From: an uncultured Spirochaetota bacterium
Lineage (GTDB): Bacteria > Spirochaetota > Spirochaetia > SZUA-6 > Fen-1364
DNA length: 64,000 nucleotides
NCBI GenBank assembly: GCA_963734545.1
Contig: CAVTHO010000003.1
Coordinates: 416,001-480,000, forward strand
Direction of reading: 5' to 3'
Under the pieces are notes generated by a model, which saw nothing but the letters and a program-made list of their open reading frames with translations, was not told the DNA's origin and searched no databases. A program made the position numbers and the translations under genes. This document shows, piece by piece, positions 1 to 64,000 of the stretch (positions within the stretch are counted from its first letter, which is position 1; each line of letters starts with the position of its first letter).

Positions 1-2167
1 CAGGATCCTCACCATGCTGACAAGGAGCTGCTGCGCGCGCGGATCGCTCGTGACCGGGAGCACCGAGCGCAGGGTCTCCTGGAGCTGCGGGTCCCTCTCT
101 CTCATCAGCGACCAGATGGCGGCGATGACGGAAGGCCGCAGGTCGTGGCGCAGGTCCCTCACCAGCGTGATCCGGTCGGTGGAGGCGAGGCGGGAGAGCA
201 CCTCCGAGAGGACGCGCGGAGCGTAGTCGTCCCCGAGCGCAAACAGGACGGCGGGCACACGGGCGATTGCCGCCGAGGACCCGCTGCGAAGCACGCGGTA
301 GAGAAACTCGGTCATGACGCTGCCGGTGACAGGGGCCGACCGCTCTGCAATGCGATGGATCGCGGAAATTGCGAGAAGCTTCTTGCTTTCCTCCAGCTCC
401 TCGTACACCTCGATCAGGGCGAGCGCAATGGCCATGTTCCCTTTCGATCCGAGCAGCTCGGCGAGCTTGGAGACGACCTCCGAATCGGTCTCCATGACCA
501 GGAGCTGGAGGATGGCGCGGAGCAGTCCGTCACCCAGCACCTCGTCCGCGGAGAGAGCATCGAGCAGGGCGAGCCGGATGTAGCGGTCGTTCTCGTGCAG
601 GAGGTTGATGAGCGTGGGCTCCATGGCCCCGAGCTCCTTCTCCTTCACGAGCTCGATTGCGGCAATGGCGAGGATCCGGTTGGACACGGGAGGCGTCATG
701 CTCTGCCCGGCACGCCTCGAGCGCCTGCTGCGGATCGACGGTGTGGAGGGCGAAAAGCGCGTTCTCGGCGAGGCGATAGAGCTTCGCCTCCCGCGCCCAC
801 TGGAACACGGAATAAAGCAGCTCCCGGGCACCCGGCCGGGGCGCGAGCCTCACCAGCGCGAGACACCGTTTGAGTCTCAGGACGACACGGTGCTTGTCGG
901 TCCTGGCGAGGGAGAGGTGGCGGATGAAAAGCGCGATCCCCGACCGGGTCGGGTTCTCCAGCAGCTCGCGCAGGACGCGGTACCCGTCGAAGTGGCTTCC
1001 CTCCAGCTTCACGGCGGACTCCTTGAGCGTACGGGCGCAGCGCTGACGCTCCGCGGAGCTCCCCCCCGTCTTGATGGACTGAAGAAAGGCCTTCTTCATC
1101 TCCTCGTCGTAGTAGAACTCCATGTACTCCCGGGCGCTGGCGATCTGCTGGCCGGTTTCGTGGGTGGTGTCGATATCCACCTCCCGGATCTCACGCAGGT
1201 CCTTGAAGAGCTGGGCGATGGTGTCCGGGAGTGCGGCGAGACGCGGCATCGGGGGAGGGGATGCGGCGGAGAGGAGCGCCGCCTCCATTGCGTCCACGGC
1301 CAGCAGCGCCTCCTCCTCCAGCGAGGCATCCGCCTCCACGTTCGCCGCGAGCAGAGCGCCCAGCTCGTCGAAGTGGGGGACCTGCGAGGCGCGGGACCCG
1401 ATGTGCCGGTAGCATTCCCGCCGAAGCGCGGAGCTCGCGTCTGCAAGCGATTCGAAGAAGATGCTGCGCGCCTCGGCTGTGGCGAGCGGCGCGGCAAGCG
1501 CGACCAGCGCAGCGCGCAGGGGCGCCGACAGACGCGTGTGGGACGGCTGGTAGGCGGCAAGCGTGGCCGCGGCAAGCGTGTCGTCCCGGGCGGCGGACTG
1601 GAACAGGTATTGGACGGCCTCGTGGTCCTGCGCGGCAAGAGCGAGCGCAGCCTCGGCGCCCCTGCGCGCCCGCAGCTGCAGGAGCACCTCGAGAGAGGCG
1701 GAGCGCACCGCCGGCTGCACCGTCTGCGAGCGGGACAGGGTTTCGGCGAGCTGATGCACTTCCGGGGCCTCCGGGGACAGCTCCGCGAGCGTCCGCAGGA
1801 GCTCCAGCTGGACGAGCTCCTCCCGCCGGGTGGCGAAAAGCTTCAGCAGGAGCGGGAGGGTCTCGGGAGCGGCTATTCTCCCCGAAACACGGACGGCTGC
1901 GCAAACGATTTCAGGGTCGGGATGGCTGAAAAGCCTCGAAATCCAGCCGAAGCTCCGGGGATCCCGAATGACGCCGAGCGCCTGCAGGGCCGAGATGACG
2001 ATCAGCGGCCGGGTGTCGAAGATATCGGCGCGAAGGATGTCGAGCGTGCGCGCATCCCGGCCGAAAGCACCCAGGATCTTGTGCGTCGTGAGGACGGCAT
2101 CCTCGTTCAAGTCACCGGGTGACACACGGGGAGGGGGATGATTTGGCGTGTCATTGCTGCTTGCCAC
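1..2167 (-). CDS. HEAT-repeat protein; frameshifted near 690 and running off the window start
   Basis: ORF 530..2167 has HEAT-like helical repeats (ISALQALG, IVCAAVRVSG, VRSASLEVL). Reading continues in another frame below about 700 (MTPPVSNRILAIAA..., IRLALLDALSA). Confidence 0.65.
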
Positions 2168-2353
2168 GGGACGGTTTCGGCCTTGTCACCAATGTACCAT
2201 GGCCGCTTCCTGCATGCAAACCCCGGTTCGGTGGAACGGCGGCGAGCGGGGGCAGCGGCGGCCCCGGAAGCGCTCCGGGAAGCCGGGGAAACAGCGCGGT
2301 TTTCAGGGCCTTGACCTCTTGCGGAGTGGCGCCCCGCGGACTACATTATAGAG

Positions 2354-4016
2354 GTGAGCATCCGACTGAAGATTATCCTCACCGTGGTGCCTCTCATCAT
2401 CGCCACCCTGACCCTGACGGGCATCTCGTCCTTCTTCTCCGCCACGAACGGCATCACCCGTATCGCAAAGGACTTCCTGGGCTTCAAGGCGGACGAGCTC
2501 GAGAACCAGGCGCAGAGCCAGTGGAGCCTCCTGGTGGAGAACAATCTCTCCGACAAGCCGGAGATGATCGGCGCCACCCAGGCCGCCATACAGCGGTTAC
2601 GCCCGGAGCATCATCCGGAGCCCCACGGAGGTGATCCTCGCGCTCGACAAAGACGGCAACATGTCCATGTCCACGGGGGACATCACCCTGCGGGCTGACG
2701 AGCTGCCCGGCGCTCCAGAAGCTGATCACGGCGAAAAACACGGAGCTGAACACGCTGCGCATCGGCGGGCAGGACCGGGTGACAAAGGGCTTCTGGTTCG
2801 ATCCGTTCGGCTGGTACCTGATGGTGACGGAAGAGCGGAGCACCTTCTACAACCAGGTGAACGAGATCACGCGGCGGAGCGCCATCATCCTGGCGGCCGC
2901 CATCCTCCTGGCGGTGGCGCTCATGCTGCTCTTTCGCCGGCTACCTCACCCGCCCGCTGACCCGGGTTGCGGGCACGATGAAGAACATCATCGCCGACCA
3001 ATGACCTTTCCCAGCGCGTCATGGTGGAGTACAACGACGAGATCGGGGGTCTTGCGCAGACCTTCAATCTCATGGTGGGCGAGCTGGAGAGGGCGTACGG
3101 CCAGATCAAGAACTTCGCCTTCAAGGCGGTGCTCGCGCAGAAGCGCGAGCAGAAGATCAGGAACATTTTCCAGAGGTACGTGCCCAAGGAAGTGATCGAC
3201 CGGTTCTTCGCAAGTCCCGAATCCATGCTCGTGGGAGAGAACCGCGTCCTCTCCGTGCTGTTCTCCGACATCAGGAGCTTCACCACGATTTCGGAAGGAA
3301 TGGCGCCGGACGACCTGGTGGAATCGCTCAATCGCTACTTCAACGTCATGGTGGACATCATCATGGCCAGGCAGGGAATCGTGGACAAGTACATCGGGGA
3401 CGCGATCATGGCGTTCTTCGGCGCCCCGGTGAAGCACGAGGACGACGCCCTGCAGTCGGTGAAGGCAGGGCTGGAGATGAATGCAGGCCTCGCCGATTTC
3501 AACGCAAGACAGAAGGCGGCGGGCAAGCCGCAGTGGCAGATCGGGGTCGGGATCAACTTCGGAGAGGTCACGGTGGGGAACATCGGGACCGAGAAGAAGA
3601 TGGATTACACGGTCATCGGAGACATGGTGAACCTCGCTTCCCGTCTGGAAGGGCTTACCAAGCAGTATCACCAGCGCCTCATCATTTCCGAGACTCTGCA
3701 TGAAAAGGTGAAGGGGACGGTGCCCTGCCGCCTTCTCGACTCCGTGGCCGTCAAGGGAAAGACCAAAGGGGTGAAGATCTACTCCGCCAAGCTCGATCTG
3801 GAGCCAACGGAGCGCGAGGCCTGGGACATGCACAACGCCGCCATGGAGGACTACTACGGACGGCGCTTCGGCATGGCGGCGCATAAGTTCGAGGACGTGG
3901 GCCGCATGCTCCCGGATGACTTTGCCAGCAAGCTTTTACGCGCTCGATGCCTGCTGTACGAGAAGGAAGCGCCGGCCCCGGATTGGGACGGGGTCGAGGT
4001 CATGAAGAGCAAATAG
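2354..4016 (+). CDS. Membrane-bound class III adenylate cyclase with HAMP domain (split by apparent indels at about 2600, 2710, 2935 and 2995)
   Basis: N-terminal TM (IILTVVPLIIATL), second TM, HAMP (NDEIGGLAQTFNLMV), and catalytic motifs FSDIRSFT, DKYIGDAIMAFFG and DYTVIGDMVNLASRLE. Confidence 0.85.
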
Positions 4017-4019
4017 GAT

Positions 4020-6149
4020 ATGAGCGACCTACAATTCGATTCCGAGGCCGGGATTTCCAAGGAAGATCAGAAAGACGTCCTCCAGGAAATCGAGAACGTC
4101 GTTACAAAGAACAGGATCGTCACGACTCCCGAGGACTTCATCGTACGGGCGGACAAGCGCGGCGTGCTCTTCCCCGTCCTCGTCCTCGTCTCCGCCGTCG
4201 CTGCCCTCGGGATCGGCGTGGCGGCATTCTACTTCCTGTTCCAGCGCGGGGAGTCGCAGATCGCACGCGGCGCCGTGGGCACCATCACCGCTGAAGGTCA
4301 GCTCATCCAGGCGGTGCGGCGCGAGGCGAGCGGCAAGATACTGGAGAAGAACCAGGAGATCAACGCGATACAGGGCCGGCTTGCCGACATCGACAAACAG
4401 CGCCAGGACCTGCAGTCCAACATGGACAGCAAGGTCAGCCAGAGGGAGCAGGAGCTCCGGGCCCAGATGGCGTCGGCGCTGGAGTCGGAGAAGGAGCGGC
4501 TTCAGAAAGAGGGGCTTTCCAAGCAGGCCATCGCCCTGCGCATGCAGCAGCTCGAGGCCCAGAGGGCCTCCCAGCTGCAGCGCGCAATGGAGGCATACCG
4601 GAAAGAGGCGGAAACGTCGAGGCTCCAGGCGGAGAAGAATCTCCAGACCATGCAGCAGGAATACACGGCCAGTCTCACCAAGGCCAACACAGAACGGCAG
4701 CAGGCCCTGGCGGATGCGCAGAAGAGGGAGCAGGAGCTGAGGGGACAGTTTGCGCAGAAGACGCAGTCCCTGGAGTCCGCGAGCGCCCAGGCCACGCAGG
4801 CCCTGAACACCCTTATCGCCCAGCGTGAGAAGGAAGACCTCGTCACCGGCCAGCTCGTCGGCCTGTACACGGGGGTCCGTGACCAGATTGCTCACGGGGA
4901 CTACACCGGCGCCCTGGCGAGCCTGCAGTCCCTGAGAGAGTTCGTCAATCGGCCCGATGTCGTCGTCCTGCCCGCGCTGGCCAAGCGGCACGATGTAGAC
5001 CTTTTCGTCATCGATTCCCTGTCGAACCTGGTGGAAACCGAGCTCGAGAAGGCGAAAAACGATACGGCCTCCCTGCTGGAAGCGGCCAATGAGATCACGG
5101 AGCTGAAGAAGAACGTCACCGACGCCCAGGAGATGCTCAAGGCGGGCAAGGTTGCGGAAGCGGAAAAGGCGTATGCGGATGCGCTCGAGGCAATTCCCGA
5201 GATCGCTGCAAGCTACGCGTATTTCGTGAACCGCGACAAGGAGGCTGAAGCGGCCCGGCAGGCGCGGCTTGCACAGGCCCTGGACAAGGCCGAGGCGGCA
5301 TTCAAGGCCGGCAATCTCACCGCGGCCGCGGCTTCGTACCGCTCGGCCCTGACATACCTGCCGGCAAGCTCCGACCGGCTGGACAGGATCGTCGCGAACA
5401 TTGAAGCCGCGGGAAACATAGAAGGCTTCCAGCGTCTCAGCCAGTCACAGTCGAATTCGGCGGAGGGATTGCTCGCCCAGGCAGACGCGCAGCGCAAACA
5501 GGGCAGGTTCGAGGATGCGCTGGGCGGCTACCTGAACCTGCTCGGCCAGTACCCGATGGCCGTGCAGAAGAATGACGCGTTGAAGGGCATCCAGGCCGCC
5601 TCAAAGGGCTTGAACGACAATGCCGCGGCTGCCGCTGCCGCGAAGTCGAAAGACGACATCGCAAAGCTCCAGGCGCAGATCGATTCGATGAAAACGGAGC
5701 TGCAGAGGGTCACGATACTCGCAAACAACGGCCAGATCTCCGAGCAGCGCCTCAAGGAGATGCAGGATCGGTACGCCGCCATGCTGAAATCCTATAATGA
5801 CTACGTCAGCAAGGAAGACGCGGTGCTCAAGGATCCGAAGCTCAAGTCGAAGGGTGACGCGGCCCTGATGAACACCAAGCCGTACCTCGACACTTTCTTC
5901 CGCTCGGCAGCCGTCAGGGACGCGTTCCCGGATCTCTCCGAGCGGATCAAGAAATACGATCTGGGCTTCCAGTCCGCGGGCAGGTCGGATGCGTTCCAGG
6001 ACGCCATCTCGGTGGTGATCAACTTCGCGCAGAAGACCACTCAGGCGCAGAGGCGCGAATTCCTTCAGCAGCAGCGCGAGTTGTACAAGAATGACGATGA
6101 CATGAAGGCGCTCCTGCAGGAAATGGACCAGAGGCTGGCGAGCCGATAG
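4020..6149 (+). CDS. Membrane-anchored coiled-coil/TPR protein
   Basis: 709-aa ORF 3 nt after the cyclase stop. Single TM (VLVLVSAVAALGIGVAAFYFLF), long Q/E/K/A-rich coiled coil, TPR-like helices (AEKAYADAL, AAASYRSAL, ALGGYLNLL). Confidence 0.75.
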   Translation: MSDLQFDSEAGISKEDQKDVLQEIENVVTKNRIVTTPEDFIVRADKRGVLFPVLVLVSAVAALGIGVAAFYFLFQRGESQIARGAVGTITAEGQLIQAVRREASGKILEKNQEINAIQGRLADIDKQRQDLQSNMDSKVSQREQELRAQMASALESEKERLQKEGLSKQAIALRMQQLEAQRASQLQRAMEAYRKEAETSRLQAEKNLQTMQQEYTASLTKANTERQQALADAQKREQELRGQFAQKTQSLESASAQATQALNTLIAQREKEDLVTGQLVGLYTGVRDQIAHGDYTGALASLQSLREFVNRPDVVVLPALAKRHDVDLFVIDSLSNLVETELEKAKNDTASLLEAANEITELKKNVTDAQEMLKAGKVAEAEKAYADALEAIPEIAASYAYFVNRDKEAEAARQARLAQALDKAEAAFKAGNLTAAAASYRSALTYLPASSDRLDRIVANIEAAGNIEGFQRLSQSQSNSAEGLLAQADAQRKQGRFEDALGGYLNLLGQYPMAVQKNDALKGIQAASKGLNDNAAAAAAAKSKDDIAKLQAQIDSMKTELQRVTILANNGQISEQRLKEMQDRYAAMLKSYNDYVSKEDAVLKDPKLKSKGDAALMNTKPYLDTFFRSAAVRDAFPDLSERIKKYDLGFQSAGRSDAFQDAISVVINFAQKTTQAQRREFLQQQRELYKNDDDMKALLQEMDQRLASR

Positions 6150-6235
6150 GGCGCCGCGGTACCCCGCGGATTCTGGCGCCGCGGTACCCCGCGGATTCTG
6201 GCGCCGCGGTACCCCGCGGATTCTGGCGCCGCGGT
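6150..6235. repeat. 25-bp tandem repeat GGCGCCGCGGTACCCCGCGGATTCT, 3 full copies plus an 11-bp partial
   Basis: Read directly. It fills the whole gap between two convergent stop codons, and each unit holds a CCGCGG-TACC-CCGCGG hairpin. Confidence 0.95.
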
Positions 6236-7293
6236 CAGCCTTCCAAACCTCGCAGTTTGGCGGTCGGAATGGCGTACACGCGGAATGCCCAGGCCTCGCG
6301 CGGGAAATCCAGGGACAGCGAGAAAAACACGTACGGCGTCGTCCCGACGTATGCCTCGTAGCAGAATTGCAGGGCGCCGAGGCCGACGGAAAGCTTTTCC
6401 GCGCCGCCGGAATCGTAGATTCGAAGAGTCGCGTCTTCCGTCGAGATGAGATCCCCGTTGCTGAGCACGGCGTCGATGCGATGGGTGACGCCGTTCAGGG
6501 GAAAGGTAGATGATCCATCCGTGCGGGACCAGATCCAATTGCCGCCCGAGTTGTAGCCGAAGTAGCTCCACACGTTATCCGCGCTTCGATAGTAGAGCAT
6601 GCGGTTGATGCCGGCAGGCAGAGTCGCCGTGCGATAAATCGCGCCCGTCCCGAACGAGGACCCTGAGAGTGACGCATCGATTTCCGACCAGCTCGACCCG
6701 CTCGTGAAAAGGAAATTGAATCTGTCGTAGGGCGCGGCGACGAGGGGCAGACACTGGACCCCCGCTGCAGTCTGGCTTCCGTAAACGGAATTGAGAAAAA
6801 CCTGGCCGGCAGCCGTGAATGTGCCGGTTGCAAGATCCGCCGTGAGAAGCTGATAGGTGCTTCCGGATGCTGTTCCATCCAGGTGAAAGGCAACGATATT
6901 CGCCGTCGTCGTGGTTTCTATCACGTCGTACTCGTTCATGGGATAGTTCGAGTCGGCGCCTGCAAGCGAAAAGCCCTGGCGGAAATCCGCAATTCTTATG
7001 TTCCCGCCCGACTCCTTGAAAGCAAAGCACAGGCTCTCTCTGCCGGTGCTCCGGGATACGAGAAAGCCGGATCCGACGCCGAGCGAGTCGATGCTGGTGG
7101 TGGCGGAAGTCGGCTTCAAGGGCAGGAACTTCATTTCCGTGGTCTCGTTGCCGTCGGGACTCTTGATTGGCCCGAAGGTGCCGAGCAGGATCATCTGGCG
7201 CGCCAGCCCGGCGGAGGAGTTCAGCTCGGCGCTGTACGGCGGCGCGCAGGAGACGATCGCAAGAGAGAGGACGAGCAGTGAGTATGGTTTCAT
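6235..7293 (-). CDS. Hypothetical lipoprotein (beta-rich)
   Basis: Start MKPYSLLVLSLAIVSC with lipobox Cys; S/T/G-rich, beta-strand-like mature part. Confidence 0.7.
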   Translation of the reverse strand: MKPYSLLVLSLAIVSCAPPYSAELNSSAGLARQMILLGTFGPIKSPDGNETTEMKFLPLKPTSATTSIDSLGVGSGFLVSRSTGRESLCFAFKESGGNIRIADFRQGFSLAGADSNYPMNEYDVIETTTTANIVAFHLDGTASGSTYQLLTADLATGTFTAAGQVFLNSVYGSQTAAGVQCLPLVAAPYDRFNFLFTSGSSWSEIDASLSGSSFGTGAIYRTATLPAGINRMLYYRSADNVWSYFGYNSGGNWIWSRTDGSSTFPLNGVTHRIDAVLSNGDLISTEDATLRIYDSGGAEKLSVGLGALQFCYEAYVGTTPYVFFSLSLDFPREAWAFRVYAIPTAKLRGLEG

Positions 7294-8547
7294 AGCGTCC
7301 ACCGTAGACCGAAGCGGATCTCGACTGGGTTGAGGGCCCACGACGGCGGGAAAATGACATAGGGGAAGGTACCGTTGTTGTCGACGCCAAAATAGGCTTT
7401 AAACACCTCCGGCTCGGGAGTGGAATAGAGGGTCGGCGCGTATTCGATGAACGCGTGAAAGCTGCCGCCGAGCGCGAACTCCCATCCGGCGACAGCCTGG
7501 ATCCCCCAGGGCATGAGGTGATCGTAGGTGAACGAGCCGTTTGGCGGGAGAGTGACCCGAAGAAGAGGTCCGGCACCCGCGTAGAACCGGGTGGCGCTGT
7601 CTTCCGGGCTCACGTACCACCCGAGGAGCAGGGTGATCTGTGACAGGGGAAGGCTTGCCAGGGGCTGGTCCTGGTTGAATGCAATGCCGACGCGAAAAGT
7701 CGTGAACCCCAATCGTATGAAGCCCGGGAATATTGGAATTGCCCAGGTGGCCGAGACTCCCGGAAAAAAGCCGTCCAGGACTGCGGCGTCGAGGTACAGC
7801 CAGGGAGACTTGACCTGGTTCACGGTCATTTCAGTCTGCCCGTTCAGGTAAAATGCCATTCGAGTCGGCACGTAGCCCACCAGGGTTGCGCGCAGAGAAT
7901 AAGGCGCCGGCGAGGGAAGCTCTACCGCGGCCGTCCCGTCGGGACCCGCGGTGAGCGGCTTGACGGACAGGCCGGTGATCAGCGGTGCCCGGATGCGCGC
8001 GAAGCGTGAGGGTCAAGGGGGCAGGAGGGCCGCGCGAATAGGCGAGCGGATCCAGCGCGGGATATTTTTTGGCCACCGGCGAAACGATGTCGTCCCAGTG
8101 CTCACGGGAGATATTCATCATGGGAAATGACTCATGACGCGACGTGGTGAAGTCGAGGGTCCCGATGTCGTAGATGAGGTCGTACGAAAGAACACGAATC
8201 GAAGGTGCGAAGCCGAATCCGGATATCTTCACCCAGAGCCAGCAGTCCGCTCCCGCATCCCGCGCCACCTTGTTACGGTCTTTTGTCGAGCCGGGAAACA
8301 CCTTTGACAGCCCATACGCGACGGGTGAGGGTCCCCCCTGCGCCGCGCTGATGGCGGTGAGGAGGGATCGCTGCAGGATGGCCATGTCTTCGCTCGAGTA
8401 ACCCGTGAGCCAGGTCTTTTCCAGGGCAACGAGGATACGCCGCGGCGCATTCTGATCCGGAGGCGCCGGTTCCTCGGCAAAAATGCTGCCTTGCGCCGCG
8501 AGAAGAAGGCAGGCCATCACAATCCCGGATGCGCACTTTTTGTTCAT
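7290..8547 (-). CDS. Secreted protein with probable C-terminal outer-membrane beta-barrel (frameshift near 7985)
   Basis: Signal peptide MNKKCASGIVMACLLLAAQGSIFA. ORFs 7831..8562 and 7290..7880 join with one indel. The C-terminus has alternating strands ending EIRFGLRWTL. Confidence 0.6.
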
Positions 8548-8552
8548 GGGGC

Positions 8553-9536
8553 CTACCACCATGCGGTGTACTTCGTGAGGACCAGACTCTTCATGTTGAA
8601 CCCGTAAAAATCGCCTCCGGAGAGCCGATACGCGTACCGGATGTCCTGCTGCCTGACCGAGTAGAGGCTTTTTTCAATGGTGCCGTCAGCGGGATCGATA
8701 CGGACGAACCGGGAAGAGCCCTTGTCATACGCAATGACGGCTCGGTCTGCAAAGCCGATGCTGTCTCTCTCTATCTGATCCCTGGCCGGGGCCGTGTCGA
8801 GGAGGTTGGCAGGCACCGTGCCGTTGGCGACGTCTAATTTGGAAAGCGTCACAAAATAGCGCCTGACATCGTCCTGGCTCCCGTCGCCCTGACTGACCAC
8901 AATGACGACATTGCCCGTCTTGTTGCCGTCGTCGAGCACGGCGTTGACTTGAAAGTTGGACATGCTGGATGAGAGCGTCGGCGTATACGTGGTTCCACCG
9001 GCCCAGGCGGCCGTATAACGCATGTAGGACAGCGTATTGGAACCGCCGGGGCAATAAATGCCGGTGATGTTGTAAAGGGTACCGGCATTGTCGACGACAA
9101 AGCCGTCATTCCCCATGGCGCCGTTGTTGCTGACATTGGGGCTCCCGGGAGTAGGGACCGTCAGGTCGGCATTGAGGAGTGTGCCCCCCGCGTTTATCTT
9201 GCCGTTGCTGTCCGCCATGACGCCGGCCCCCGCGGGCGCCGTTGCGCCGGTCAGTGAAAGCTTCAGATTCAGGTCCAGGTCGTAAAAGAATATGGAGTTT
9301 CCGGAGAGCGGCGTGGAACCCTCCACCACGACATAGGCGTAGCCACCCGCCTCCACGACGCGTACGGCGAATGACTGTCCGAAGCCGGAATCGATACCCT
9401 CGACCTTCACCTGGGCCTTCGCGAGCATCAGGGTGGTGGGAAAGACCGAACCGAATATGAACTGGAGCACCTCGCAGGAGCCGAGGAAGAGCACGGCTGC
9501 GCAGAGAAGGATTGTCCTGAGGATTCTCATCGCCAT
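8553..9536 (-). CDS. Hypothetical lipoprotein (beta-rich, possibly propeller)
   Basis: MAMRILRTILLCAAVLFLGSC lipoprotein signal inside ORF 8553..10199; G/N/S/T-rich mature region. Confidence 0.7.
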   Translation of the reverse strand: MAMRILRTILLCAAVLFLGSCEVLQFIFGSVFPTTLMLAKAQVKVEGIDSGFGQSFAVRVVEAGGYAYVVVEGSTPLSGNSIFFYDLDLNLKLSLTGATAPAGAGVMADSNGKINAGGTLLNADLTVPTPGSPNVSNNGAMGNDGFVVDNAGTLYNITGIYCPGGSNTLSYMRYTAAWAGGTTYTPTLSSSMSNFQVNAVLDDGNKTGNVVIVVSQGDGSQDDVRRYFVTLSKLDVANGTVPANLLDTAPARDQIERDSIGFADRAVIAYDKGSSRFVRIDPADGTIEKSLYSVRQQDIRYAYRLSGGDFYGFNMKSLVLTKYTAWW

Positions 9537-10747
9537 GGCAGTACCACCCCGAGCGTGACAGGTATCCCGAGCGGTCCCCCGGCGATAAAATTGGTGCCCA
9601 GGACATTGGTGCCGAGACCAAGCCCGACTTTCGCCTGGATCCTGAGCAGCAGCGTCAGGCCCCAGACGCGATATTCCACCCAGATGTTCAGCGGGTTGAC
9701 GTAGACATCCGTGTAGACGGGAAGCGACGTGCCGGGAACCCAGGTGAGTATGGCGCCGAAACCCGCGGAAATTCCCAGCCTGAACGCTGATTCCGGTGGC
9801 CAGATGAGATAGAGACCTGCAAGCAGCTCCGAATCGCTGTGGAGCGGCAGGCTCGCATCCGGGACAAAGGGGATCTGCGCATAGAGATACTCGGAAAAGC
9901 CGAGCATGACCCAGTTGGGGACCGGATACCAGCGCATTGTCGCTCCGGCCCCTTCGAGCTGGCCCGTGGTCCAGTTGATTTCCAGGGCCCAGGTGTCCTT
10001 GATCGGAATGGGCGCGAGCGCGATCTCGGGCGACGCGTGGATGGTCTGCCAGACCGTGTGATATCCTTCCCGCCGCTTCTCCAGCCGAAGCACGGTCCCG
10101 GCCCTCACGCCGCCCGTGTGAAAGACGAGCGAGCCGCCCTGGATGCGGCCAATGCTTTGCTGGCCTTCCACCACGACCTCCAGCCCATCCTGCGGGCACG
10201 TGAAGGTGATCTCGTCCACCCTGACGCCAGCCTGGATGCTGATGAGCTTCGGTGCTGTCACAAAAATGACATTCTGCACGAGGTCCGCGATTTCCCTGTG
10301 CAGCAGGTTGTAGAAGCCCAGGTTGAAGCGCATCGTCTTCAGAAAGCCGGTAATCAGGGTGCCGTCCGCCACGTCATAGCACTGTACGGACACGAGGATG
10401 TCGTCCCTTTCCATCGAATAGGAGCCGATGACCGCCATGTCGGCGGTTGTGCTCCGCGCGACAGCAAGCGCCTGCGGGGCCTCCAGGACGCGCAGGGGAG
10501 GGACCTTGAGCCGGCCGGCTTCCCCGATCCACTGATCCTGGGGAATGAGGGTGAACCCGACGGCCCCGAACTCCTGCTCCACCGCCTCGCTGAGGGCAGC
10601 CTGGTTGTCCTTCTGGGCCCCTGCCAGGGGAGCAAGCGGAAAAACGACGACTGACTTTCCGCTGATCTGGCTCTCTTCGGACCAGCCAGACGGGACCGCG
10701 AGAATGAGAGGCAGAATCAGGAGAAGCAGTCTCCGTGAATCCCGCAT
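9527..10747 (-). CDS. Secreted protein with CsgG/TolB-N-like N-domain and probable C-terminal beta-barrel
   Basis: Signal peptide MRDSRRLLLLILPLILAVP. N-domain pattern VVVFPL...ADMAVIGSY...VSVQCYDV. C-terminal amphipathic strands ending PVTLGVVLPWR. Confidence 0.6.
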   Translation of the reverse strand: MRDSRRLLLLILPLILAVPSGWSEESQISGKSVVVFPLAPLAGAQKDNQAALSEAVEQEFGAVGFTLIPQDQWIGEAGRLKVPPLRVLEAPQALAVARSTTADMAVIGSYSMERDDILVSVQCYDVADGTLITGFLKTMRFNLGFYNLLHREIADLVQNVIFVTAPKLISIQAGVRVDEITFTCPQDGLEVVVEGQQSIGRIQGGSLVFHTGGVRAGTVLRLEKRREGYHTVWQTIHASPEIALAPIPIKDTWALEINWTTGQLEGAGATMRWYPVPNWVMLGFSEYLYAQIPFVPDASLPLHSDSELLAGLYLIWPPESAFRLGISAGFGAILTWVPGTSLPVYTDVYVNPLNIWVEYRVWGLTLLLRIQAKVGLGLGTNVLGTNFIAGGPLGIPVTLGVVLPWR

Positions 10748-10806
10748 GACACCAGTTCTGCGTGGAATATGGGAAAAAATCAAGTGTTGTTTGAAAAAAA
10801 ATCGGC

Positions 10807-11583
10807 TCACGGGCGTTCCGCCGCATCACCGAGAAGTTTTCCCAGCAGCTCACGCCGGTTGCGCACGTTGAGCTTGGTGTAGATGTGACCGATGTGCGTT
10901 TCCGCGGTGCGAGGGCTGATCACGAGCATGCTTGCGATCTCCTCGGGGCGCATCCTTCGGCAGAGGAGAGAAGCGATCTCGGCCTCCCGTTTGCTCAGAA
11001 GGTCGCACTCGGCGGCCAGCTCCGCGGCCAGGAAATGGTCCGCGGTGAGCCGTTCGAGCCTCCTGAAGGAATTGACGAAATTGACCAGGTGGGGGCGCAG
11101 GGCGAGCAGGATGGCCACTTCCCTCGGTCTGAGACCTCTTGCGCCCGTCCGGGTGACGATGAGGCTGATTCCGCCCTGGCCCTCCGGGTCCAGCACCGGA
11201 ATACCCGCGGACATGTCGATCTTCATGAGCTTCCCAATGAAGTCGCGCACGAACCCACTGTCCGCGAATTCCCTGTTCTTCCAATGAAACTCGAAATACT
11301 CCGTCGACGGGCCCGTGCGAAGGCGCGCCACATCCTCGTAGAAGTAGCGGTCCCTGTATGCGCGGAGTGCCTTCTCGGGGGCGCCGTTGTTCACGAGGGA
11401 GACCGCCGCGTCGCCCCGTGGTGATACCACATCTGCGATGCAGGCGACGGACTGGTCGCACGAGATGAGGGCAGGGATCTCACGAACGGCGCAGCTCAAC
11501 AGGTCATGAAGATCTGCTTGTTGACCGCACGCGCTCACGAAGTCCCACATCTTCAGCCATGGCAGTGGTGCCGGTCGTGCCAT
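10807..11583 (-). CDS. LuxR-family HTH transcriptional regulator with N-terminal GAF/ligand-binding-like domain
   Basis: C-terminal LSKREAEIASLLCRRMRPEEIASMLVISPRTAETHIGHIYTKL is a LuxR HTH. Confidence 0.9.
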   Translation of the reverse strand: MARPAPLPWLKMWDFVSACGQQADLHDLLSCAVREIPALISCDQSVACIADVVSPRGDAAVSLVNNGAPEKALRAYRDRYFYEDVARLRTGPSTEYFEFHWKNREFADSGFVRDFIGKLMKIDMSAGIPVLDPEGQGGISLIVTRTGARGLRPREVAILLALRPHLVNFVNSFRRLERLTADHFLAAELAAECDLLSKREAEIASLLCRRMRPEEIASMLVISPRTAETHIGHIYTKLNVRNRRELLGKLLGDAAERP

Positions 11584-11758
11584 TCTCGCTTCCTTCCATA
11601 GTGTAGCACCGGAAACCCCTGCCCGCAATTACGTATGCTTGTACGGACGTTTTATTTGCCGGAGCGTGCAATGATTTGTTTCATCTAAAAGGACATCCCA
11701 TAAAGTCCAGGGAGGCTGAGGGGCGCGACTGGAGAGTCGTATGCTCCTCAGCCCCTCT

Positions 11759-12496
11759 CTAGAGCGTCCTGTTCGTATGCCCAATGGCGCTCCGCGTGGC
11801 ACGCGAGAGCGCATGGAATGCGGAGGCGTTCAGCCGGTCGCACGCCCAGTTCCAGTGGATCGACACAATCTCACCTGGACGGAAATCGTCGAGGTACCCG
11901 CGGCCGTCGATCTGGCGCAGGATCCTCACGGGCACAGGCCGCCCGAGGGCGAGCTTTGCTCCTGCCATGACAAGGGGGGACCGTTCGACGATCATTTCCG
12001 CCCCCTCGACACATTTGACCCGGCCCCAGCTTATCCGGCACTGGTCCATGCGCTCCAGCGCGATCGTCGCCCGCTCGTCGCGCAGGAGGCCGGCGCGGCG
12101 GTACACCTCGAAGACGTGGAAGTTGTGATGGGGTTTTGTCCCGTCGGAAAGCCCGGCCGTCATCCACGAAAAGGAGCGGGCGTCCATGCGCGGTCGAAAG
12201 CGTGCGCGGAGCGATTCATACAACAGGGATGCGCCGACACGTTCCAGGAAGGCATTGCCTATCCAGTACGCTTCCACGACCCGGGGGTCGAATGGATCGC
12301 TCTGCCCGTTCGCCTCCGCGATCAGTCTCAGGTAGGGATAGGCACCCTCGAACTTCTGCGCGAGCTGCCTCAGCCCAGGGTCCACACGTTCCTCTGTGAG
12401 GTAGCCGAAGAGTCCTTCATGATCCGGTGAGCCGCAGTAGCCTAGACGGTTCGGCGGGAAGGCATACCGGGAAAAAAGGAGAAGCCCGGAGATCAC
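11759..12496 (-). CDS. DUF6390 family protein
   Basis: Family-typical segments FSRYAFPPNRLGYCG, FDPRVVEAYWIGN, PHHNFHVF, MDQCRISWGRV and VSIHWNWACDRL; GTG start overlaps the upstream stop. Confidence 0.75.
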   Translation of the reverse strand: MISGLLLFSRYAFPPNRLGYCGSPDHEGLFGYLTEERVDPGLRQLAQKFEGAYPYLRLIAEANGQSDPFDPRVVEAYWIGNAFLERVGASLLYESLRARFRPRMDARSFSWMTAGLSDGTKPHHNFHVFEVYRRAGLLRDERATIALERMDQCRISWGRVKCVEGAEMIVERSPLVMAGAKLALGRPVPVRILRQIDGRGYLDDFRPGEIVSIHWNWACDRLNASAFHALSRATRSAIGHTNRTL

Positions 12497-13428
12497 CGCG
12501 CATCCCTCCGGCCCGGAGCGCGGAGCGCGTTCTGCTCCTGCCGGCGCCCCAGGATGAAAATCGTGAGGACCGCCAGCAGGGCGAGGGAAAGCCCCAGCCA
12601 GCGCCAGGGCGGGATTGCGACCTGTCGGGAGATGATGACCAGCGCGGTCGTGATGATCGGGGAGCCCGCGGGGATGGCGGTCGTGGCGGTTGCCGATGCG
12701 TGACGAAGGCCGAGCACCGACGTGACGCTGAAGGCAAGCAGGATGAGGCCGGTGATGCACACAAATCCCCACTGGAGAAGGGAAAGCTGCCCGATTGCCC
12801 CCGCTCTTCCCGTCGCGGCAACGAAAAGGAAGAGAAGCAGGGAGCCGAAAGTCATCTTGAACGTCATCACGGTCAGCGCTGCCACGGAGCGCAGCAGGTA
12901 TTTCATGAGCACGAAGTCCGCGGCCCAGAGGAGCGTGGCCGCCGCGACAAAGGGCAGTCCCGCATCCAGCCGCACCGCGCCGGCCCCAATGCCGAGGGTC
13001 AGACCCGCGAGCAGCACCCCGAGGGCCGCCCAGATCGCGGGACTGAAACGCTCCCCGAGCAAGAGGGCGGCGAAAAGGGCCACGAAGAGGAACTGCGTGT
13101 GGTCGACCAGTGAGGCGGTGACGGGAGTCGTGAGCTGCAAACCGCGAAAATACAGCGCATAGGAGACGCTCCCACCGATCAGGGCTACCACGATCAGGAG
13201 CAGCCATTCGCGCGCGCCGAGCCGTCGCCAGTCCGCGCGGCTCCTGCCGGAGAACACGAAAGGCAGCAGGAGGGCGAGGCCGACGACCGAGTTCTTCAGC
13301 GCCGTGTAGAGCGTCGAATCGCTGAACATCCTGACGCCGATGCTGTTGACGTAGATCGCCACACCGCTGATCACCATGTTGAGCGCTGCGAGGCTGTAGC
13401 CCAGGCGGGGATCCGCTGCGCTTCTCAT
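12493..13428 (-). CDS. DMT/EamA family transporter
   Basis: About 10 hydrophobic helices in two EamA repeats (ALYFRGLQLT, FVALFAALLLGE). Confidence 0.85.
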   Translation of the reverse strand: MRSAADPRLGYSLAALNMVISGVAIYVNSIGVRMFSDSTLYTALKNSVVGLALLLPFVFSGRSRADWRRLGAREWLLLIVVALIGGSVSYALYFRGLQLTTPVTASLVDHTQFLFVALFAALLLGERFSPAIWAALGVLLAGLTLGIGAGAVRLDAGLPFVAAATLLWAADFVLMKYLLRSVAALTVMTFKMTFGSLLLFLFVAATGRAGAIGQLSLLQWGFVCITGLILLAFSVTSVLGLRHASATATTAIPAGSPIITTALVIISRQVAIPPWRWLGLSLALLAVLTIFILGRRQEQNALRAPGRRDAR

Positions 13429-13435
13429 CGCTTTC

Positions 13436-14461
13436 CTAGTCCTTCCAGTTCTTGAACCGGGTATTCCGCTCCGCGACGTTTTTTCCCAGTACGGGATGCA
13501 GCGAAAGATCAGGGGAGTAATGGCTTGCGGCGGCGCGGCGGCCCAGCGCTTCCGCCATGGACCGCACATGGTGCGGGGCACCGCCGCAGCAGATGCCGAT
13601 GTAGTTGGCGCCGACTTTTTTCGCCGTGACGGCAAACTCCGCCATCTCGAAACGGCTGCACGCGAAAGGATCGAGCGCAAGCGGAAATGCCCGGTTCCCC
13701 GATGCGTCCCTCAGGGACTGAAAGGTGGGCTGCGCCGCGGTGGTATGATAAGGGACGGGCTGCACGGCCACGTAGCAGGCGACCGCGGACCTGACCTGAT
13801 CCAGCAGGGGGAGGAGTGTTTCCGGCCCGCGCGAGCAATTCAGGCCGACAATATCGCAGCCGTGCGCCTCGAGAGTCCTGCAGGCCGCGTCGAACTCGTG
13901 CCCGTCGATGGTCCTGTCATCCGTGGATGCGAGCGTGATCATGGAAGGCAGCTTGAACTCCTGGATCACCTCCAGCGCGATCAAGGCCTCCCCGAGATAG
14001 TCATTGGTCTCCGAGATGATGAAATCCGCGCCTTCCTCCGCCGCCCACGCGACCTGTTCGCGGTACATCTCCCGCACGACGCGCCCCGATTCTTCGGCAT
14101 GGCGCGGGTCGTACACCCATGTATTGCAGATATTTCCGGCAACCAGGGCATCTCCCTCATCGGCGACCTCGCGAGCCAGTCGCATTGCCTGCCGATTGAG
14201 CTTCTCCAGGTCGGCCTCACGGCCGACGGTGCGCATCTTCTCCTTGTGCGCGTAGTAGGTGAAGGCCACCATGACCTCCGCGCCCGCCCGCAGGAACTCG
14301 CGGTGCAGCTCCCTGACCGCGTCCGGGAAATCGAGCACCGCTTCCGGCACATACGGTCCTGCCTTCAGGTAGCCGCGCCGCTCGAGCTCGAACAGATAGC
14401 CTTCCGCGCCCAGTACAACGCCGTCCTTCAAACGTTCGAGGATGCCTCTTTTCATGCCCAC
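13436..14461 (-). CDS. Betaine-homocysteine S-methyltransferase-like (homocysteine S-methyltransferase family)
   Basis: ELERRGYLKAGPYVPE...LHREFLRAGA resembles the BHMT N-terminus. Zn ligands GLNC and GICCG are present. Confidence 0.85.
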   Translation of the reverse strand: MGMKRGILERLKDGVVLGAEGYLFELERRGYLKAGPYVPEAVLDFPDAVRELHREFLRAGAEVMVAFTYYAHKEKMRTVGREADLEKLNRQAMRLAREVADEGDALVAGNICNTWVYDPRHAEESGRVVREMYREQVAWAAEEGADFIISETNDYLGEALIALEVIQEFKLPSMITLASTDDRTIDGHEFDAACRTLEAHGCDIVGLNCSRGPETLLPLLDQVRSAVACYVAVQPVPYHTTAAQPTFQSLRDASGNRAFPLALDPFACSRFEMAEFAVTAKKVGANYIGICCGGAPHHVRSMAEALGRRAAASHYSPDLSLHPVLGKNVAERNTRFKNWKD

Positions 14462-14491
14462 GGACCTCCGCTTCCTGCCCAGGTTCCTGGT

Positions 14492-15694
14492 CTAATGTAT
14501 GTCCGCGGGCCTGCCGACGTCGACATGAAGCGCGGGCCGCCGCGCCGCCGTTGCGGAGACGAACCGGTCCACGCCAAGGCCTGTCAGGTCGTATTCCGTT
14601 CTGCCCGACAGGGCAAGCTGCGCCATTATTTCACCCACCAGCGGAGCGAACTTGTAGCCGTGACCCGCCATGTTGGCCATGGCGATGTCGGGATGGCGCG
14701 GATGCAGGGAGAGCACGAAGTGCTCATCCGGTGGAAAGTCGTAGAGGCAGGCCTGGGCGTTCAGAACCTCACCGTTCGCGCCGGGGATGAACTCCGTGAC
14801 CCAGTCGCGGACCCGGCGGGTCGTGTCCTCGCGCGGGAGCATGTCGTATCGGGCCACGTCGATGTAGTGATTGGAATGATGCACGGCGACCTTGATCCCC
14901 GGATTGCGGAAGGTCGGGAAGCCGTACATCCCTCCCATCGGGTCCCGCTCGTGTCGGACGATAAAGACGGGGAACCGGTCCGGCAGGTACAGCTCGGGGC
15001 GATCCACCTTGAACCAGATGGACTGGTTCAGCTCGATCGTGTAGGGCACATCCAGTCCCACCTGCGTGAGCAGGCCCCTGGCGTACGGTCCCGCGGTAAT
15101 GACAAGCTTGTCGCACGTGTATATGGCCCTTGTCGTGCGCACTTCCGCGCCGTGCGCGAGGGGCCTGATCTGGAGAACCGGCTCCTCGTCCTGAAGGAGT
15201 GCGCCGTGCGTGCGCGCCTGCTCCGCCTGGGCGCGCAGGCAGTCGTCGATGGCCAGGAAGCCGTTGAGCGGGCAGAATGCCAGCACGAAATCGGCGCGCA
15301 GGCGGAATTGCGGATAGCGCGTCGCCGCTTCGGCCGGGCCCATCACCTCGATGGGCACGTTCAGCTCGCGGCTGATGCGGATGATTGCCTGCAGCGCGGG
15401 ATCGCTCTCCGGTCCGATCTCGACGCCCCCGCACAGGTACAGGAGCTTCTGCCCGGCGTCCGCTTCGAGCTCTTCCCAGAGCCGATAGGCGTGCGGCATC
15501 AGGCGCGTATACAGCTCATCATCGTAGGTGCGGCGGATGATGCGATGTTCCGAGTGGGAGCTGCCGCGATGATGAAAGAAAGGGAATTGCTCCAGGACCC
15601 GGACGTCGGTGCCGCCCTTTGCCAATCGCCAGGCCGTGGCGAGTCCCATGCCCCCGCCGCCCACCACGATGACGGTGCTGTGTCCGCCGCCCAT
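14492..15694 (-). CDS. solA: Monomeric sarcosine oxidase / N-methyl-amino-acid oxidase
   Basis: VIVVGGGGMGLATAW FAD motif, GSSHSEHRIIR, flavinylation-region CLYD, and GHGYKFAP. Confidence 0.8.
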   Translation of the reverse strand: MGGGHSTVIVVGGGGMGLATAWRLAKGGTDVRVLEQFPFFHHRGSSHSEHRIIRRTYDDELYTRLMPHAYRLWEELEADAGQKLLYLCGGVEIGPESDPALQAIIRISRELNVPIEVMGPAEAATRYPQFRLRADFVLAFCPLNGFLAIDDCLRAQAEQARTHGALLQDEEPVLQIRPLAHGAEVRTTRAIYTCDKLVITAGPYARGLLTQVGLDVPYTIELNQSIWFKVDRPELYLPDRFPVFIVRHERDPMGGMYGFPTFRNPGIKVAVHHSNHYIDVARYDMLPREDTTRRVRDWVTEFIPGANGEVLNAQACLYDFPPDEHFVLSLHPRHPDIAMANMAGHGYKFAPLVGEIMAQLALSGRTEYDLTGLGVDRFVSATAARRPALHVDVGRPADIH

Positions 15695-15697
15695 CCG

Positions 15698-16078
15698 CTA
15701 CTTCGCTTCCTTCTCCTCTTCCAGGTAGAAGCGCAGGATGGTGTTTCCGATCAGGATGCGGTCCCCGTACTGGAGGCGTGTTTTTTCCTGGAGCTTTCGA
15801 GAGTTGAGGTACGTGGAGTTAGTCGAGCTCAAATCCTCAAGCCAGTAGTCGCCTTTCTCATCGACCGCCAGGCGGCAGTGGTGCCGGCTCAGGAGCGGAT
15901 CATCGATGACGCAGTCGCTGTCCTTCTGGCGTCCCAGCACGAGCACCGGTTGATCGATGACGAAGGTGGTCCCGAAATCAGCGCGGGAGAGGATGACCAG
16001 GAGCGCTTTCTTTCCCAAAGCGGCCGAGTATTTGAACTTTGCGGGCTGGCTGCCGATCCGCGTCTTGTCGTCTTTCAA
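15698..16078 (-). CDS. FHA domain protein
   Basis: LGR...LSRHHC...DLSSTNSTYLN FHA signature. Confidence 0.9.
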   Translation of the reverse strand: MKDDKTRIGSQPAKFKYSAALGKKALLVILSRADFGTTFVIDQPVLVLGRQKDSDCVIDDPLLSRHHCRLAVDEKGDYWLEDLSSTNSTYLNSRKLQEKTRLQYGDRILIGNTILRFYLEEEKEAK

Positions 16079-16177
16079 GTGCGACAGAGAATAGGGAAGG
16101 ACGGGATTTTCGTCAATACGCGCTCGGACCCGCCTTTCTTGACTCCGCCAATGACAAAGCAGTAACTATAATATGGT

Positions 16178-17203
16178 ATGGCCAAGCTCCTGCAGGAGAT
16201 TGAGTGGGGGAGTCCGCTTTTTGCGGGTGACACAGGCACGGGATATCCTGACCTGGGCAGGCTCAGTCCGTGGATCGACGCCACCATGGCATGGTTTTCC
16301 GAGCCGATGAAATTCAGTTACGCAAGCGCCCCCCACATGGGGATCGCCTATTTCGTTACAAGCCAGGAGAACGCTTGCCGTTACTGCTATGGGGTGGCCC
16401 GGGCCACGATGCAGATATGGGGGTACAGCGAAAGACAGATCAGTGACCTGGAGCAACAGGCATCGCTGGCGGACGGCATCACCCGGAGGGTGGTGGAGTT
16501 TGCCCGTAAGCTGGCCAAGTCGAATCCATCGCCGGCACGCGAGGACCGTGAAGCGCTGATAGCAGGAGGGCTGAATCCGGAGGCTGCTCCCGAGATAGCC
16601 GCCTGTGTCGTAGAGGCCTGTTTTGCCAATCGAATCGCCACGTTCCTTGCCCTGCCCCCCAACCTTGCCGTAGAGAGAATCCCCGCGAGCCTTATGGGAA
16701 GGCTGAGGTTGCCGTTCATCAGAAAGAGACTGATTCCGAAAAAAGCGGCACCCCCCCAGGATTTCCGCAATGAGGGCCTTTGCGCGCCCATCATCGCCGC
16801 GGCAGGGAGGACGCATCTGGCCGCGTGGCTGCGGAGTGTCACCGACGGCTGCATGAGCTCCCCCGTGATTCCAAGAAGGAGCAAGGGCCTGATGCTGGCC
16901 GTGATTGCCCGGCAGCTTGACTCCACGCTGTGCGAGGAGGAAACCAGGGAGAGCCTGGCCGTCGATGGAGTGCCCCGTGCGGATATCCAGGCTATTCTCT
17001 CCACGCTGACCTCGTCTGCCATGAATGGAGTCGAGGAACGACTGCTCCGCTGGACCAGGGAGACTGTCTGGTACGAACCGCGGATCATCCAGAACAGCAC
17101 GAAACGGCTCCTCCAGGAAGTGGGGCCGGAGATCGCCCTCGAGGCCATCGGGACAGCCGCACTGTGCAACACGCTGGCCCGGCTTTCTCTCGTAAGGCAG
17201 TGA
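16178..17203 (+). CDS. AhpD/carboxymuconolactone decarboxylase-like protein (two CMD-like halves)
   Basis: SQENACRYC CxxC motif; the second half (RSKGLMLAVIARQLDSTLC) repeats the fold. Confidence 0.7.
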   Translation: MAKLLQEIEWGSPLFAGDTGTGYPDLGRLSPWIDATMAWFSEPMKFSYASAPHMGIAYFVTSQENACRYCYGVARATMQIWGYSERQISDLEQQASLADGITRRVVEFARKLAKSNPSPAREDREALIAGGLNPEAAPEIAACVVEACFANRIATFLALPPNLAVERIPASLMGRLRLPFIRKRLIPKKAAPPQDFRNEGLCAPIIAAAGRTHLAAWLRSVTDGCMSSPVIPRRSKGLMLAVIARQLDSTLCEEETRESLAVDGVPRADIQAILSTLTSSAMNGVEERLLRWTRETVWYEPRIIQNSTKRLLQEVGPEIALEAIGTAALCNTLARLSLVRQ

Positions 17204-17974
17204 GTCCCCTGCTCGTCCCCTTTGGCTTTCTGCTCGCTCTGGCGGCGGCGCTCGCGCTGATCGCTTTCTACCTGTACCGGGAGCGGGACCTCCTGAAACG
17301 GCGTGTTGATCAGAGCTCCCGTGAGCTTGAAAGGCTGCAGAGGTCATTCGCCCGTTTCGCGCCTGCCGTGCTTGTGGAGAGGATCGTCGACAAGGGCATG
17401 CAGGAGAGCGGAGAACGGCGCGAGGTGACCGTCATGTTCGCCGACATCCGCGGTTTCACACGCATGAGCGAAAAGCTGGATCCGGCGATCGTCGTCGAGA
17501 TGCTGAACGGCTATTTCGAGCCGGATGTCGGGGGTGATTCGGGAACATCACGGCCACGTGACCCGCATGATGGGGGATGGCATCATGAGCGTGTTCGGCG
17601 CCCTGGAGCCGAATCCGTGGCACGCGCAGGACGCGGTGGAGGCTGCGATCGGCATGCGCCGGGCCCTCGCGGAATACAACGAGAAGCTGAGGGTGCGCGG
17701 GTTTCCCGAGCTCGGCTTCGGCATCGGCATCCATTGCGGACCTGTCGTGGCAGGGCTCGTGGGCAGCGATGAACTGCTCGAGTTCACCGTCATGGGCGAC
17801 GTGGTGAACGTGGCCTCGCGAATCGAGGCTTTGACCCGCGAGCTCGACGCCGACATCCTGGTGACGGATGACGTGAGGAGCCGGCTCAACAATCGCTTCG
17901 TGACGAGCGCAATGCCGCCGGCCCGCATCCGGGGAAAGACGGACCCGATCCTCACCTGGACAGTCAACAGTTGA
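17200..17974 (+). CDS. Single-TM class III nucleotidyl cyclase (frameshift near 17520)
   Basis: TM LLVPFGFLLALAAALALIAF; motifs FADIRGFT, GHVTRMMGDGIMSVFG and EFTVMGDVVNVASRIE. Confidence 0.85.
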
Positions 17975-18077
17975 GTCCGCGTCACGTTGAGATGGACTAT
18001 GTCCCTTCCTGTTACTATTTTTGACTGAAATACTCAGGTTTGCGCGCGCATGGGACATCAAGTATGGAGAGAGAAAG

Positions 18078-19730
18078 ATGGCCAAACCCGTCATCCTCGC
18101 GGTAGACGACGAAGAGCAGGTCCTCAACGCCGTCGAACGGGACCTCCGCGGCAGGTTCGCGTCGGAATACCGAATCGCAAAAGCCCTTTCAGGAGAGGAC
18201 GCGCTGAAAGCGGCCCGGGAGATCAAGAGACGCGGCGGGGCGCTCGCCCTGTTCCTCGTCGATCAACGGATGCCGGTGATGAGCGGCACCGAGCTCCTGG
18301 CACAGGCCATCGAGATCTTCCCGGGGGCAAAGCGAGTCCTGCTCACCGCTTATGCCGACACACAGGCCGCGATCACGAGCATCAACACGCTGGGCCTCGA
18401 TCACTACCTCATGAAGCCGTGGGACCCTCCCGAGAAGGAGTTGTTCCCCGTCCTGGAAGATCTGCTCAGCGACTGGGCCGCCTCGAACCGTCCTCCCTTC
18501 GAAGGGATCCGGGTCCTCGGCACCACCTGGTCGGCAAAGAGCCACGGCGTGAAGGACTTCCTCTCCCGCAACCAGATTCCCTACCTCTGGATGGACGTCG
18601 AGAAAGATGAGGACGCGCAGCAGCTCTTGAAGGCGCTCAACGGTCCGCAGCGCCTTCCCGCGGTGCTTTTTTCCGACGGCCGGGTTCTTTCAGATCCCGG
18701 AATGCACGAGCTGGCAAAGGAGTGCGGTCTCCGGACGAGCGCCGCGCGGCCTTTCTATGACCTGATCATCAGCGGCGGCGGCCCCGCCGGCCTGGCCGCG
18801 GCGGTTTATGCGGCCTCCGAAGGGCTGCGGACGGTGCTCGTCGAGAAGGAGGCCACGGGCGGGCAGGCGGGCACGAGCTCCCTGATCGAGAACTATCTCG
18901 GTTTTCCCAGGGGCCTGAGCGGCGGCGACCTGGCACGCCGGGCCACGATCCAGGCAAAACGCTTCGGAGTGGAGATCGTGAGCGGAGAGGTCATCGGAGT
19001 GCGCGTGGAGGATCCGTATCGCTACGCGCGCCTCGCGGACGGCACCGAGATAAGCTGTCACGCCCTTTTGATCGCAACCGGGGTATCCGTGCAAAAGCTC
19101 GACCTGGAGGGGGCGGACCGGCTGACAGGAGCCGGCATCTACTACGGCGCCGCGGTGAGCGAGGCGGTGAGCTACAAGGGCCAGGACGTGATGGTCGTGG
19201 GCGGGGCCAACTCCGCGGGCCAGAGTGCCGTCTTTCTCTCCCGCCATGCGCGGACGGTGTTCCTCGTGGCAAGGGGAGCGCTGGAGGCGGGCATGTCTTC
19301 CTACCTTGTCGACCAGATCAGGTCGACGGAAAACATCCAGGTCCTCCTGGGCGCCGAAGTCACCAGGGTGAGCGGAGAGTCGCGCCTTGAATGCGTGACG
19401 GTTACGGAAAAGGTCGGCGGCGCATCACGCTCAATTCCGGTGGGAGCCATGTTCGTCTTTGTCGGCGCGGCAGCCCACACGGACATGCTCGACGGTGTCA
19501 TTGAAAGGGACTCCTCTGGTTTCATATTGACCGGCAGGGACACCGGCGCGAACGGAGTGCGGCCGAAGAGCTGGAACCTCAAGCGGGACCCGTACCTTCT
19601 GGAGACAACCGTGCCCGGCATATTCGCGGCAGGGGACGTGCGGCACATGTCCGTCAAACGGGTCGGCTCCGCAGTCGGAGAAGGCGCCATCGCCGTTGCG
19701 CTGATCCATCAATACCTCAAGACCGTATGA
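18078..19730 (+). CDS. Response-regulator receiver + glutaredoxin-like + thioredoxin-reductase-like flavoprotein fusion
   Basis: REC (ILAVDDE, LVDQRMP, LLTAY, LMKPW), Grx-like linker, FAD motif GGGPAGLAAA, NADPH motif VVGGANSAGQ and GIFAAGDV. There is no CxxC (GIYYGAA instead). Confidence 0.9.
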   Translation: MAKPVILAVDDEEQVLNAVERDLRGRFASEYRIAKALSGEDALKAAREIKRRGGALALFLVDQRMPVMSGTELLAQAIEIFPGAKRVLLTAYADTQAAITSINTLGLDHYLMKPWDPPEKELFPVLEDLLSDWAASNRPPFEGIRVLGTTWSAKSHGVKDFLSRNQIPYLWMDVEKDEDAQQLLKALNGPQRLPAVLFSDGRVLSDPGMHELAKECGLRTSAARPFYDLIISGGGPAGLAAAVYAASEGLRTVLVEKEATGGQAGTSSLIENYLGFPRGLSGGDLARRATIQAKRFGVEIVSGEVIGVRVEDPYRYARLADGTEISCHALLIATGVSVQKLDLEGADRLTGAGIYYGAAVSEAVSYKGQDVMVVGGANSAGQSAVFLSRHARTVFLVARGALEAGMSSYLVDQIRSTENIQVLLGAEVTRVSGESRLECVTVTEKVGGASRSIPVGAMFVFVGAAAHTDMLDGVIERDSSGFILTGRDTGANGVRPKSWNLKRDPYLLETTVPGIFAAGDVRHMSVKRVGSAVGEGAIAVALIHQYLKTV

Positions 19731-21136
19731 CACCGGGCACCCGGGGAGGCAGGGTCGAGTTCCTGCGAGAGATAGACCTGTTTGCAGAGCTCCCTGTCGA
19801 TGACCTGGAAAAGATATGCGGCATGCTGGAAGAGGTGAGGCTTCCGGCAGGAGCAGAGCTTTTTGCGCAGGGCAGCGCGGGAGACTCGGCCTATATCATC
19901 AGGCAGGGAGAGATCGAGATCACCCGGCTCTCCGACGGACGGCAGGTACCCCTCGCCGTGCGGCGCCGGGGCGAGGTGGTCGGGGAAATGGCCATCCTCG
20001 AGCGGACGCCCCGCATGGCGAGCGCCCGGGCCCTCTCGGACAGCGTGCTGCTTGCAATCGGGCGCGAGCAGATGGATCGGCTCCTCAGCTCGAGCTCCTC
20101 CGCGGCCAGGGTTCTCCTGGCCACGGTGACCGCCAGGCTGCGGGAGACCCAGGCTCTTCTCCAGCAAAGCGAGAAGATGGCCCAGCTCGGAGTCTTGACC
20201 GCGGGCCTGGCGCACGAGCTCAACAATCCATCCGCTGCCACGCTCCGGGGCGCCGCGCATCTCACACAGGCGGTGGAAACTCTCATCGGAGAATCCGCGG
20301 AGATCCAGCGGATGGGGATCACCGGGGACCGGGCTGATGACCTGGAGCGGCGCATTGTGGCCGCCCGTGAGAAGGCCTCCCGATCGGACAAGGTGGGAGC
20401 CATGGATCTGGGGGACCGGCAGGACCTCCTGGAACGATGGCTCGAGCAGAGGGGGATCACCGACGCCGGCACCGATGTCCCGGACCTTGCCGCGATGGGA
20501 TATGGCACCGCCGACCTTGAAGAATTGCTGCAGATCTACCCTTCTCCCGGATTCCGTCATGTCATCAGGCTGCTTTGCGCGGCCTACGTCGCGGAAACGC
20601 TTCTGAAGGAGATCGGGGCGGGTGCCCGGCAGGTTTCCGAGATTGTCAAAGCGTTGAAGAGCTACGTCTACCTCGACCAGGGTCCTGTCCAGGAGGTAGA
20701 CATCCATGAGGGCCTGGAGAACACGCTGATCATCCTGAGACACAAGCTGCAGCCGGGTATCACCGTGCGTCGGGAGCTCGCGCCCGATCTTCCCCGTGTT
20801 CCCGCGTTCGGCAGCGAGCTGAACCAGGTGTGGACAAACCTGATCGACAATGCGGCGGACGCCCTGAATGGAAAAGGGCAGATCATCCTCCGCACGTACG
20901 CGAAAGACGGACGCGTGCACGTCGAAGTGGAGGACAATGGTCCGGGAATCCCCGAGGATGCAAAGCCGCGGATGTTCACTCTCTTCTTTACGACAAAGCC
21001 GCTCGGCAAGGGCACCGGGCAGGGCTTGAATATCAGCTACGGGATCGTCCGCCGGCATGGGGGCACCATGGATTTCGAGAGCCGGCCGGGCAGGACCGTG
21101 TTCGCCGTGAAGCTGCCATTGAGCCCCGCGCCATGA
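19727..21136 (+). CDS. Cyclic-nucleotide-binding sensor histidine kinase
   Basis: cNMP domain (GEVVGEMAIL...PRMASARA), H-box AHELNNP, N-box NQVWTNLIDNA, G boxes DNGPGIP and FTTKPLGKGTGQGL. Confidence 0.92.
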   Translation: MTPGTRGGRVEFLREIDLFAELPVDDLEKICGMLEEVRLPAGAELFAQGSAGDSAYIIRQGEIEITRLSDGRQVPLAVRRRGEVVGEMAILERTPRMASARALSDSVLLAIGREQMDRLLSSSSSAARVLLATVTARLRETQALLQQSEKMAQLGVLTAGLAHELNNPSAATLRGAAHLTQAVETLIGESAEIQRMGITGDRADDLERRIVAAREKASRSDKVGAMDLGDRQDLLERWLEQRGITDAGTDVPDLAAMGYGTADLEELLQIYPSPGFRHVIRLLCAAYVAETLLKEIGAGARQVSEIVKALKSYVYLDQGPVQEVDIHEGLENTLIILRHKLQPGITVRRELAPDLPRVPAFGSELNQVWTNLIDNAADALNGKGQIILRTYAKDGRVHVEVEDNGPGIPEDAKPRMFTLFFTTKPLGKGTGQGLNISYGIVRRHGGTMDFESRPGRTVFAVKLPLSPAP

Positions 21137-24076
21137 CAGGCACTCTGCCCGGCGGGACGCTCACCTACCTGTTCACCGATGTCGAGGCGAGCACCGAGCT
21201 GTGGGAGCACGAGCCCGAAGCGATGCGGAGCGCGCTGGTCCGGCACGACGCTCTCATCGAGGCGGGGGTCGAAGGGCATCGGGGCTCCCTGGTGCGGCCC
21301 CGCGGGGAAGGGGACAGCCGGTTCGCCGTCTTCCCCCGGGCCACGGATGCGGTGACAGCCGCGTGCGCCATCCAGATTGCGCTGCACGTCGAGCCGTGGC
21401 GCACCTCCCGACCGGTTCGCGTGCGCATGGCGCTGCACACCGGGGAGTCCGACCTCCGCGACGGCGACTACTACGGGTCGGCCGTCAACCGCTGCGCGCG
21501 CCTCCGGGCCCTCGCGCATGGCGGCCAGATACTTCTTTCGGCCACGACGGCGCGGCTGGCCCAGGAAGGCATGACAGGGGAAGCGGGACTGCGCGACCTG
21601 GGACTGCATCACCTGAAAGACCTGCAGCAGCCCGAGCAGGTCTTCCAGCTCACCCACCCGGCGCTTCCGGTGGATTTCCCGGCGCTGCGGTCCCTGGAGA
21701 GTCTTCCCCACAACCTCCCCGTCCAGCTCACGAGCTTCATCGGCCGGGAGAAGGAGATGGCGGAAGTGAAGCGTCACCTGGCCGACGCGCGTCTTCTGAC
21801 CCTCACCGGATCGGGAGGCGCGGGAAAGACGCGGCTGGCCCTGCAAGTGGCGGCGGACGTGCTGGACTCGTACCCGGACGGGACCTGGCTCATCGAGCTG
21901 GCAAGCGTCACCGACGGCGCGCTCGTGCCCCAGGCGGTGGCATCAGCGCTGGGAGTGACGGAGACGCAGGGGAGCTCCGTCACTGCGACGCTCCTCACCT
22001 GGATCGCCGGAAAGAGACTCCTGCTTCTCCTGGACAACTGCGAGCACCTCATCCAACCCTGCGCGGAGCTGGTCGAAGCAATGCTTCGCGCGAGCGCGAA
22101 GCTCAGGATCCTGGTGACCAGCCGCGAGGCCCTTGCCATAAACGGGGAGACCGTCTGGCTCGTCCCGTCGCTCGCGCTGACTGACACGGCGAGCCTGGAG
22201 GCGCCGGGAGCGGATGTGAAGGCGCTCGTGGCGCAGAACGAGGCCGTCCGGCTGTTCATCGACAGGGCGGTCTCGGCCCAGCCCTCGTTCGTTCTGACGG
22301 AACGCAACGCAGCGGCCGTTGCGCAGATCTGCCGGAGGCTGGACGGCATTCCGCTGGCAATAGAGCTGGCCGCTGCGCGTGTGAAGGCCCTTTCCGCGGA
22401 ACAGATCAGCGCGCGGCTCGATGACCGATTCCGGTTTCTGACCGGCGGGAGCCGCACGGCGCTGCCGCGGCAGCAGACGCTGCAGGCCCTCATCGACTGG
22501 AGCCACAGCCTGCTTACGGATCCCGAACGGCTTCTGCTCAGGCGCCTGTCTGTTTTCCTGGGCGGCTGGACGCTTGCGGCGGCGGAAGCTGTCTGCGCGG
22601 GCGATGGCCTCGAAGAGAGCCAGGTTCTGGACCTGCTCAGCCAGCTCCTCAACAAGTCTCTCGTTGCGGTGGAGAACCTCGAAGGGGAGATCCGGTATCG
22701 GCTCCTGGAGACCATCAGGCAGTACGCCCGGGGCAAGCTCTTCGACTCGGGAGAGACGCCGCGCGTGGCAGACCGGCATCTCGACTACTTCCTGTCATTC
22801 GCGGAAGAGGCCGAGAAGCACCTTTCCGGCAGCGAGCAGGTGGCGTGGCTGAACAGGCTGCAGACCGAGCATGACAACATGCGGGCCGCGATCGAGTGGA
22901 GCCGGGCGGGCACGGCGGAGACAGCGGCAAGCCTGCGGCTGGTCGGGGCGCTCTGGCAGTTCTGGTACATCCGCGGCTTCATCAGCGAGGGACGCAGGCA
23001 CCTGCGGCAGGCGCTCGCGGAAAGCACCAATGCGCCCGCCGGCATGCGCGCCAGGGCTTTGACGGGCGCGAGCCTCCTGGCGCATGCGCAGGGAGACTAT
23101 GAGCGGGGACCGGTGCTGATCGACGAGAGCATCGCCCTGTCCCGGAAGTCCGGTGACAGGAAGGAGCTGATGGCTGCCCTGGGGGTGGCGAGCATCCTGG
23201 CCGAATACCGGGAGGAATACGAGCGGGGAAGGCAGATGCAGGAAGAAAGCCTCGTACTGGCGCGCGAGCTTGGGGACAAGGCCGGCATCGCTACGGTCGC
23301 TCGTGCGGCTCGGGAATCTCAAGCTGGTCGAACCGGGCGAGCACAGTCACGCGCGCGCGCTGATCGAGGAAGGCCGCGCCCTGTACGTGGAGCTGGAGCA
23401 CAAGTCCGGCATCGCGCTGTCGCTGCGTCTCCTTGCCGCCGCATATTCGATCGACAACGAGCTGGACCGGGCCACCGTTCTGCTTCAACAGGCCGTCACG
23501 CTGAGCAGGGAGCTGGGGGACAAGGGAGGTACCGGTTTCTGCACCCTCGGTCTCGCGATCATCGCAATAGGGCGCGGGGATGACGAGGAGGCCAGAAGGT
23601 TGTCCACGGAGGGCTACTCGCTCTACCACGACCTGGGAAACAAGTGGGGCACCGCGGGATCACAGGGTTTCCTCGCCTACCTGGCGGTGAGGAAGGCGGA
23701 CTACCGCAATGCAACGGCCCTGGCCAGACAGAGCCTGGCCATTTACCGTGAGCTCCGGGAGAAAACCGGCGCCCACTATGCCATGCTGACCCTCGCCATG
23801 GCAGCCGAGGCAGAAGGCAGCCCGGAGCGGGCCGTCCGGCTCATAGCGGCGTCTGATGAGCTGCGCGTGCGGCGTGTTCCCCCTGTCTGGTCGCTGCGGC
23901 CGTTCGCGTTCGACTACGAGGGCTACGAGTCGCGTCTTCGCGAAAAGCTCGGCGCGGAAGCCTACGGCCGTGCATGGGCGCTGGGACGCTCATGGACTCT
24001 TGCAGAGTCGATTGCCTATGCGCTGGAGGATAACTCCCCTTCGTCAACGCACGAGCGCATGAACCCGGCGGAATAG
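21133..24076 (+). CDS. Class III cyclase + STAND (NB-ARC-like) ATPase + TPR protein (frameshift near 23295)
   Basis: LFTDVEAST, GEGDSRFAVF and YYGSAVNRCARL cyclase motifs; Walker A GSGGAGKTRL; Walker B LLLLDNCEHL; DGIPLAIELAA; C-terminal TPRs. Confidence 0.88.
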
Positions 24077-24113
24077 CAGCGCACGCTCGATAGTAATTGA
24101 AGATTTCGATATA

Positions 24114-25865
24114 TTGAGACACGTGTCCGTGTATCAAGGAAAGAGAATCCGACTGGGGACACGCTCATCGCGCCTGGCCCTGTGGCAGGCGCAGAAGGTA
24201 GCGGCGCTTCTTCGCGGCCTCGGCGTCGAGTGTGACATTGTTCCGATCGAAACCCGCGGGGATGATATCCCCGACCGCCCGCTGCCGGAAATCGGCGGCG
24301 ACGGGGTCTTCACGGAGCGAATCGAACGCTCGCTGCGCTCGTCGGAGATCGATATTGCGGTGCACTCGCTCAAAGACCTGCCCGTGGAGGACCCGGACGA
24401 GCTGTGCGTGGGGGCCGTCCTCTGCCGGGAGGAAGTGCGGGAGGTCCTCGTCTCGCGGGGCGGGAAGAAGCTCTCGGAGCTGCCTGCCGGCTCGGTGCTC
24501 GGGTCCAGCAGCACGCGGCGGCAGGCCCAGCTTCTCACCCTGAGGCCGGACCTGGTCATTCGTCCCATCAGGGGGAACGTGGAGACCCGGATCAGGAAGG
24601 TGGAAGCAGGAGAATACGAGGCGACCCTGCTTGCCGGCGCGGGCATCATCCGTCTCGGGCTCACCTCGAAGGTCGCAGAGTGGCTGGAAATTTCCCGGAT
24701 CCTCCCGGCGCCCGGGCAGGGGGCCCTCGCGGTCCAATGCCGCACCGAGGACCGGTCCACGCGAAGCGTGCTCGCAGGGATCGACGAACCGGCCCTGCAC
24801 GCCGAGACGGACGCGGAGCGCGGGTTCCTGCGCGCCCTCGGGGGCGGGTGCTCGGCGCCGGTGGGTGCCTTCGCGCAGGTGCGGGGTCCCCGGCTTCGGC
24901 TTCGAGGCAGGATCTCCGCGCTGGACGGGAGCAGGTCCGTCGACGTGGAGGACGAAGGTGAGGACCATGCGGCGCTTGTGGCGGGGCTTGCCGCAAAGGC
25001 CCTGCGCGAAGGCGCCGCCGAGCTGATCGTCGCGGCAGGCAGGAGCCTCCCCGTCCTGCAGCCATCCTCCCTGAGCGGGAGGCGTGTCGTGGTTACCCGC
25101 GCGCGGGAGCAGGCGGACGATCTGTGCCGGAGGCTCGCGGCAGCGGGCGCCGTACCCCTGGCGGTCCCGATGATCCGGATCGCTCCCGAGGAGGATACGC
25201 GCGCGCTGGATGCGGCCATCGACAAGCTCGCATCCTACCGCTGGCTTGCTTTTGCGAGCGCCAACGGCGTGGAGTTTTTCATGAAAAGGCTCGCGGCCAT
25301 GCGGCCGGGAACCCGGTGGGCTGCCGGCGCGCCGCTCGTTGCCGCAGTGGGCCCCGGCACAGAGGCGGCGCTCACCCGTCATGGCGTCAAGGCCGACCTC
25401 GTGCCCGCGGTCAATACGGGGACGGCGCTCGCAAAGGCGATTCTCGACACCGCCCCTGAAGGGCTGGCCGGCGCAAGGCTGCTCATGCCGCGCGCGCGGG
25501 AAGGCCGGGAGGAAGCCGCCGCCCTCCTGCGACAGCACGGCGCGGTTGTGGACGATGTGCCGGCTTACCGGACGGATGCCTGCGCGCCCTCGGAAGAAGA
25601 GCTCGCGCTCCTGGGGCCGGGTGTGGACGCCATTCTTTTTGCCAGCAGCTCCGCGGTCAGCGCCTGGTGCGACCTGGCCCGCTCTGTCGACCAGCTCGCG
25701 GAGGCCGCGCGCGGGGCGGTAATCGCGTGCATCGGACCGGCGACCTCGTCCACTGCCCGGGACCGGGGCCTGCGTGTGGACGTGGAAGCGCCGATCCATA
25801 CCGCCGAGGGGCTCGTCACGGCACTCGAGCGTCATTTCGCGCGCGCGCATGGAGGGTCTCGATGA
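24114..25865 (+). CDS. hemC: Hydroxymethylbilane synthase / uroporphyrinogen-III synthase fusion
   Basis: GTRSSRLALWQ, AVHSLKDLP, RGNVETRI and LGGGCSAPVG (HemC), followed by VVVTRAREQA, FASANGV, AVGPGT and IACIGPAT (HemD). Confidence 0.93.
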   Translation: MRHVSVYQGKRIRLGTRSSRLALWQAQKVAALLRGLGVECDIVPIETRGDDIPDRPLPEIGGDGVFTERIERSLRSSEIDIAVHSLKDLPVEDPDELCVGAVLCREEVREVLVSRGGKKLSELPAGSVLGSSSTRRQAQLLTLRPDLVIRPIRGNVETRIRKVEAGEYEATLLAGAGIIRLGLTSKVAEWLEISRILPAPGQGALAVQCRTEDRSTRSVLAGIDEPALHAETDAERGFLRALGGGCSAPVGAFAQVRGPRLRLRGRISALDGSRSVDVEDEGEDHAALVAGLAAKALREGAAELIVAAGRSLPVLQPSSLSGRRVVVTRAREQADDLCRRLAAAGAVPLAVPMIRIAPEEDTRALDAAIDKLASYRWLAFASANGVEFFMKRLAAMRPGTRWAAGAPLVAAVGPGTEAALTRHGVKADLVPAVNTGTALAKAILDTAPEGLAGARLLMPRAREGREEAAALLRQHGAVVDDVPAYRTDACAPSEEELALLGPGVDAILFASSSAVSAWCDLARSVDQLAEAARGAVIACIGPATSSTARDRGLRVDVEAPIHTAEGLVTALERHFARAHGGSR

Positions 25866-26884
25866 GCCAGGGAGAAAAATCTTCCGCTGCGCGGCCGCGC
25901 CGGCTTCGCGCGCTTCCGGCAGTGCGGGGAATGGTTCGGGAAACCTCCCTCTCGCCGGGAGACCTGATCTACCCCCTGTTCGCCGTTCACGGCCGCGGAG
26001 TGCGAAACCCCGTTCAGGCCATGCCGGGGGTGTTTCAGCTCTCGGTGGAAAATCTTGCCGAGGAGGCCCGGGAGGCGGCGGGACTCGGAATACCCGCGGT
26101 CCTGCTTTTCGGCATCCCCTCGACAAAGGATCCCGGGGGGTCGGAGAGCTACGCAAGAGACGGCATTATTCCGCGCGCCGTCGCGGCGGTGAAGGACAAG
26201 TGCCCCGGTCTCGTCATCGTCACGGACGTGTGCATGTGCGAGTACACCGACCACGGCCACTGCGGCATTCTGAACACGGGGACCCCGCGCCCCGTGCCGG
26301 CCCTTCCGGAGGGCTTCCTGCTGAATGACGAGACTCTCGACGTCCTGCGGCGGATCTCCCTCTCTCACGCGGAAGCCGGCGCGGACATCGTGGCGCCCAG
26401 CGGCATGATCGACGGCATGGTGCGCGCCATCAGGGAGGGCCTCGATGCGGGAGGGTTCGGCCACCTCCCGATCATGTCATATGCCGTCAAGTACGCCTCC
26501 TCGTTCTACGGTCCGTTTCGCGAGGCGGCCGAGGGCGCGCCGAAGTTTGGCGACCGGCGCAGCCACCAGATGGACCCCGCGAACGCGCGCGAAGCGCTCC
26601 GCGAGGCCGCCCTCGATGTCGAGGAGGGCGCGGACTTCCTCATGGTGAAGCCTGCCCTCCCGTACCTCGACGTGGTCCGCCTGCTCCGCGACCGTTTCCC
26701 CGCGCACCCCCTCGTTGCCTACAACGTCAGCGGCGAATACGCGATGCTGAAAGCCGCGGCGGCGAACGGCTGGCTGGACGAGAAGGCCGCGGTGCAGGAG
26801 GCGCTCGTGGGAATGCGGCGGGCCGGCGCGGATCTCATCATCACGTATCATGCAAAGGAGGCAGCCCGATGGCTGACGGAATGA
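25862..26884 (+). CDS. hemB: Porphobilinogen synthase
   Basis: RPRRLR, DVCMCEYTDHGHCG, APSGMIDG, SSFYGPFREA, MVKPA, YNVSGEY. Confidence 0.97.
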   Translation: MSQGEKSSAARPRRLRALPAVRGMVRETSLSPGDLIYPLFAVHGRGVRNPVQAMPGVFQLSVENLAEEAREAAGLGIPAVLLFGIPSTKDPGGSESYARDGIIPRAVAAVKDKCPGLVIVTDVCMCEYTDHGHCGILNTGTPRPVPALPEGFLLNDETLDVLRRISLSHAEAGADIVAPSGMIDGMVRAIREGLDAGGFGHLPIMSYAVKYASSFYGPFREAAEGAPKFGDRRSHQMDPANAREALREAALDVEEGADFLMVKPALPYLDVVRLLRDRFPAHPLVAYNVSGEYAMLKAAAANGWLDEKAAVQEALVGMRRAGADLIITYHAKEAARWLTE

Positions 26885-27603
26885 AACAGGCCGAAGCGCC
26901 TGTCATCGACCTGAGGGAGAAAGGCCGGCCGATGAACGGCGAACCGCAGAGCCTGGATCGGCGGCTCTTTGTCCAGCTCCTCGTGTTCGACGGCTGCCGG
27001 GACAGCCGGCCGATTGCCGACCTGCTCGGCCGGCGCGGCGTCCAGGGGGTCCTGTACGAGGACTTGAACGATCCGACGGGCATTGGGCTTCTTGCCTATG
27101 ACGAGAATCCCGGCTACTTCCTGGAGACAGTTCGTCCCCTCGTGAACGGGGACGCCTTTTCAGGTCTGCGGTTCCGCGAGGAGCTCACCATGCTCGGCCG
27201 TACCTACTCCATGGGGTATGAGGCCGACCTCGAAGAGGCGCTCATCACGCGTCCGAGGACCAGGCTGTGCAGCCCCGAGCTTCCCTGGGCGGTCTGGTAT
27301 CCCCTTCGCCGGTCAGGGGCGTTCGAGGAGCTGCCGGAAAAGGATCAGCGCTCGGTGCTCTCCGAGCACGGCGCCATCGGCCACTCTTTCGGCAAGGCCG
27401 GGGTGGCGCACGATGTGCGTCTCGCCTGCCACGGCCTGTCAAAGGAGGACAACGATTTCGTCATCGGCCTCCTCGGCGCAGAGCTGCACGCGCTGTCCGC
27501 GGTTGTCCAGCGCATGCGCAAGACCCGGCAGACCTCCAGGTATCTCGTGAGGCTGGGCCCGTTCTTCGTGGGCCGCGTCCTGTGGCAGGCGCCGTCCGCA
27601 TGA
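26869..27603 (+). CDS. hemQ: Coproheme decarboxylase (chlorite dismutase superfamily)
   Basis: WYPLRR with the catalytic-type Tyr, EHG proximal His region, RLACHGL...DNDFVIGL, and position within the hem operon. Confidence 0.78.
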   Translation: MADGMKQAEAPVIDLREKGRPMNGEPQSLDRRLFVQLLVFDGCRDSRPIADLLGRRGVQGVLYEDLNDPTGIGLLAYDENPGYFLETVRPLVNGDAFSGLRFREELTMLGRTYSMGYEADLEEALITRPRTRLCSPELPWAVWYPLRRSGAFEELPEKDQRSVLSEHGAIGHSFGKAGVAHDVRLACHGLSKEDNDFVIGLLGAELHALSAVVQRMRKTRQTSRYLVRLGPFFVGRVLWQAPSA

Positions 27604-27634
27604 CTGACCCCGCCCGCATGACCGCGTCGCCCGC

Positions 27635-28705
27635 ATGACCGGCGTCGCGCAAGGGTCCCCCGGCACCTCTGCCTTCCTGAAGGCCTGCCGCCGCGAGACT
27701 GCACCGCACACGCCGGTCTGGCTCATGCGCCAGGCCGGGCGCTACCTCCCCGAGTACCGCGCGCTCCGAGAGCGCCACTCGATGCTGGAGATGCTGGCAA
27801 CGCCCGAGCTGGCCGTCGAGGCGACACTCCAGCCCCTGAAGCGCTTTCCCCTGGACGCGGCGATCATCTTCATGGACATCCTGCCGCCGCTCGCCGGCAT
27901 GGGGCTGCAGATCTCCTTCGGCGCCGGGGACCGGGAAGGCCCGCGTATCGGCAACCCGATCTCCCGCACGCGCGACATCGACATGCTGGCTGTCCCTCCC
28001 GCAGCGGAGACGCTGGGCGTGCACCTGCAGGCCATTGCAATGGCCTGCGCCGAGCTCACGTCCCGCGGAACCCCTCTCATTGGATTCAGCGGTGCGCCGT
28101 TCACGCTCGCCAGCTATGCCATCGAGGGGGCGGGGAGCAGGAACTACGCAAAGACGAAAGCGTTGATGTACGCCGAGCCCGCGGCATGGCGTCGGCTGAT
28201 GGTGAAGCTCGTCACTGTCCTCGGGGACTTTCTCATCGCGCAGGCGCGCGCCGGTGCCGCCGCGCTGCAGGTTTTCGACTCGTGGGCCGGGATCGCCCTC
28301 GGCAGGGATGACTATGTGCGCTACGTCCAGCCCTGGAACCGGCAGCTCTTCACCGCGGTGCGGTCGGCCGGTGTGCCTGTGATCAATTTCAGCACGGGAA
28401 CGGCAGCCTACATCGAAGAGGTGGCCGCATGCGGGGGAGAGGTTGTCGGCGTCGACTGGAGGATGCCGATCGACTGCTACCGCAGGAGGATCGGCCCCGA
28501 GCAGGCCATCCAGGGCAACCTGGATCCCGTGGCGCTTCTCGCTCCCTGGCGGGAGCTCGAGCCCCGGATCGGGGCGGTCCTCGCCTCAGCGGGCCGCACC
28601 GGGCACCTGTTCAACCTCGGCCATGGGATCCTTCCCGAGACGGAGCCCGACATCGTGGCCCGGCTGGTGGATCACGTGCATGCGTGGAAGGGAGCCGCTT
28701 CATGA
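27635..28705 (+). CDS. hemE: Uroporphyrinogen decarboxylase
   Basis: PVWLMRQAGRYLPEY, GAPFTLASY, QVFDSW, QGNLDP, FNLGHGI. Confidence 0.97.
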   Translation: MTGVAQGSPGTSAFLKACRRETAPHTPVWLMRQAGRYLPEYRALRERHSMLEMLATPELAVEATLQPLKRFPLDAAIIFMDILPPLAGMGLQISFGAGDREGPRIGNPISRTRDIDMLAVPPAAETLGVHLQAIAMACAELTSRGTPLIGFSGAPFTLASYAIEGAGSRNYAKTKALMYAEPAAWRRLMVKLVTVLGDFLIAQARAGAAALQVFDSWAGIALGRDDYVRYVQPWNRQLFTAVRSAGVPVINFSTGTAAYIEEVAACGGEVVGVDWRMPIDCYRRRIGPEQAIQGNLDPVALLAPWRELEPRIGAVLASAGRTGHLFNLGHGILPETEPDIVARLVDHVHAWKGAAS

Positions 28706-29646
28706 GCGCCCCCATCGGCGTCCTCCTCATGACGTACGGGGGCCCTGATACGCTGGACGACGTTCCCGGCTACCTCGCGGACATCCGCGCGGGCCGCGCG
28801 ACCTCCCGGGCCATCGTCGAAGAGATCGCGGAGCACTATCGCCGTATCGGGGGAAAGTCGCCTCTCCTCGCGCACAGCCTCCGCCAGCTTGCCGCGCTTT
28901 CCGTGCGGCTGGACTCTGCGCTCTATCGCTGCTACCTCGGCATGCGGCACTGGTCGCCGTGGATCGAAGAGGTGGTCGCTGCCATGGCTGAAGAGGGAAT
29001 CAGGCGCGCTGTCGGGATCGTCCTCGCTCCCCATTACAGCTCCATGAACACGGAGCGCTATTTCCAGAAGATCGCCCTTGGCCAGGAGCTGTACAGGACC
29101 TCGATCGAGTTTGCGTTCGTGAAAAGCTATCATGATTCGCCGCCGCTGCTGGATGCGCTTGCCCGCAGGGTGGCCGAAGGAATCGGCCGGTGGCCGGCCG
29201 GCGAACGCGCCGGCGTGCACGTGGTGTTCTGCGCTCACAGTCTCCCCTCGCGCCTCCTTGCCGAAGGTGATCCGTACGACACCCAGCTTCAGGAAACCGC
29301 CCGACAGGTCGCCCTGCGCGCCGGCCTGCCGCCCGAACGCTGGTCGTGGAGCTACATGTCCGCGGGGAAGAGCCCCGAACCGTGGCTGGGTCCTGACCTG
29401 CCGGACCATCTCACGGAGCTCACGCGGCGCGGCGTGCGGTCTGTCGTCTGTGTGCCCGTGGGATTCGTCGCCGACCACGTGGAGATCCTCTACGACGTCG
29501 ACATCGAGGCCCGGCAGAAGGCGGAGGAGCTCGGCATCCGCCTGGAGCGCCCGGCATCCCTGAATGATGACCCCCTGTTCATCGAGGCGCTCGCCGGCGC
29601 GGTGACTGCCCGGGCGCGCGAGGCGGGTTTCACCGGCAGTGGTTGA
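28702..29646 (+). CDS. hemH: Ferrochelatase (probably coproporphyrin ferrochelatase, CpfC type)
   Basis: GVLLMTYGGP, GGKSPL, GMRHWSP, AHSLP, PWLGPD, GFVADHVEILYDVD. Confidence 0.92.
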   Translation: MSAPIGVLLMTYGGPDTLDDVPGYLADIRAGRATSRAIVEEIAEHYRRIGGKSPLLAHSLRQLAALSVRLDSALYRCYLGMRHWSPWIEEVVAAMAEEGIRRAVGIVLAPHYSSMNTERYFQKIALGQELYRTSIEFAFVKSYHDSPPLLDALARRVAEGIGRWPAGERAGVHVVFCAHSLPSRLLAEGDPYDTQLQETARQVALRAGLPPERWSWSYMSAGKSPEPWLGPDLPDHLTELTRRGVRSVVCVPVGFVADHVEILYDVDIEARQKAEELGIRLERPASLNDDPLFIEALAGAVTARAREAGFTGSG

Positions 29647-31115
29647 CCTCGTGAAGAGGCTCGTGATCATCGGCGGAGGCATTGCCCGGGCTTTCCGCGG
29701 CCTGGCAGGCAGCACGGCGGGGCGCGGCATCCCGGGGCCCGGCATCCCGGCCGGACCTGCAGATCACGCTCATCGAGCGTGACGAGCAGGTGGGCGGGAA
29801 GATCCAGTCCGAATCGATCGACGGCTTCGTCCTGGAAGGAGGGCCGGACAGCTTTCTCACGACCAGGCCGGAGGCCCTGCGGCTCTGCGAGGACCTGGGC
29901 ATTTCGGCCAGGCTGATTCCCCGGACCCCGCGCAAGGTCCATTCCTTCATCATGCACAATCATGTCCTCTCGCCCCTGCCGCAGGGATTTTCGGGCATGG
30001 TGCCCATGGACACCGCCGCCCTGGCCGCCAGTCCCCTCCTGTCCGAGAGGGGCAAGCGACGCGCGCTGGAGAAGCCTGCGCAGGAGTGGACTGACGGGGA
30101 CGATGAATCGGTTGCCGCTTTCATGATCCGAAGGTTCGGCGAAGAGGCGTACCAGCTTCTCGTCGAGCCCCTCGTGGGGGGCATCCACGCGGGAGACGCG
30201 TCCCTGCTCAGCCGTGACGCCATCCTGCGCCCTCCTCGAGGGTCCGCCGAGGCAGGCACGGCCGCCGGGCCGGGCAGAGCACCCGAGCCGGGCAGAGCAG
30301 CCGAGCCGGGCAGAGCACCCGAGCCGGGCAGAGCAGCCGAGCCGGGCAGCGGCAGCACTCCGCCGTTCCTGTCATTTCCACGCGGGACCGCGGAGCTTGT
30401 CCACGCGCTGGAAGATCAGCTCGCGGGAGTCACGATTCTCCGTGGGACCAGGGTGGAATCGGTGAGGCGGCACGAAGCCGGCTTCCTTGTCGAAACAGCA
30501 GGCAGGGCGCGGCACGAAGCTGATGCGCTGATCATCGCCACCCCGTCGCATGTTACTGCCCGGCTGGTCGCGCCGTTGGACTCGGCCCTGCGGGAAGCGC
30601 TCGGGCAGATTCAGTCTGCCTCCACCGTCGTCATCCATCTGGCCTACCGGCGCGCGGATGTCGCGCACCCGCTGGACGGCTACGGATACCTGATACCGGA
30701 CGTCGAGCACAGTGACCTGGTTGCCTGCACCTGGAGCTCGCAAAAGTGGGAGGGCCGCGCGCCTTCGGAACACGTGCTGCTGCGGCTCATGGCAGGCCGG
30801 TTCGGACGCCGGGATCCTCTGGGCAGGTCCAACCATGAGCTCTTCGCGCTCGCCCGCGGCGAGCTGTCGGCGACGCTCGGAATCACAGCGGTTCCGGTCC
30901 TGCAGCGGGTTCACCGTTGGGAGCGCGGAATGCCGCAGTACACTGTCGGTCACGTCGGCCGGGTGGACGCCATCAACGCGCGTGTCGCAGCCCTTCCCGG
31001 GCTGTTTCTTGCCGGTTCGTCGTACGGAGGCGTCGGGATTCCCCAGTGCGTGGAATCCGGGGCCCGGGCGGCAGAGGGCGCATGCGCCTATTTCAAAAGA
31101 CAGGGGGAGCACTAA
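29639..31115 (+). CDS. hemY: HemY-type (copro)porphyrinogen oxidase (frameshift near 29687)
   Basis: [14 protein letters not shown] after one indel; [36 protein letters not shown]. Confidence 0.9.
30269..30349 (+). repeat. In-frame 18-bp tandem repeat (x4.5) inside hemY encoding PGRA(P/A)E
   Basis: GCCGGGCAGAGCA(C/G)CCGA repeated, with the two variants alternating. Confidence 0.95.
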
Positions 31116-32423
31116 ATGGGCTCACAGAAATCGCCATTGAACGTCGAAAGGTCCCGCGCGCTCTTTGCCGAGGCCGTCACGCTTCTCCCCGGGGGAGTCG
31201 ATTCTCCTGTTCGGGCATTCAAGGCAGTCGGCGGCGAGCCCCTCTTCATCGAACGGGGGGAAGGGCCCTGGCTCTTCGACGTGGACGGCAACCGCTATAT
31301 CGACTACGTCCTCTCGTGGGGACCCCTGGTGCTCGGGCACGCGCACCCGCGCGTGGTCTCCGCGCTGATCCAGGCGGCATCCCGCGGCACCAGCTTCGGC
31401 GCCCCGAGCCCCCTGGAGCTGGATCTGGCCCGGCTCGTTCGCGGGCTCATGCCGAGCGTCGAGCTGATCCGGTTCGTCAATTCTGGAACAGAGGCGGTGA
31501 TGAGCGCGCTGCGCCTTGCCCGGGCGTTCACCGGCAGGGACAAGATCGTGAAATTCGCCGGCGGCTACCACGGTCACGCCGACATGCTGCTCGTGCAGGC
31601 CGGCTCCGGGGCCGCGACTCTCGGATTGCCCGATTCGCCGGGCGTGCCGGCCGCGGTCACGGCAGACACCCTCTCCTGCGCCTACAACAACCTTGAAGCA
31701 GTGGAGGAGGTCTTCCACCGCCAGCGGGGCAGGATCGCGGCGGTGATCGTGGAGCCTGTTGCGGGCAACATGGGCGTCGTTCTGCCGGAACCGGATTTCC
31801 TGCAGGGCCTCCGCGCCATCACGAAAGCGGACGGCGCGCTCCTGATATTCGACGAGGTGATGACCGGGTTCCGGGTCCACCTGGGCGGCGCCCAGGCCTT
31901 GTACGGGGTCACGCCGGATCTCTCGGTGCTGGGCAAGGTCATCGGGGGCGGCATGCCGGTGGGCGCCTACGGGGGACGCCGTGACATCATGGGGCTGGTG
32001 GCGCCGGCAGGCCCGATGTACCAGGCCGGAACCCTCTCGGGGAATCCCCTCGCCATGAGCGCGGGGATCGCGACCCTGAAGGAGCTCAGCCTCCCGGGAG
32101 TCTGGGACCGGCTGGCGAAAACGACGCAGGAGCTTGCCGAGGGATTGTCTCGCGCAGGGCGGTCAGCAGGGGTGCCCCTCCAGGTGAGCCATGTCGGCTC
32201 GATGTTCGGCCTTTTCTTTTCCGCGGAGCCTGTCAGGGACTGGGACAGTGCAAAGAGATCGGACACGGGCCGGTTCTCCCGCTACTTCAGGAGGATGCTC
32301 GAAGCGGGTGTCTACCTTGCGCCGTCGCAGTTCGAAGCGGGTTTTGTCTCGACCGCGCACGGCGCGGCGGAGGTGGCGGCCACGGTGAAGGCCGCGGAGC
32401 GGGCATTCGCCGGTCTGGTCTGA
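31116..32423 (+). CDS. hemL: Glutamate-1-semialdehyde 2,1-aminomutase
   Basis: [55 protein letters not shown]. Confidence 0.97.
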
Positions 32424-32429
32424 GCCCCG

Positions 32430-33954
32430 CTACCGGGCGGGCAAAAGCGCCCCGGCCAGCTTGTCGTACATGCTTCTATTCTCGTCCACGATCTGCCGGC
32501 CCAGCCGGAGGGCTTTCTCGACGGCCTCGGTCTCCCGGTCGTACCAGTCCTTCAGATCCTCGAGGTCGGCAACCGTCACATTCGGCGCGGACTCCCCCAG
32601 CGCCGGGTCCACGTTTCTCGGCATTGTCAGATCGACTATCAGGACCTTCCTTGCACCATCGAACGAGGGCGCATGCTCCTTCATCAGGACGAGATGGGGG
32701 CTGAAAGTCGCGCAGACGATCACGTCCGTTCGGGAAAGGCTGCTTCGGAGGTCGTTGATCCCGCAAAGGGTGACCTTCCCGGCCCATGATTCCGGCAGCT
32801 CCGGACGCTTTATGTGGTAGCACCAGTCGCAGCTCAGACCCATGCGGACGAGCTTTTCAACCATCGTTGACCCGACCACGCCGGAGCCGAGCACGAGTAT
32901 CCGCGCGTGTTCCAGATCTGCGCGCTTCGCCTGCAGGTAGCTGATGCACAGATCTTCGATTTCCAGGTCTTTCAGAAACTGCCCGGTCGTGTTGCGGATC
33001 TCCTTGGAGATATGAAGCGCCGTGGAGACCCACTCCTGCATGACGCCGCCCGCCCAACCGGCGCGCACCGCGTACCCCAGGGCTTCTTTCACCTGGGAAA
33101 CGATGTGATACTCCCCCGGTGATTGTGAGAAGAGTCCGGCGCTCAGCATTGCGGCGTGCGCAAATGCATCAAACTGGCGCTTCACGTAGTAGTCCCCGGC
33201 CCCGAGCTGATCGAATCCCAGCACCCGGCCCAGGAGTGCCGTCATGTCGCTCTTGTCCGACACGAGCGCATGGAGCTCCACGCGATTGCAGGTGTTCAGC
33301 AGGATGAACTCCTGGACGCCGACGAGCTGCATCAGCATGATTCCGGTCCGCTCCAGGCGCTGGCCGACCAGGTGGTACGGCTCTCTCCTGTCGATGGACA
33401 GGTATTCGTGGCTCGTGCCGATCACGAGAACGGAGGTCGAATCAGCGTGCTCGATCTGCCGCGAAAACTGATCCCTGATCATGCGCGCGCGCCTGCTCGG
33501 GCGGCCGCCCGTGGAGATGGTGACCGTGAGATCGTCCTTGCGGAGTATCACGGGCACCGCAAAGTCTCCTGCCGCCCAGTTGCCGTCCACCGAGGAGCAG
33601 AGGATGCCGCGCGCGCGGCACAGGTCCACGACGCGGCTGTTGAGGATCCGGTCATCGGACGCCGCGAACACCAGGAAGCTGCCGTCCAGGTCCGACTCCA
33701 TGAGCTCGCGCCGCAGGAATGTGACGGACGCCTTCTCCGGTCAGAGCCTCGAGGTCCTCGCACATCTCTGCGCTGACGACTGTCACCTCGGCGCCGGCGT
33801 CCCGCAGCAGCCGGACCTTGTCCAGCGCCACCCTGCCGCCGCCTGCCACGAGTGTTTTTCGGCCGTCGAGAAGCAGATTCACGGGAAAGGCCCGCTTGTC
33901 TGGTGCGCGCGAATCCCTGGCAGGTCGGGCAGACTCCGGTCTTTTCTCTATCAC
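32430..33954 (-). CDS. hemA: Precorrin-2 dehydrogenase (CysG-N/SirC-like) fused to glutamyl-tRNA reductase (frameshift near 33730)
   Basis: N-part FPVNLLLDGRKTLVAGGGRVA...VDGNWAAGDFAVP...ISTGG. C-part LNTCNRVE, GEYHIVSQVK, LVLGSGVVG and DLTMPRNVDP. Confidence 0.85.
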
Positions 33955-35072
33955 AGGCTTGCTCTGTAGGGACAGGCCGGATCCTCCTGGTAGGGATCCT
34001 GGAACTCCGCGTACGCCCGGGACCGCGAGCCGCCGCAGATCACCTTGTGCTCGCATTCCCCGCAGCGCCCCTTGAGATTTGCCGGGTTCCGCATGCCGAC
34101 GAGCAGGGGATGGGTCGTGTAGATCGACTTCAAGGTCTCCTCTTTCACGTTGCCCAGGGACAGGGGCAGGAAACCGCTCGGGTAGACTTCACCGTCATGA
34201 CGCGATGAAGATAATGCCTTTTCCGTCTCCCGTCGCGTTTATCCTCAGCGAGGGAGTGTTCGTCGGCTCCCCCTCCAGCTCTCGCAGCCTGCGCGAGAGG
34301 TGACCGTACAGCTCGCCCCGGGGAGCCTCTCCGCCGTTCTGGCGCTGCACGTACACGCGCCTGAAATGGGGGCCCTCGGAGGTGCGCACCGGGATGCCGT
34401 ACCTCGTGGAGTCGTAGAGGAAATGCGCAACCTCCTCGCACTCCCCGGCTTCAGGATTCTCGAGGGACGACCCGCGCCCCGTGCGGATCAGAAAGAACAC
34501 TTCCCAGGCAACCGCGCCCCTCTCCCGGGCCAGGTGGAATATGTCGGCCAGGTCGCGCAGGTTGCTCCTCATGACGGTCGTATTGACCTGGAGCCTCATC
34601 CCGCAGGACGTGGCGGTTTCGATTGCCTCGAGGGTCGCCCGCCAGGTCCCCGGGATGTCCCGGATCCTGTCGTGGATTTCGGCTGACGCTCCATCCATGC
34701 TCACGGACATTATCTCCACGCCGAGGTCTCTCATGAGCTCGAGCTTTTCCCTGGTCAGGAGGGGCGTGACGCTCGCCGCCACCGCCGTGTAGATGCCCTG
34801 GCTGCTTGGCGTGCCGGATCGAGGTCGAAGATATCCGGGCGCATGAGCGGGTCCCCGCCGGTCAGCAGCAGGGCGGGGTAGGGCTCTCCGAACTCCCGCA
34901 GCTGGTCGATGAGCTGCTTCCCTGACTCGTAGTCGAGCTCATCCGGAAGGCTGTTTCGTATGGCTGTTGCCCTGCAATGTCTGCAGGAGAGAAGGCAGGA
35001 TTTCGTGGTTTCCCAGCAGACAAAAATGGGTTTCGTGGAGTAGTCCACGATCTTGGTCCATGGCGGCTGCAT
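33951..35072 (-). CDS. Radical SAM/SPASM protein (TIGR04053/AhbC-AhbD/NirJ-like; several indels)
   Basis: WETTKSCLLSCRHCRA, LTGGDPLMRPD, GEVYPSGFLP, KGRCGECEHKVICGGSRSRAY, EDPAC. Confidence 0.85.
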
Positions 35073-35190
35073 CTGCGGATGCCCCTTTCATCAAAGCGCT
35101 GATGAAGTGAAGTCCGATAGTCCACCGGCACGGCGATTTGTGTCAAGACTCGACAGCGCAGGATCCGGCCTCGTCTTCGCCGGTTTCCCG

Positions 35191-37212
35191 CTAGTCCTTG
35201 ATGCGCGTTTCCCGGGCGAGGTCCTGCAGGTATTTCTTCATGTCCTCCTCGGCGACCATCCCCTCCTTCGACGCAAAGAGCGTATATGCGAAGTCCTTTT
35301 TGATCACGACTTTGTCACCCACGATGTAATCAGGATGAAGAAAGCCCACATTCATCCTGCCGTTCTCCGCGTAGACCCTCCCGGTATAAGGGTGCCCGCG
35401 CTCGAGAACCAACTTTTTCCACTGATCCTTTGTCCGCTCAGGGAGGGAGCGGGTTGGTTCCGGCCAGCGGTAGATGGTGAAGAAATTGTTGCGGCTTGCC
35501 CCTCCCGTATCGACGGTCAGCTTGCGGATATCCCAGACCGGACTCCCGTTTTTCAGAAAGACGCTGCATCCGAGGAAAAGACCGGAATCCTTCGTGATCT
35601 CCACCAGGCCTTCTCTCACGCGCGCGGATACGCTGGGCGTGTCGATGTCCGCGAAAGCGCCTGCCTGGTAGGAGACAGAAACGTGTTCGAGGGCTCCGAA
35701 CCGGAAATCCTTCTCCTGCAGGTACGCACCCCACTCGTCCAGGGTGCCGTTGTAGGAGATGTTCATGAAGTCCGGGATCCTCCTCATATCATAGAGCGCC
35801 GCGTCTCTGTTCGTGGACGGGATGACGGCATAGATAAGCGAGAGGCCCGCGGGTGTCGGCGTGGCGCAGGTCATCACCAACTGATCGGAGTATTCCACGA
35901 GGTAGACATTGATCCGCCAGATGCGGCCGAACCGGTCGGTGAGCGGGATGCTCTGGATCGGCGCGCCCAATGAAAGCACGCGCGAACCCTGGTCGCTGGC
36001 GGAAAGCTTCCTCGTGATGTTGATCCCCTTCAGCAGGAGATCCATTGCCCTGCGGGGATTGTCCCAAAGCTCGCGGACGGACACGTCGCCGGGCCGGCGG
36101 AGGCGCAGGAGCCACACGCGCGCGTCCTTGTAGATTTCAGCCGAGCTGACGGCGCCATCGTTGTCGATATTCGTCGTCTCGACCTTGAGATCAGTCAGGT
36201 ACCAGGAACCGTTCGTTGGATTCCTCAGGAATATCTGCGGGAAACTCCCATTCACGAATTGGAACAGCGCCTGCGCGGAGCCGGGCCCGTCGGGAAATAG
36301 ATCCTGCCTGTTTTCCGCGAAAAGCCTGTCCATGCCGCCCTTATAGAACTCCTGGAGAGCTGTGAGGTACTTGTTCGTGAGCTCGCCGTAGGGAAGGGGA
36401 AGGTCCCAGGCGGCCTCCATTGTCATCATCTTCCGCATATTGAACACCGGAAAGGTGAAAGTGATCTTCCTGTGTATCATCGCTTTTCCCGGGAGAATCT
36501 CCTTCATCGGGAGCGAATAGCAGAAATCGTCCTTCCGCGACAACACGAGGCCGATGACGTCCCCATTTCTGTTCAGGAGCGGGCCGCCGCTGCTGCCGGG
36601 ATTCGTCGCGATGGAGCTTTTCAGAAAATGCCAGGCGCCATTTTCCGGTTCCGGTACCTCATCCAGCAGCACCCCTTCACGGATGACAATCCCTTCGCCG
36701 TACGCATCTCCCGCGGAAAATACCTGCGCGTTGAATTCATTGCGAGGTTCGATCTTCAGCCACGTGTCGAAGGTCCTGCCTTTGACGGTCAGCACGACAT
36801 AGTCGCGATTGTCGCTGAAAGCGCTTATGTTTTCGACCTCGTACACACGCTCGACTGGCTGCGCGCCTTCCCTCACCTTTTCACGGATGAAGCGGGTCGT
36901 GTAGATCTGGGATCCCGGGTTGAGCACGTGAGCCGCGGTGACAAGCTCCCTGTCGCTGACGGCGAATGCCGTTCCCAGCGGGATATATCTGTCGTTCCGG
37001 ACTGCAAAGTCCAGGAGCTCCCAGTTCAAAGGCTTGTCGTATGTCAATGAATCCTGCGTCGTCTTTTCCGCCACGACTTCAAAGCAGGCGGCGCGGATGT
37101 TCTTGAGCTTCTCATCGGTCAGGAGGACGCCTGACCCGGTGCCGGCCTGCTGCGCGCCGGCGCGGCAGAGGACGAGGCATACGAAAAACCCTATGGCCAA
37201 CGCCTGTTTCAT
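35191..37212 (-). CDS. Secreted trypsin-like (S1) serine protease with long C-terminal extension
   Basis: Signal peptide MKQALAIGFFVCLVL; triad motifs VTAAHV, RDYV and NPGSSGGPL. Confidence 0.85.
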   Translation of the reverse strand: MKQALAIGFFVCLVLCRAGAQQAGTGSGVLLTDEKLKNIRAACFEVVAEKTTQDSLTYDKPLNWELLDFAVRNDRYIPLGTAFAVSDRELVTAAHVLNPGSQIYTTRFIREKVREGAQPVERVYEVENISAFSDNRDYVVLTVKGRTFDTWLKIEPRNEFNAQVFSAGDAYGEGIVIREGVLLDEVPEPENGAWHFLKSSIATNPGSSGGPLLNRNGDVIGLVLSRKDDFCYSLPMKEILPGKAMIHRKITFTFPVFNMRKMMTMEAAWDLPLPYGELTNKYLTALQEFYKGGMDRLFAENRQDLFPDGPGSAQALFQFVNGSFPQIFLRNPTNGSWYLTDLKVETTNIDNDGAVSSAEIYKDARVWLLRLRRPGDVSVRELWDNPRRAMDLLLKGINITRKLSASDQGSRVLSLGAPIQSIPLTDRFGRIWRINVYLVEYSDQLVMTCATPTPAGLSLIYAVIPSTNRDAALYDMRRIPDFMNISYNGTLDEWGAYLQEKDFRFGALEHVSVSYQAGAFADIDTPSVSARVREGLVEITKDSGLFLGCSVFLKNGSPVWDIRKLTVDTGGASRNNFFTIYRWPEPTRSLPERTKDQWKKLVLERGHPYTGRVYAENGRMNVGFLHPDYIVGDKVVIKKDFAYTLFASKEGMVAEEDMKKYLQDLARETRIKD

Positions 37213-37434
37213 GCAGATCGGCCAGGGACGAGTTCTGATGAGGGACGCGGCTCGAATAAAGCACTGCACTGCGCGCACTTCCTTATGGGGTGCACTTTTC
37301 CAACATGATATCCCGGGCTGCGCGCCGGGGCAAGAGATCGGGGATGCAGGAACTTTGCGAGTCATTCCTTGTGTCGCCTTCCTAAAGCGAACCGATGTCG
37401 CACAGCGACGCGCTTCCCGGGGAAGGCTGCGCGT

Positions 37435-37476
37435 CCCTGCAACTTTCGTGTCATTGATGCAACGTAAGTTGCAGGG
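37435..37476 (+). promoter_or_regulatory. Putative bEBP upstream activator sequence (42-bp nested palindrome)
   Basis: CCCTGCAACTT...AAGTTGCAGGG with internal TGCAAC-N4-GTTGCA, 74 bp upstream of a sigma54 motif; related to 49509-49550. Confidence 0.7.
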
Positions 37477-37550
37477 GCAGGGAATTTGACTTCCGCCCTA
37501 CGGAAAAACAAGTTCTTTAGTTGAAAGGAAATAACGTCCGAGTCCTTGAT

Positions 37551-37566
37551 TGGCACTGTGCTTGCA
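37551..37566 (+). promoter_or_regulatory. sigma54 (-24/-12) promoter
   Basis: TGGCACTGTGCTTGCA, GG-N10-GC, matching the TGGCAC-N5-TTGC consensus. Confidence 0.8.
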
Positions 37567-37632
37567 TAAAGAAAGTATGGTCGAAACCCGGTCAGCATGC
37601 ATCGTCGTTCTGATGATAGAGGAGAACGGGAA

Positions 37633-39084
37633 ATGAACAGGAAACGTTTTTTTTTGTCAGGGACTGCTGCGGGAATGACTCCCGGCAAGGTCATAAGACC
37701 GGAGTCCATTCACGGTCTCATTGCCACTGCACTGCTTCTGACCCTTCTATTAACCGGCTGCATATCTACACAGCTGACCAAGGATGCCTTTCTTTCTCCT
37801 GAGAAGAAAGGAAGCGTGCGGACAATAGGCGTTGTTCCTGGCGGAGATCCTCGGTTCGCCATGAAAGCATACAAGAACGACCAGCAAGCCAGGATCGTCG
37901 GAACGACTGCTATTGGCGGACTTGCCGGATTTGGATCTGCAGGCACGTTTGCGTTGGCTGGAGCTATGAGCATGGGAGTATTGTTTTTGCCCCTGGGTGG
38001 AGATGCAGCCTCTTCCGCATCCAATTGGGCGCTCGCCGAGCTCTTTCCTGCGATTCTGGCCTGCACGGCCATCGGGGCAGGAGTCGGTCTGGTCTCTGCC
38101 GCAGCAAACTCCGTACCCGCCGGAAGGGCGGAGGAGATCGAAGCAAATGTATTCCCATCGCTTTCTGATTTCCCCTTTCAGGAGAGAATGGTTGAGCAGA
38201 TCATAGCGGCCGGAACCGGCAATACTGAATACACCTTTCTGGATTTGCATCGCGCCGATGCACAGGATCATCTCTTCGAAGGAGTAGATGCGATGCTCGA
38301 GATGAGCGAACTGAACATAGGTCTTCGGGATCTGGGGAACCGTCTTCAGCTCTCCGCAGTCGCAAGCGCGCAGCTGATTGAGAAGGACACGGGAACCATA
38401 CTCGCAGAGCGGACTTTCTCGCATGTGTGGAGGACATTCGGCAGGAACAAGCCCGAGGCTGGGGACGAGCCGCTGACGAAGGAAGAAATCGACGGCTGCC
38501 TTCATGTGCTTTCTGAGGACATAGTCGATACGCTTTGCCTCATGGAGGATTTTCCGTCGCGCTTCATTGATGGAGTTTTGGTTCCGCGAGGTATATACAC
38601 CTTCGCACTGCAGCCCAGGAACCCAAAACCGGAGGGCAGTTTTTTCTGGATGAAATGGAAGTCAGGCACTGTCGATTCTATCCAGCCCAGACTGGAGTGG
38701 GCGCCGTTTCCCAGTCAACCAGAGTTGAACACCAAAGGACGCCTCACGGAAATCGGGCAGGTGTCATATGACCTGAGGATCTGGAGGTTGGCCGAAGAAA
38801 TGCATCACCCCTCGGAGCGGGTGTATGAACGCAAAGGTCTCGTCGATCCCTGGCATACCGTCGAGCGACCGCTCGAGTATGGGAGGACTTACTATTGGGC
38901 TGTTCGTGCAAGGTTTGTGAGTGAAGGACATGCGGCATTGACTCCATGGACAACATGGCCCGGCTATCTCCCCCTCGTCAGCGAAGAAGGAACCGGCACA
39001 GGAAGGGTCTCCGGCCAGTACAAATTCTCGACTCCCGCGCTGCCCGTTGAATTGAAATTCTATCGCCCTGGCAGCACACGGTGA
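37633..39084 (+). CDS. Hypothetical lipoprotein (start uncertain: 37597, 37633 or 37675)
   Basis: LLLTLLLTGC lipobox, Gly/Ala-rich hydrophobic insert, and FN3-like C-terminal segment (LEYGRTYYWAVRARF). Confidence 0.65.
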   Translation: MNRKRFFLSGTAAGMTPGKVIRPESIHGLIATALLLTLLLTGCISTQLTKDAFLSPEKKGSVRTIGVVPGGDPRFAMKAYKNDQQARIVGTTAIGGLAGFGSAGTFALAGAMSMGVLFLPLGGDAASSASNWALAELFPAILACTAIGAGVGLVSAAANSVPAGRAEEIEANVFPSLSDFPFQERMVEQIIAAGTGNTEYTFLDLHRADAQDHLFEGVDAMLEMSELNIGLRDLGNRLQLSAVASAQLIEKDTGTILAERTFSHVWRTFGRNKPEAGDEPLTKEEIDGCLHVLSEDIVDTLCLMEDFPSRFIDGVLVPRGIYTFALQPRNPKPEGSFFWMKWKSGTVDSIQPRLEWAPFPSQPELNTKGRLTEIGQVSYDLRIWRLAEEMHHPSERVYERKGLVDPWHTVERPLEYGRTYYWAVRARFVSEGHAALTPWTTWPGYLPLVSEEGTGTGRVSGQYKFSTPALPVELKFYRPGSTR

Positions 39085-39127
39085 ACCGGGAGTGCTGCAA
39101 GAAGTTGAAAGCCTGTCGCGAGTCCCG

Positions 39128-40129
39128 TCATCCACCGTGGAAGATGGCCAGGACCTCCTTCAGCCACACCACAAACTCCGCGGTAGATGAAGCTGTCGGC
39201 ATGCCTCCCCTCTCCCAATAGCCGCCAGGCTGTTGATCGCGGACGAGGAATTCGCATGACTTGCGAGCTGCCTCTGCATATTCCTGTTTGCCCGTAGTCT
39301 GATACAGATATGATGACCCAAGCCCCACCTTGCCCGTGCCGTCCGTCAGAAACACATCGGGATGGCAACCGCGGGCGATCTTGAAGATTTTGCGGGCAGT
39401 GCGCAGGTGCCGTTGTTGACCTGTAATGGCGTACAGCTTGGCCAGGAATACGATCCCCGCGCCGAGATAATAATAGTACTGCTGCGGCGCGGGCGGCTCC
39501 AGGAGATAGTAGCGTGGTTCAGCACAACCCGCGGGAACCGCTGTGAGTAGCTTCCCTCCGTCTCCTTTCCGCAGCCATAGCCTCTTGCCCACCTCTGGCT
39601 GTTGCGCAAGCAGATCGTCGATCCACCGGGCAGCTGCCTTCGCCTCTTTCACGCGGCCAAAGCTAAGACCCACGAAGGAGGTAAAGGCGGTGCTCAACAG
39701 GTCCTGCTCGCTGCTTCCCGATCCATAGGTTGCTTCGGAGCAGTAGCCACCGGTTCCCGGGTGCCTGAACCGCAGCAAGTAGTCCATGCCCGGGTACGAC
39801 ATGTCGAAGCGCCCCATTGTCTGGGCGGCCCAGACAAACCAGCAACTGGAGTATGTATAGTGGGCTTGATGGAAGCCGGCCCGCTCGGCCTTGAAATCGC
39901 CCTCCGGAGTGAATATCTCGCGTCTTGCCCAATCCAGCAGCCTGCCGGCCTCCTCGAGATGCCCGGTGATCGCCAACCCCTTGGGGACCTTGTAGTATGT
40001 CAGTGGACCCCTGTCCGCGGGATTGATTGACCCATCAGGGTTCTGGATGCTGAGCATCCATTTCGTCGCCGCCTTCACTGCTTTGACATAGCCCGCAATG
40101 TCGGCTGCCGTCATCACTGCCTGTGCCAT
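39128..40129 (-). CDS. Hypothetical alpha/alpha-barrel protein (prenyltransferase/terpene-cyclase-like repeats)
   Basis: QW-like motifs WMLSIQNPDGS and FLVRDQQPGGYW; translationally coupled to the ROK gene. Confidence 0.55.
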   Translation of the reverse strand: MAQAVMTAADIAGYVKAVKAATKWMLSIQNPDGSINPADRGPLTYYKVPKGLAITGHLEEAGRLLDWARREIFTPEGDFKAERAGFHQAHYTYSSCWFVWAAQTMGRFDMSYPGMDYLLRFRHPGTGGYCSEATYGSGSSEQDLLSTAFTSFVGLSFGRVKEAKAAARWIDDLLAQQPEVGKRLWLRKGDGGKLLTAVPAGCAEPRYYLLEPPAPQQYYYYLGAGIVFLAKLYAITGQQRHLRTARKIFKIARGCHPDVFLTDGTGKVGLGSSYLYQTTGKQEYAEAARKSCEFLVRDQQPGGYWERGGMPTASSTAEFVVWLKEVLAIFHGG

Positions 40130-41146
40130 TACTCGGCTGCTCCTCTCTGTCCCTCATGTCTCTTGCCTTCCGCCAGCATCTCCCAGGCGATGCGAGCAGC
40201 GCCGATCAGAACAGCGTCGCTGCCGAGCGCAGCCGGAACTATCGGGGTTTGCAGATACTGGAAAAGCTCGTCATGCGCCCTGACGGACTCGCGCAAAGGC
40301 TCGAAAAACAGGTCCCCTGCTTCAGCCAGGCCGCCTCCGACTATGACAATCTCCGGGTCGAGCAAGTGGATGACATTCGATATCCCGATTCCCAGATACC
40401 AGGCCGCCTCGCGAAGAATCCTCCGGCTCACCTCATCTGCTTCTCGCGCGGCCTGGCACACCATTCTCGCGTCAACAGCATCCGGTACCCCGCCGGCCAG
40501 CTCCCTGAGCGACGTATCGGCCCCTTCCTGAATGGCGCGAATGGCCTTTGCCCGGATAGCCGGTCCTGACGATAATTGCTCAAGGCATTCCCAGCCGGCG
40601 CTCCCGTCCCTCCGGTTGCCTGCAAGGATCGCCATGTGCCCCAGGTTTCCCGTCCCGCAGTGCGCGCCGCGGAAAATCCGGCCGTTCAGGACCATTCCCA
40701 TGCCGATCCCTGTCCCCACCGTAATGCACAGTAGATGATCCTTGCCTCTGCCCGGCTCCGTATTCCTTCTCCGCCAGCGCGGCCAGGTCCACATCGTGTC
40801 CGATGACCGCCGGCCGGCCGAACTCATCCTCTAGAATCCGGGCGAGAAACACATCCTTCCAGTCGGGGAGGTGGGCGGCGAAACGAACTATGCCCTCCTC
40901 AGGACACACAAAGCCTGGGGACCCTACCCCGAAGCCGCCGATACCGGCCAGTCCCTTTTGAAACGCATCCGCAACCTCCCGGATCGACTGCTTCATGGTT
41001 GCGAGCACATGGGAAGCCCCCAGAGACCCATCGATGAGCCTGCTGGTTCGACTGATGATTCGGCAATGCCTGTCGACAACCGCACATGCGATGTGGGTCC
41101 CGCCCACATCCACGCCGATCACTTTGTCCCTTCGCTCGGCCTGCAT
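40129..41146 (-). CDS. ROK family sugar kinase (frameshift near 40750)
   Basis: IGVDVGGT, GVGSPG, HDVDLAALAE, TVGTGIGMG, GNLGHM, IVGGGL. Confidence 0.88.
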
Positions 41147-41201
41147 GCGGCGTAAACGCTCATGGAGTGCGGTTCGGCGCACGGATTTCAGCGCACAGGA
41201 C

Positions 41202-41666
41202 TTACTGCATCCTGAAGCTCGCCAGGGTTGGTTTCACCAGCCGGGCGAAGTCCAGGTAGGAGAGCTGGATCAGCTCCGAGTGCGAGCATGCGTTGAAGGC
41301 GATTTCGTCATCCTCTGCAAGAGACTTCTCGACGTACACGGGAACGCCGTAGAGATTCCCGAAGGGAGGCATTGCCCCTTCTTCGCAGCCGGGGAACGTC
41401 TTCGCGAAATCATCCTCCGTCGCCAGTTCCACGGAGCCCGCGAGGCTCGCCGTGCGCAGCCGCTCGAGGTCCACGCGGTACTGGGAGGGAAGCACCGCCA
41501 TGGTGATCTTCCCGTCGAGCTTGACGATGACAGACTTGGCGAGGTTCCTGCCTTTCACGTGTGCGGATGATGCGACTGCCGAAGATGTGTACGCCTTGGA
41601 GTGCTGGATGGTCACGTACCTGACCGCGTTCTTGTCCAGATAATCCTTGAGTTTTTGTACTGGCAT
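41202..41666 (-). CDS. YbaK/EbsC family aminoacyl-tRNA deacylase
   Basis: LAKSVIV, CEEGAMPPFG, IAFNACSH. Confidence 0.9.
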   Translation of the reverse strand: MPVQKLKDYLDKNAVRYVTIQHSKAYTSSAVASSAHVKGRNLAKSVIVKLDGKITMAVLPSQYRVDLERLRTASLAGSVELATEDDFAKTFPGCEEGAMPPFGNLYGVPVYVEKSLAEDDEIAFNACSHSELIQLSYLDFARLVKPTLASFRMQ

Positions 41667-41772
41667 ATGCTATTCCCCCCTGGCCGTCATTCTCCTCCTC
41701 ACTTGATCAATGCATTGTATCACCGGTGTCAAATGCCCTGGGGGCAGAGCCGCTGGCCTCACAGACACCACT

Positions 41773-41798
41773 TTGCACGCAGAAGTGCAATAATGCAC
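41773..41798 (+). promoter_or_regulatory. Putative bEBP upstream activator sequence
   Basis: TTGCAC-N6-GTGCAA (TGCA-N8-TGCA core) overlapping GTGCA-ATAA-TGCAC, about 90-110 bp upstream of a sigma54 motif. Confidence 0.55.
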
Positions 41799-41886
41799 AC
41801 CCCTTCGCGACGCGACATTCGGCGGCGCCATCGACTTTATCGCGGAATTTCCCGCCATTATTGCGGTCTTCCGACATTTCCGCGCA

Positions 41887-41902
41887 TGGCACGATAGTTG
41901 CT
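41887..41902 (+). promoter_or_regulatory. sigma54 (-24/-12) promoter of the chemoreceptor gene
   Basis: TGGCACGATAGTTGCT, an essentially perfect TGGCACG-N4-TTGC match. Confidence 0.85.
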
Positions 41903-41951
41903 TGTAAAAGTGTCAGAACGAGAAAACAGATTTTTCAAATGGAGGTTAGAA

Positions 41952-43766
41952 ATGAAAACCATGCGCAGCAAGCTTACTCTGACGATGATGCTGCTGGCCC
42001 TGCTGGCAGCCGGCATCAGCGGGTTCACCGTGCTCTGGCAGTACAACGCCTACGTGAACCAGACAACGGACTCGACCTTGCGCCGCGCCGTCCAGGCTGC
42101 CGGCCTTGCGGCCGATGTCTCGCAATGGCAAAGCCTGTACGAGCCTGACGCTGAAAAGTCCGGATACCACCTTGGCAATCTGCGACGGCTGAAGATCGTG
42201 CAGGAAACGTTCGGCCTTGCCTATGCGTATGTCATGGTCAAGGACGACAAGGGGAGCATCATCTTTATCTTCGACACGGGGAACCTGGATGGTACGAACG
42301 AGGAAAGCACGTTTCTGAAGGAATATGTCGACTTTCCAAATGAGCTGACGGAAGCGTTCGCCGGAAAAGACGTTGTCGTTTCCGCGCAGCCTTATACCGA
42401 TGAGTTCGGAACATTCCGTTCGGCATTCCTTCCCATCCTGGACGCCGAGAGCAAGGCCACCGCAGTAGTAGGGGTTGACCTCAACATCTCCTTTCTTACG
42501 GATTTGCGCATGAAAACGCTTATGTCCTTTGGCATTGCCCTGCTGGCGTCGCTGGTCGCCGTGGCCCTGCTGGTCGTGCTTCTGGCCGGTCGCCTTGCAC
42601 GTCCCTTGCGTATCCTTGCACAAGCGGCCAACCAGGTTGCGGAAGGCGACCTTCGCCGGACAATCAGCGTCAAGGCGCACGACGAGATCGGAAAGCTTGC
42701 CGCGAGCTTCAACTACATGAGAGAGCGGCTCAGCACCGTCATCGGTCAGATCCTGGACGCCTCGGGTCAGGTGGCCAGCTCGAGCGAGCAGCTGACGGTC
42801 ACTGCGCAGGGCCTGTCCGAAGGCGCCCAGACCCAGGCCTCGACTCTCGAGCAGACGTCCGCTTCCGTGGAAGAGCTCACCGCATCTGTGGACCAGGTCG
42901 CGGATCACGCCCAGAACCAGGCGGCCTCGGTAGAGCAGGCGTCTGGCAACATGCAGCAGGCCCAGCATGCCTCCCAGCAGGTCTCTCGGAGCCTCCAGGC
43001 GGTCTCCGGCGCGTCGCAGGAAACCATGGAGCGCGCCAGGAGCGGCGCTGAATCGGTCAACAGGACCGTGGAAGCCATCAGGTCGATTTCTTCGAACTCC
43101 GACCGGATCGCCGGCATCGTCAACGTCATCTCCGAAATCGCCGATCAGACCAACCTTCTCGCCCTCAACGCGGCGATAGAAGCGGCTCGGGCCGGAGAGC
43201 ACGGCCGCGGATTCGCGGTGGTCGCGGACGAGGTTTCCCGGCTCGCGGAGCGCAGCTCCAATTCCACCAAGGAGATCGAGAGCCTCATCAGCTCATCCAG
43301 CCGCAGCGTCACCGCCGGAGTGGAGATCGCACAGAGCGCGCTGGGCGCGATGGACGGCATCATGGAAGGCGCGCGGAAAACAGGCGACACGGTGGCCGCC
43401 CTGGCAGCAGAAGTGGGGCAGTCCCTCGATGCCCTGGGTGAGGCGGGAAAGGCGACCGCAACCATTGCCGAGATGAGCCAGTCCATCTCCGCCGCTACCC
43501 AGGAGCAGAGCACGAACACGCGGCAGGTGGCCAAGGCCATCGACAACGTAAACGGTCTTACCCAGTCTGCAGCTTCAGCCGCCGAAGAGATGTCCGCGGC
43601 AACGCTGCAGCTATCGGGCCTCGCCGTGCATCTGCGGTCGCTGGTCGAACAGTTCCAGGTTGCTTCGGACTCAGCGGCCCCCGCGGCAACGACAGGTGCG
43701 CGTGTTCTTGACTCCAAGCCCAGGCACGCCGTGATGCTGCACGAAAGAACTGCCGTCAGCGCGTAG
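41952..43766 (+). CDS. Methyl-accepting chemotaxis protein (periplasmic sensor, HAMP)
   Basis: Two TMs, HAMP ([11 protein letters not shown]), hairpin tip [33 protein letters not shown]. Confidence 0.95.
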
Positions 43767-43861
43767 TTGTGAGGTGCGCCCGGGCGCAGCGTCGTCCGAG
43801 CGCACCATCAGTGGTTCGCGGACCGCACCGGCAGGCTCACGAGGTGGCCGTGCCCTGGAGA

Positions 43862-43890
43862 TTGACAGCCGAATTGTCAGGGTTCATGAT
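43862..43890 (+). promoter_or_regulatory. sigma70-type promoter with overlapping TGACA-N7-TGTCA palindrome
   Basis: TTGACA-17 bp-CATGAT, 7 nt before ATG 43898 (possible leaderless mRNA). Confidence 0.5.
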
Positions 43891-43897
43891 TGAACAA

Positions 43898-45208
43898 ATG
43901 TTGTCTCCTCACGATCGAGACAAGGTGGTGCGGGCTGTCGAAGAGGTCCGCGACGAGATGGTTGGTTTTCTCCAGCAGCTCGTACGGATCGACACGGTTG
44001 CACCTCCGGGCAACAACTACCGCGAATGCGCGCAGGTGATTCTGAAGTTGATGAAGTCCTTCGGCTACGATGCGCGTCTCGTGGAGGTTCCACCGGAGCA
44101 TTTCGAGGGGATTGTGCGCGCCATAGGGTTTCCCATTCCCGAAAGCGGTTTGCTCCCACGCGTCAATGTGTTCGCGCGAAAGGAGGGAAGTCGCGCGGGA
44201 AAGGTCGTTCATTTCACCGGCCATTTCGACGTGGTCCCCCCAGGGGAAGGGTGGACCGTCGATCCTTTCGGGGGAGCTCTGCGGGACGGCAGGGTGTACG
44301 GAAGGGGCTCGACCGACCAGAAGTCAGGAATCGCGGCATCCCTCTTCGCTATCGAGGCGATCCGCAGGGCCGGGCTCACGCTGCCGGGCACAGTCGAGCA
44401 GTCGGCCACTGTCGACGAGGAATGGGCAGGCGAGGCGGGCCTGGGCTACCTGGTGGAGAAGGGCTATATCGGCCAGGGGAAGCAGGACTACGTGGTGATC
44501 ACCGAGTGTCTCGACGTAGACGGGATCTGCCTGGGACACAGGGGGGCGCTCATCTTCGAGCTGCGGACTACCGGCAGGGTCGGCCATGGCTGCATGCCGC
44601 AGCTGGCCGTCAACGCGGTGGACAAGATGGCTTTCGTAATGGGCGCGATTGCAGCAGAGTTGCGGCCGAGGGTTGAATCGAGGATCTCACGGCAGCCGAT
44701 CATGCCCGAGGGTTCCCGGCAATCGAGCATCTCTCCCATATGGATCGATGGATCGGCACGTGAAAAGCCTGGTGCGACGATACCGGCACTCTGTACGTCT
44801 TTCTGGAACAGGTGGTTCAATCCCGAGGAGAATATCGACGAGGTGAGGAAGGAGATCCTGGATTTCCTGGAAACATTGAAGAAGCGGGATCCTGAGTTGC
44901 GCCTGGAGATGGTGGAGCACTATTCGGCCGAGCCGGTCTCTGTGCCCGCGGACAGCGAGCTCGTCACCACCTATCAGGAGGAGATCAAGTCGATTCTCGG
45001 CCGCGAGAGCCATTTGCTGCTCAGCCCGGGCTTTGACGATCAGAGATTTGTCGTTCTGCATGGAAAGATCGACACCTGCATCCTCCACGGCCCCGGAGTC
45101 CTGCAAATGGCGCACGCCCCCGATGAGTACGTGCCTGTGGATGACCTCGTGAACGCAGCCAAGATCATGGCCCTCTCCACCCTCGACCTTCTGGGAGCAG
45201 GCGAGTAG
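43898..45208 (+). CDS. M20 family (ArgE/DapE-like) deacylase
   Basis: FTGHFDVVP, GRGSTDQKSG, VDEE, AHAPDEYV. Confidence 0.9.
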   Translation: MLSPHDRDKVVRAVEEVRDEMVGFLQQLVRIDTVAPPGNNYRECAQVILKLMKSFGYDARLVEVPPEHFEGIVRAIGFPIPESGLLPRVNVFARKEGSRAGKVVHFTGHFDVVPPGEGWTVDPFGGALRDGRVYGRGSTDQKSGIAASLFAIEAIRRAGLTLPGTVEQSATVDEEWAGEAGLGYLVEKGYIGQGKQDYVVITECLDVDGICLGHRGALIFELRTTGRVGHGCMPQLAVNAVDKMAFVMGAIAAELRPRVESRISRQPIMPEGSRQSSISPIWIDGSAREKPGATIPALCTSFWNRWFNPEENIDEVRKEILDFLETLKKRDPELRLEMVEHYSAEPVSVPADSELVTTYQEEIKSILGRESHLLLSPGFDDQRFVVLHGKIDTCILHGPGVLQMAHAPDEYVPVDDLVNAAKIMALSTLDLLGAGE

Positions 45209-45251
45209 CGCTTCCGCGGGGAACCGTGAGGCTCACTTACGGCTGCCAAGG

Positions 45252-45275
45252 AAAAGCCCCCGGTTTCCCGGGGGC
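45252..45275 (-). terminator. Intrinsic terminator after the lipoprotein pair
   Basis: Stem GCCCCCGG/CCGGGGGC with 4-nt loop and T4 tail on the minus strand. Confidence 0.75.
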
Positions 45276-45318
45276 CTCTATGCTCTCCGCTCTGGCGCGG
45301 GAAAGGCTGGTAAGCAGG

Positions 45319-47256
45319 CTACTGGCGTGAAAAGATCTGGTACGCCTCGCCAGCAGGGTCTATGGACGCCGGGTAATCCGGAGGGTTAGTACTGTTGGCC
45401 TCCATTGTGTTGTTGTTGTTGCTTACGCGCAAGAGAGCATCTCTGTAGCTGACGGAGGGAGGCGGCGAAACCTCGACGAGCGCCTTGAAGTAGTGAGCGC
45501 CGCTGTCAGTCCAATCACCTGTTAGGGTGAAAGGGTATGTTGCTATCGGCGTAGTGTCAGTATCGTTGAGGTAGAGCGTAATCGAATTCACCGTGGTGAC
45601 AGCTTTGCCCGGAAGCTGGGGGCCGTTGCCGTTGTACGCGGGATTGACCCACGTCCCCACGTAGACCGGACCCTCAGTCACCAGGAATGAATAATCCCCC
45701 GAGCCCAAAGGCCCAGGTATCGCGGCAATATAGTAGGTCTGGTACGGCGTGAGGGCCACGGTTTCTGTGCTCTTGGACATCCTATCCACAAACGTCTGTT
45801 GATCACTCTCGTACATATAGAGCTGGGCGACACCGGTCAAGGAAAAGACGGTATTCTGAGCATACGGGCCAGCTACGTACTGATAGAGAGCCAGACCGTC
45901 GCTTGGCAGGTTGCCTTGGGCTGGCGTGTCCCTGACGAGTGCTATGGGGGGATACTTGGGATTGTTGAACAGGTAGCCGTCGGGTTCGAAGCCTTTTCGA
46001 TAGAACGTCACGTTTGCGGGAGGGTCCGACATGATGCACTGAGCTTGGTTTGCGTTCACCCACGTCAAGGTGCCACTCAAAGAGACGCCGGCCCCGGGTC
46101 CCCCGTGACTAAAAGTCATCGTAAAAGTGCTCCCGGCCAGAGACCAAGTGCCATTATTGTTCTCGATTGTTTCTGCGTAATCCTCCCAACCTATGAACGT
46201 TCCGTCGGCTGCGAATTGGTTAACGGGATTGATATTCTTGAACCAGGCGCGATAGAAGTTCCAGGATCCCACGAGGCTAGGAGGGACGCTGGCCCCCACC
46301 TGGAAGCTTGCCGTGGCGCTGCCCGCGCGTATCCCGTCCGCAGTGAAGGCCGTCACGTCCAGCCGATAGTACCCCCTGTTGAGAGTGCTCCCAAAACTAT
46401 AGCTTTCCCCTGTCCCCTGGCTCACCCCGTTCAGGTACCACACGTAGAGCACATTCGCCGTTCCATCACTCACCGACGCGGTTGCCGTCAGGCTCGTCCC
46501 TACCCCCACCGTGGCAGGTACCCCGCTGATGTCCACAGCTATCGGATTGGCCATCGCAGGGGTGATGTTCACCTCGATCGTGCCCATGTTGACATTCGAG
46601 AAGTCATAGCTGCCCGACGTGGTTTGGCCTGAGACAATCCGCACCACCTCCACCGCGCCCATCACCGGGATGTTGTTCTCCCGCAGTTGCAGCGTCAGGG
46701 TGTAGTAGCCCGCCGCTATCGTGTAGCCGGAATAGTCGGCCTGGTTGCCCGAGACCCCAAAGTCCAGGCCTATCGCCGGGCCGCTGGGCGGCACCAGAGA
46801 CGCCTGGATCGAGGGGAACTGCAGGGAGGCCGTCCAGCTCACCGATAGATTCAAGTCCCCTGTCCCGCCAAGGGGTATGACGGTGATGGCCAGGGTGGTG
46901 TCCTGCCCCACGCTGAGGGTGGCCACATCCTGCCCCTGGCCGATGACGGTGCCCTCCGCGTTCAGCGCGCTGACCGTGACGGTCCAGGTCCCGAAGGTCA
47001 GTCCTTCCACGGTCACCGGCTCTCCGCCGCTGGACTGGGAGAATGAGGCACCGTTGGGACCTGCCCCGTCCACGGTGTAACTTGCCGCATCCATGCTGAT
47101 GGGTGGCAGCAGGGTCCTGGGGTTGATGTTGTTGTTGATCGATACGGTCAGCGATGCGCTCTTGACCGACGACTTTGGGAAGGGGCAGCCGGCCAGCAGC
47201 ACGACAAGGGACGCTGCAACGCAGACGGCCAATAGTGCGAGACGTCTGTTTCTCAT
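45319..47256 (-). CDS. Surface lipoprotein with Ig-like domains, paralog copy 1
   Basis: MRNRRLALLAVCVAASLVVLLAGC lipobox, T/S/G/V-rich beta domains, SD GAGGAGG. Confidence 0.85.
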   Translation of the reverse strand: MRNRRLALLAVCVAASLVVLLAGCPFPKSSVKSASLTVSINNNINPRTLLPPISMDAASYTVDGAGPNGASFSQSSGGEPVTVEGLTFGTWTVTVSALNAEGTVIGQGQDVATLSVGQDTTLAITVIPLGGTGDLNLSVSWTASLQFPSIQASLVPPSGPAIGLDFGVSGNQADYSGYTIAAGYYTLTLQLRENNIPVMGAVEVVRIVSGQTTSGSYDFSNVNMGTIEVNITPAMANPIAVDISGVPATVGVGTSLTATASVSDGTANVLYVWYLNGVSQGTGESYSFGSTLNRGYYRLDVTAFTADGIRAGSATASFQVGASVPPSLVGSWNFYRAWFKNINPVNQFAADGTFIGWEDYAETIENNNGTWSLAGSTFTMTFSHGGPGAGVSLSGTLTWVNANQAQCIMSDPPANVTFYRKGFEPDGYLFNNPKYPPIALVRDTPAQGNLPSDGLALYQYVAGPYAQNTVFSLTGVAQLYMYESDQQTFVDRMSKSTETVALTPYQTYYIAAIPGPLGSGDYSFLVTEGPVYVGTWVNPAYNGNGPQLPGKAVTTVNSITLYLNDTDTTPIATYPFTLTGDWTDSGAHYFKALVEVSPPPSVSYRDALLRVSNNNNTMEANSTNPPDYPASIDPAGEAYQIFSRQ

Positions 47257-47290
47257 AATTCCTCCTCAACTTCTAAATCCACGTGATGAC

Positions 47291-47314
47291 TCAGAAAACG
47301 ATCCGACTATTCAT
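47291..47314 (-). CDS. Putative 7-aa upstream ORF MNSRIVF
   Basis: AAAGGAGG SD 8 nt before the ATG; conserved in copy 2. Confidence 0.4.
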   Translation of the reverse strand: MNSRIVF

Positions 47315-47399
47315 GTCCTGCTCCTCCTTTCCGAATTGACGTTTCCCGCACATCGGCGGCATAAGACCGGAGCAGCCGCAGGGCTGCCCCGGGAAGCTA

Positions 47400-49293
47400 C
47401 TAGCGAGCAAAGATGACGTAAGACTCTGAAGTCGGGTCCATGGACACCTGGTCCACCGTGCTCTTGGTGTCCACTTCCAGTGTGTTGCCATTGTTGCTCA
47501 CGCGCATGAGAAAATAGCCGCCGCTGCCAATGCCTTTGAAGTAGCGATCCCCACCACTAGTCCAATCATTCACTATGGCGAAGATCTCGCTCTTATAAGG
47601 CGTTGTGTCGTAGTCGTTGGTGTAAAAGGTGTTCGAAGTCGCCGTCAGCACAATCTTGCCAGCCCCGCCGTTGTACGCGGGATTGACCCATGTCCCGACG
47701 TAGGCAGTCTCGGTCATCATTATGGAATAGTCTCCTGAGAGTCCGCTGCGATTTGACACAACGATGTAATAGGTATGGCCCGGCACAAGAGCTACAGCGT
47801 TTTGGGTACCGCCAGACCACCTTGGATGGCCCGGTTCAATCGTCGTCTGCTCATCCACATAAAACCAGATCTGAACGTTAATGCTCCAAGAAAGACGGGC
47901 ATCCTGGGCATTCTGGCCTGCCACGTATTGATAGAGCGCCAGACCATCGCTCGGCAGGTTGCCTTGAGCTGGCGAGTCTCTAGCAAGCGTTATTGGAGGA
48001 TACTTGGGGTTGTTGAACAGGTAACCGTCTGGTTCGAAACCTTTTCGATAGATTGCTACGGTCTCCTGACCCGGTATCGAAAGCTGAACCTGGTTTGCAT
48101 TCACCCATGTCAGAGGGACGCTCAGAGAGCCCCCGGGCCCCCCCTCACTAAAGACTAACGTCAAAGTGTCCCCGGAGAGAGACCAAGTGCCGTTAGCGCC
48201 GCTCATCGTTCCGGCGTAATCCTCCCAATTGTTGAAATTTCCGTTGGCGTCGAACTCCATCAAACCCGAATACTTGGCCCAGGCGCGATAGAAGTTCCAG
48301 GATCCCACGAGGCTAGGAGGGACGCTTGCTCCCACCTGGAAGCTTGCCGATGCACTGCCGGCGCGTATCCCGTCCGCAGTGAAGGCAGTCACGTCCAGCC
48401 GATAGTACCCCCTGTTGAGAGTGCTCCCAAAACTGTAGCTTTCCCCTGTTGCCTGGCTCACCCCGTTCAGGTACCACACGTAGAGCACATTCGCCGTTCC
48501 ATCACTCACCGACGCGGTTGCCGTCAGGCTCGTCCCTACCCCAATCGGGGAGGGCACCTCGCTGATGTTCACCGGTATCGGATTGGCCATCGCAGGGGTG
48601 ATGTTCACCTCGATGGTGCCCATGTTGACATTCGAGAAGTCAAAGGTGCCCGACGTGGTTTGCCCTGAGACGATCCGCACCACCTCCACCGCGCCCATGA
48701 CGGGGATGTTGTTCTCCCGCAATTGCAGCGTCAGGGTGTAGTAGCCCGCCGCTATCGTGTAGCCGGAATAGTCGGCCCGGTTGCCCGAGACCCCAAAGTC
48801 CAGGCTTATCGCCGGGCCGCTGGGCGGCACCAGAGACGCCTGGATCGAGGGGAACTGCAGGGAGGCCGTCCAGCTCACCGACAGATTCAAGTCCCCTGTC
48901 CCGCCAAGGGGTATGACGGTGACAGCCATGGTGGTGTTCTGCCCCACGCTGACGGTGGCCACATCCTGCCCCTGGCCGATGACGGTGCCCTCCGCGTTCA
49001 GCGCGCTGACCGTGACGGTCCAGGTCCCGAAGGTCAGGCCTTCCACGGTCACCGGTTCTCCGCCGCTGGACTGGGAGAATGAGGCACCGTTGGGACCTGC
49101 CCCGTCCACGGTGTAACTTGCCGCATCCATGCTGATGGGTGGCAGCAGGGTCCTGGGGTTGATGTTGTTGTTGATCGATACGGTCAGCGATGCGCTCTTG
49201 ACCGACGACTTTGGGAAGGGGCAGCCGGCCAGCAGCACGACAAGGGACGCTGCAACGCAGACGGCTAACAGTGAGAGACAGTCTGTTTTTCAT
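47400..49293 (-). CDS. Surface lipoprotein, paralog copy 2 (1-bp insertion in signal-peptide codons)
   Basis: The N-terminal half is almost identical to copy 1. Removing one base near 49280 gives MKNRRLSLLAVCVAAS...LAGC. Confidence 0.85.
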
Positions 49294-49328
49294 AATTCCT
49301 CCTCAACTTCTAAAATCCACGTGACGAC

Positions 49329-49352
49329 TCAGAAAAGGATCCGACTATTCAT
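49329..49352 (-). CDS. Putative 7-aa upstream ORF MNSRILF
   Basis: Same SD/ATG/TGA arrangement as 47291-47314. Confidence 0.4.
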   Translation of the reverse strand: MNSRILF

Positions 49353-49416
49353 GTACTGCTCCTCCTTTCTGAATTGACGATTCCAACATGTGTCTCGATG
49401 ACTCTTGCTCGGATCA

Positions 49417-49432
49417 TGCAAAGGGGATGCCA
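49417..49432 (-). promoter_or_regulatory. sigma54 (-24/-12) promoter of the lipoprotein pair
   Basis: Minus strand TGGCATCCCCTTTGCA, GG-N10-GC. Confidence 0.75.
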
Positions 49433-49508
49433 AGAATGAGCGGGTAGTGTTTATTCGTTTGAATGAAATGACTTATCGCTCTTTGCGGGAAAGACGTGAC
49501 ATCTCCAC

Positions 49509-49550
49509 CCCTGCAACTCAGGTTGCATTAGCAACCTATGGGTTGCAGGG
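49509..49550 (-). promoter_or_regulatory. Putative bEBP upstream activator sequence (42-bp nested palindrome)
   Basis: CCCTGCAACTCAGGTTGCATTAGCAACCTATGGGTTGCAGGG; 30/42 identical to the reverse complement of 37435-37476; 76 bp from the sigma54 motif. Confidence 0.7.
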
Positions 49551-49911
49551 GGGCGTCAACAACTGCCTGGCGTGTCAGCCGCGTTCGAGCGCGAGCCCGG
49601 CTGCGAGCACCGTCTCATCGTGAGGGGCTACGAGCTGGAGGTCCTCGATCGCCGAGTACGCGGCGGCGACTTCGCCCGGGTCCAGCTTCAGGGTGGCCTC
49701 GAGCTTCTCGCGCATCACGTCGGAGTACTCGTCCGCGCGCTTCGGAAATGTGGCCGCGTCTCCGCATCGGGAGCCGCCACCTGTGTAATACTCTTGCTTA
49801 GCGACGACGTTCATCCTCTGACATTCCGTGAAAGCAGCCCCCATCGTGGTGAGCCGTGGCGCGGTCCGCGAAGGGTGTGCCGCCTATCGGGCTGCCACAG
49901 GGTGCAGCAGC

Positions 49912-50766
49912 TTACTGACTGCCAACCCCTTTTACCCGGCTGCGGATGGCATAAAGGCGATTGAAGCCGGTGATGAAGAGAGTCTGGAGGTCCTTCCCCC
50001 CAAAGCACACGTTTGTGGTCGAGGGTGGTGGGACTTTGATGTGCTCGATCCGCTTGCCTGTCTTGTCATAGACGTAGACGCCATACGTCGTTAAGTAGAC
50101 ATTTCCCTCGTCGTCGATCGTCATGCCATCCGAGGCCATTGAGCAGAATAGCCTTTTGTTGGTCAGCGTTCCGTCCGGCTTGATGTCGTAGGCATAGGTT
50201 CCGCTCCCGCCATAGCTTGCGACATAAAGGATCTTGCCGTCGGGCGTGCCGATGAGGCCATTCGGGTTTATGAGGTCGTCAATGACTCGCACCAGTTTCT
50301 GGCGATCGGGCGATAGGTAGTAAACTGCCTCCCGGTCCTGCTCGGCCCCCCCCCACGCGGTTCGTGACATTAATAAAGTCAGGGTCGGTGAAGTAGAGGC
50401 CGCCATCGGGCCGGACCCAGACGTCATTCGGGCCGTCCAGACGCTTACCCTGGAAGCACCAAAGCTCCCCTCGCTCTTCTGCGCAGGCCACAGGTTGCCT
50501 TGGAGTCAAGAGGCCGAGGGACTCCCCGCAGGGTGCAGAAAAGTGGAAAGCGTGCCGTCTACGCTCCACCGTGATACAGCCTTTCACGCGACGGTGAAGA
50601 AGACATTTCCTGAGGCGTCAGCGGTCGGGCCTTCCGTGAACCAGAATCCGCCAGCCACCTTCTCGAGTGTCGCACCCACAGCGAGGATACTGCGGTCGGA
50701 CGCCCAGCCAGTGATGCATCCCGCCATGACGACAACGGCAAACATGCTGAGCAGGACCTTTTTCAT
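49912..50766 (-). pseudogene. SMP-30/gluconolactonase family gene, disrupted
   Basis: FWFTEGP, GPNDVW...GGLYFTDP, PNGLIGTPDG, DGMTIDDEGNVY and TNVCFGG lie in different frames, with an in-frame stop and apparent multi-codon deletions. Confidence 0.7.
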
Positions 50767-50907
50767 AATGCCTCCAGATTGCACTTTCTGACGCGAGTCT
50801 ATCACGCCTCGCTCTGAACCGTCACGCGTGGCGCCCCGTCGTGAGACTTGGGATCCCTCGAGAGCGCGCCCATGGTATACTCCTCCTTCCGCAAGAGGAG
50901 GATGGGG

Positions 50908-51459
50908 ATGAGAATCATTATTCTGAGCTCGAGTCCCAACACCGACGGGCTCACCGCGGCCTGCGCCCGCGCCGCCATCGAGGGCGTACAAAGGGAAGGA
51001 GCTCATGCGTCGGAAATCCGGATCAATGACGCCGACATCGGCATGTGCAAGGCATGCGATAATGGTTGGGGGACATGCAGGGACGAGCATCGCTGCAAGG
51101 TTGAGGATGGGTTTCAGAAGGCGCACAAGGACATCGTTGAGTCCGACGCCCTCGTGCTCGTGACACCTGTCTATTGGGGAGAAATGAGCGAGTCCGCAAA
51201 GGCGCTGACCGACCGTCTGCGCCGTTGTGAGGCAACGGCCGGGGAAAAAAGCCGGCTGCAGGGGAAGCCTGTCATCGCAGTTGCCGCAGCGGGAGGCTCA
51301 GGCAACGGCGCCATCAGCTGCCTGACGAGCATGGAACGGCTGATCCAGCACGTCGGGGCGCAGCGGTTCGACATGATCTCCGTCAACCGATGGAATCGTG
51401 AGTACAAGCTCAGCACCATCGGGCAGTCCGCTGCCGCGATGGTTCGTGGAATGAGGTGA
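50908..51459 (+). CDS. Flavodoxin family / iron-sulfur flavoprotein (FMN reductase-like)
   Basis: SSPNTDGLT, CKACDNGWGTC...C, TPVYWG; SD GAGGAGG. Confidence 0.85.
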   Translation: MRIIILSSSPNTDGLTAACARAAIEGVQREGAHASEIRINDADIGMCKACDNGWGTCRDEHRCKVEDGFQKAHKDIVESDALVLVTPVYWGEMSESAKALTDRLRRCEATAGEKSRLQGKPVIAVAAAGGSGNGAISCLTSMERLIQHVGAQRFDMISVNRWNREYKLSTIGQSAAAMVRGMR

Positions 51460-51478
51460 GTTGTCTTGTTAAGGAAAA

Positions 51479-51553
51479 TCGGGCTGGGCGGATTTGAACC
51501 GCCGACCCCTTGCACCCCAAGCAAGTACGCTAAACCAACTGCGCTACAGCCCG
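51479..51553 (-). tRNA. tRNA-Pro (anticodon GGG); CCA not encoded
   Basis: CGGGCTG acceptor stem, D arm, anticodon arm CTTGC-TTGGGGT-GCAAG, T-loop GTTCAAATC. Confidence 0.95.
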
Positions 51554-51654
51554 ATTTTGTGTGTCGGAATCTATCACTCGTCGAGGGCCCGTGTCAAGGT
51601 GGCGATGTCTTCGGTGGACGGCGTAAATGCCGTTCAGGCAGACGATAACAGAGC

Positions 51655-51684
51655 AACATGCTCAAACGTACGTTTGAGCATGTT
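51655..51684. other. Perfect 30-bp palindrome AACATGCTCAAACGTACGTTTGAGCATGTT
   Basis: Read directly; located between the divergent tRNA-Pro and lnt genes. Confidence 0.9.
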
Positions 51685-51802
51685 CATGATTCATACACCG
51701 GCCAGACCTGGACGATTCTGGCCCTGCGGCCGGCGGCGCCCCGGGGCCGGCAAGGCCGCTGGGTCTTGAAAGTGCGCATGCTTGTCCACTACCTTGATCC
51801 TC

Positions 51803-53398
51803 ATGAGGATCGGGCTGAAAACGCGGCTTCTTCTCCTGGTGCTCCTGTCATCCGTGCTCTTCCCCCTGGCCCTTCCAAACGAGTTCTTCGGCGCGGCCAT
51901 CAGGCTGCTCGGTCTGCGGCCTGACGAGAGCTTCTACTGGGGCAACGCGATACTGGGCCTCATCTGCATCGCCCCTGTTTTCTATGCAGTCTCCCGCGCC
52001 CCCACGTTCGGATTCGCGTCCAAGCTCGGGCTGATTTTCGGAGCGATTTCCACAGGCCTTTCCAACTACTGGCTGATATTTTTCCAGGGCTACTCGGTGT
52101 GGACATTCGGCGCTCCGCTTGTCGGGTACACGGCCGTCAATGCCCTGGTATTTCCCTTCCTGCGCGGCTTTTCCCGCATGAGCGGCCGGTTCCGTCCGTT
52201 CGTGCTTGCCATCGCCTGGGCCGGTTACGAGTATTTCAAGTCAGTGGGATTCTCCGGCTACCCGTGGGGCCTTATCGCTTACCCCATGGGGAACGTCCTG
52301 CCGCTCATCCAGTTCGTGGACACGACAGGGATCTGGGGACTGTCTTTCCTCATGGCGCTCGTGAACGCTCTTATTGCGGAGTACGCGCTCGAGGGGAACC
52401 GGATCCAGTACTTCCGGCAGGCGGTGTTCGGGGCTTTTCTGGTCGCGTGCGTCCTCGTGTACGGCACGTATCGGCTGGCCCGGCCGATTCCCTACGCCTC
52501 CACCGCGTCACTTCTCCTCGTGCAGCAGAATACCGACCCGTGGGACGAGGGGAGCGCGAACAACGACAGTCTCAGGGTCAACGTCGACCTGACGCTGAAG
52601 GGCCTTCAAGGCTCGAACCCCGCACCGGATCTCGCCGTGTGGAGTGAAAGCTCCGTCACCAGCGTGTTCGTCGAGCACAACCAGTTCACACCTGCCAGGA
52701 ACGCGCTCGTCCCCGCCGTCCGGATGATGGGAGTGCCGGTGCTGTTCGGCGGGGTGGTGATACTGGATCGTCAGAAGCAGGAAGCGTGGAACGCATCGGT
52801 GCTCGTTTCCCCGGAGGGGGATATTCTCGACACCTACGGGAAAATTCACCCCGTCCCCATGGCGGAAAGCATTCCCTTCTACGAGTTCGAGCCTGTCCGG
52901 CGGTTCTTCAGAAACGTGGTCGGCATCTGGAACCCGTGGGTGAGCGGCACCCGGCATACGGTATTCAGAGTTCCCCTGCGCGCGGGCGGGCAGCTCGCGT
53001 TCGGGACCCCGATCTGCTTCGAGGATGCCTTTTCGGATCTCTGCAGGACCTACATCGTGAAGGGGGCGGACATGCTGGTCAACATCACGAATGATTCGTG
53101 GTCGAAGACCTGGTCCGCCGAGATCCAGCATTTTGCGGTGGCGCGCTTCAGGGCGGTGGAAAACCGCCGCGTGCTGGTGCGCTCCACCAATGGCGGGGTG
53201 TCGGCCGTGGTCGGGCCCTGGGGGGAGGTCCACAGCCGCATGCCGTTCTTTGAAAAGGCGTGGCGCACAGTCGACGTTCCGGTCTATCGCGAGGCGCGCT
53301 TCACACCGTACACGCGCTTTGGTGACTGGTTTCCCCGGCTGTCCATCGCTTTCCTCTTCGTCGTTCTCGTCGTCGCGCGCATCCCAAAAAAAGGGTAG
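51803..53398 (+). CDS. lnt: Apolipoprotein N-acyltransferase
   Basis: Multi-TM N-part, GYPWGL, and nitrilase triad motifs WSES, KIHPVPMAE, PICFED, NITNDSW, RFRAVEN. Confidence 0.93.
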   Translation: MRIGLKTRLLLLVLLSSVLFPLALPNEFFGAAIRLLGLRPDESFYWGNAILGLICIAPVFYAVSRAPTFGFASKLGLIFGAISTGLSNYWLIFFQGYSVWTFGAPLVGYTAVNALVFPFLRGFSRMSGRFRPFVLAIAWAGYEYFKSVGFSGYPWGLIAYPMGNVLPLIQFVDTTGIWGLSFLMALVNALIAEYALEGNRIQYFRQAVFGAFLVACVLVYGTYRLARPIPYASTASLLLVQQNTDPWDEGSANNDSLRVNVDLTLKGLQGSNPAPDLAVWSESSVTSVFVEHNQFTPARNALVPAVRMMGVPVLFGGVVILDRQKQEAWNASVLVSPEGDILDTYGKIHPVPMAESIPFYEFEPVRRFFRNVVGIWNPWVSGTRHTVFRVPLRAGGQLAFGTPICFEDAFSDLCRTYIVKGADMLVNITNDSWSKTWSAEIQHFAVARFRAVENRRVLVRSTNGGVSAVVGPWGEVHSRMPFFEKAWRTVDVPVYREARFTPYTRFGDWFPRLSIAFLFVVLVVARIPKKG

Positions 53399-53490
53399 TG
53401 TCCTTCGGATAAAAAAGGGCGGGTCCTTCGGACACCGCCAAAAAAAGGGCTGTCGTGTCGCAGCTTGCGCCGTAACAGGACAGCCTTTCA
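53387..53490 (-). terminator. Stacked intrinsic terminators downstream of the RRM gene
   Basis: Long GGCTGTC...GCAA...GACAGCC hairpin with T7, then GGCGG-TGTCC-GAAG-GAC-CCGCC with T6, then a third partial copy with T7. Confidence 0.7.
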
Positions 53491-53509
53491 GGCTCAGCGA
53501 GCTGGCGGC

Positions 53510-53788
53510 TCACTGGTCCTCGTACCCATCCCTTCGGGGCTCCTTTGGCTTGGCAAAGTTCACCTTCAGGTTGCGTCCGTCGAGAGCGGTCTCATTCAGG
53601 GCCTTGATGGCCGCCTCTGCTTCAGGCTGGCTTGCCATCTCGATGAATCCGAAGCCCTTGGACCTCCCTGTCTGTCGATCCTTGATGACCTTGCTCGTCT
53701 CGACATTCCCGAAAGGGGCGAACAATTGACGCAGGGAATCCTCGTCAATCCGGTAGGGAAGGTTCCCTACGTACAGATTCACAGCCAT
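53510..53788 (-). CDS. RRM (RNP-1) RNA-binding protein
   Basis: RNP2 LYVGNL and RNP1 KGFGFIEM. Confidence 0.95.
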   Translation of the reverse strand: MAVNLYVGNLPYRIDEDSLRQLFAPFGNVETSKVIKDRQTGRSKGFGFIEMASQPEAEAAIKALNETALDGRNLKVNFAKPKEPRRDGYEDQ

Positions 53789-54026
53789 AGACACTCCTTT
53801 TCCGAGAAATTGGGAACTCTGGGGAAACGTGAGCGGACGAGAAATCGGAAAGCAGAAACCCTAGTGACCAAAGCAGGACGATTTTAACATGTTTTTTTTT
53901 CAGGGCGCAAGCATTTTTTTCCGATTGAGATCACAGTTTTGCCGTAGCTCGAAAGCAAATCAGCAATTGATGGCTGAGAAATGCCGATGCGAGCCCTGAG
54001 CGGCCCGCATCGGCGTGGCATCGACC

Positions 54027-55230
<1,204 letters not shown>

Positions 55231-55250
55231 GTTTGCCGTTTTGCCTTCGC

Positions 55251-56474
55251 TCACTGCAGTGCCTCCTCTATGATGTCGATGCCTTTCTGGATTTCCTTCT
55301 TCGTGATGACGAGCGGCGGGGCGATCCGCAGCATGTTCGCACCCGACCGCAGGGCGAGCATGCCCTTCTGCCTGAAGCCGGGCCAGCAGGTCCTTCACCT
55401 CCCCGCCGGTGTATTCGAATCCCCGCAGGAGCCCGCGGCCGCGGATTGCTCCCACGCTTGCGTGGCGCGACTTCAGCTCTTCGAGGCCCTGGCACAGGAA
55501 TTCGCCGGCCTCCCTGACCCGGTCGAGGAAGCCCGGCTGGCTGACCGTCTCCCACACCTTGAGCGCCACCGCGGTGGTGACCGGGCCGCCGCCGAAGGTG
55601 GTGCCATGGTCGCTGTGGTGGATCAGCTCGTGGATCTTTTCCGGGATCAGGACCGCGGAGAGCGGCAGACCGCCTGCCAGGGGCTTGGCCAGCGTGATGA
55701 GGTCCGGCACCAGTCCCACGCCCTCAGACGCGTAGAACGTGCCCGTGCGGGCGATGCCGGTCTGCACCTCGTCGACGATCAGCATGGCGTTCGTCTTCCG
55801 GCAGAGCGTCGTTCAGCGCCTGGGCGAACTCCGGCGTCATGCAGGCGAGACCGCCTTCGCCCTGGATCACCTCAACGATCACCCCGGCAAACTCGTCCGT
55901 GAGGGTACGCGCGCAGCGCCGCCGCGTCGTTGTACGGTGCCACGACCACGCCGGGGAGGAGGGGCAGGTAGGGGTCCTGGTACTTCGGGGTGGGCGTGCA
56001 GGAAAGCGAGCCGAGCGTCCTGCCATGAAATGCACCGGAGAAGCAGAGGAGCTTCTCGTGACCCGGGCCCTTCGTGCGCAGCGCATAGCAGGCGCGCGTA
56101 CTTGAGCGCTGCCTCGTTGGCTTCGGTCCCGCTGTTTCCGAAGAAGACCGAGGAGAATTTCCAGGGGCCCTTCGCGAGCATGGCCCGGGCCAGCGCGAGC
56201 GCCGGCTCGGTGGTGAAGAGGTTGGAGATGTGGGTGAGCCTGCGCATCTGCCGGTAGGCGGCTCTGCGCAAGATCGGCGCGGCCGTAGCCCAGGGCGTTC
56301 ACCGCGATCCCGCCGGCAAAGTCCAGGTACTTCCTGCCCGCGATGTCCTCCAGCCACACCCCGTGACCGCTGCGCAGCACGAGGAGCTCGCTCGCCGTAC
56401 TGCGGCGGGAAGGGGAGATTCGCGTCCACCCCCTCGCGCTCCTGGCGCGGTTGATGAACCTTCTTCATTTCCAT
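55251..56474 (-). CDS. argD: Acetylornithine aminotransferase (several indels)
   Basis: [62 protein letters not shown]. Confidence 0.9.
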
Positions 56475-57245
56475 AGTCGCGTCCCCTGTTTTCCTTCCAG
56501 GAGCCGGCCGAGGGAACCGGCGCCTTCGTACTGCCCGATGATCACCTTGTGCACGCCCCCGTCCATTGCCTCCAGGGAAGCGGTGACCTTCGGTATCATG
56601 CCGCCCGTGATCACGCCCTTTGCGATAAGCGCCCTGGCCTCGTCAGCCGAGAGGGCCTGGATGACGCTGCCTTCCGAGAGGATGCCCGGGATGTCGGAAA
56701 GGAACACCAGTGCGGAGGCGCCCAGGCGCGCTGCCAGGCCGAAGGCCGCCGTGTCCGCGTTGATGTTGAGGCCCCTGCCTTCCGCGTCCATGGAGGTGAG
56801 AAGAGACCACGGGGAGGTAGCCGTTTGACAAGGAGAAGGATCAGGAGCCGTTCGTCCAGGTCGGTGATTTCTCCTGTGCGGGTGTGCGCGGAAGTCCGTG
56901 GAGCGCTCATGGCGCGGCCGGTGAAGATGCCGCCGTCCGATCCGCTGAGGCCGACGGCATTCAAGCCCCGGGTGCGCAGCAGCCGCACGAGCTGTTTGTT
57001 GATCTTGCCCGCGAGCACCATGTCCACGATGTCCATCTCCTCGGGCGAGGTCAGGCGCACGCCGTCGTGAAAGACCGCCTCGATGCCGAGCCTCCGGGAA
57101 ACCGCCGTCACCTCCGCTCCTCCGCCATGCACGAGAATGACCTGGTGCTCGCGGGACAGGGCGAAGCATCTCGTCGCACAGGGCGGCACAGGTCTGCCGT
57201 CCGCTCCGCGGCCCTGCCGCCGATCTTTACGAGGATCGTTCCCAC
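56465..57245 (-). CDS. argB: Acetylglutamate kinase (indels)
   Basis: VKIGG, LVHGGG, GVRLT, NINAD, LSDIPG, GGMIPK. Confidence 0.9.
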
Positions 57246-57246
57246 C

Positions 57247-58308
57247 TTACAGCTCCGCACCCAGGGGAAGCCCCGCGGTCTCGGGCAGGCCGAACCGGAT
57301 GTTCATGTTCTGCACGGCCTGGCCGGAGGCGCCCTTCACGAGGTTGTCGATGACGGAGAAGAGCATCAGGTGCTTTCCTTCCACCTTCCACCCGATGTCG
57401 CACCGGTTGGAGCCCCAGACCTCTCGGGTCTGCGGGATACTGCCGCCCGTCAGGCTGATGAACGGCCTGCCCCCGTAGTATTTCTGAAACACTTCCGCAA
57501 TGCTTCCCGGCCCGGAGTCCGGCGGCTCCCGGGAGAGCTCGACCACGGTGGTCACGGCCATTCCCCGGCGCAGCGGCGCCATGTGCGGCGTGAACAGGAG
57601 CGAGAGGGCTCCGTGCGCCGCCGTCAGCTCCTGGGCGATCTCCGGCGCAGTGCCGATGGCTCGTGCCGGCGTTGTACGCGTTCGCATTCTCCGAGCGCTC
57701 GCAGAAGAGGAGGTCTGCCTTCTCCTTGCGGCCCGCACCCGAGATCCCGGAGATTGCGTTCACGATCACGGTGCCCTTCAGCAGCCCTTCCCGCGCCAGC
57801 GGCAGGAGCGGAAGGAGGGTCGCGGTTGGATAGCAGCCGGGGATCGCGATGATGTCCGCCATCCGGATGGACTCCGTGTGCCATTCGGCAAGGCCGTAGA
57901 CCGCCTTGTCACGCAGGTCGGGATTCGGCATGGGCGCGCCATACGCGCTCTGGAACACCGCGGGGTCATGCAGGCGGAAATCCGCGGAAAGGTCTATGAC
58001 GACCGTCTTTCCAAAAAGGGGAGCGCACACCTCCGCGGACTTCAGGTGGGGAAGCGCTGAGAAAACCACGTCCAGCGCGCCGGACTCCGCGGCCCGCACC
58101 GCCTCAGCCATGCTCGCGAGCTTTCCACCTGAAGAGCTCATTCTGTCCTCGATGCCGGGGGGAAGTCCGGGGTCCGCAGTCCCGCACCTTCGTCCCCGGC
58201 TGGGAGGAGGAGACGGCCATGATGTCCTGCACCTGCGGGTGCTGCCCGAGGAGGCGGAGGAGGACCATGCCCGTGTATCCTGTTGCGCCCAGATACGGCT
58301 GTCTTCAA
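57247..58308 (-). CDS. argC: N-acetyl-gamma-glutamyl-phosphate reductase (indels)
   Basis: GATGYTG (after an indel), DLSADFRL, IPGCYPT, SGISGAGR, DNLVKGASGQAVQNMN. Confidence 0.92.
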
Positions 58309-58319
58309 TCCTTCTCCTT

Positions 58320-58932
58320 TCAGAAACCGGGGCCTTGCGGCCAAAACCGGGGCCCCGAGGGGCAGAACCGGGGCCCGGGGGGCAATTGCCGGGGCCGCTG
58401 GCCAGAACCCCGGGATGCGGGCGCTGACCGCCCGGGTGAGCCGGGCGGGTGCCACACCATTGCGGGCAACGACGAGCACCGTGTCGTCTCCCGCGATCGT
58501 GCCCAGGACCTCCCGGATGCGAAGGTTGTCCAGGGCGGAGGCCACGCTGCTCGCGTGGCCGGGAAGGGTCCGTATCAGACCCAGGCTCCCCGAGAACTCG
58601 ATGGACAGGAACCCGCGCATGAAGTCCTGCACGTAGGTGGCGTCGGAACCCGGCTTGACCTCGCCCTCCGAGAGGATGTAGGTATAGCCGCCGTCAGTGC
58701 TGGGCGCCTTGCCGATGCCCAGCCGCTTCAGGTCCCGGGAGAGGGTGGCCTGCGTCACCGCGAATCCTTCACGGCGCAGGAGCTCGGTGAGCCGCTCCTG
58801 GCTGTCCACGGGGGTCTCCGCCACGATCCGGCGGATGGCGGCCAGGCGCGGGTTCCGCGATCCGCCCCGGGGAACCCGCGGCCCTCCCCGGCTGCGGGCC
58901 CGGGCGGTCTTGATAGTATATTTATCCAACAT
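58320..58932 (-). CDS. argR: Arginine repressor (both ends approximate)
   Basis: SQERL...VTQATLSRDL DNA-binding domain; RTLPG, GTIAGDDT arginine-binding domain. Confidence 0.9.
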
Positions 58933-58970
58933 GACTGCATATATATACAGTCAGATTCCTTTCGTGTCAA
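58915..58970 (-). promoter_or_regulatory. arg operon promoter with tandem ARG boxes
   Basis: Minus strand TTGACA-17 bp-TATATA. ARG cores TGTATATATATGCA (58936-58949) and TGGATAAATATACT (58915-58928) are 7 bp apart, the canonical 18+3+18 spacing. Confidence 0.85.
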
Positions 58971-58998
58971 GCGGGCGCCGGCGGAAAGGTGGAGGGTC

Positions 58999-59569
58999 GT
59001 GAAAGTCTGCGTGTTCTGTTCTTCCAGTGACGCCGTGGACGGCGACATACCTCGCCGCGGCGGCGGAGATGGGGGCCCTGATCGGCGGCGGCGGGCACAC
59101 GCTGGTGTTCGGCGGGGGCAGGGTGGGGTTGATGGGCGCCACGGCGCGGGCGGTCCATGAAGCCGGCGGCCGCGTGATCGGCGTCATTCCGACATTCATG
59201 AACCGGCCCGGGGTGCCCTACCTCGAGTGCGACGAGCTCACCTTCACGAAGGACATGCGGGAGCGCAAGGCTCTCATGATGGAAATGTCGGATGCGTTCA
59301 TTGCCCTTCCCGGAGGGTTCGGGACCCTGGAGGAGATCTCCGAAGTCATCACGCAGAAGCAGTTCGGATTCCTCAAGGCGCCTCTCGTCGCGGTGAACAC
59401 GGAGGGCTTTTTCGATCATCTCGCCGCGTTCTTCGAGAAGTTCTACGCGCTGAGCTTCGCCAAGCCGGTCTTCCGCGACACCTGTCCGTTCGTGGCCACG
59501 CCGGCGGACGCCATGGCCTACATCAGGGGCTACACCCCGCCGACCGTGACCAGCAAGTGGTTCACATGA
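58999..59569 (+). CDS. LOG family (TIGR00730) phosphoribohydrolase (indel near 59045)
   Basis: VCVFCSSS, GGGRVGLMG, MRERK, ALPGGFGTLEE. Confidence 0.9.
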
Positions 59570-60353
59570 GCCCGCACTCCTCCAGGAGGCGCCTCATCTC
59601 CCGGGCGTTCTTTGCCGCGCTTCCCCTCCAGTGGTTGTTGAAGAAAAGAAGGAGGACCGGCACACGGGCGAGGATCTCCCTTATCCGATCCACCCACTCG
59701 CGGAGCTCCCCGACACTGTACAGGTAGTCGTAGCGGGACGCGTTGTCTCCCGTCCACCAGTTGGCCGCGTTCCGCCCGTGGAACCGGACGTATCCGAAGT
59801 CTCCCGTGATCTCGCTTGTCGGCCGGAGGAGACGGGGAAGATCAGGCTCGTCCACGCTCACCAGGCTGACACCCCTCTCACGAAGTCCCTCGTAGACCTG
59901 CTCCCTCAGCCAGTCACTCTTGCGGAACTCGACGGCGAGGGGCAGCCCCGCGAGCTTCTCGCAGAGAGCAGCCAGCCGCGCGCGGGACTCCGCCGAGTAG
60001 GAGAAGCTGTACGGAAACTGGAGAAGGACGGCGGCCAGCCGCCGGGAATCCACCAGGGGCTGTATCCCCGCGCGGAAGGCCGCGACGTCCCTGTCCCAGC
60101 TCTCCCCGATCTCGTGCGTCATGCTGCGGTGCGCCTTCAGCGCGAAGAGAAACCCGTCCGGTGTGGAGGCGACCATCCGTTCCAGCGTGCGCACGCTCGG
60201 CTGCGCGTAGTAGGAGAAGTTCAGCTCCACGGTCGGGAACTCACGGGAATAGAGGGAGAGGAACTCCTGCTTCGACGTGCCCGGCGGGTACACCGGGCCC
60301 ACCCAGTCCTCGTACGAGTAACCGCTCGTGCCGATCAGCACCCTCGGTGTCAT
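59562..60353 (-). CDS. DUF72 domain protein
   Basis: IGTSGYSYEDW, VELNFSYY, LLQFPYSF, YVRFHGRN, YDYLYS, FFNNH. Confidence 0.92.
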   Translation of the reverse strand: MTPRVLIGTSGYSYEDWVGPVYPPGTSKQEFLSLYSREFPTVELNFSYYAQPSVRTLERMVASTPDGFLFALKAHRSMTHEIGESWDRDVAAFRAGIQPLVDSRRLAAVLLQFPYSFSYSAESRARLAALCEKLAGLPLAVEFRKSDWLREQVYEGLRERGVSLVSVDEPDLPRLLRPTSEITGDFGYVRFHGRNAANWWTGDNASRYDYLYSVGELREWVDRIREILARVPVLLLFFNNHWRGSAAKNAREMRRLLEECGLM

Positions 60354-60367
60354 GGTTTCAGGGGCCC

Positions 60368-61330
60368 TTAGTACCCTGCATTCCTGTCCACCACGTTATC
60401 AAGGGGCTCTCCGCGCACCCACCTGCCGAGATTGGCGAGGAAGACGTCGAACGCTTCCTCCTCGTAGCCGGGGTGCACTCCTCCGTAGTGCGGCGTGATC
60501 ACGACGTTCGGCATGCTCCAGAGGGGATGGCTTTTCGGCAGCGGCTCGGGGTCCGTCACGTCAAGACCCGCCCCGCGGACATTCCCCGCGCGCAGGGCGT
60601 CGACGAGCGCCGCGGTGTCCACGGAAGTGCCTCTCCCCGCGTTCAGAAGGAACGCGCCCTGCATGGCGTCCAGCTCTTTCTTTGCCACGAACAGGCGCGT
60701 GTCCCAGGTGTCGGGAAGGAGGAGCATGATGACCCGGGACCGGGCGAACGCCTCACGCCGCTTCTCCGGCCCCACTACCTCGTCCGCCACGGGGCTCGCC
60801 CCCGGGTGCCGTTTGATGCCGATTACGCGCATGCCAAGGGTGCGTCCCATGGCGGCGCACTGTTCGCCTATGGTGCCCAGGCCGGCGATGCACAGTGTCC
60901 GGCCCGCCAGGGAAGAGAGGCCCTCGGTGAGCGGAGCGTTGTTCCAGACGCCCTTCTCCTGGGCGAGCACGGCGCGATGGAGATTGCGCGTCAGCATGAG
61001 CGTCATGCCCCAGAGGTGTTCGGCCACGCAATTCCCATGGATATGCACGTTCGTAATGAGGGCCGGGTGCGCCGCGATCTCCGCCATTTTCAGGAGGGAA
61101 TCCACTCCCGCGATGTCCGACTGCAGCCACTGAAGGTTGGTGGCGCCGGTCCAGAGCTCACGCGGAAGGCGTGGATAGCAGATCTCGATCCGGGCAAGGA
61201 GACCCGGGTCCTCGGCAAGTCGTGCTTTCTCGACGATCCGAGCGGCAGGAGCCACGGACCTGAGCCGTGTCGCCTGGTCCTCGGTAAGGGCCTGGGTGAG
61301 AAGGATGTAGGGACTGGTTGATCGCTGCAT
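60368..61330 (-). CDS. D-2-hydroxyacid dehydrogenase
   Basis: GLGTIG, NAGRG, GAGLDVTDPEPL, ITPH. Confidence 0.92.
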   Translation of the reverse strand: MQRSTSPYILLTQALTEDQATRLRSVAPAARIVEKARLAEDPGLLARIEICYPRLPRELWTGATNLQWLQSDIAGVDSLLKMAEIAAHPALITNVHIHGNCVAEHLWGMTLMLTRNLHRAVLAQEKGVWNNAPLTEGLSSLAGRTLCIAGLGTIGEQCAAMGRTLGMRVIGIKRHPGASPVADEVVGPEKRREAFARSRVIMLLLPDTWDTRLFVAKKELDAMQGAFLLNAGRGTSVDTAALVDALRAGNVRGAGLDVTDPEPLPKSHPLWSMPNVVITPHYGGVHPGYEEEAFDVFLANLGRWVRGEPLDNVVDRNAGY

Positions 61331-61420
61331 TGCTCAGAAGTGACCGCTGATTGAGACGAAAGTCAAGCCGGTTCGTCCGCCGCATTGACCTGCGCCGCAT
61401 ACGTCGGAATAATCACCGCA

Positions 61421-62443
61421 ATGACTGCCCTTGAGGGCCCGCGGTTCACACGTGCAACCTCCGACTGGACTCCCGCGGACCGCCTGGGGGCGCTGCGCTG
61501 CCGCCTGGGAATGTTCCGGTCGCCGCATCGCGTGGAGCCGGGACTGTACTCTCTCGGAAGACCCGGCACGGACTCACCGGTCCTCGCGACGGGAAATTAC
61601 CGGCTCACCTTCGATCTCCTCAGGACGGGCCTGCGCGGCTGCGATTGCTGGATCCTCGTCCTGGATACGGACGGGATGGACGTTGCCAGCGGCGCGGCGA
61701 CCGGCAGGTTCGGCACGGATGAGCTGATCACGAGGATGCTGAAGACGCGCCTCCCGGAAGTGGTGCGCCACCGCGCGGTGATACTGCCGCAGATCGGGGC
61801 GCGGGCAATAGACGGCGGGGCAGTACGAAGGGACACGGGATTTGACGTCCTTGCCGGCCCTGCGCGAGCGGAGGACATTCCCGGCTATCTCGCGCGGGGC
61901 AGCAGCCCGACCACGGAGATGCGCGCTGTCCGGTTCACGCTGCGGGACCGGCTGGGCGTCAGCCTCATGGAAGTGGGACGGTCGCTGCTGATCTTTCCCG
62001 TCTTCGCGTTCGGGGCGCTGATCGTCGCGGGACTGGGTCCCGGCGGGGTATCCCTCGAGAGAGCCTGGACCCATGTGTGGCCGCTCTTTGCCCTGGGGCT
62101 GGGCAGCGTCTGCGCCGGCTCTTTCCTCGTGCCGTCCGCCCTTCCCGGGATTCCGTTCGCCGCGTATTCCGCGAAAGGATGGCTGATGGGTGCCGCGGTG
62201 ACTGCCCTCTTGCTGCATGGCGCCGGCTTTGCGCGCGGCATGGATCCCTTCCTCACGGCCGCGTGCTACCTGTTCTTCCCCGCGGCCAGCGCCGCGCTCG
62301 CGCTGCGCTTTGCCGGCGCCACTCCGGCGGGATTCTTTCCCGCGGCACGAACCGAGATCCGGCGCGCGTGGCCTTTTTTCGCGGCCGCCGCCCTGCTGAC
62401 AGGCGCAGCGCTCGCCTTGTCCCGGCTCGGTCCGTGGGCATGA
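61421..62443 (+). CDS. HgcA-like corrinoid-binding membrane protein lacking the cap-helix Cys
   Basis: VEPGLYSLG, SPVLATGNYRLTFDLLR, WILVLDT, HRAVILPQIGA, TGF...GPARAEDIP and about 5 C-terminal TMs match HgcA architecture. The cap helix reads GMDVASGAATG instead of GINVWCAAGKG. Confidence 0.8.
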   Translation: MTALEGPRFTRATSDWTPADRLGALRCRLGMFRSPHRVEPGLYSLGRPGTDSPVLATGNYRLTFDLLRTGLRGCDCWILVLDTDGMDVASGAATGRFGTDELITRMLKTRLPEVVRHRAVILPQIGARAIDGGAVRRDTGFDVLAGPARAEDIPGYLARGSSPTTEMRAVRFTLRDRLGVSLMEVGRSLLIFPVFAFGALIVAGLGPGGVSLERAWTHVWPLFALGLGSVCAGSFLVPSALPGIPFAAYSAKGWLMGAAVTALLLHGAGFARGMDPFLTAACYLFFPAASAALALRFAGATPAGFFPAARTEIRRAWPFFAAAALLTGAALALSRLGPWA

Positions 62444-62485
62444 CGTTGAAAACAGCGTATTATTGAGAACAACGAGGATGCATCC

Positions 62486-63433
62486 GTGAAGAGAAGAGCT
62501 GTCTTCTTCCTGGGCCTTCTGGCCGCGTCTCAACTGGTCGCGCAGGATATATTCGAGCTTGCCTCGCGCGGCGCGCCGGGGCAGATCCCGGCCGGGCGGG
62601 ATGCGGGGGCGAGCGTGAACGCGCAGGACGAAAAAGGAAGAACGCCGCTCATGTACGCGGCCAGTGACAACCCGGACGCCGGGATGATCGATGCCCTTCT
62701 GAAGGCCGGGGCGAGGATCTCGGACAGGGACGGCAAGGGCATGTCCGCTGTCATGTGGGCGGCTTCCAACAACGGCAATCCGAACGTGATCGCCGCCCTT
62801 CTGAAAGCGGGAGCGAAGATCGACGACCGGGACAATTTCGGCCTCACCGCGCTCATGGCCGCGGCCACGGGAAACCAGAATCCCGAGGTGATCACGATGC
62901 TCGTGAATGCGGGTGCGAGCGTGAAGGGCGGCAATATACTGGGGTGGACTCCGCTCATGCACGCCGTGATCTACAACAGGAACCTGGAGGTGATCGCCGC
63001 GCTGGTAAAGGCCGGGGCGGGGATCTCGGACAGGGACGAGCAGGGGATCACCCCTCTCATGTGGGCGGCGAGCAAACGGGACCCCGCGGTGGTGGACCTC
63101 CTGATGAAGGAAGGGAGCAGGATCGACGACCGGGACGAAAACGGCCTGACCGCGCTGATGCATGCCGCGCGGGACAACCCTCTGCCCGCTGTCATCACGG
63201 CGCTGCTTGCCGCGGGGGCCGCCATTGACGCGGTGGACGAGAGCGGGCAGAGCGCGCTCATGTGGGCCGTGCAGAGCAACCAGAACGCGGATTGCATTTC
63301 CGCGCTCCTGGAAGCGGGGGCGGACGGAGCGTTGAAGGACAAGACCGGGAAAACGGCATTCGAGTACGCCAAGGACAATCAGAAGTTGAAAGGAACAAAA
63401 GTGTATTGGCAGCTGAACGACGCGCGATTCTAG
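62486..63433 (+). CDS. Secreted ankyrin-repeat protein
   Basis: Signal peptide plus about 8 repeats of G-x-T-(P/A)-L-M-x-A-A...L-L-x-A-G-A. Confidence 0.92.
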   Translation: MKRRAVFFLGLLAASQLVAQDIFELASRGAPGQIPAGRDAGASVNAQDEKGRTPLMYAASDNPDAGMIDALLKAGARISDRDGKGMSAVMWAASNNGNPNVIAALLKAGAKIDDRDNFGLTALMAAATGNQNPEVITMLVNAGASVKGGNILGWTPLMHAVIYNRNLEVIAALVKAGAGISDRDEQGITPLMWAASKRDPAVVDLLMKEGSRIDDRDENGLTALMHAARDNPLPAVITALLAAGAAIDAVDESGQSALMWAVQSNQNADCISALLEAGADGALKDKTGKTAFEYAKDNQKLKGTKVYWQLNDARF

Positions 63434-63447
63434 GCTACAATCGAGCC

Positions 63448-64000
63448 GTGGACGGCATTTCCATACAGGTGTTCGGCGAGCAGGAGCTTGTGCAGCACCT
63501 GGCGAGCGGCGGCGCGCACTACAGCCACTGCATCTCGATCAGGAACCCGGATGAAACCATGCCGGGGATCATCAAGGACAAGTTCCGCGCCATCCTCGAG
63601 CTCAGGTTCTATGACGCGGAAGAAGTCGAGCAGCTCGGGCCGGCGCAGACGATCAAGCGCGTCCCCGAGCACAGGGACGTCAAGGGAATCCTCGAGTTTT
63701 TCCGCATGACGGCCGCGGAAGCGACCGGGTATACGATTCATTGCTGGCAGGGCATCTCGCGGTCCCCCGCCGTCGCGCTGGGCCTCCTGTATCTCATGAC
63801 GGGCTCGGAGGACGAGGCGGCATGGCATTTGAAACGGCTCCGGCCCGATGCGAGGCCGCACCGGAAGCTCGTGAGGTTCTTCGACGATCAGCTTGGATGC
63901 AGGCTCTCCCGCGTCAATGAGAAGCTCCGCGCCGAGGCGCTGGCAGCGCCGATGCAGGATTTCACACCGCCCTCCGGAGGCCTCCTGACGCGCGCGAAGA
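63448..64000 (+). CDS. Protein-tyrosine/dual-specificity phosphatase-like protein (truncated by window end)
   Basis: Hand translation from GTG 63448 gives CISIRNP, LELRFYD and the CX5R motif IHCWQGISRSPAVALG. Not in the supplied ORF track because it has no stop within the window. Confidence 0.8.
   Translation, partial: MDGISIQVFGEQELVQHLASGGAHYSHCISIRNPDETMPGIIKDKFRAILELRFYDAEEVEQLGPAQTIKRVPEHRDVKGILEFFRMTAAEATGYTIHCWQGISRSPAVALGLLYLMTGSEDEAAWHLKRLRPDARPHRKLVRFFDDQLGCRLSRVNEKLRAEALAAPMQDFTPPSGGLLTRAK

Follow-up and report, generated by a model that had tools for sequence, protein, structure and literature searches.

An orphan HgcA paralogue with an eroded cap helix and no hgcB in an uncultured Spirochaetota bacterium

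The window, which is the whole 64,000-nt stretch of Spirochaetota DNA analyzed here, carries an orphan HgcA paralogue in which fold, membrane domain, and reading frame are preserved together with most of the corrinoid-domain core, and whose mercury-specific signatures are eroded. HgcA is the mercury methylation corrinoid protein, reportedly described by Parks in 2013. The reading favored here, with moderate confidence, is that the window protein is a pseudoenzyme or a corrinoid-type membrane protein that has been retained and does not methylate mercury.

Gene, protein architecture, and locus

Features of the locus, in window positions:

59562..60353, - strand, DUF72 gene (Pfam)
60368..61330, - strand, 2-hydroxyacid dehydrogenase gene (Pfam)
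61385..61413, + strand, TTGACC-17 nt-AATAAT, a sigma-70-like promoter match whose end lies 7 nt ahead of the ATG (leaderless type)
61421..62443, + strand, orphan HgcA paralogue CDS, 340 aa, stop included (ORF, NF040863, AlphaFold2, and fold match)
61517..61888, + strand, corrinoid-binding domain, residues 33-156 (PF03599, E 8e-16)
61673..61711, + strand, degenerate cap helix GMDVASGAATGRF, residues 85-97 (canonical GxN[VI]WCA[AG]GKGTF)
61688..61690, + strand, Ser90 codon AGC where HgcA has its cobalt-ligating Cys (relatives have TGC, a one-base difference)
61940..62437, + strand, transmembrane domain, five predicted helices (AlphaFold2 model)
62309..62356, + strand, eroded C-terminal signature, residues 297-312, FAG....G...A...E (canonical FTG....T...G...E)
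62486..63433, + strand, ankyrin-repeat protein gene, the next gene (Ank_2, E 5e-46)

As the initial annotation had claimed, the product is a full-length HgcA relative with a transmembrane bundle. The reading frame at 61421-62443 (+) is stop-free and translates to 340 aa, the protein matches the NCBIfam HgcA_corrinoid model NF040863 end to end (profile positions 3-318 of 325), and the AlphaFold2 model (pLDDT 95.1, pTM 0.88) preserves the cap helix (88-94) and contains five predicted transmembrane helices (residues 174-204, 212-239, 249-267, 276-300, and 309-339). The top Foldseek match of this model is the deposited HgcAB model 9a0b_A (337 columns), with CFeSP large subunits next. PF03599 is the sole Pfam match and covers only profile positions 263-386 of 387; the corrinoid domain aligns to the C-terminal domain in CFeSP large subunits 2h9a and 4c1n (E 2e-16). 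Scoring against an HgcA model and PF03599, as proposed with the initial annotation, gave 271.3 bits with NF040863 (270.9 bits in a six-frame genome search) and an E value of 8e-16, respectively. Since the NF040863 cut-off is 275, the window copy narrowly fails the NCBIfam HgcA call. The protein retains 57 of the 74 positions conserved in canonical HgcA. Both elements of the HgcA architecture, a PF03599-type N-terminal corrinoid domain and a five-helix C-terminal transmembrane domain, are present; a cap motif with Cys, an adjacent hgcB, and a 275-bit score are missing.

The DUF72 and 2-hydroxyacid dehydrogenase genes (59562..61330) form a syntenic anchor that lies upstream of eight orphans, the window gene included, and also upstream of canonical hgcAB in sister genera (loci L044 and L049). 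In L044, hgcA is followed by hgcB; in the window, the ankyrin gene (62486-63433) occupies this place, and no HgcB-like ferredoxin was found in the flanks of the window gene, in agreement with the initial description of a gene without adjacent hgcB and with an ankyrin gene next. The ankyrin gene is present at loci L003 and L037 and absent from L004 and L038. The promoter consensus search returned 2 sites versus 0.1 expected in shuffles, the sites being predicted from a consensus match only, and the same -35/-10/start arrangement precedes three other orphans (L037, L038, and L050) as well as the canonical hgcA at L044. The DUF72, 2-hydroxyacid dehydrogenase, and ankyrin neighbors point to no pathway.

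Cap helix and C-terminal signature

According to excerpts of published studies, measurements on purified HgcAB showed a Co-S bond (PMC11588087, Zheng 2024), methylation was abolished in the HgcA mutants C93A and C93T, and C93H had partial activity (PMC7305189, Cooper 2020, through which the mutagenesis results of Smith et al. 2015 are quoted). In the window protein, the methyl-transfer Cys is replaced by Ser90 (AGC, 61688-61690), as initially noted, and the swaps also include Trp to Ala, Asn to Asp (Asp87, GAC, 61679-61681), and Lys to Thr. The motif reads DVASGAAT versus the required N[VI]WC[AS][AGS]GK (motif list in excerpts of Capo 2022), and the CFeSP cap helix has Thr at the position aligned to Ser90. 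Counted over positions at least 90% conserved in canonical HgcA, the window protein keeps 4 of 11 in the cap versus 53 of 63 elsewhere (Fisher p 0.002). At the C terminus, T298, T304, and G308, each 98% conserved among 65 canonical HgcAs, are replaced by A, G, and A; this stretch reads RFAGATPAGFFPAARTEIRR in the window protein, NFTGASTFTSQPGAALEVKR in the co-resident canonical copy, and NFTGSTTFTSPSGVRKEIR in a sister-genus copy.

A sequencing or assembly error hiding a real Cys would need only a single base, AGC versus TGC, and nearby argB and argC of the same assembly are frameshifted. Such an artifact is nevertheless extremely improbable, as Ser occurs in three independent assemblies and six further cap-helix residues are also changed. 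A contig of run X3 (1323 nt, about 94% identical) spans the site with the same bases at 61679 and 61688, and two more members of the 90% cluster, P0247 and P0248 (JGI and Logan), each 94% identical, read GMDAASGAETGRF. The comparison with sequencing runs used Logan contigs, with a best share of words of 0.30, and in run X1 a contig of 112 nt shows the Cys version that belongs to a sister lineage (A61688T, G61679A). No RNA run was listed among the sequencing runs containing the stretch. The Ser in three independent assemblies indicates that it is not an assembly error, and NVWC, which the initial annotation had named as a refutation if raw reads showed it, did not appear in these assemblies.

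Origin, distribution, and related proteins

Phylogenetic analysis with IQ-TREE, with the cap columns removed, recovered a family clade of 53 rows (support 98) whose basal members are canonical hgcAB of sister genera and inside which the HgcB-less orphans of one Spirochaetota genus form a clade of 48 rows (support 99). Canonical copies from the orphan-bearing genomes group apart, in a clade of their own (support 100), and forcing them into one clade with the orphans was rejected (delta lnL 39, p-AU 0.006). A FastTree analysis of 170 rows agrees with the IQ-TREE result. The nesting of the orphan clade in sister-genus canonical hgcAB, together with the shared DUF72 and 2-hydroxyacid dehydrogenase locus, indicates that the window gene descends in place from a native hgcA-hgcB pair that lost hgcB. 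Within the orphan clade the cap helix erodes stepwise, from NVWCAAGKG to NVWCAAxxG, NV[AS]C, and [DG]V[AG]S, and Cys was lost at least four times, being replaced by Ser or Thr.

The initial annotation had also proposed an AcsC-HgcA intermediate, that is, a form on the way from AcsC/CdhE to HgcA in which Cys was never present. The alignment of the CFeSP cap-helix Thr to Ser90 and the sole Pfam match to PF03599 would suit this origin. However, CFeSP-rooted trees put the window protein at a tip deep inside canonical HgcA, where the basal members are canonical NVWCAAGKG hgcA with hgcB from sister genera at the same locus; Cys (TGC) is still present in the nearest relatives of the window protein (72-79% identity); and the window protein lacks the N-terminal Fe-S and TIM-barrel regions that CFeSP has. 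The protein is thus derived, and an ancestral intermediate is scarcely credible. The CFeSP large subunit (AcsC/CdhE) shares with the window protein a homologous corrinoid domain (E 2e-16) and a hydroxyl, Thr there and Ser here, at the position of the HgcA Cys. CFeSP, which belongs to a Wood-Ljungdahl context, is soluble and about 445 aa long, with an N-terminal [4Fe-4S] domain, a TIM barrel, and a small-subunit partner; all of these features are missing from the window protein, in which five transmembrane helices are predicted. It scores 85.8 bits with PRK04165 (cut-off 306), and the clustering with soluble CdhE/CFeSP that would have spoken against the initial annotation is absent from the trees.

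The window genome (89% complete) contains the canonical hgcAB for which the initial annotation advised a search: a canonical hgcA on contig C6 (399 bits, NVWCAAGKG) with hgcB directly downstream, the latter being the one HgcB above the cut-off. Searches of this genome with the HgcA model and the window protein found two hgcA genes only and no CFeSP-length match. An ArsR-type regulator adjoining canonical hgcAB was considered and rejected, the upstream gene belonging to the MarR family. Among 21 genomes of the genus, the window's included, 17 contain an orphan and 14 contain both an orphan and a canonical copy, and all 17 orphan matches are free of internal stops. An HgcB-like gene lies downstream in 53 of 55 hgcA genes with the canonical motif, the two misses being loci that end at contig ends, versus 0 of 16 orphans with visible downstream DNA. 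The orphan gene is dispensable in the genus, because in four of the 21 genomes the DUF72 and 2-hydroxyacid dehydrogenase locus is present without an adjoining HgcA-like gene. The related-locus search of genome contigs comprised 4 loci. In a phylum-wide sample of 401 genomes, no close orphan relative was found outside the window genome, and the best 29 loci from other genomes were all canonical.

Compared with HgcA, the window protein has the same two-domain architecture and length, an end-to-end NF040863 match, and shared ancestry and locus with sister-genus hgcAB; it differs in the eroded cap and C-terminal motif, the missing hgcB, the score below the cut-off, and a roughly twofold higher dN/dS. 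HgcAB-like fusions (NF043039) are likewise HgcA relatives thought to be non-methylating, and the "fused HgcAB" is described in excerpts of PMC10087281 as non-methylating in tested isolates. Unlike the window protein, these fusions keep Cys and a ferredoxin tail, and they form a distant separate clade (L079-L081); the window protein matches NF043039 at 161.8 bits (cut-off 285, profile positions 12-182 of 350) and has no Cys-rich tail. It resembles the "hgcA-like" bin of surveys in matching an HgcA HMM without N[VI]WC[AS][AGS]GK, and survey pipelines, as excerpted, discard Cys-less HgcA hits as unknowns or false positives (Capo 2022, PMC10087281; PMC12874090). In contrast to that bin, one clade is traced here with its origin, locus, partner loss, and selection regime. 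An hgcA without neighboring hgcB (PMC10083202) and a single bin with two hgcA copies (bioRxiv 2020.04.01.018762) were reported previously. Apart from these reports and general remarks on "hgcA-like" hits, no description of the orphan clade was found in the literature searched, and the supplementary tables may list members.

Selection and probable function

The NG86 dN/dS of the window gene is 0.28 versus L037 (bootstrap 0.21-0.39) and 0.25 versus L038. For the same genome pairs, canonical hgcA has values of 0.10-0.16 and the flanking genes 0.06-0.21, and the bootstrap intervals of orphan and canonical genes overlap slightly. These pairwise values, which are time averages and not a measure of present-day selection, indicate that selection on the orphan is relaxed about twofold compared with canonical hgcA yet still purifying; a dN/dS near 1, initially named as the mark of a decaying copy, was not found. 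In the window subclade, dN/dS is 0.29-0.35 for the corrinoid domain versus 0.18-0.19 for the transmembrane domain, and a less constrained corrinoid half fits either a membrane-based function or decay of the cofactor site. The window gene evolves faster than every neighbor (79% amino acid identity to L003 versus 88-96% for the flanks), and among 25 listed differences from the Ser-bearing X3 contig, 15 codons are synonymous and 10 non-synonymous. Assigning changes to single branches by parsimony was restricted to codons identical in the other two sequences, a bias too strong for dating the relaxation.

The loss of Cys together with the missing partner hgcB suggests that methylmercury production is probably gone. 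Accounting for the inactivity of C93A and C93T in excerpts of PMC7305189, and for the sole HgcB of the genome adjoining canonical hgcA, the initial suggestion of a non-methylating relative is very probably right, and the window protein may serve another membrane role, for which a carrier, a sensor, and a methyltransferase for another substrate were the initial candidates. In the proposed scenario, the native hgcA-hgcB pair would have lost hgcB in a genome with a second canonical hgcAB of different ancestry elsewhere. The orphan protein would still be made, probably from the conserved leaderless-type promoter, and would insert with five transmembrane helices and probably still hold a corrinoid, with the Ser90 hydroxyl under cobalt in place of the thiolate ligand, like the aligned CFeSP Thr. 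Lacking both the Co-S bond and an HgcB of its own, it would not be expected to methylate Hg(II). Most likely it would hold a corrinoid in the membrane or, as a pseudoenzyme without catalysis, act as a partner of the canonical HgcAB; that it still carries methyl cations to a different acceptor is less likely. When HgcA was expressed in Escherichia coli in the absence of HgcB, it was insoluble and contained no cobalamin, according to excerpts of PMC11588087, and an HgcB-less HgcA may therefore fail to load its cofactor.

A different outcome of the same history is that the native hgcA became functionless after the loss of hgcB and the takeover by the second hgcAB and is slowly decaying towards deletion, its low dN/dS reflecting past constraint, selection against a misfolding membrane protein, or too little time. 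The progressive erosion of signatures across the clade with at least four Cys losses, the higher dN/dS of Cys-less orphans (0.23-0.33) compared with NVWC-type ones (about 0.15), the 4 of 21 genomes in which the conserved locus lacks the gene, the very long branch of orphan L074 (1.11), and a window terminal branch about twice that of its sister (0.19 versus 0.083) are all consistent with such a relic. However, all 12 orphan pairs have dN/dS values of 0.14-0.33 over dS of 0.4-1.4, and all 17 genomic orphans and 86 proteins (P0002-P0087, 47-79% identity) are open frames that have HgcA length or are cut by contig ends. In addition, the window gene is intact in the assembly in which argB and argC are frameshifted, and conservation extends to the promoter-like element. 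Four Cys losses ended in Ser (AGC), although Ser makes up only 2 of the 7 non-stop single-base amino acid replacements of TGC, which suggests that the site is still constrained. A decaying relic is accordingly considered unlikely, though a serious contender.

A further reading takes the Cys-less orphans not as relics but as a neofunctionalized lineage of corrinoid proteins in the membrane, in which the CFeSP-like state with Ser or Thr under cobalt came back on at least four independent occasions and which works without HgcB. This reading is tentative and rather doubtful; the protein could then carry methyl cations to an acceptor other than mercury, or serve the co-resident canonical HgcAB as a regulator or scaffold. 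If it is true, cells use the HgcA scaffold for something other than mercury methylation, and a genus with both forms would be a natural system for finding the long-sought physiological function of HgcA.

A protein that still methylates mercury or another metal or metalloid, with HgcB or a ferredoxin supplied in trans and Ser or water under cobalt, is quite improbable. The 57 of 74 conserved positions kept, the high fold confidence, and a co-resident HgcB that is shareable in principle would favor it. Orphans of the NVWCAAxxG type have an MFS transporter gene on one side (8 of 8 loci) and, on the other, an arsenite methyltransferase gene in convergent orientation (5 of 8; NF008823, 339 bits), a hint of some connection with metalloids. 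However, the C93A and C93T mutants were inactive (PMC7305189, as excerpted), the cap-helix Trp, Asn, and Lys and the C-terminal motif are also lost, and hgcB adjoins 53 of 55 canonical hgcA genes versus 0 of 16 orphans. The ArsM of the window genome lies elsewhere, with neither HgcA nor that MFS gene adjoining, and a CpaM-type methyltransferase, considered as an orphan partner, was rejected because none in the window genome scored above the cut-off.

The locus represents a natural loss-of-function series, in which hgcB was lost first, followed stepwise by the cap-helix Lys, Trp, Asn, and Cys and the C-terminal motif, while purifying selection on fold, membrane domain, and reading frame persisted throughout. 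The residues that erode together after HgcB loss point to those needed for mercury chemistry, and the series suggests that the HgcA scaffold can be useful without that chemistry. Surveys of methylation potential depend on recognizing true hgcA. The initial expectation of a false positive in such surveys holds for the close orphans and not for the window copy, which falls below the cut-off (271.3 < 275) and lacks the Cys without which motif pipelines, in their excerpted descriptions, drop a hit. Orphans of the clade with 284-379 bits on the NCBIfam model would be annotated as HgcA without any hgcB, and genomes of the genus may therefore be credited with two methylation genes where the real count is one.

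Sequence, predicted fold, and authenticity of Ser90

The window gene is of the HgcA type, with serine in place of the cobalt-ligating cysteine.

61421-62443, + strand: HgcA-type ORF, 340-aa translation
61673-61711, + strand: cap-helix region, GMDVASGAATGRF in the translation of the window gene
61688-61690, + strand: Ser90 codon AGC, one base off the TGC of relatives

PF03599 (residues 33 to 156) is the sole Pfam match in the protein, whose C-terminal stretch is RFAGATPAGFFPAARTEIRR. The NCBIfam HgcA model NF040863 matched it with 271.3 bits over profile positions 3 to 318 of 325, which is 3.7 bits short of the cutoff of 275 bits, and its scores against the CFeSP and HgcAB-like fusion models were far lower. 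A sequence search against PDB chains matched only CFeSP large subunits. The AlphaFold2 model, built from an alignment of 136 relatives, is very confident (pLDDT, 95.1; pTM, 0.88) and retains the cap helix (residues 88 to 94) and five transmembrane (TM) helices; the top Foldseek match was the deposited HgcAB model 9a0b_A (337 columns; E value, 3e-17), with CFeSP chains second. No HgcB-like ferredoxin was found flanking the window gene, and the 3' gene encodes a secreted-looking ankyrin-repeat protein. The ORF, profiles, fold, and flanks bear out every element of the observation in the initial annotation, namely, an HgcA layout, a replaced cysteine, and no adjacent hgcB. The ankyrin-repeat gene (62486-63433) has a signal-peptide-like start and a separate promoter-like site (62435-62463). 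It occurs at the related orphan locus L037 (also L003) and is absent from L038 (also L004), where a phosphatase-like gene directly succeeds the orphan.

Indel problems do exist in the window assembly, with argB and argC, 3 to 5 kb upstream, each lying across two frames, but three independent assemblies agree on serine at the cysteine position, and a sequencing or assembly error is a very improbable source of Ser90. A contig of run X3 (1,323 nt) spans the window gene with about 94% identity (80 differences) and leaves positions 61679 and 61688 unchanged, and two more members of the 90% cluster (one JGI and one Logan), each 94% identical, read GMDAASGAETGRF. The check across runs rests on assembled contigs from runs that do not resemble the source sample, and these three assemblies read serine rather than the NVWC that the initial annotation had named as a refuting result for raw reads. 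A short contig of run X1 is a Cys-bearing sister variant; therefore, Cys and Ser forms both occur in nature. The splits of argB (- strand; ORFs 56465-57169 and 56611-57189) and argC (- strand; ORFs 57227-58141 and 57247-57738) are probably assembly indel errors, or else genuine frameshifts in arginine biosynthesis genes (56465-58141). The argR ORF (58138-58932) has an unusual Pro/Ala-rich tail.

The canonical pair and the origin of the orphan

The genome search proposed in the initial annotation found one canonical hgcAB pair in the window genome (5.14 Mb in 10 contigs; 89% complete). The second HgcA-model match, on contig C6 (399 bits; motif NVWCAAGKG), is directly followed by an HgcB gene with two Fe-S cluster motifs and a C-terminal CC, the only HgcB of the genome above the family cutoff. 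At this locus (C6:159017-162973), a MarR-family regulator gene lies directly upstream of hgcA-hgcB, a SPASM-domain gene lies past the regulator gene, and a low-molecular-weight phosphatase gene (ArsC-like fold) lies downstream.

Among 21 genomes of the genus, including the window genome, orphan-type HgcA was found in 17 (47 to 79% identity to the window protein in the other genomes) and canonical hgcA in 17. Both occur together in 14 genomes, the orphan alone in 3 (70, 78, and 89% complete), the canonical gene alone in 3 (69, 92, and 96% complete), and neither in 1 (72% complete). Across all fetched loci, an HgcB-like gene lies 3' of 53 of 55 canonical-motif hgcA genes, the two exceptions being loci that end at a contig edge, and 3' of none of the 16 orphans with visible downstream DNA. 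Genomes G412 (L062 and L069) and G405 (L065 and L073) have two HgcB-linked canonical hgcA genes apiece, of which L065 is a divergent, long-branch copy outside the genus's canonical clade. The canonical hgcA of G416 (L070; C301:6169-7086) contains an in-frame TAG, and the orphan of that genome (L051) is open.

Phylogenies were built without the cap-helix columns and with a CFeSP outgroup, and the FastTree (170 rows) and IQ-TREE (site-mixture model; 85 of those rows) topologies agree on the orphan origin. The orphan clade (48 rows; support, 99) sits inside a family clade of 53 rows (SH-aLRT, 98) whose basal members are HgcB-linked canonical hgcA genes of sister genera. With this nesting, the AcsC-HgcA intermediate suggested in the initial annotation, which would place the gene on the ancestral path from AcsC/CdhE to HgcA, can hardly be entertained. 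The genus's canonical copies form a separate clade (100); this groups (99) with proteins from metagenomes, including one that is deltaproteobacterial according to its source. Forcing the orphans and co-resident canonical copies, a group chosen post hoc from the tree, to be monophyletic cost 39 log-likelihood units (p-AU, 0.006). A gene pair transcribed in the divergent direction (DUF72 and 2-hydroxyacid dehydrogenase) is found upstream of the window gene and of seven further orphans. Two sister genera have the pair upstream of canonical hgcAB, and in one of them hgcB occupies the place of the window's ankyrin gene. Because the trees and the synteny agree, we infer that the window gene is a native hgcA that remained in place after deletion of hgcB. 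The genus's canonical pair came from either an older duplication or a transfer.

Eight NVWC-keeping, Lys-less orphans (L039 to L043 and L046 to L048 in G413, G407, G406, G408, G415, G403, G420, and G412) lie away from the native locus. A same-strand MFS transporter gene precedes all eight, and five of them face an arsenite methyltransferase gene in convergent orientation (NF008823; 339 bits; cutoff, 263). Each of these genomes has only one orphan, and the single orphan clade occupies two loci.

Erosion of the motifs and selection

The cap helix forms a series that starts with NVWCAAGKG in sister genera and, in the orphan clade, passes through NVWCAA[AG]xG, then NV[AS]C, and ends with [DG]V[AG]S. 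Serine or threonine occupies the cysteine position in 26 of 95 database relatives whose sequence includes the cap region, and the trees imply four or more separate replacements of the cysteine (in a clade of 15 rows with a Cys-bearing sister, in the lineage of the window gene, in P0011, and in L048), with AGC as the serine codon in 8/8 genomic cases. The NF040863 scores parallel this series, at 399 to 410 bits for canonical proteins, 373 to 379 for NVWCAAxxG orphans, 307 for NVSC, 284 to 289 for NVAC, 271 for the window protein, 264 for P0011, and 178 to 198 for the large Ser clade. Of 74 positions each at least 90% conserved among 65 canonical HgcAs, the window protein retains 57, with 4/11 in the cap helix versus 53/63 in the rest of the protein (Fisher P = 0.002); of the ten non-cap losses, three lie in the C-terminal FTG..T...G motif. 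Three database relatives of 251 to 252 aa (P0047, P0062, and P0086) start within or just past the cap helix and may be contig-cut, miscalled at their starts, or N-terminally truncated orphans.

Selection on the window gene is purifying yet relaxed. Its NG86 dN/dS is 0.28 against L037 (bootstrap 95%, 0.21 to 0.39) and 0.25 against L038, far from the value near 1 that the initial annotation had associated with a decaying copy. Canonical hgcA in the same genome pairs gives 0.10 to 0.16 (0.15; bootstrap, 0.09 to 0.22) and five flanking genes 0.06 to 0.21. In the subclade of the window gene, dN/dS is 0.18 to 0.19 for the TM domain versus 0.29 to 0.35 for the corrinoid domain; the ratio is about 0.15 among NVWC-type orphans and 0.23 to 0.33 in the large Ser clade. 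As weak evidence, the 25 listed of the 80 differences from the Ser-bearing X3 contig comprise 15 synonymous and 10 nonsynonymous codons. No orphan match of the genus genomes contains an internal stop. A promoter-like TTGACC-17-AATAAT element ends 7 nt 5' of the window gene's ATG and also occurs 5' of three further orphans and one sister-genus canonical hgcA. Two findings count against a needed function: the window gene evolves faster than every neighbor, and four genus genomes have the DUF72-dehydrogenase locus without an HgcA-like gene within about 1.5 kb. A slowly decaying relic is a less likely alternative.

Proposed function and relation to known HgcA-like groups

The window protein retains the fold, the predicted membrane topology, and a large part of the corrinoid-domain core, and it has lost both the mercury-specific residues and its partner. 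Methylation is abolished in the C93A and C93T variants and partly kept in C93H (PMC7305189). In purified HgcAB, a Co-S bond is present and SAM supplies the methyl group; HgcA produced without HgcB was insoluble and lacked cobalamin (PMC11588087). By analogy, the window protein presumably does not methylate mercury, and a residual methylase acting in trans is improbable. Ser90 aligns with the cobalt-facing threonine of CFeSP, so that any corrinoid still bound would be held in a CFeSP-like, ligand-free manner. The window protein is probably a retained, nonmethylating membrane protein, either a corrinoid holder or a pseudoenzyme partner.

Although plainly derived from an HgcA, the window protein misses three defining features (the Cys motif, hgcB, and the NF040863 cutoff) and therefore should not be filed as HgcA. 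Our literature search, supplements excepted, turned up no description of a full-length HgcA clade that lacks both the Cys and HgcB, derives from native hgcAB, and is under purifying selection. HMM surveys return motif-less "hgcA-like" matches and then filter these out (PMC10087281 and PMC12874090), and some hgcA genes have no neighboring hgcB (PMC10083202). Fused HgcAB proteins showed no methylation in tested isolates (PMC10087281). In related families of the phylum (G429, G431, and G060), L079 to L081 encode HgcAB-like proteins of 389 to 395 aa that have the cap helix N[IV]WC[AG]S.GG and form a distant clade.
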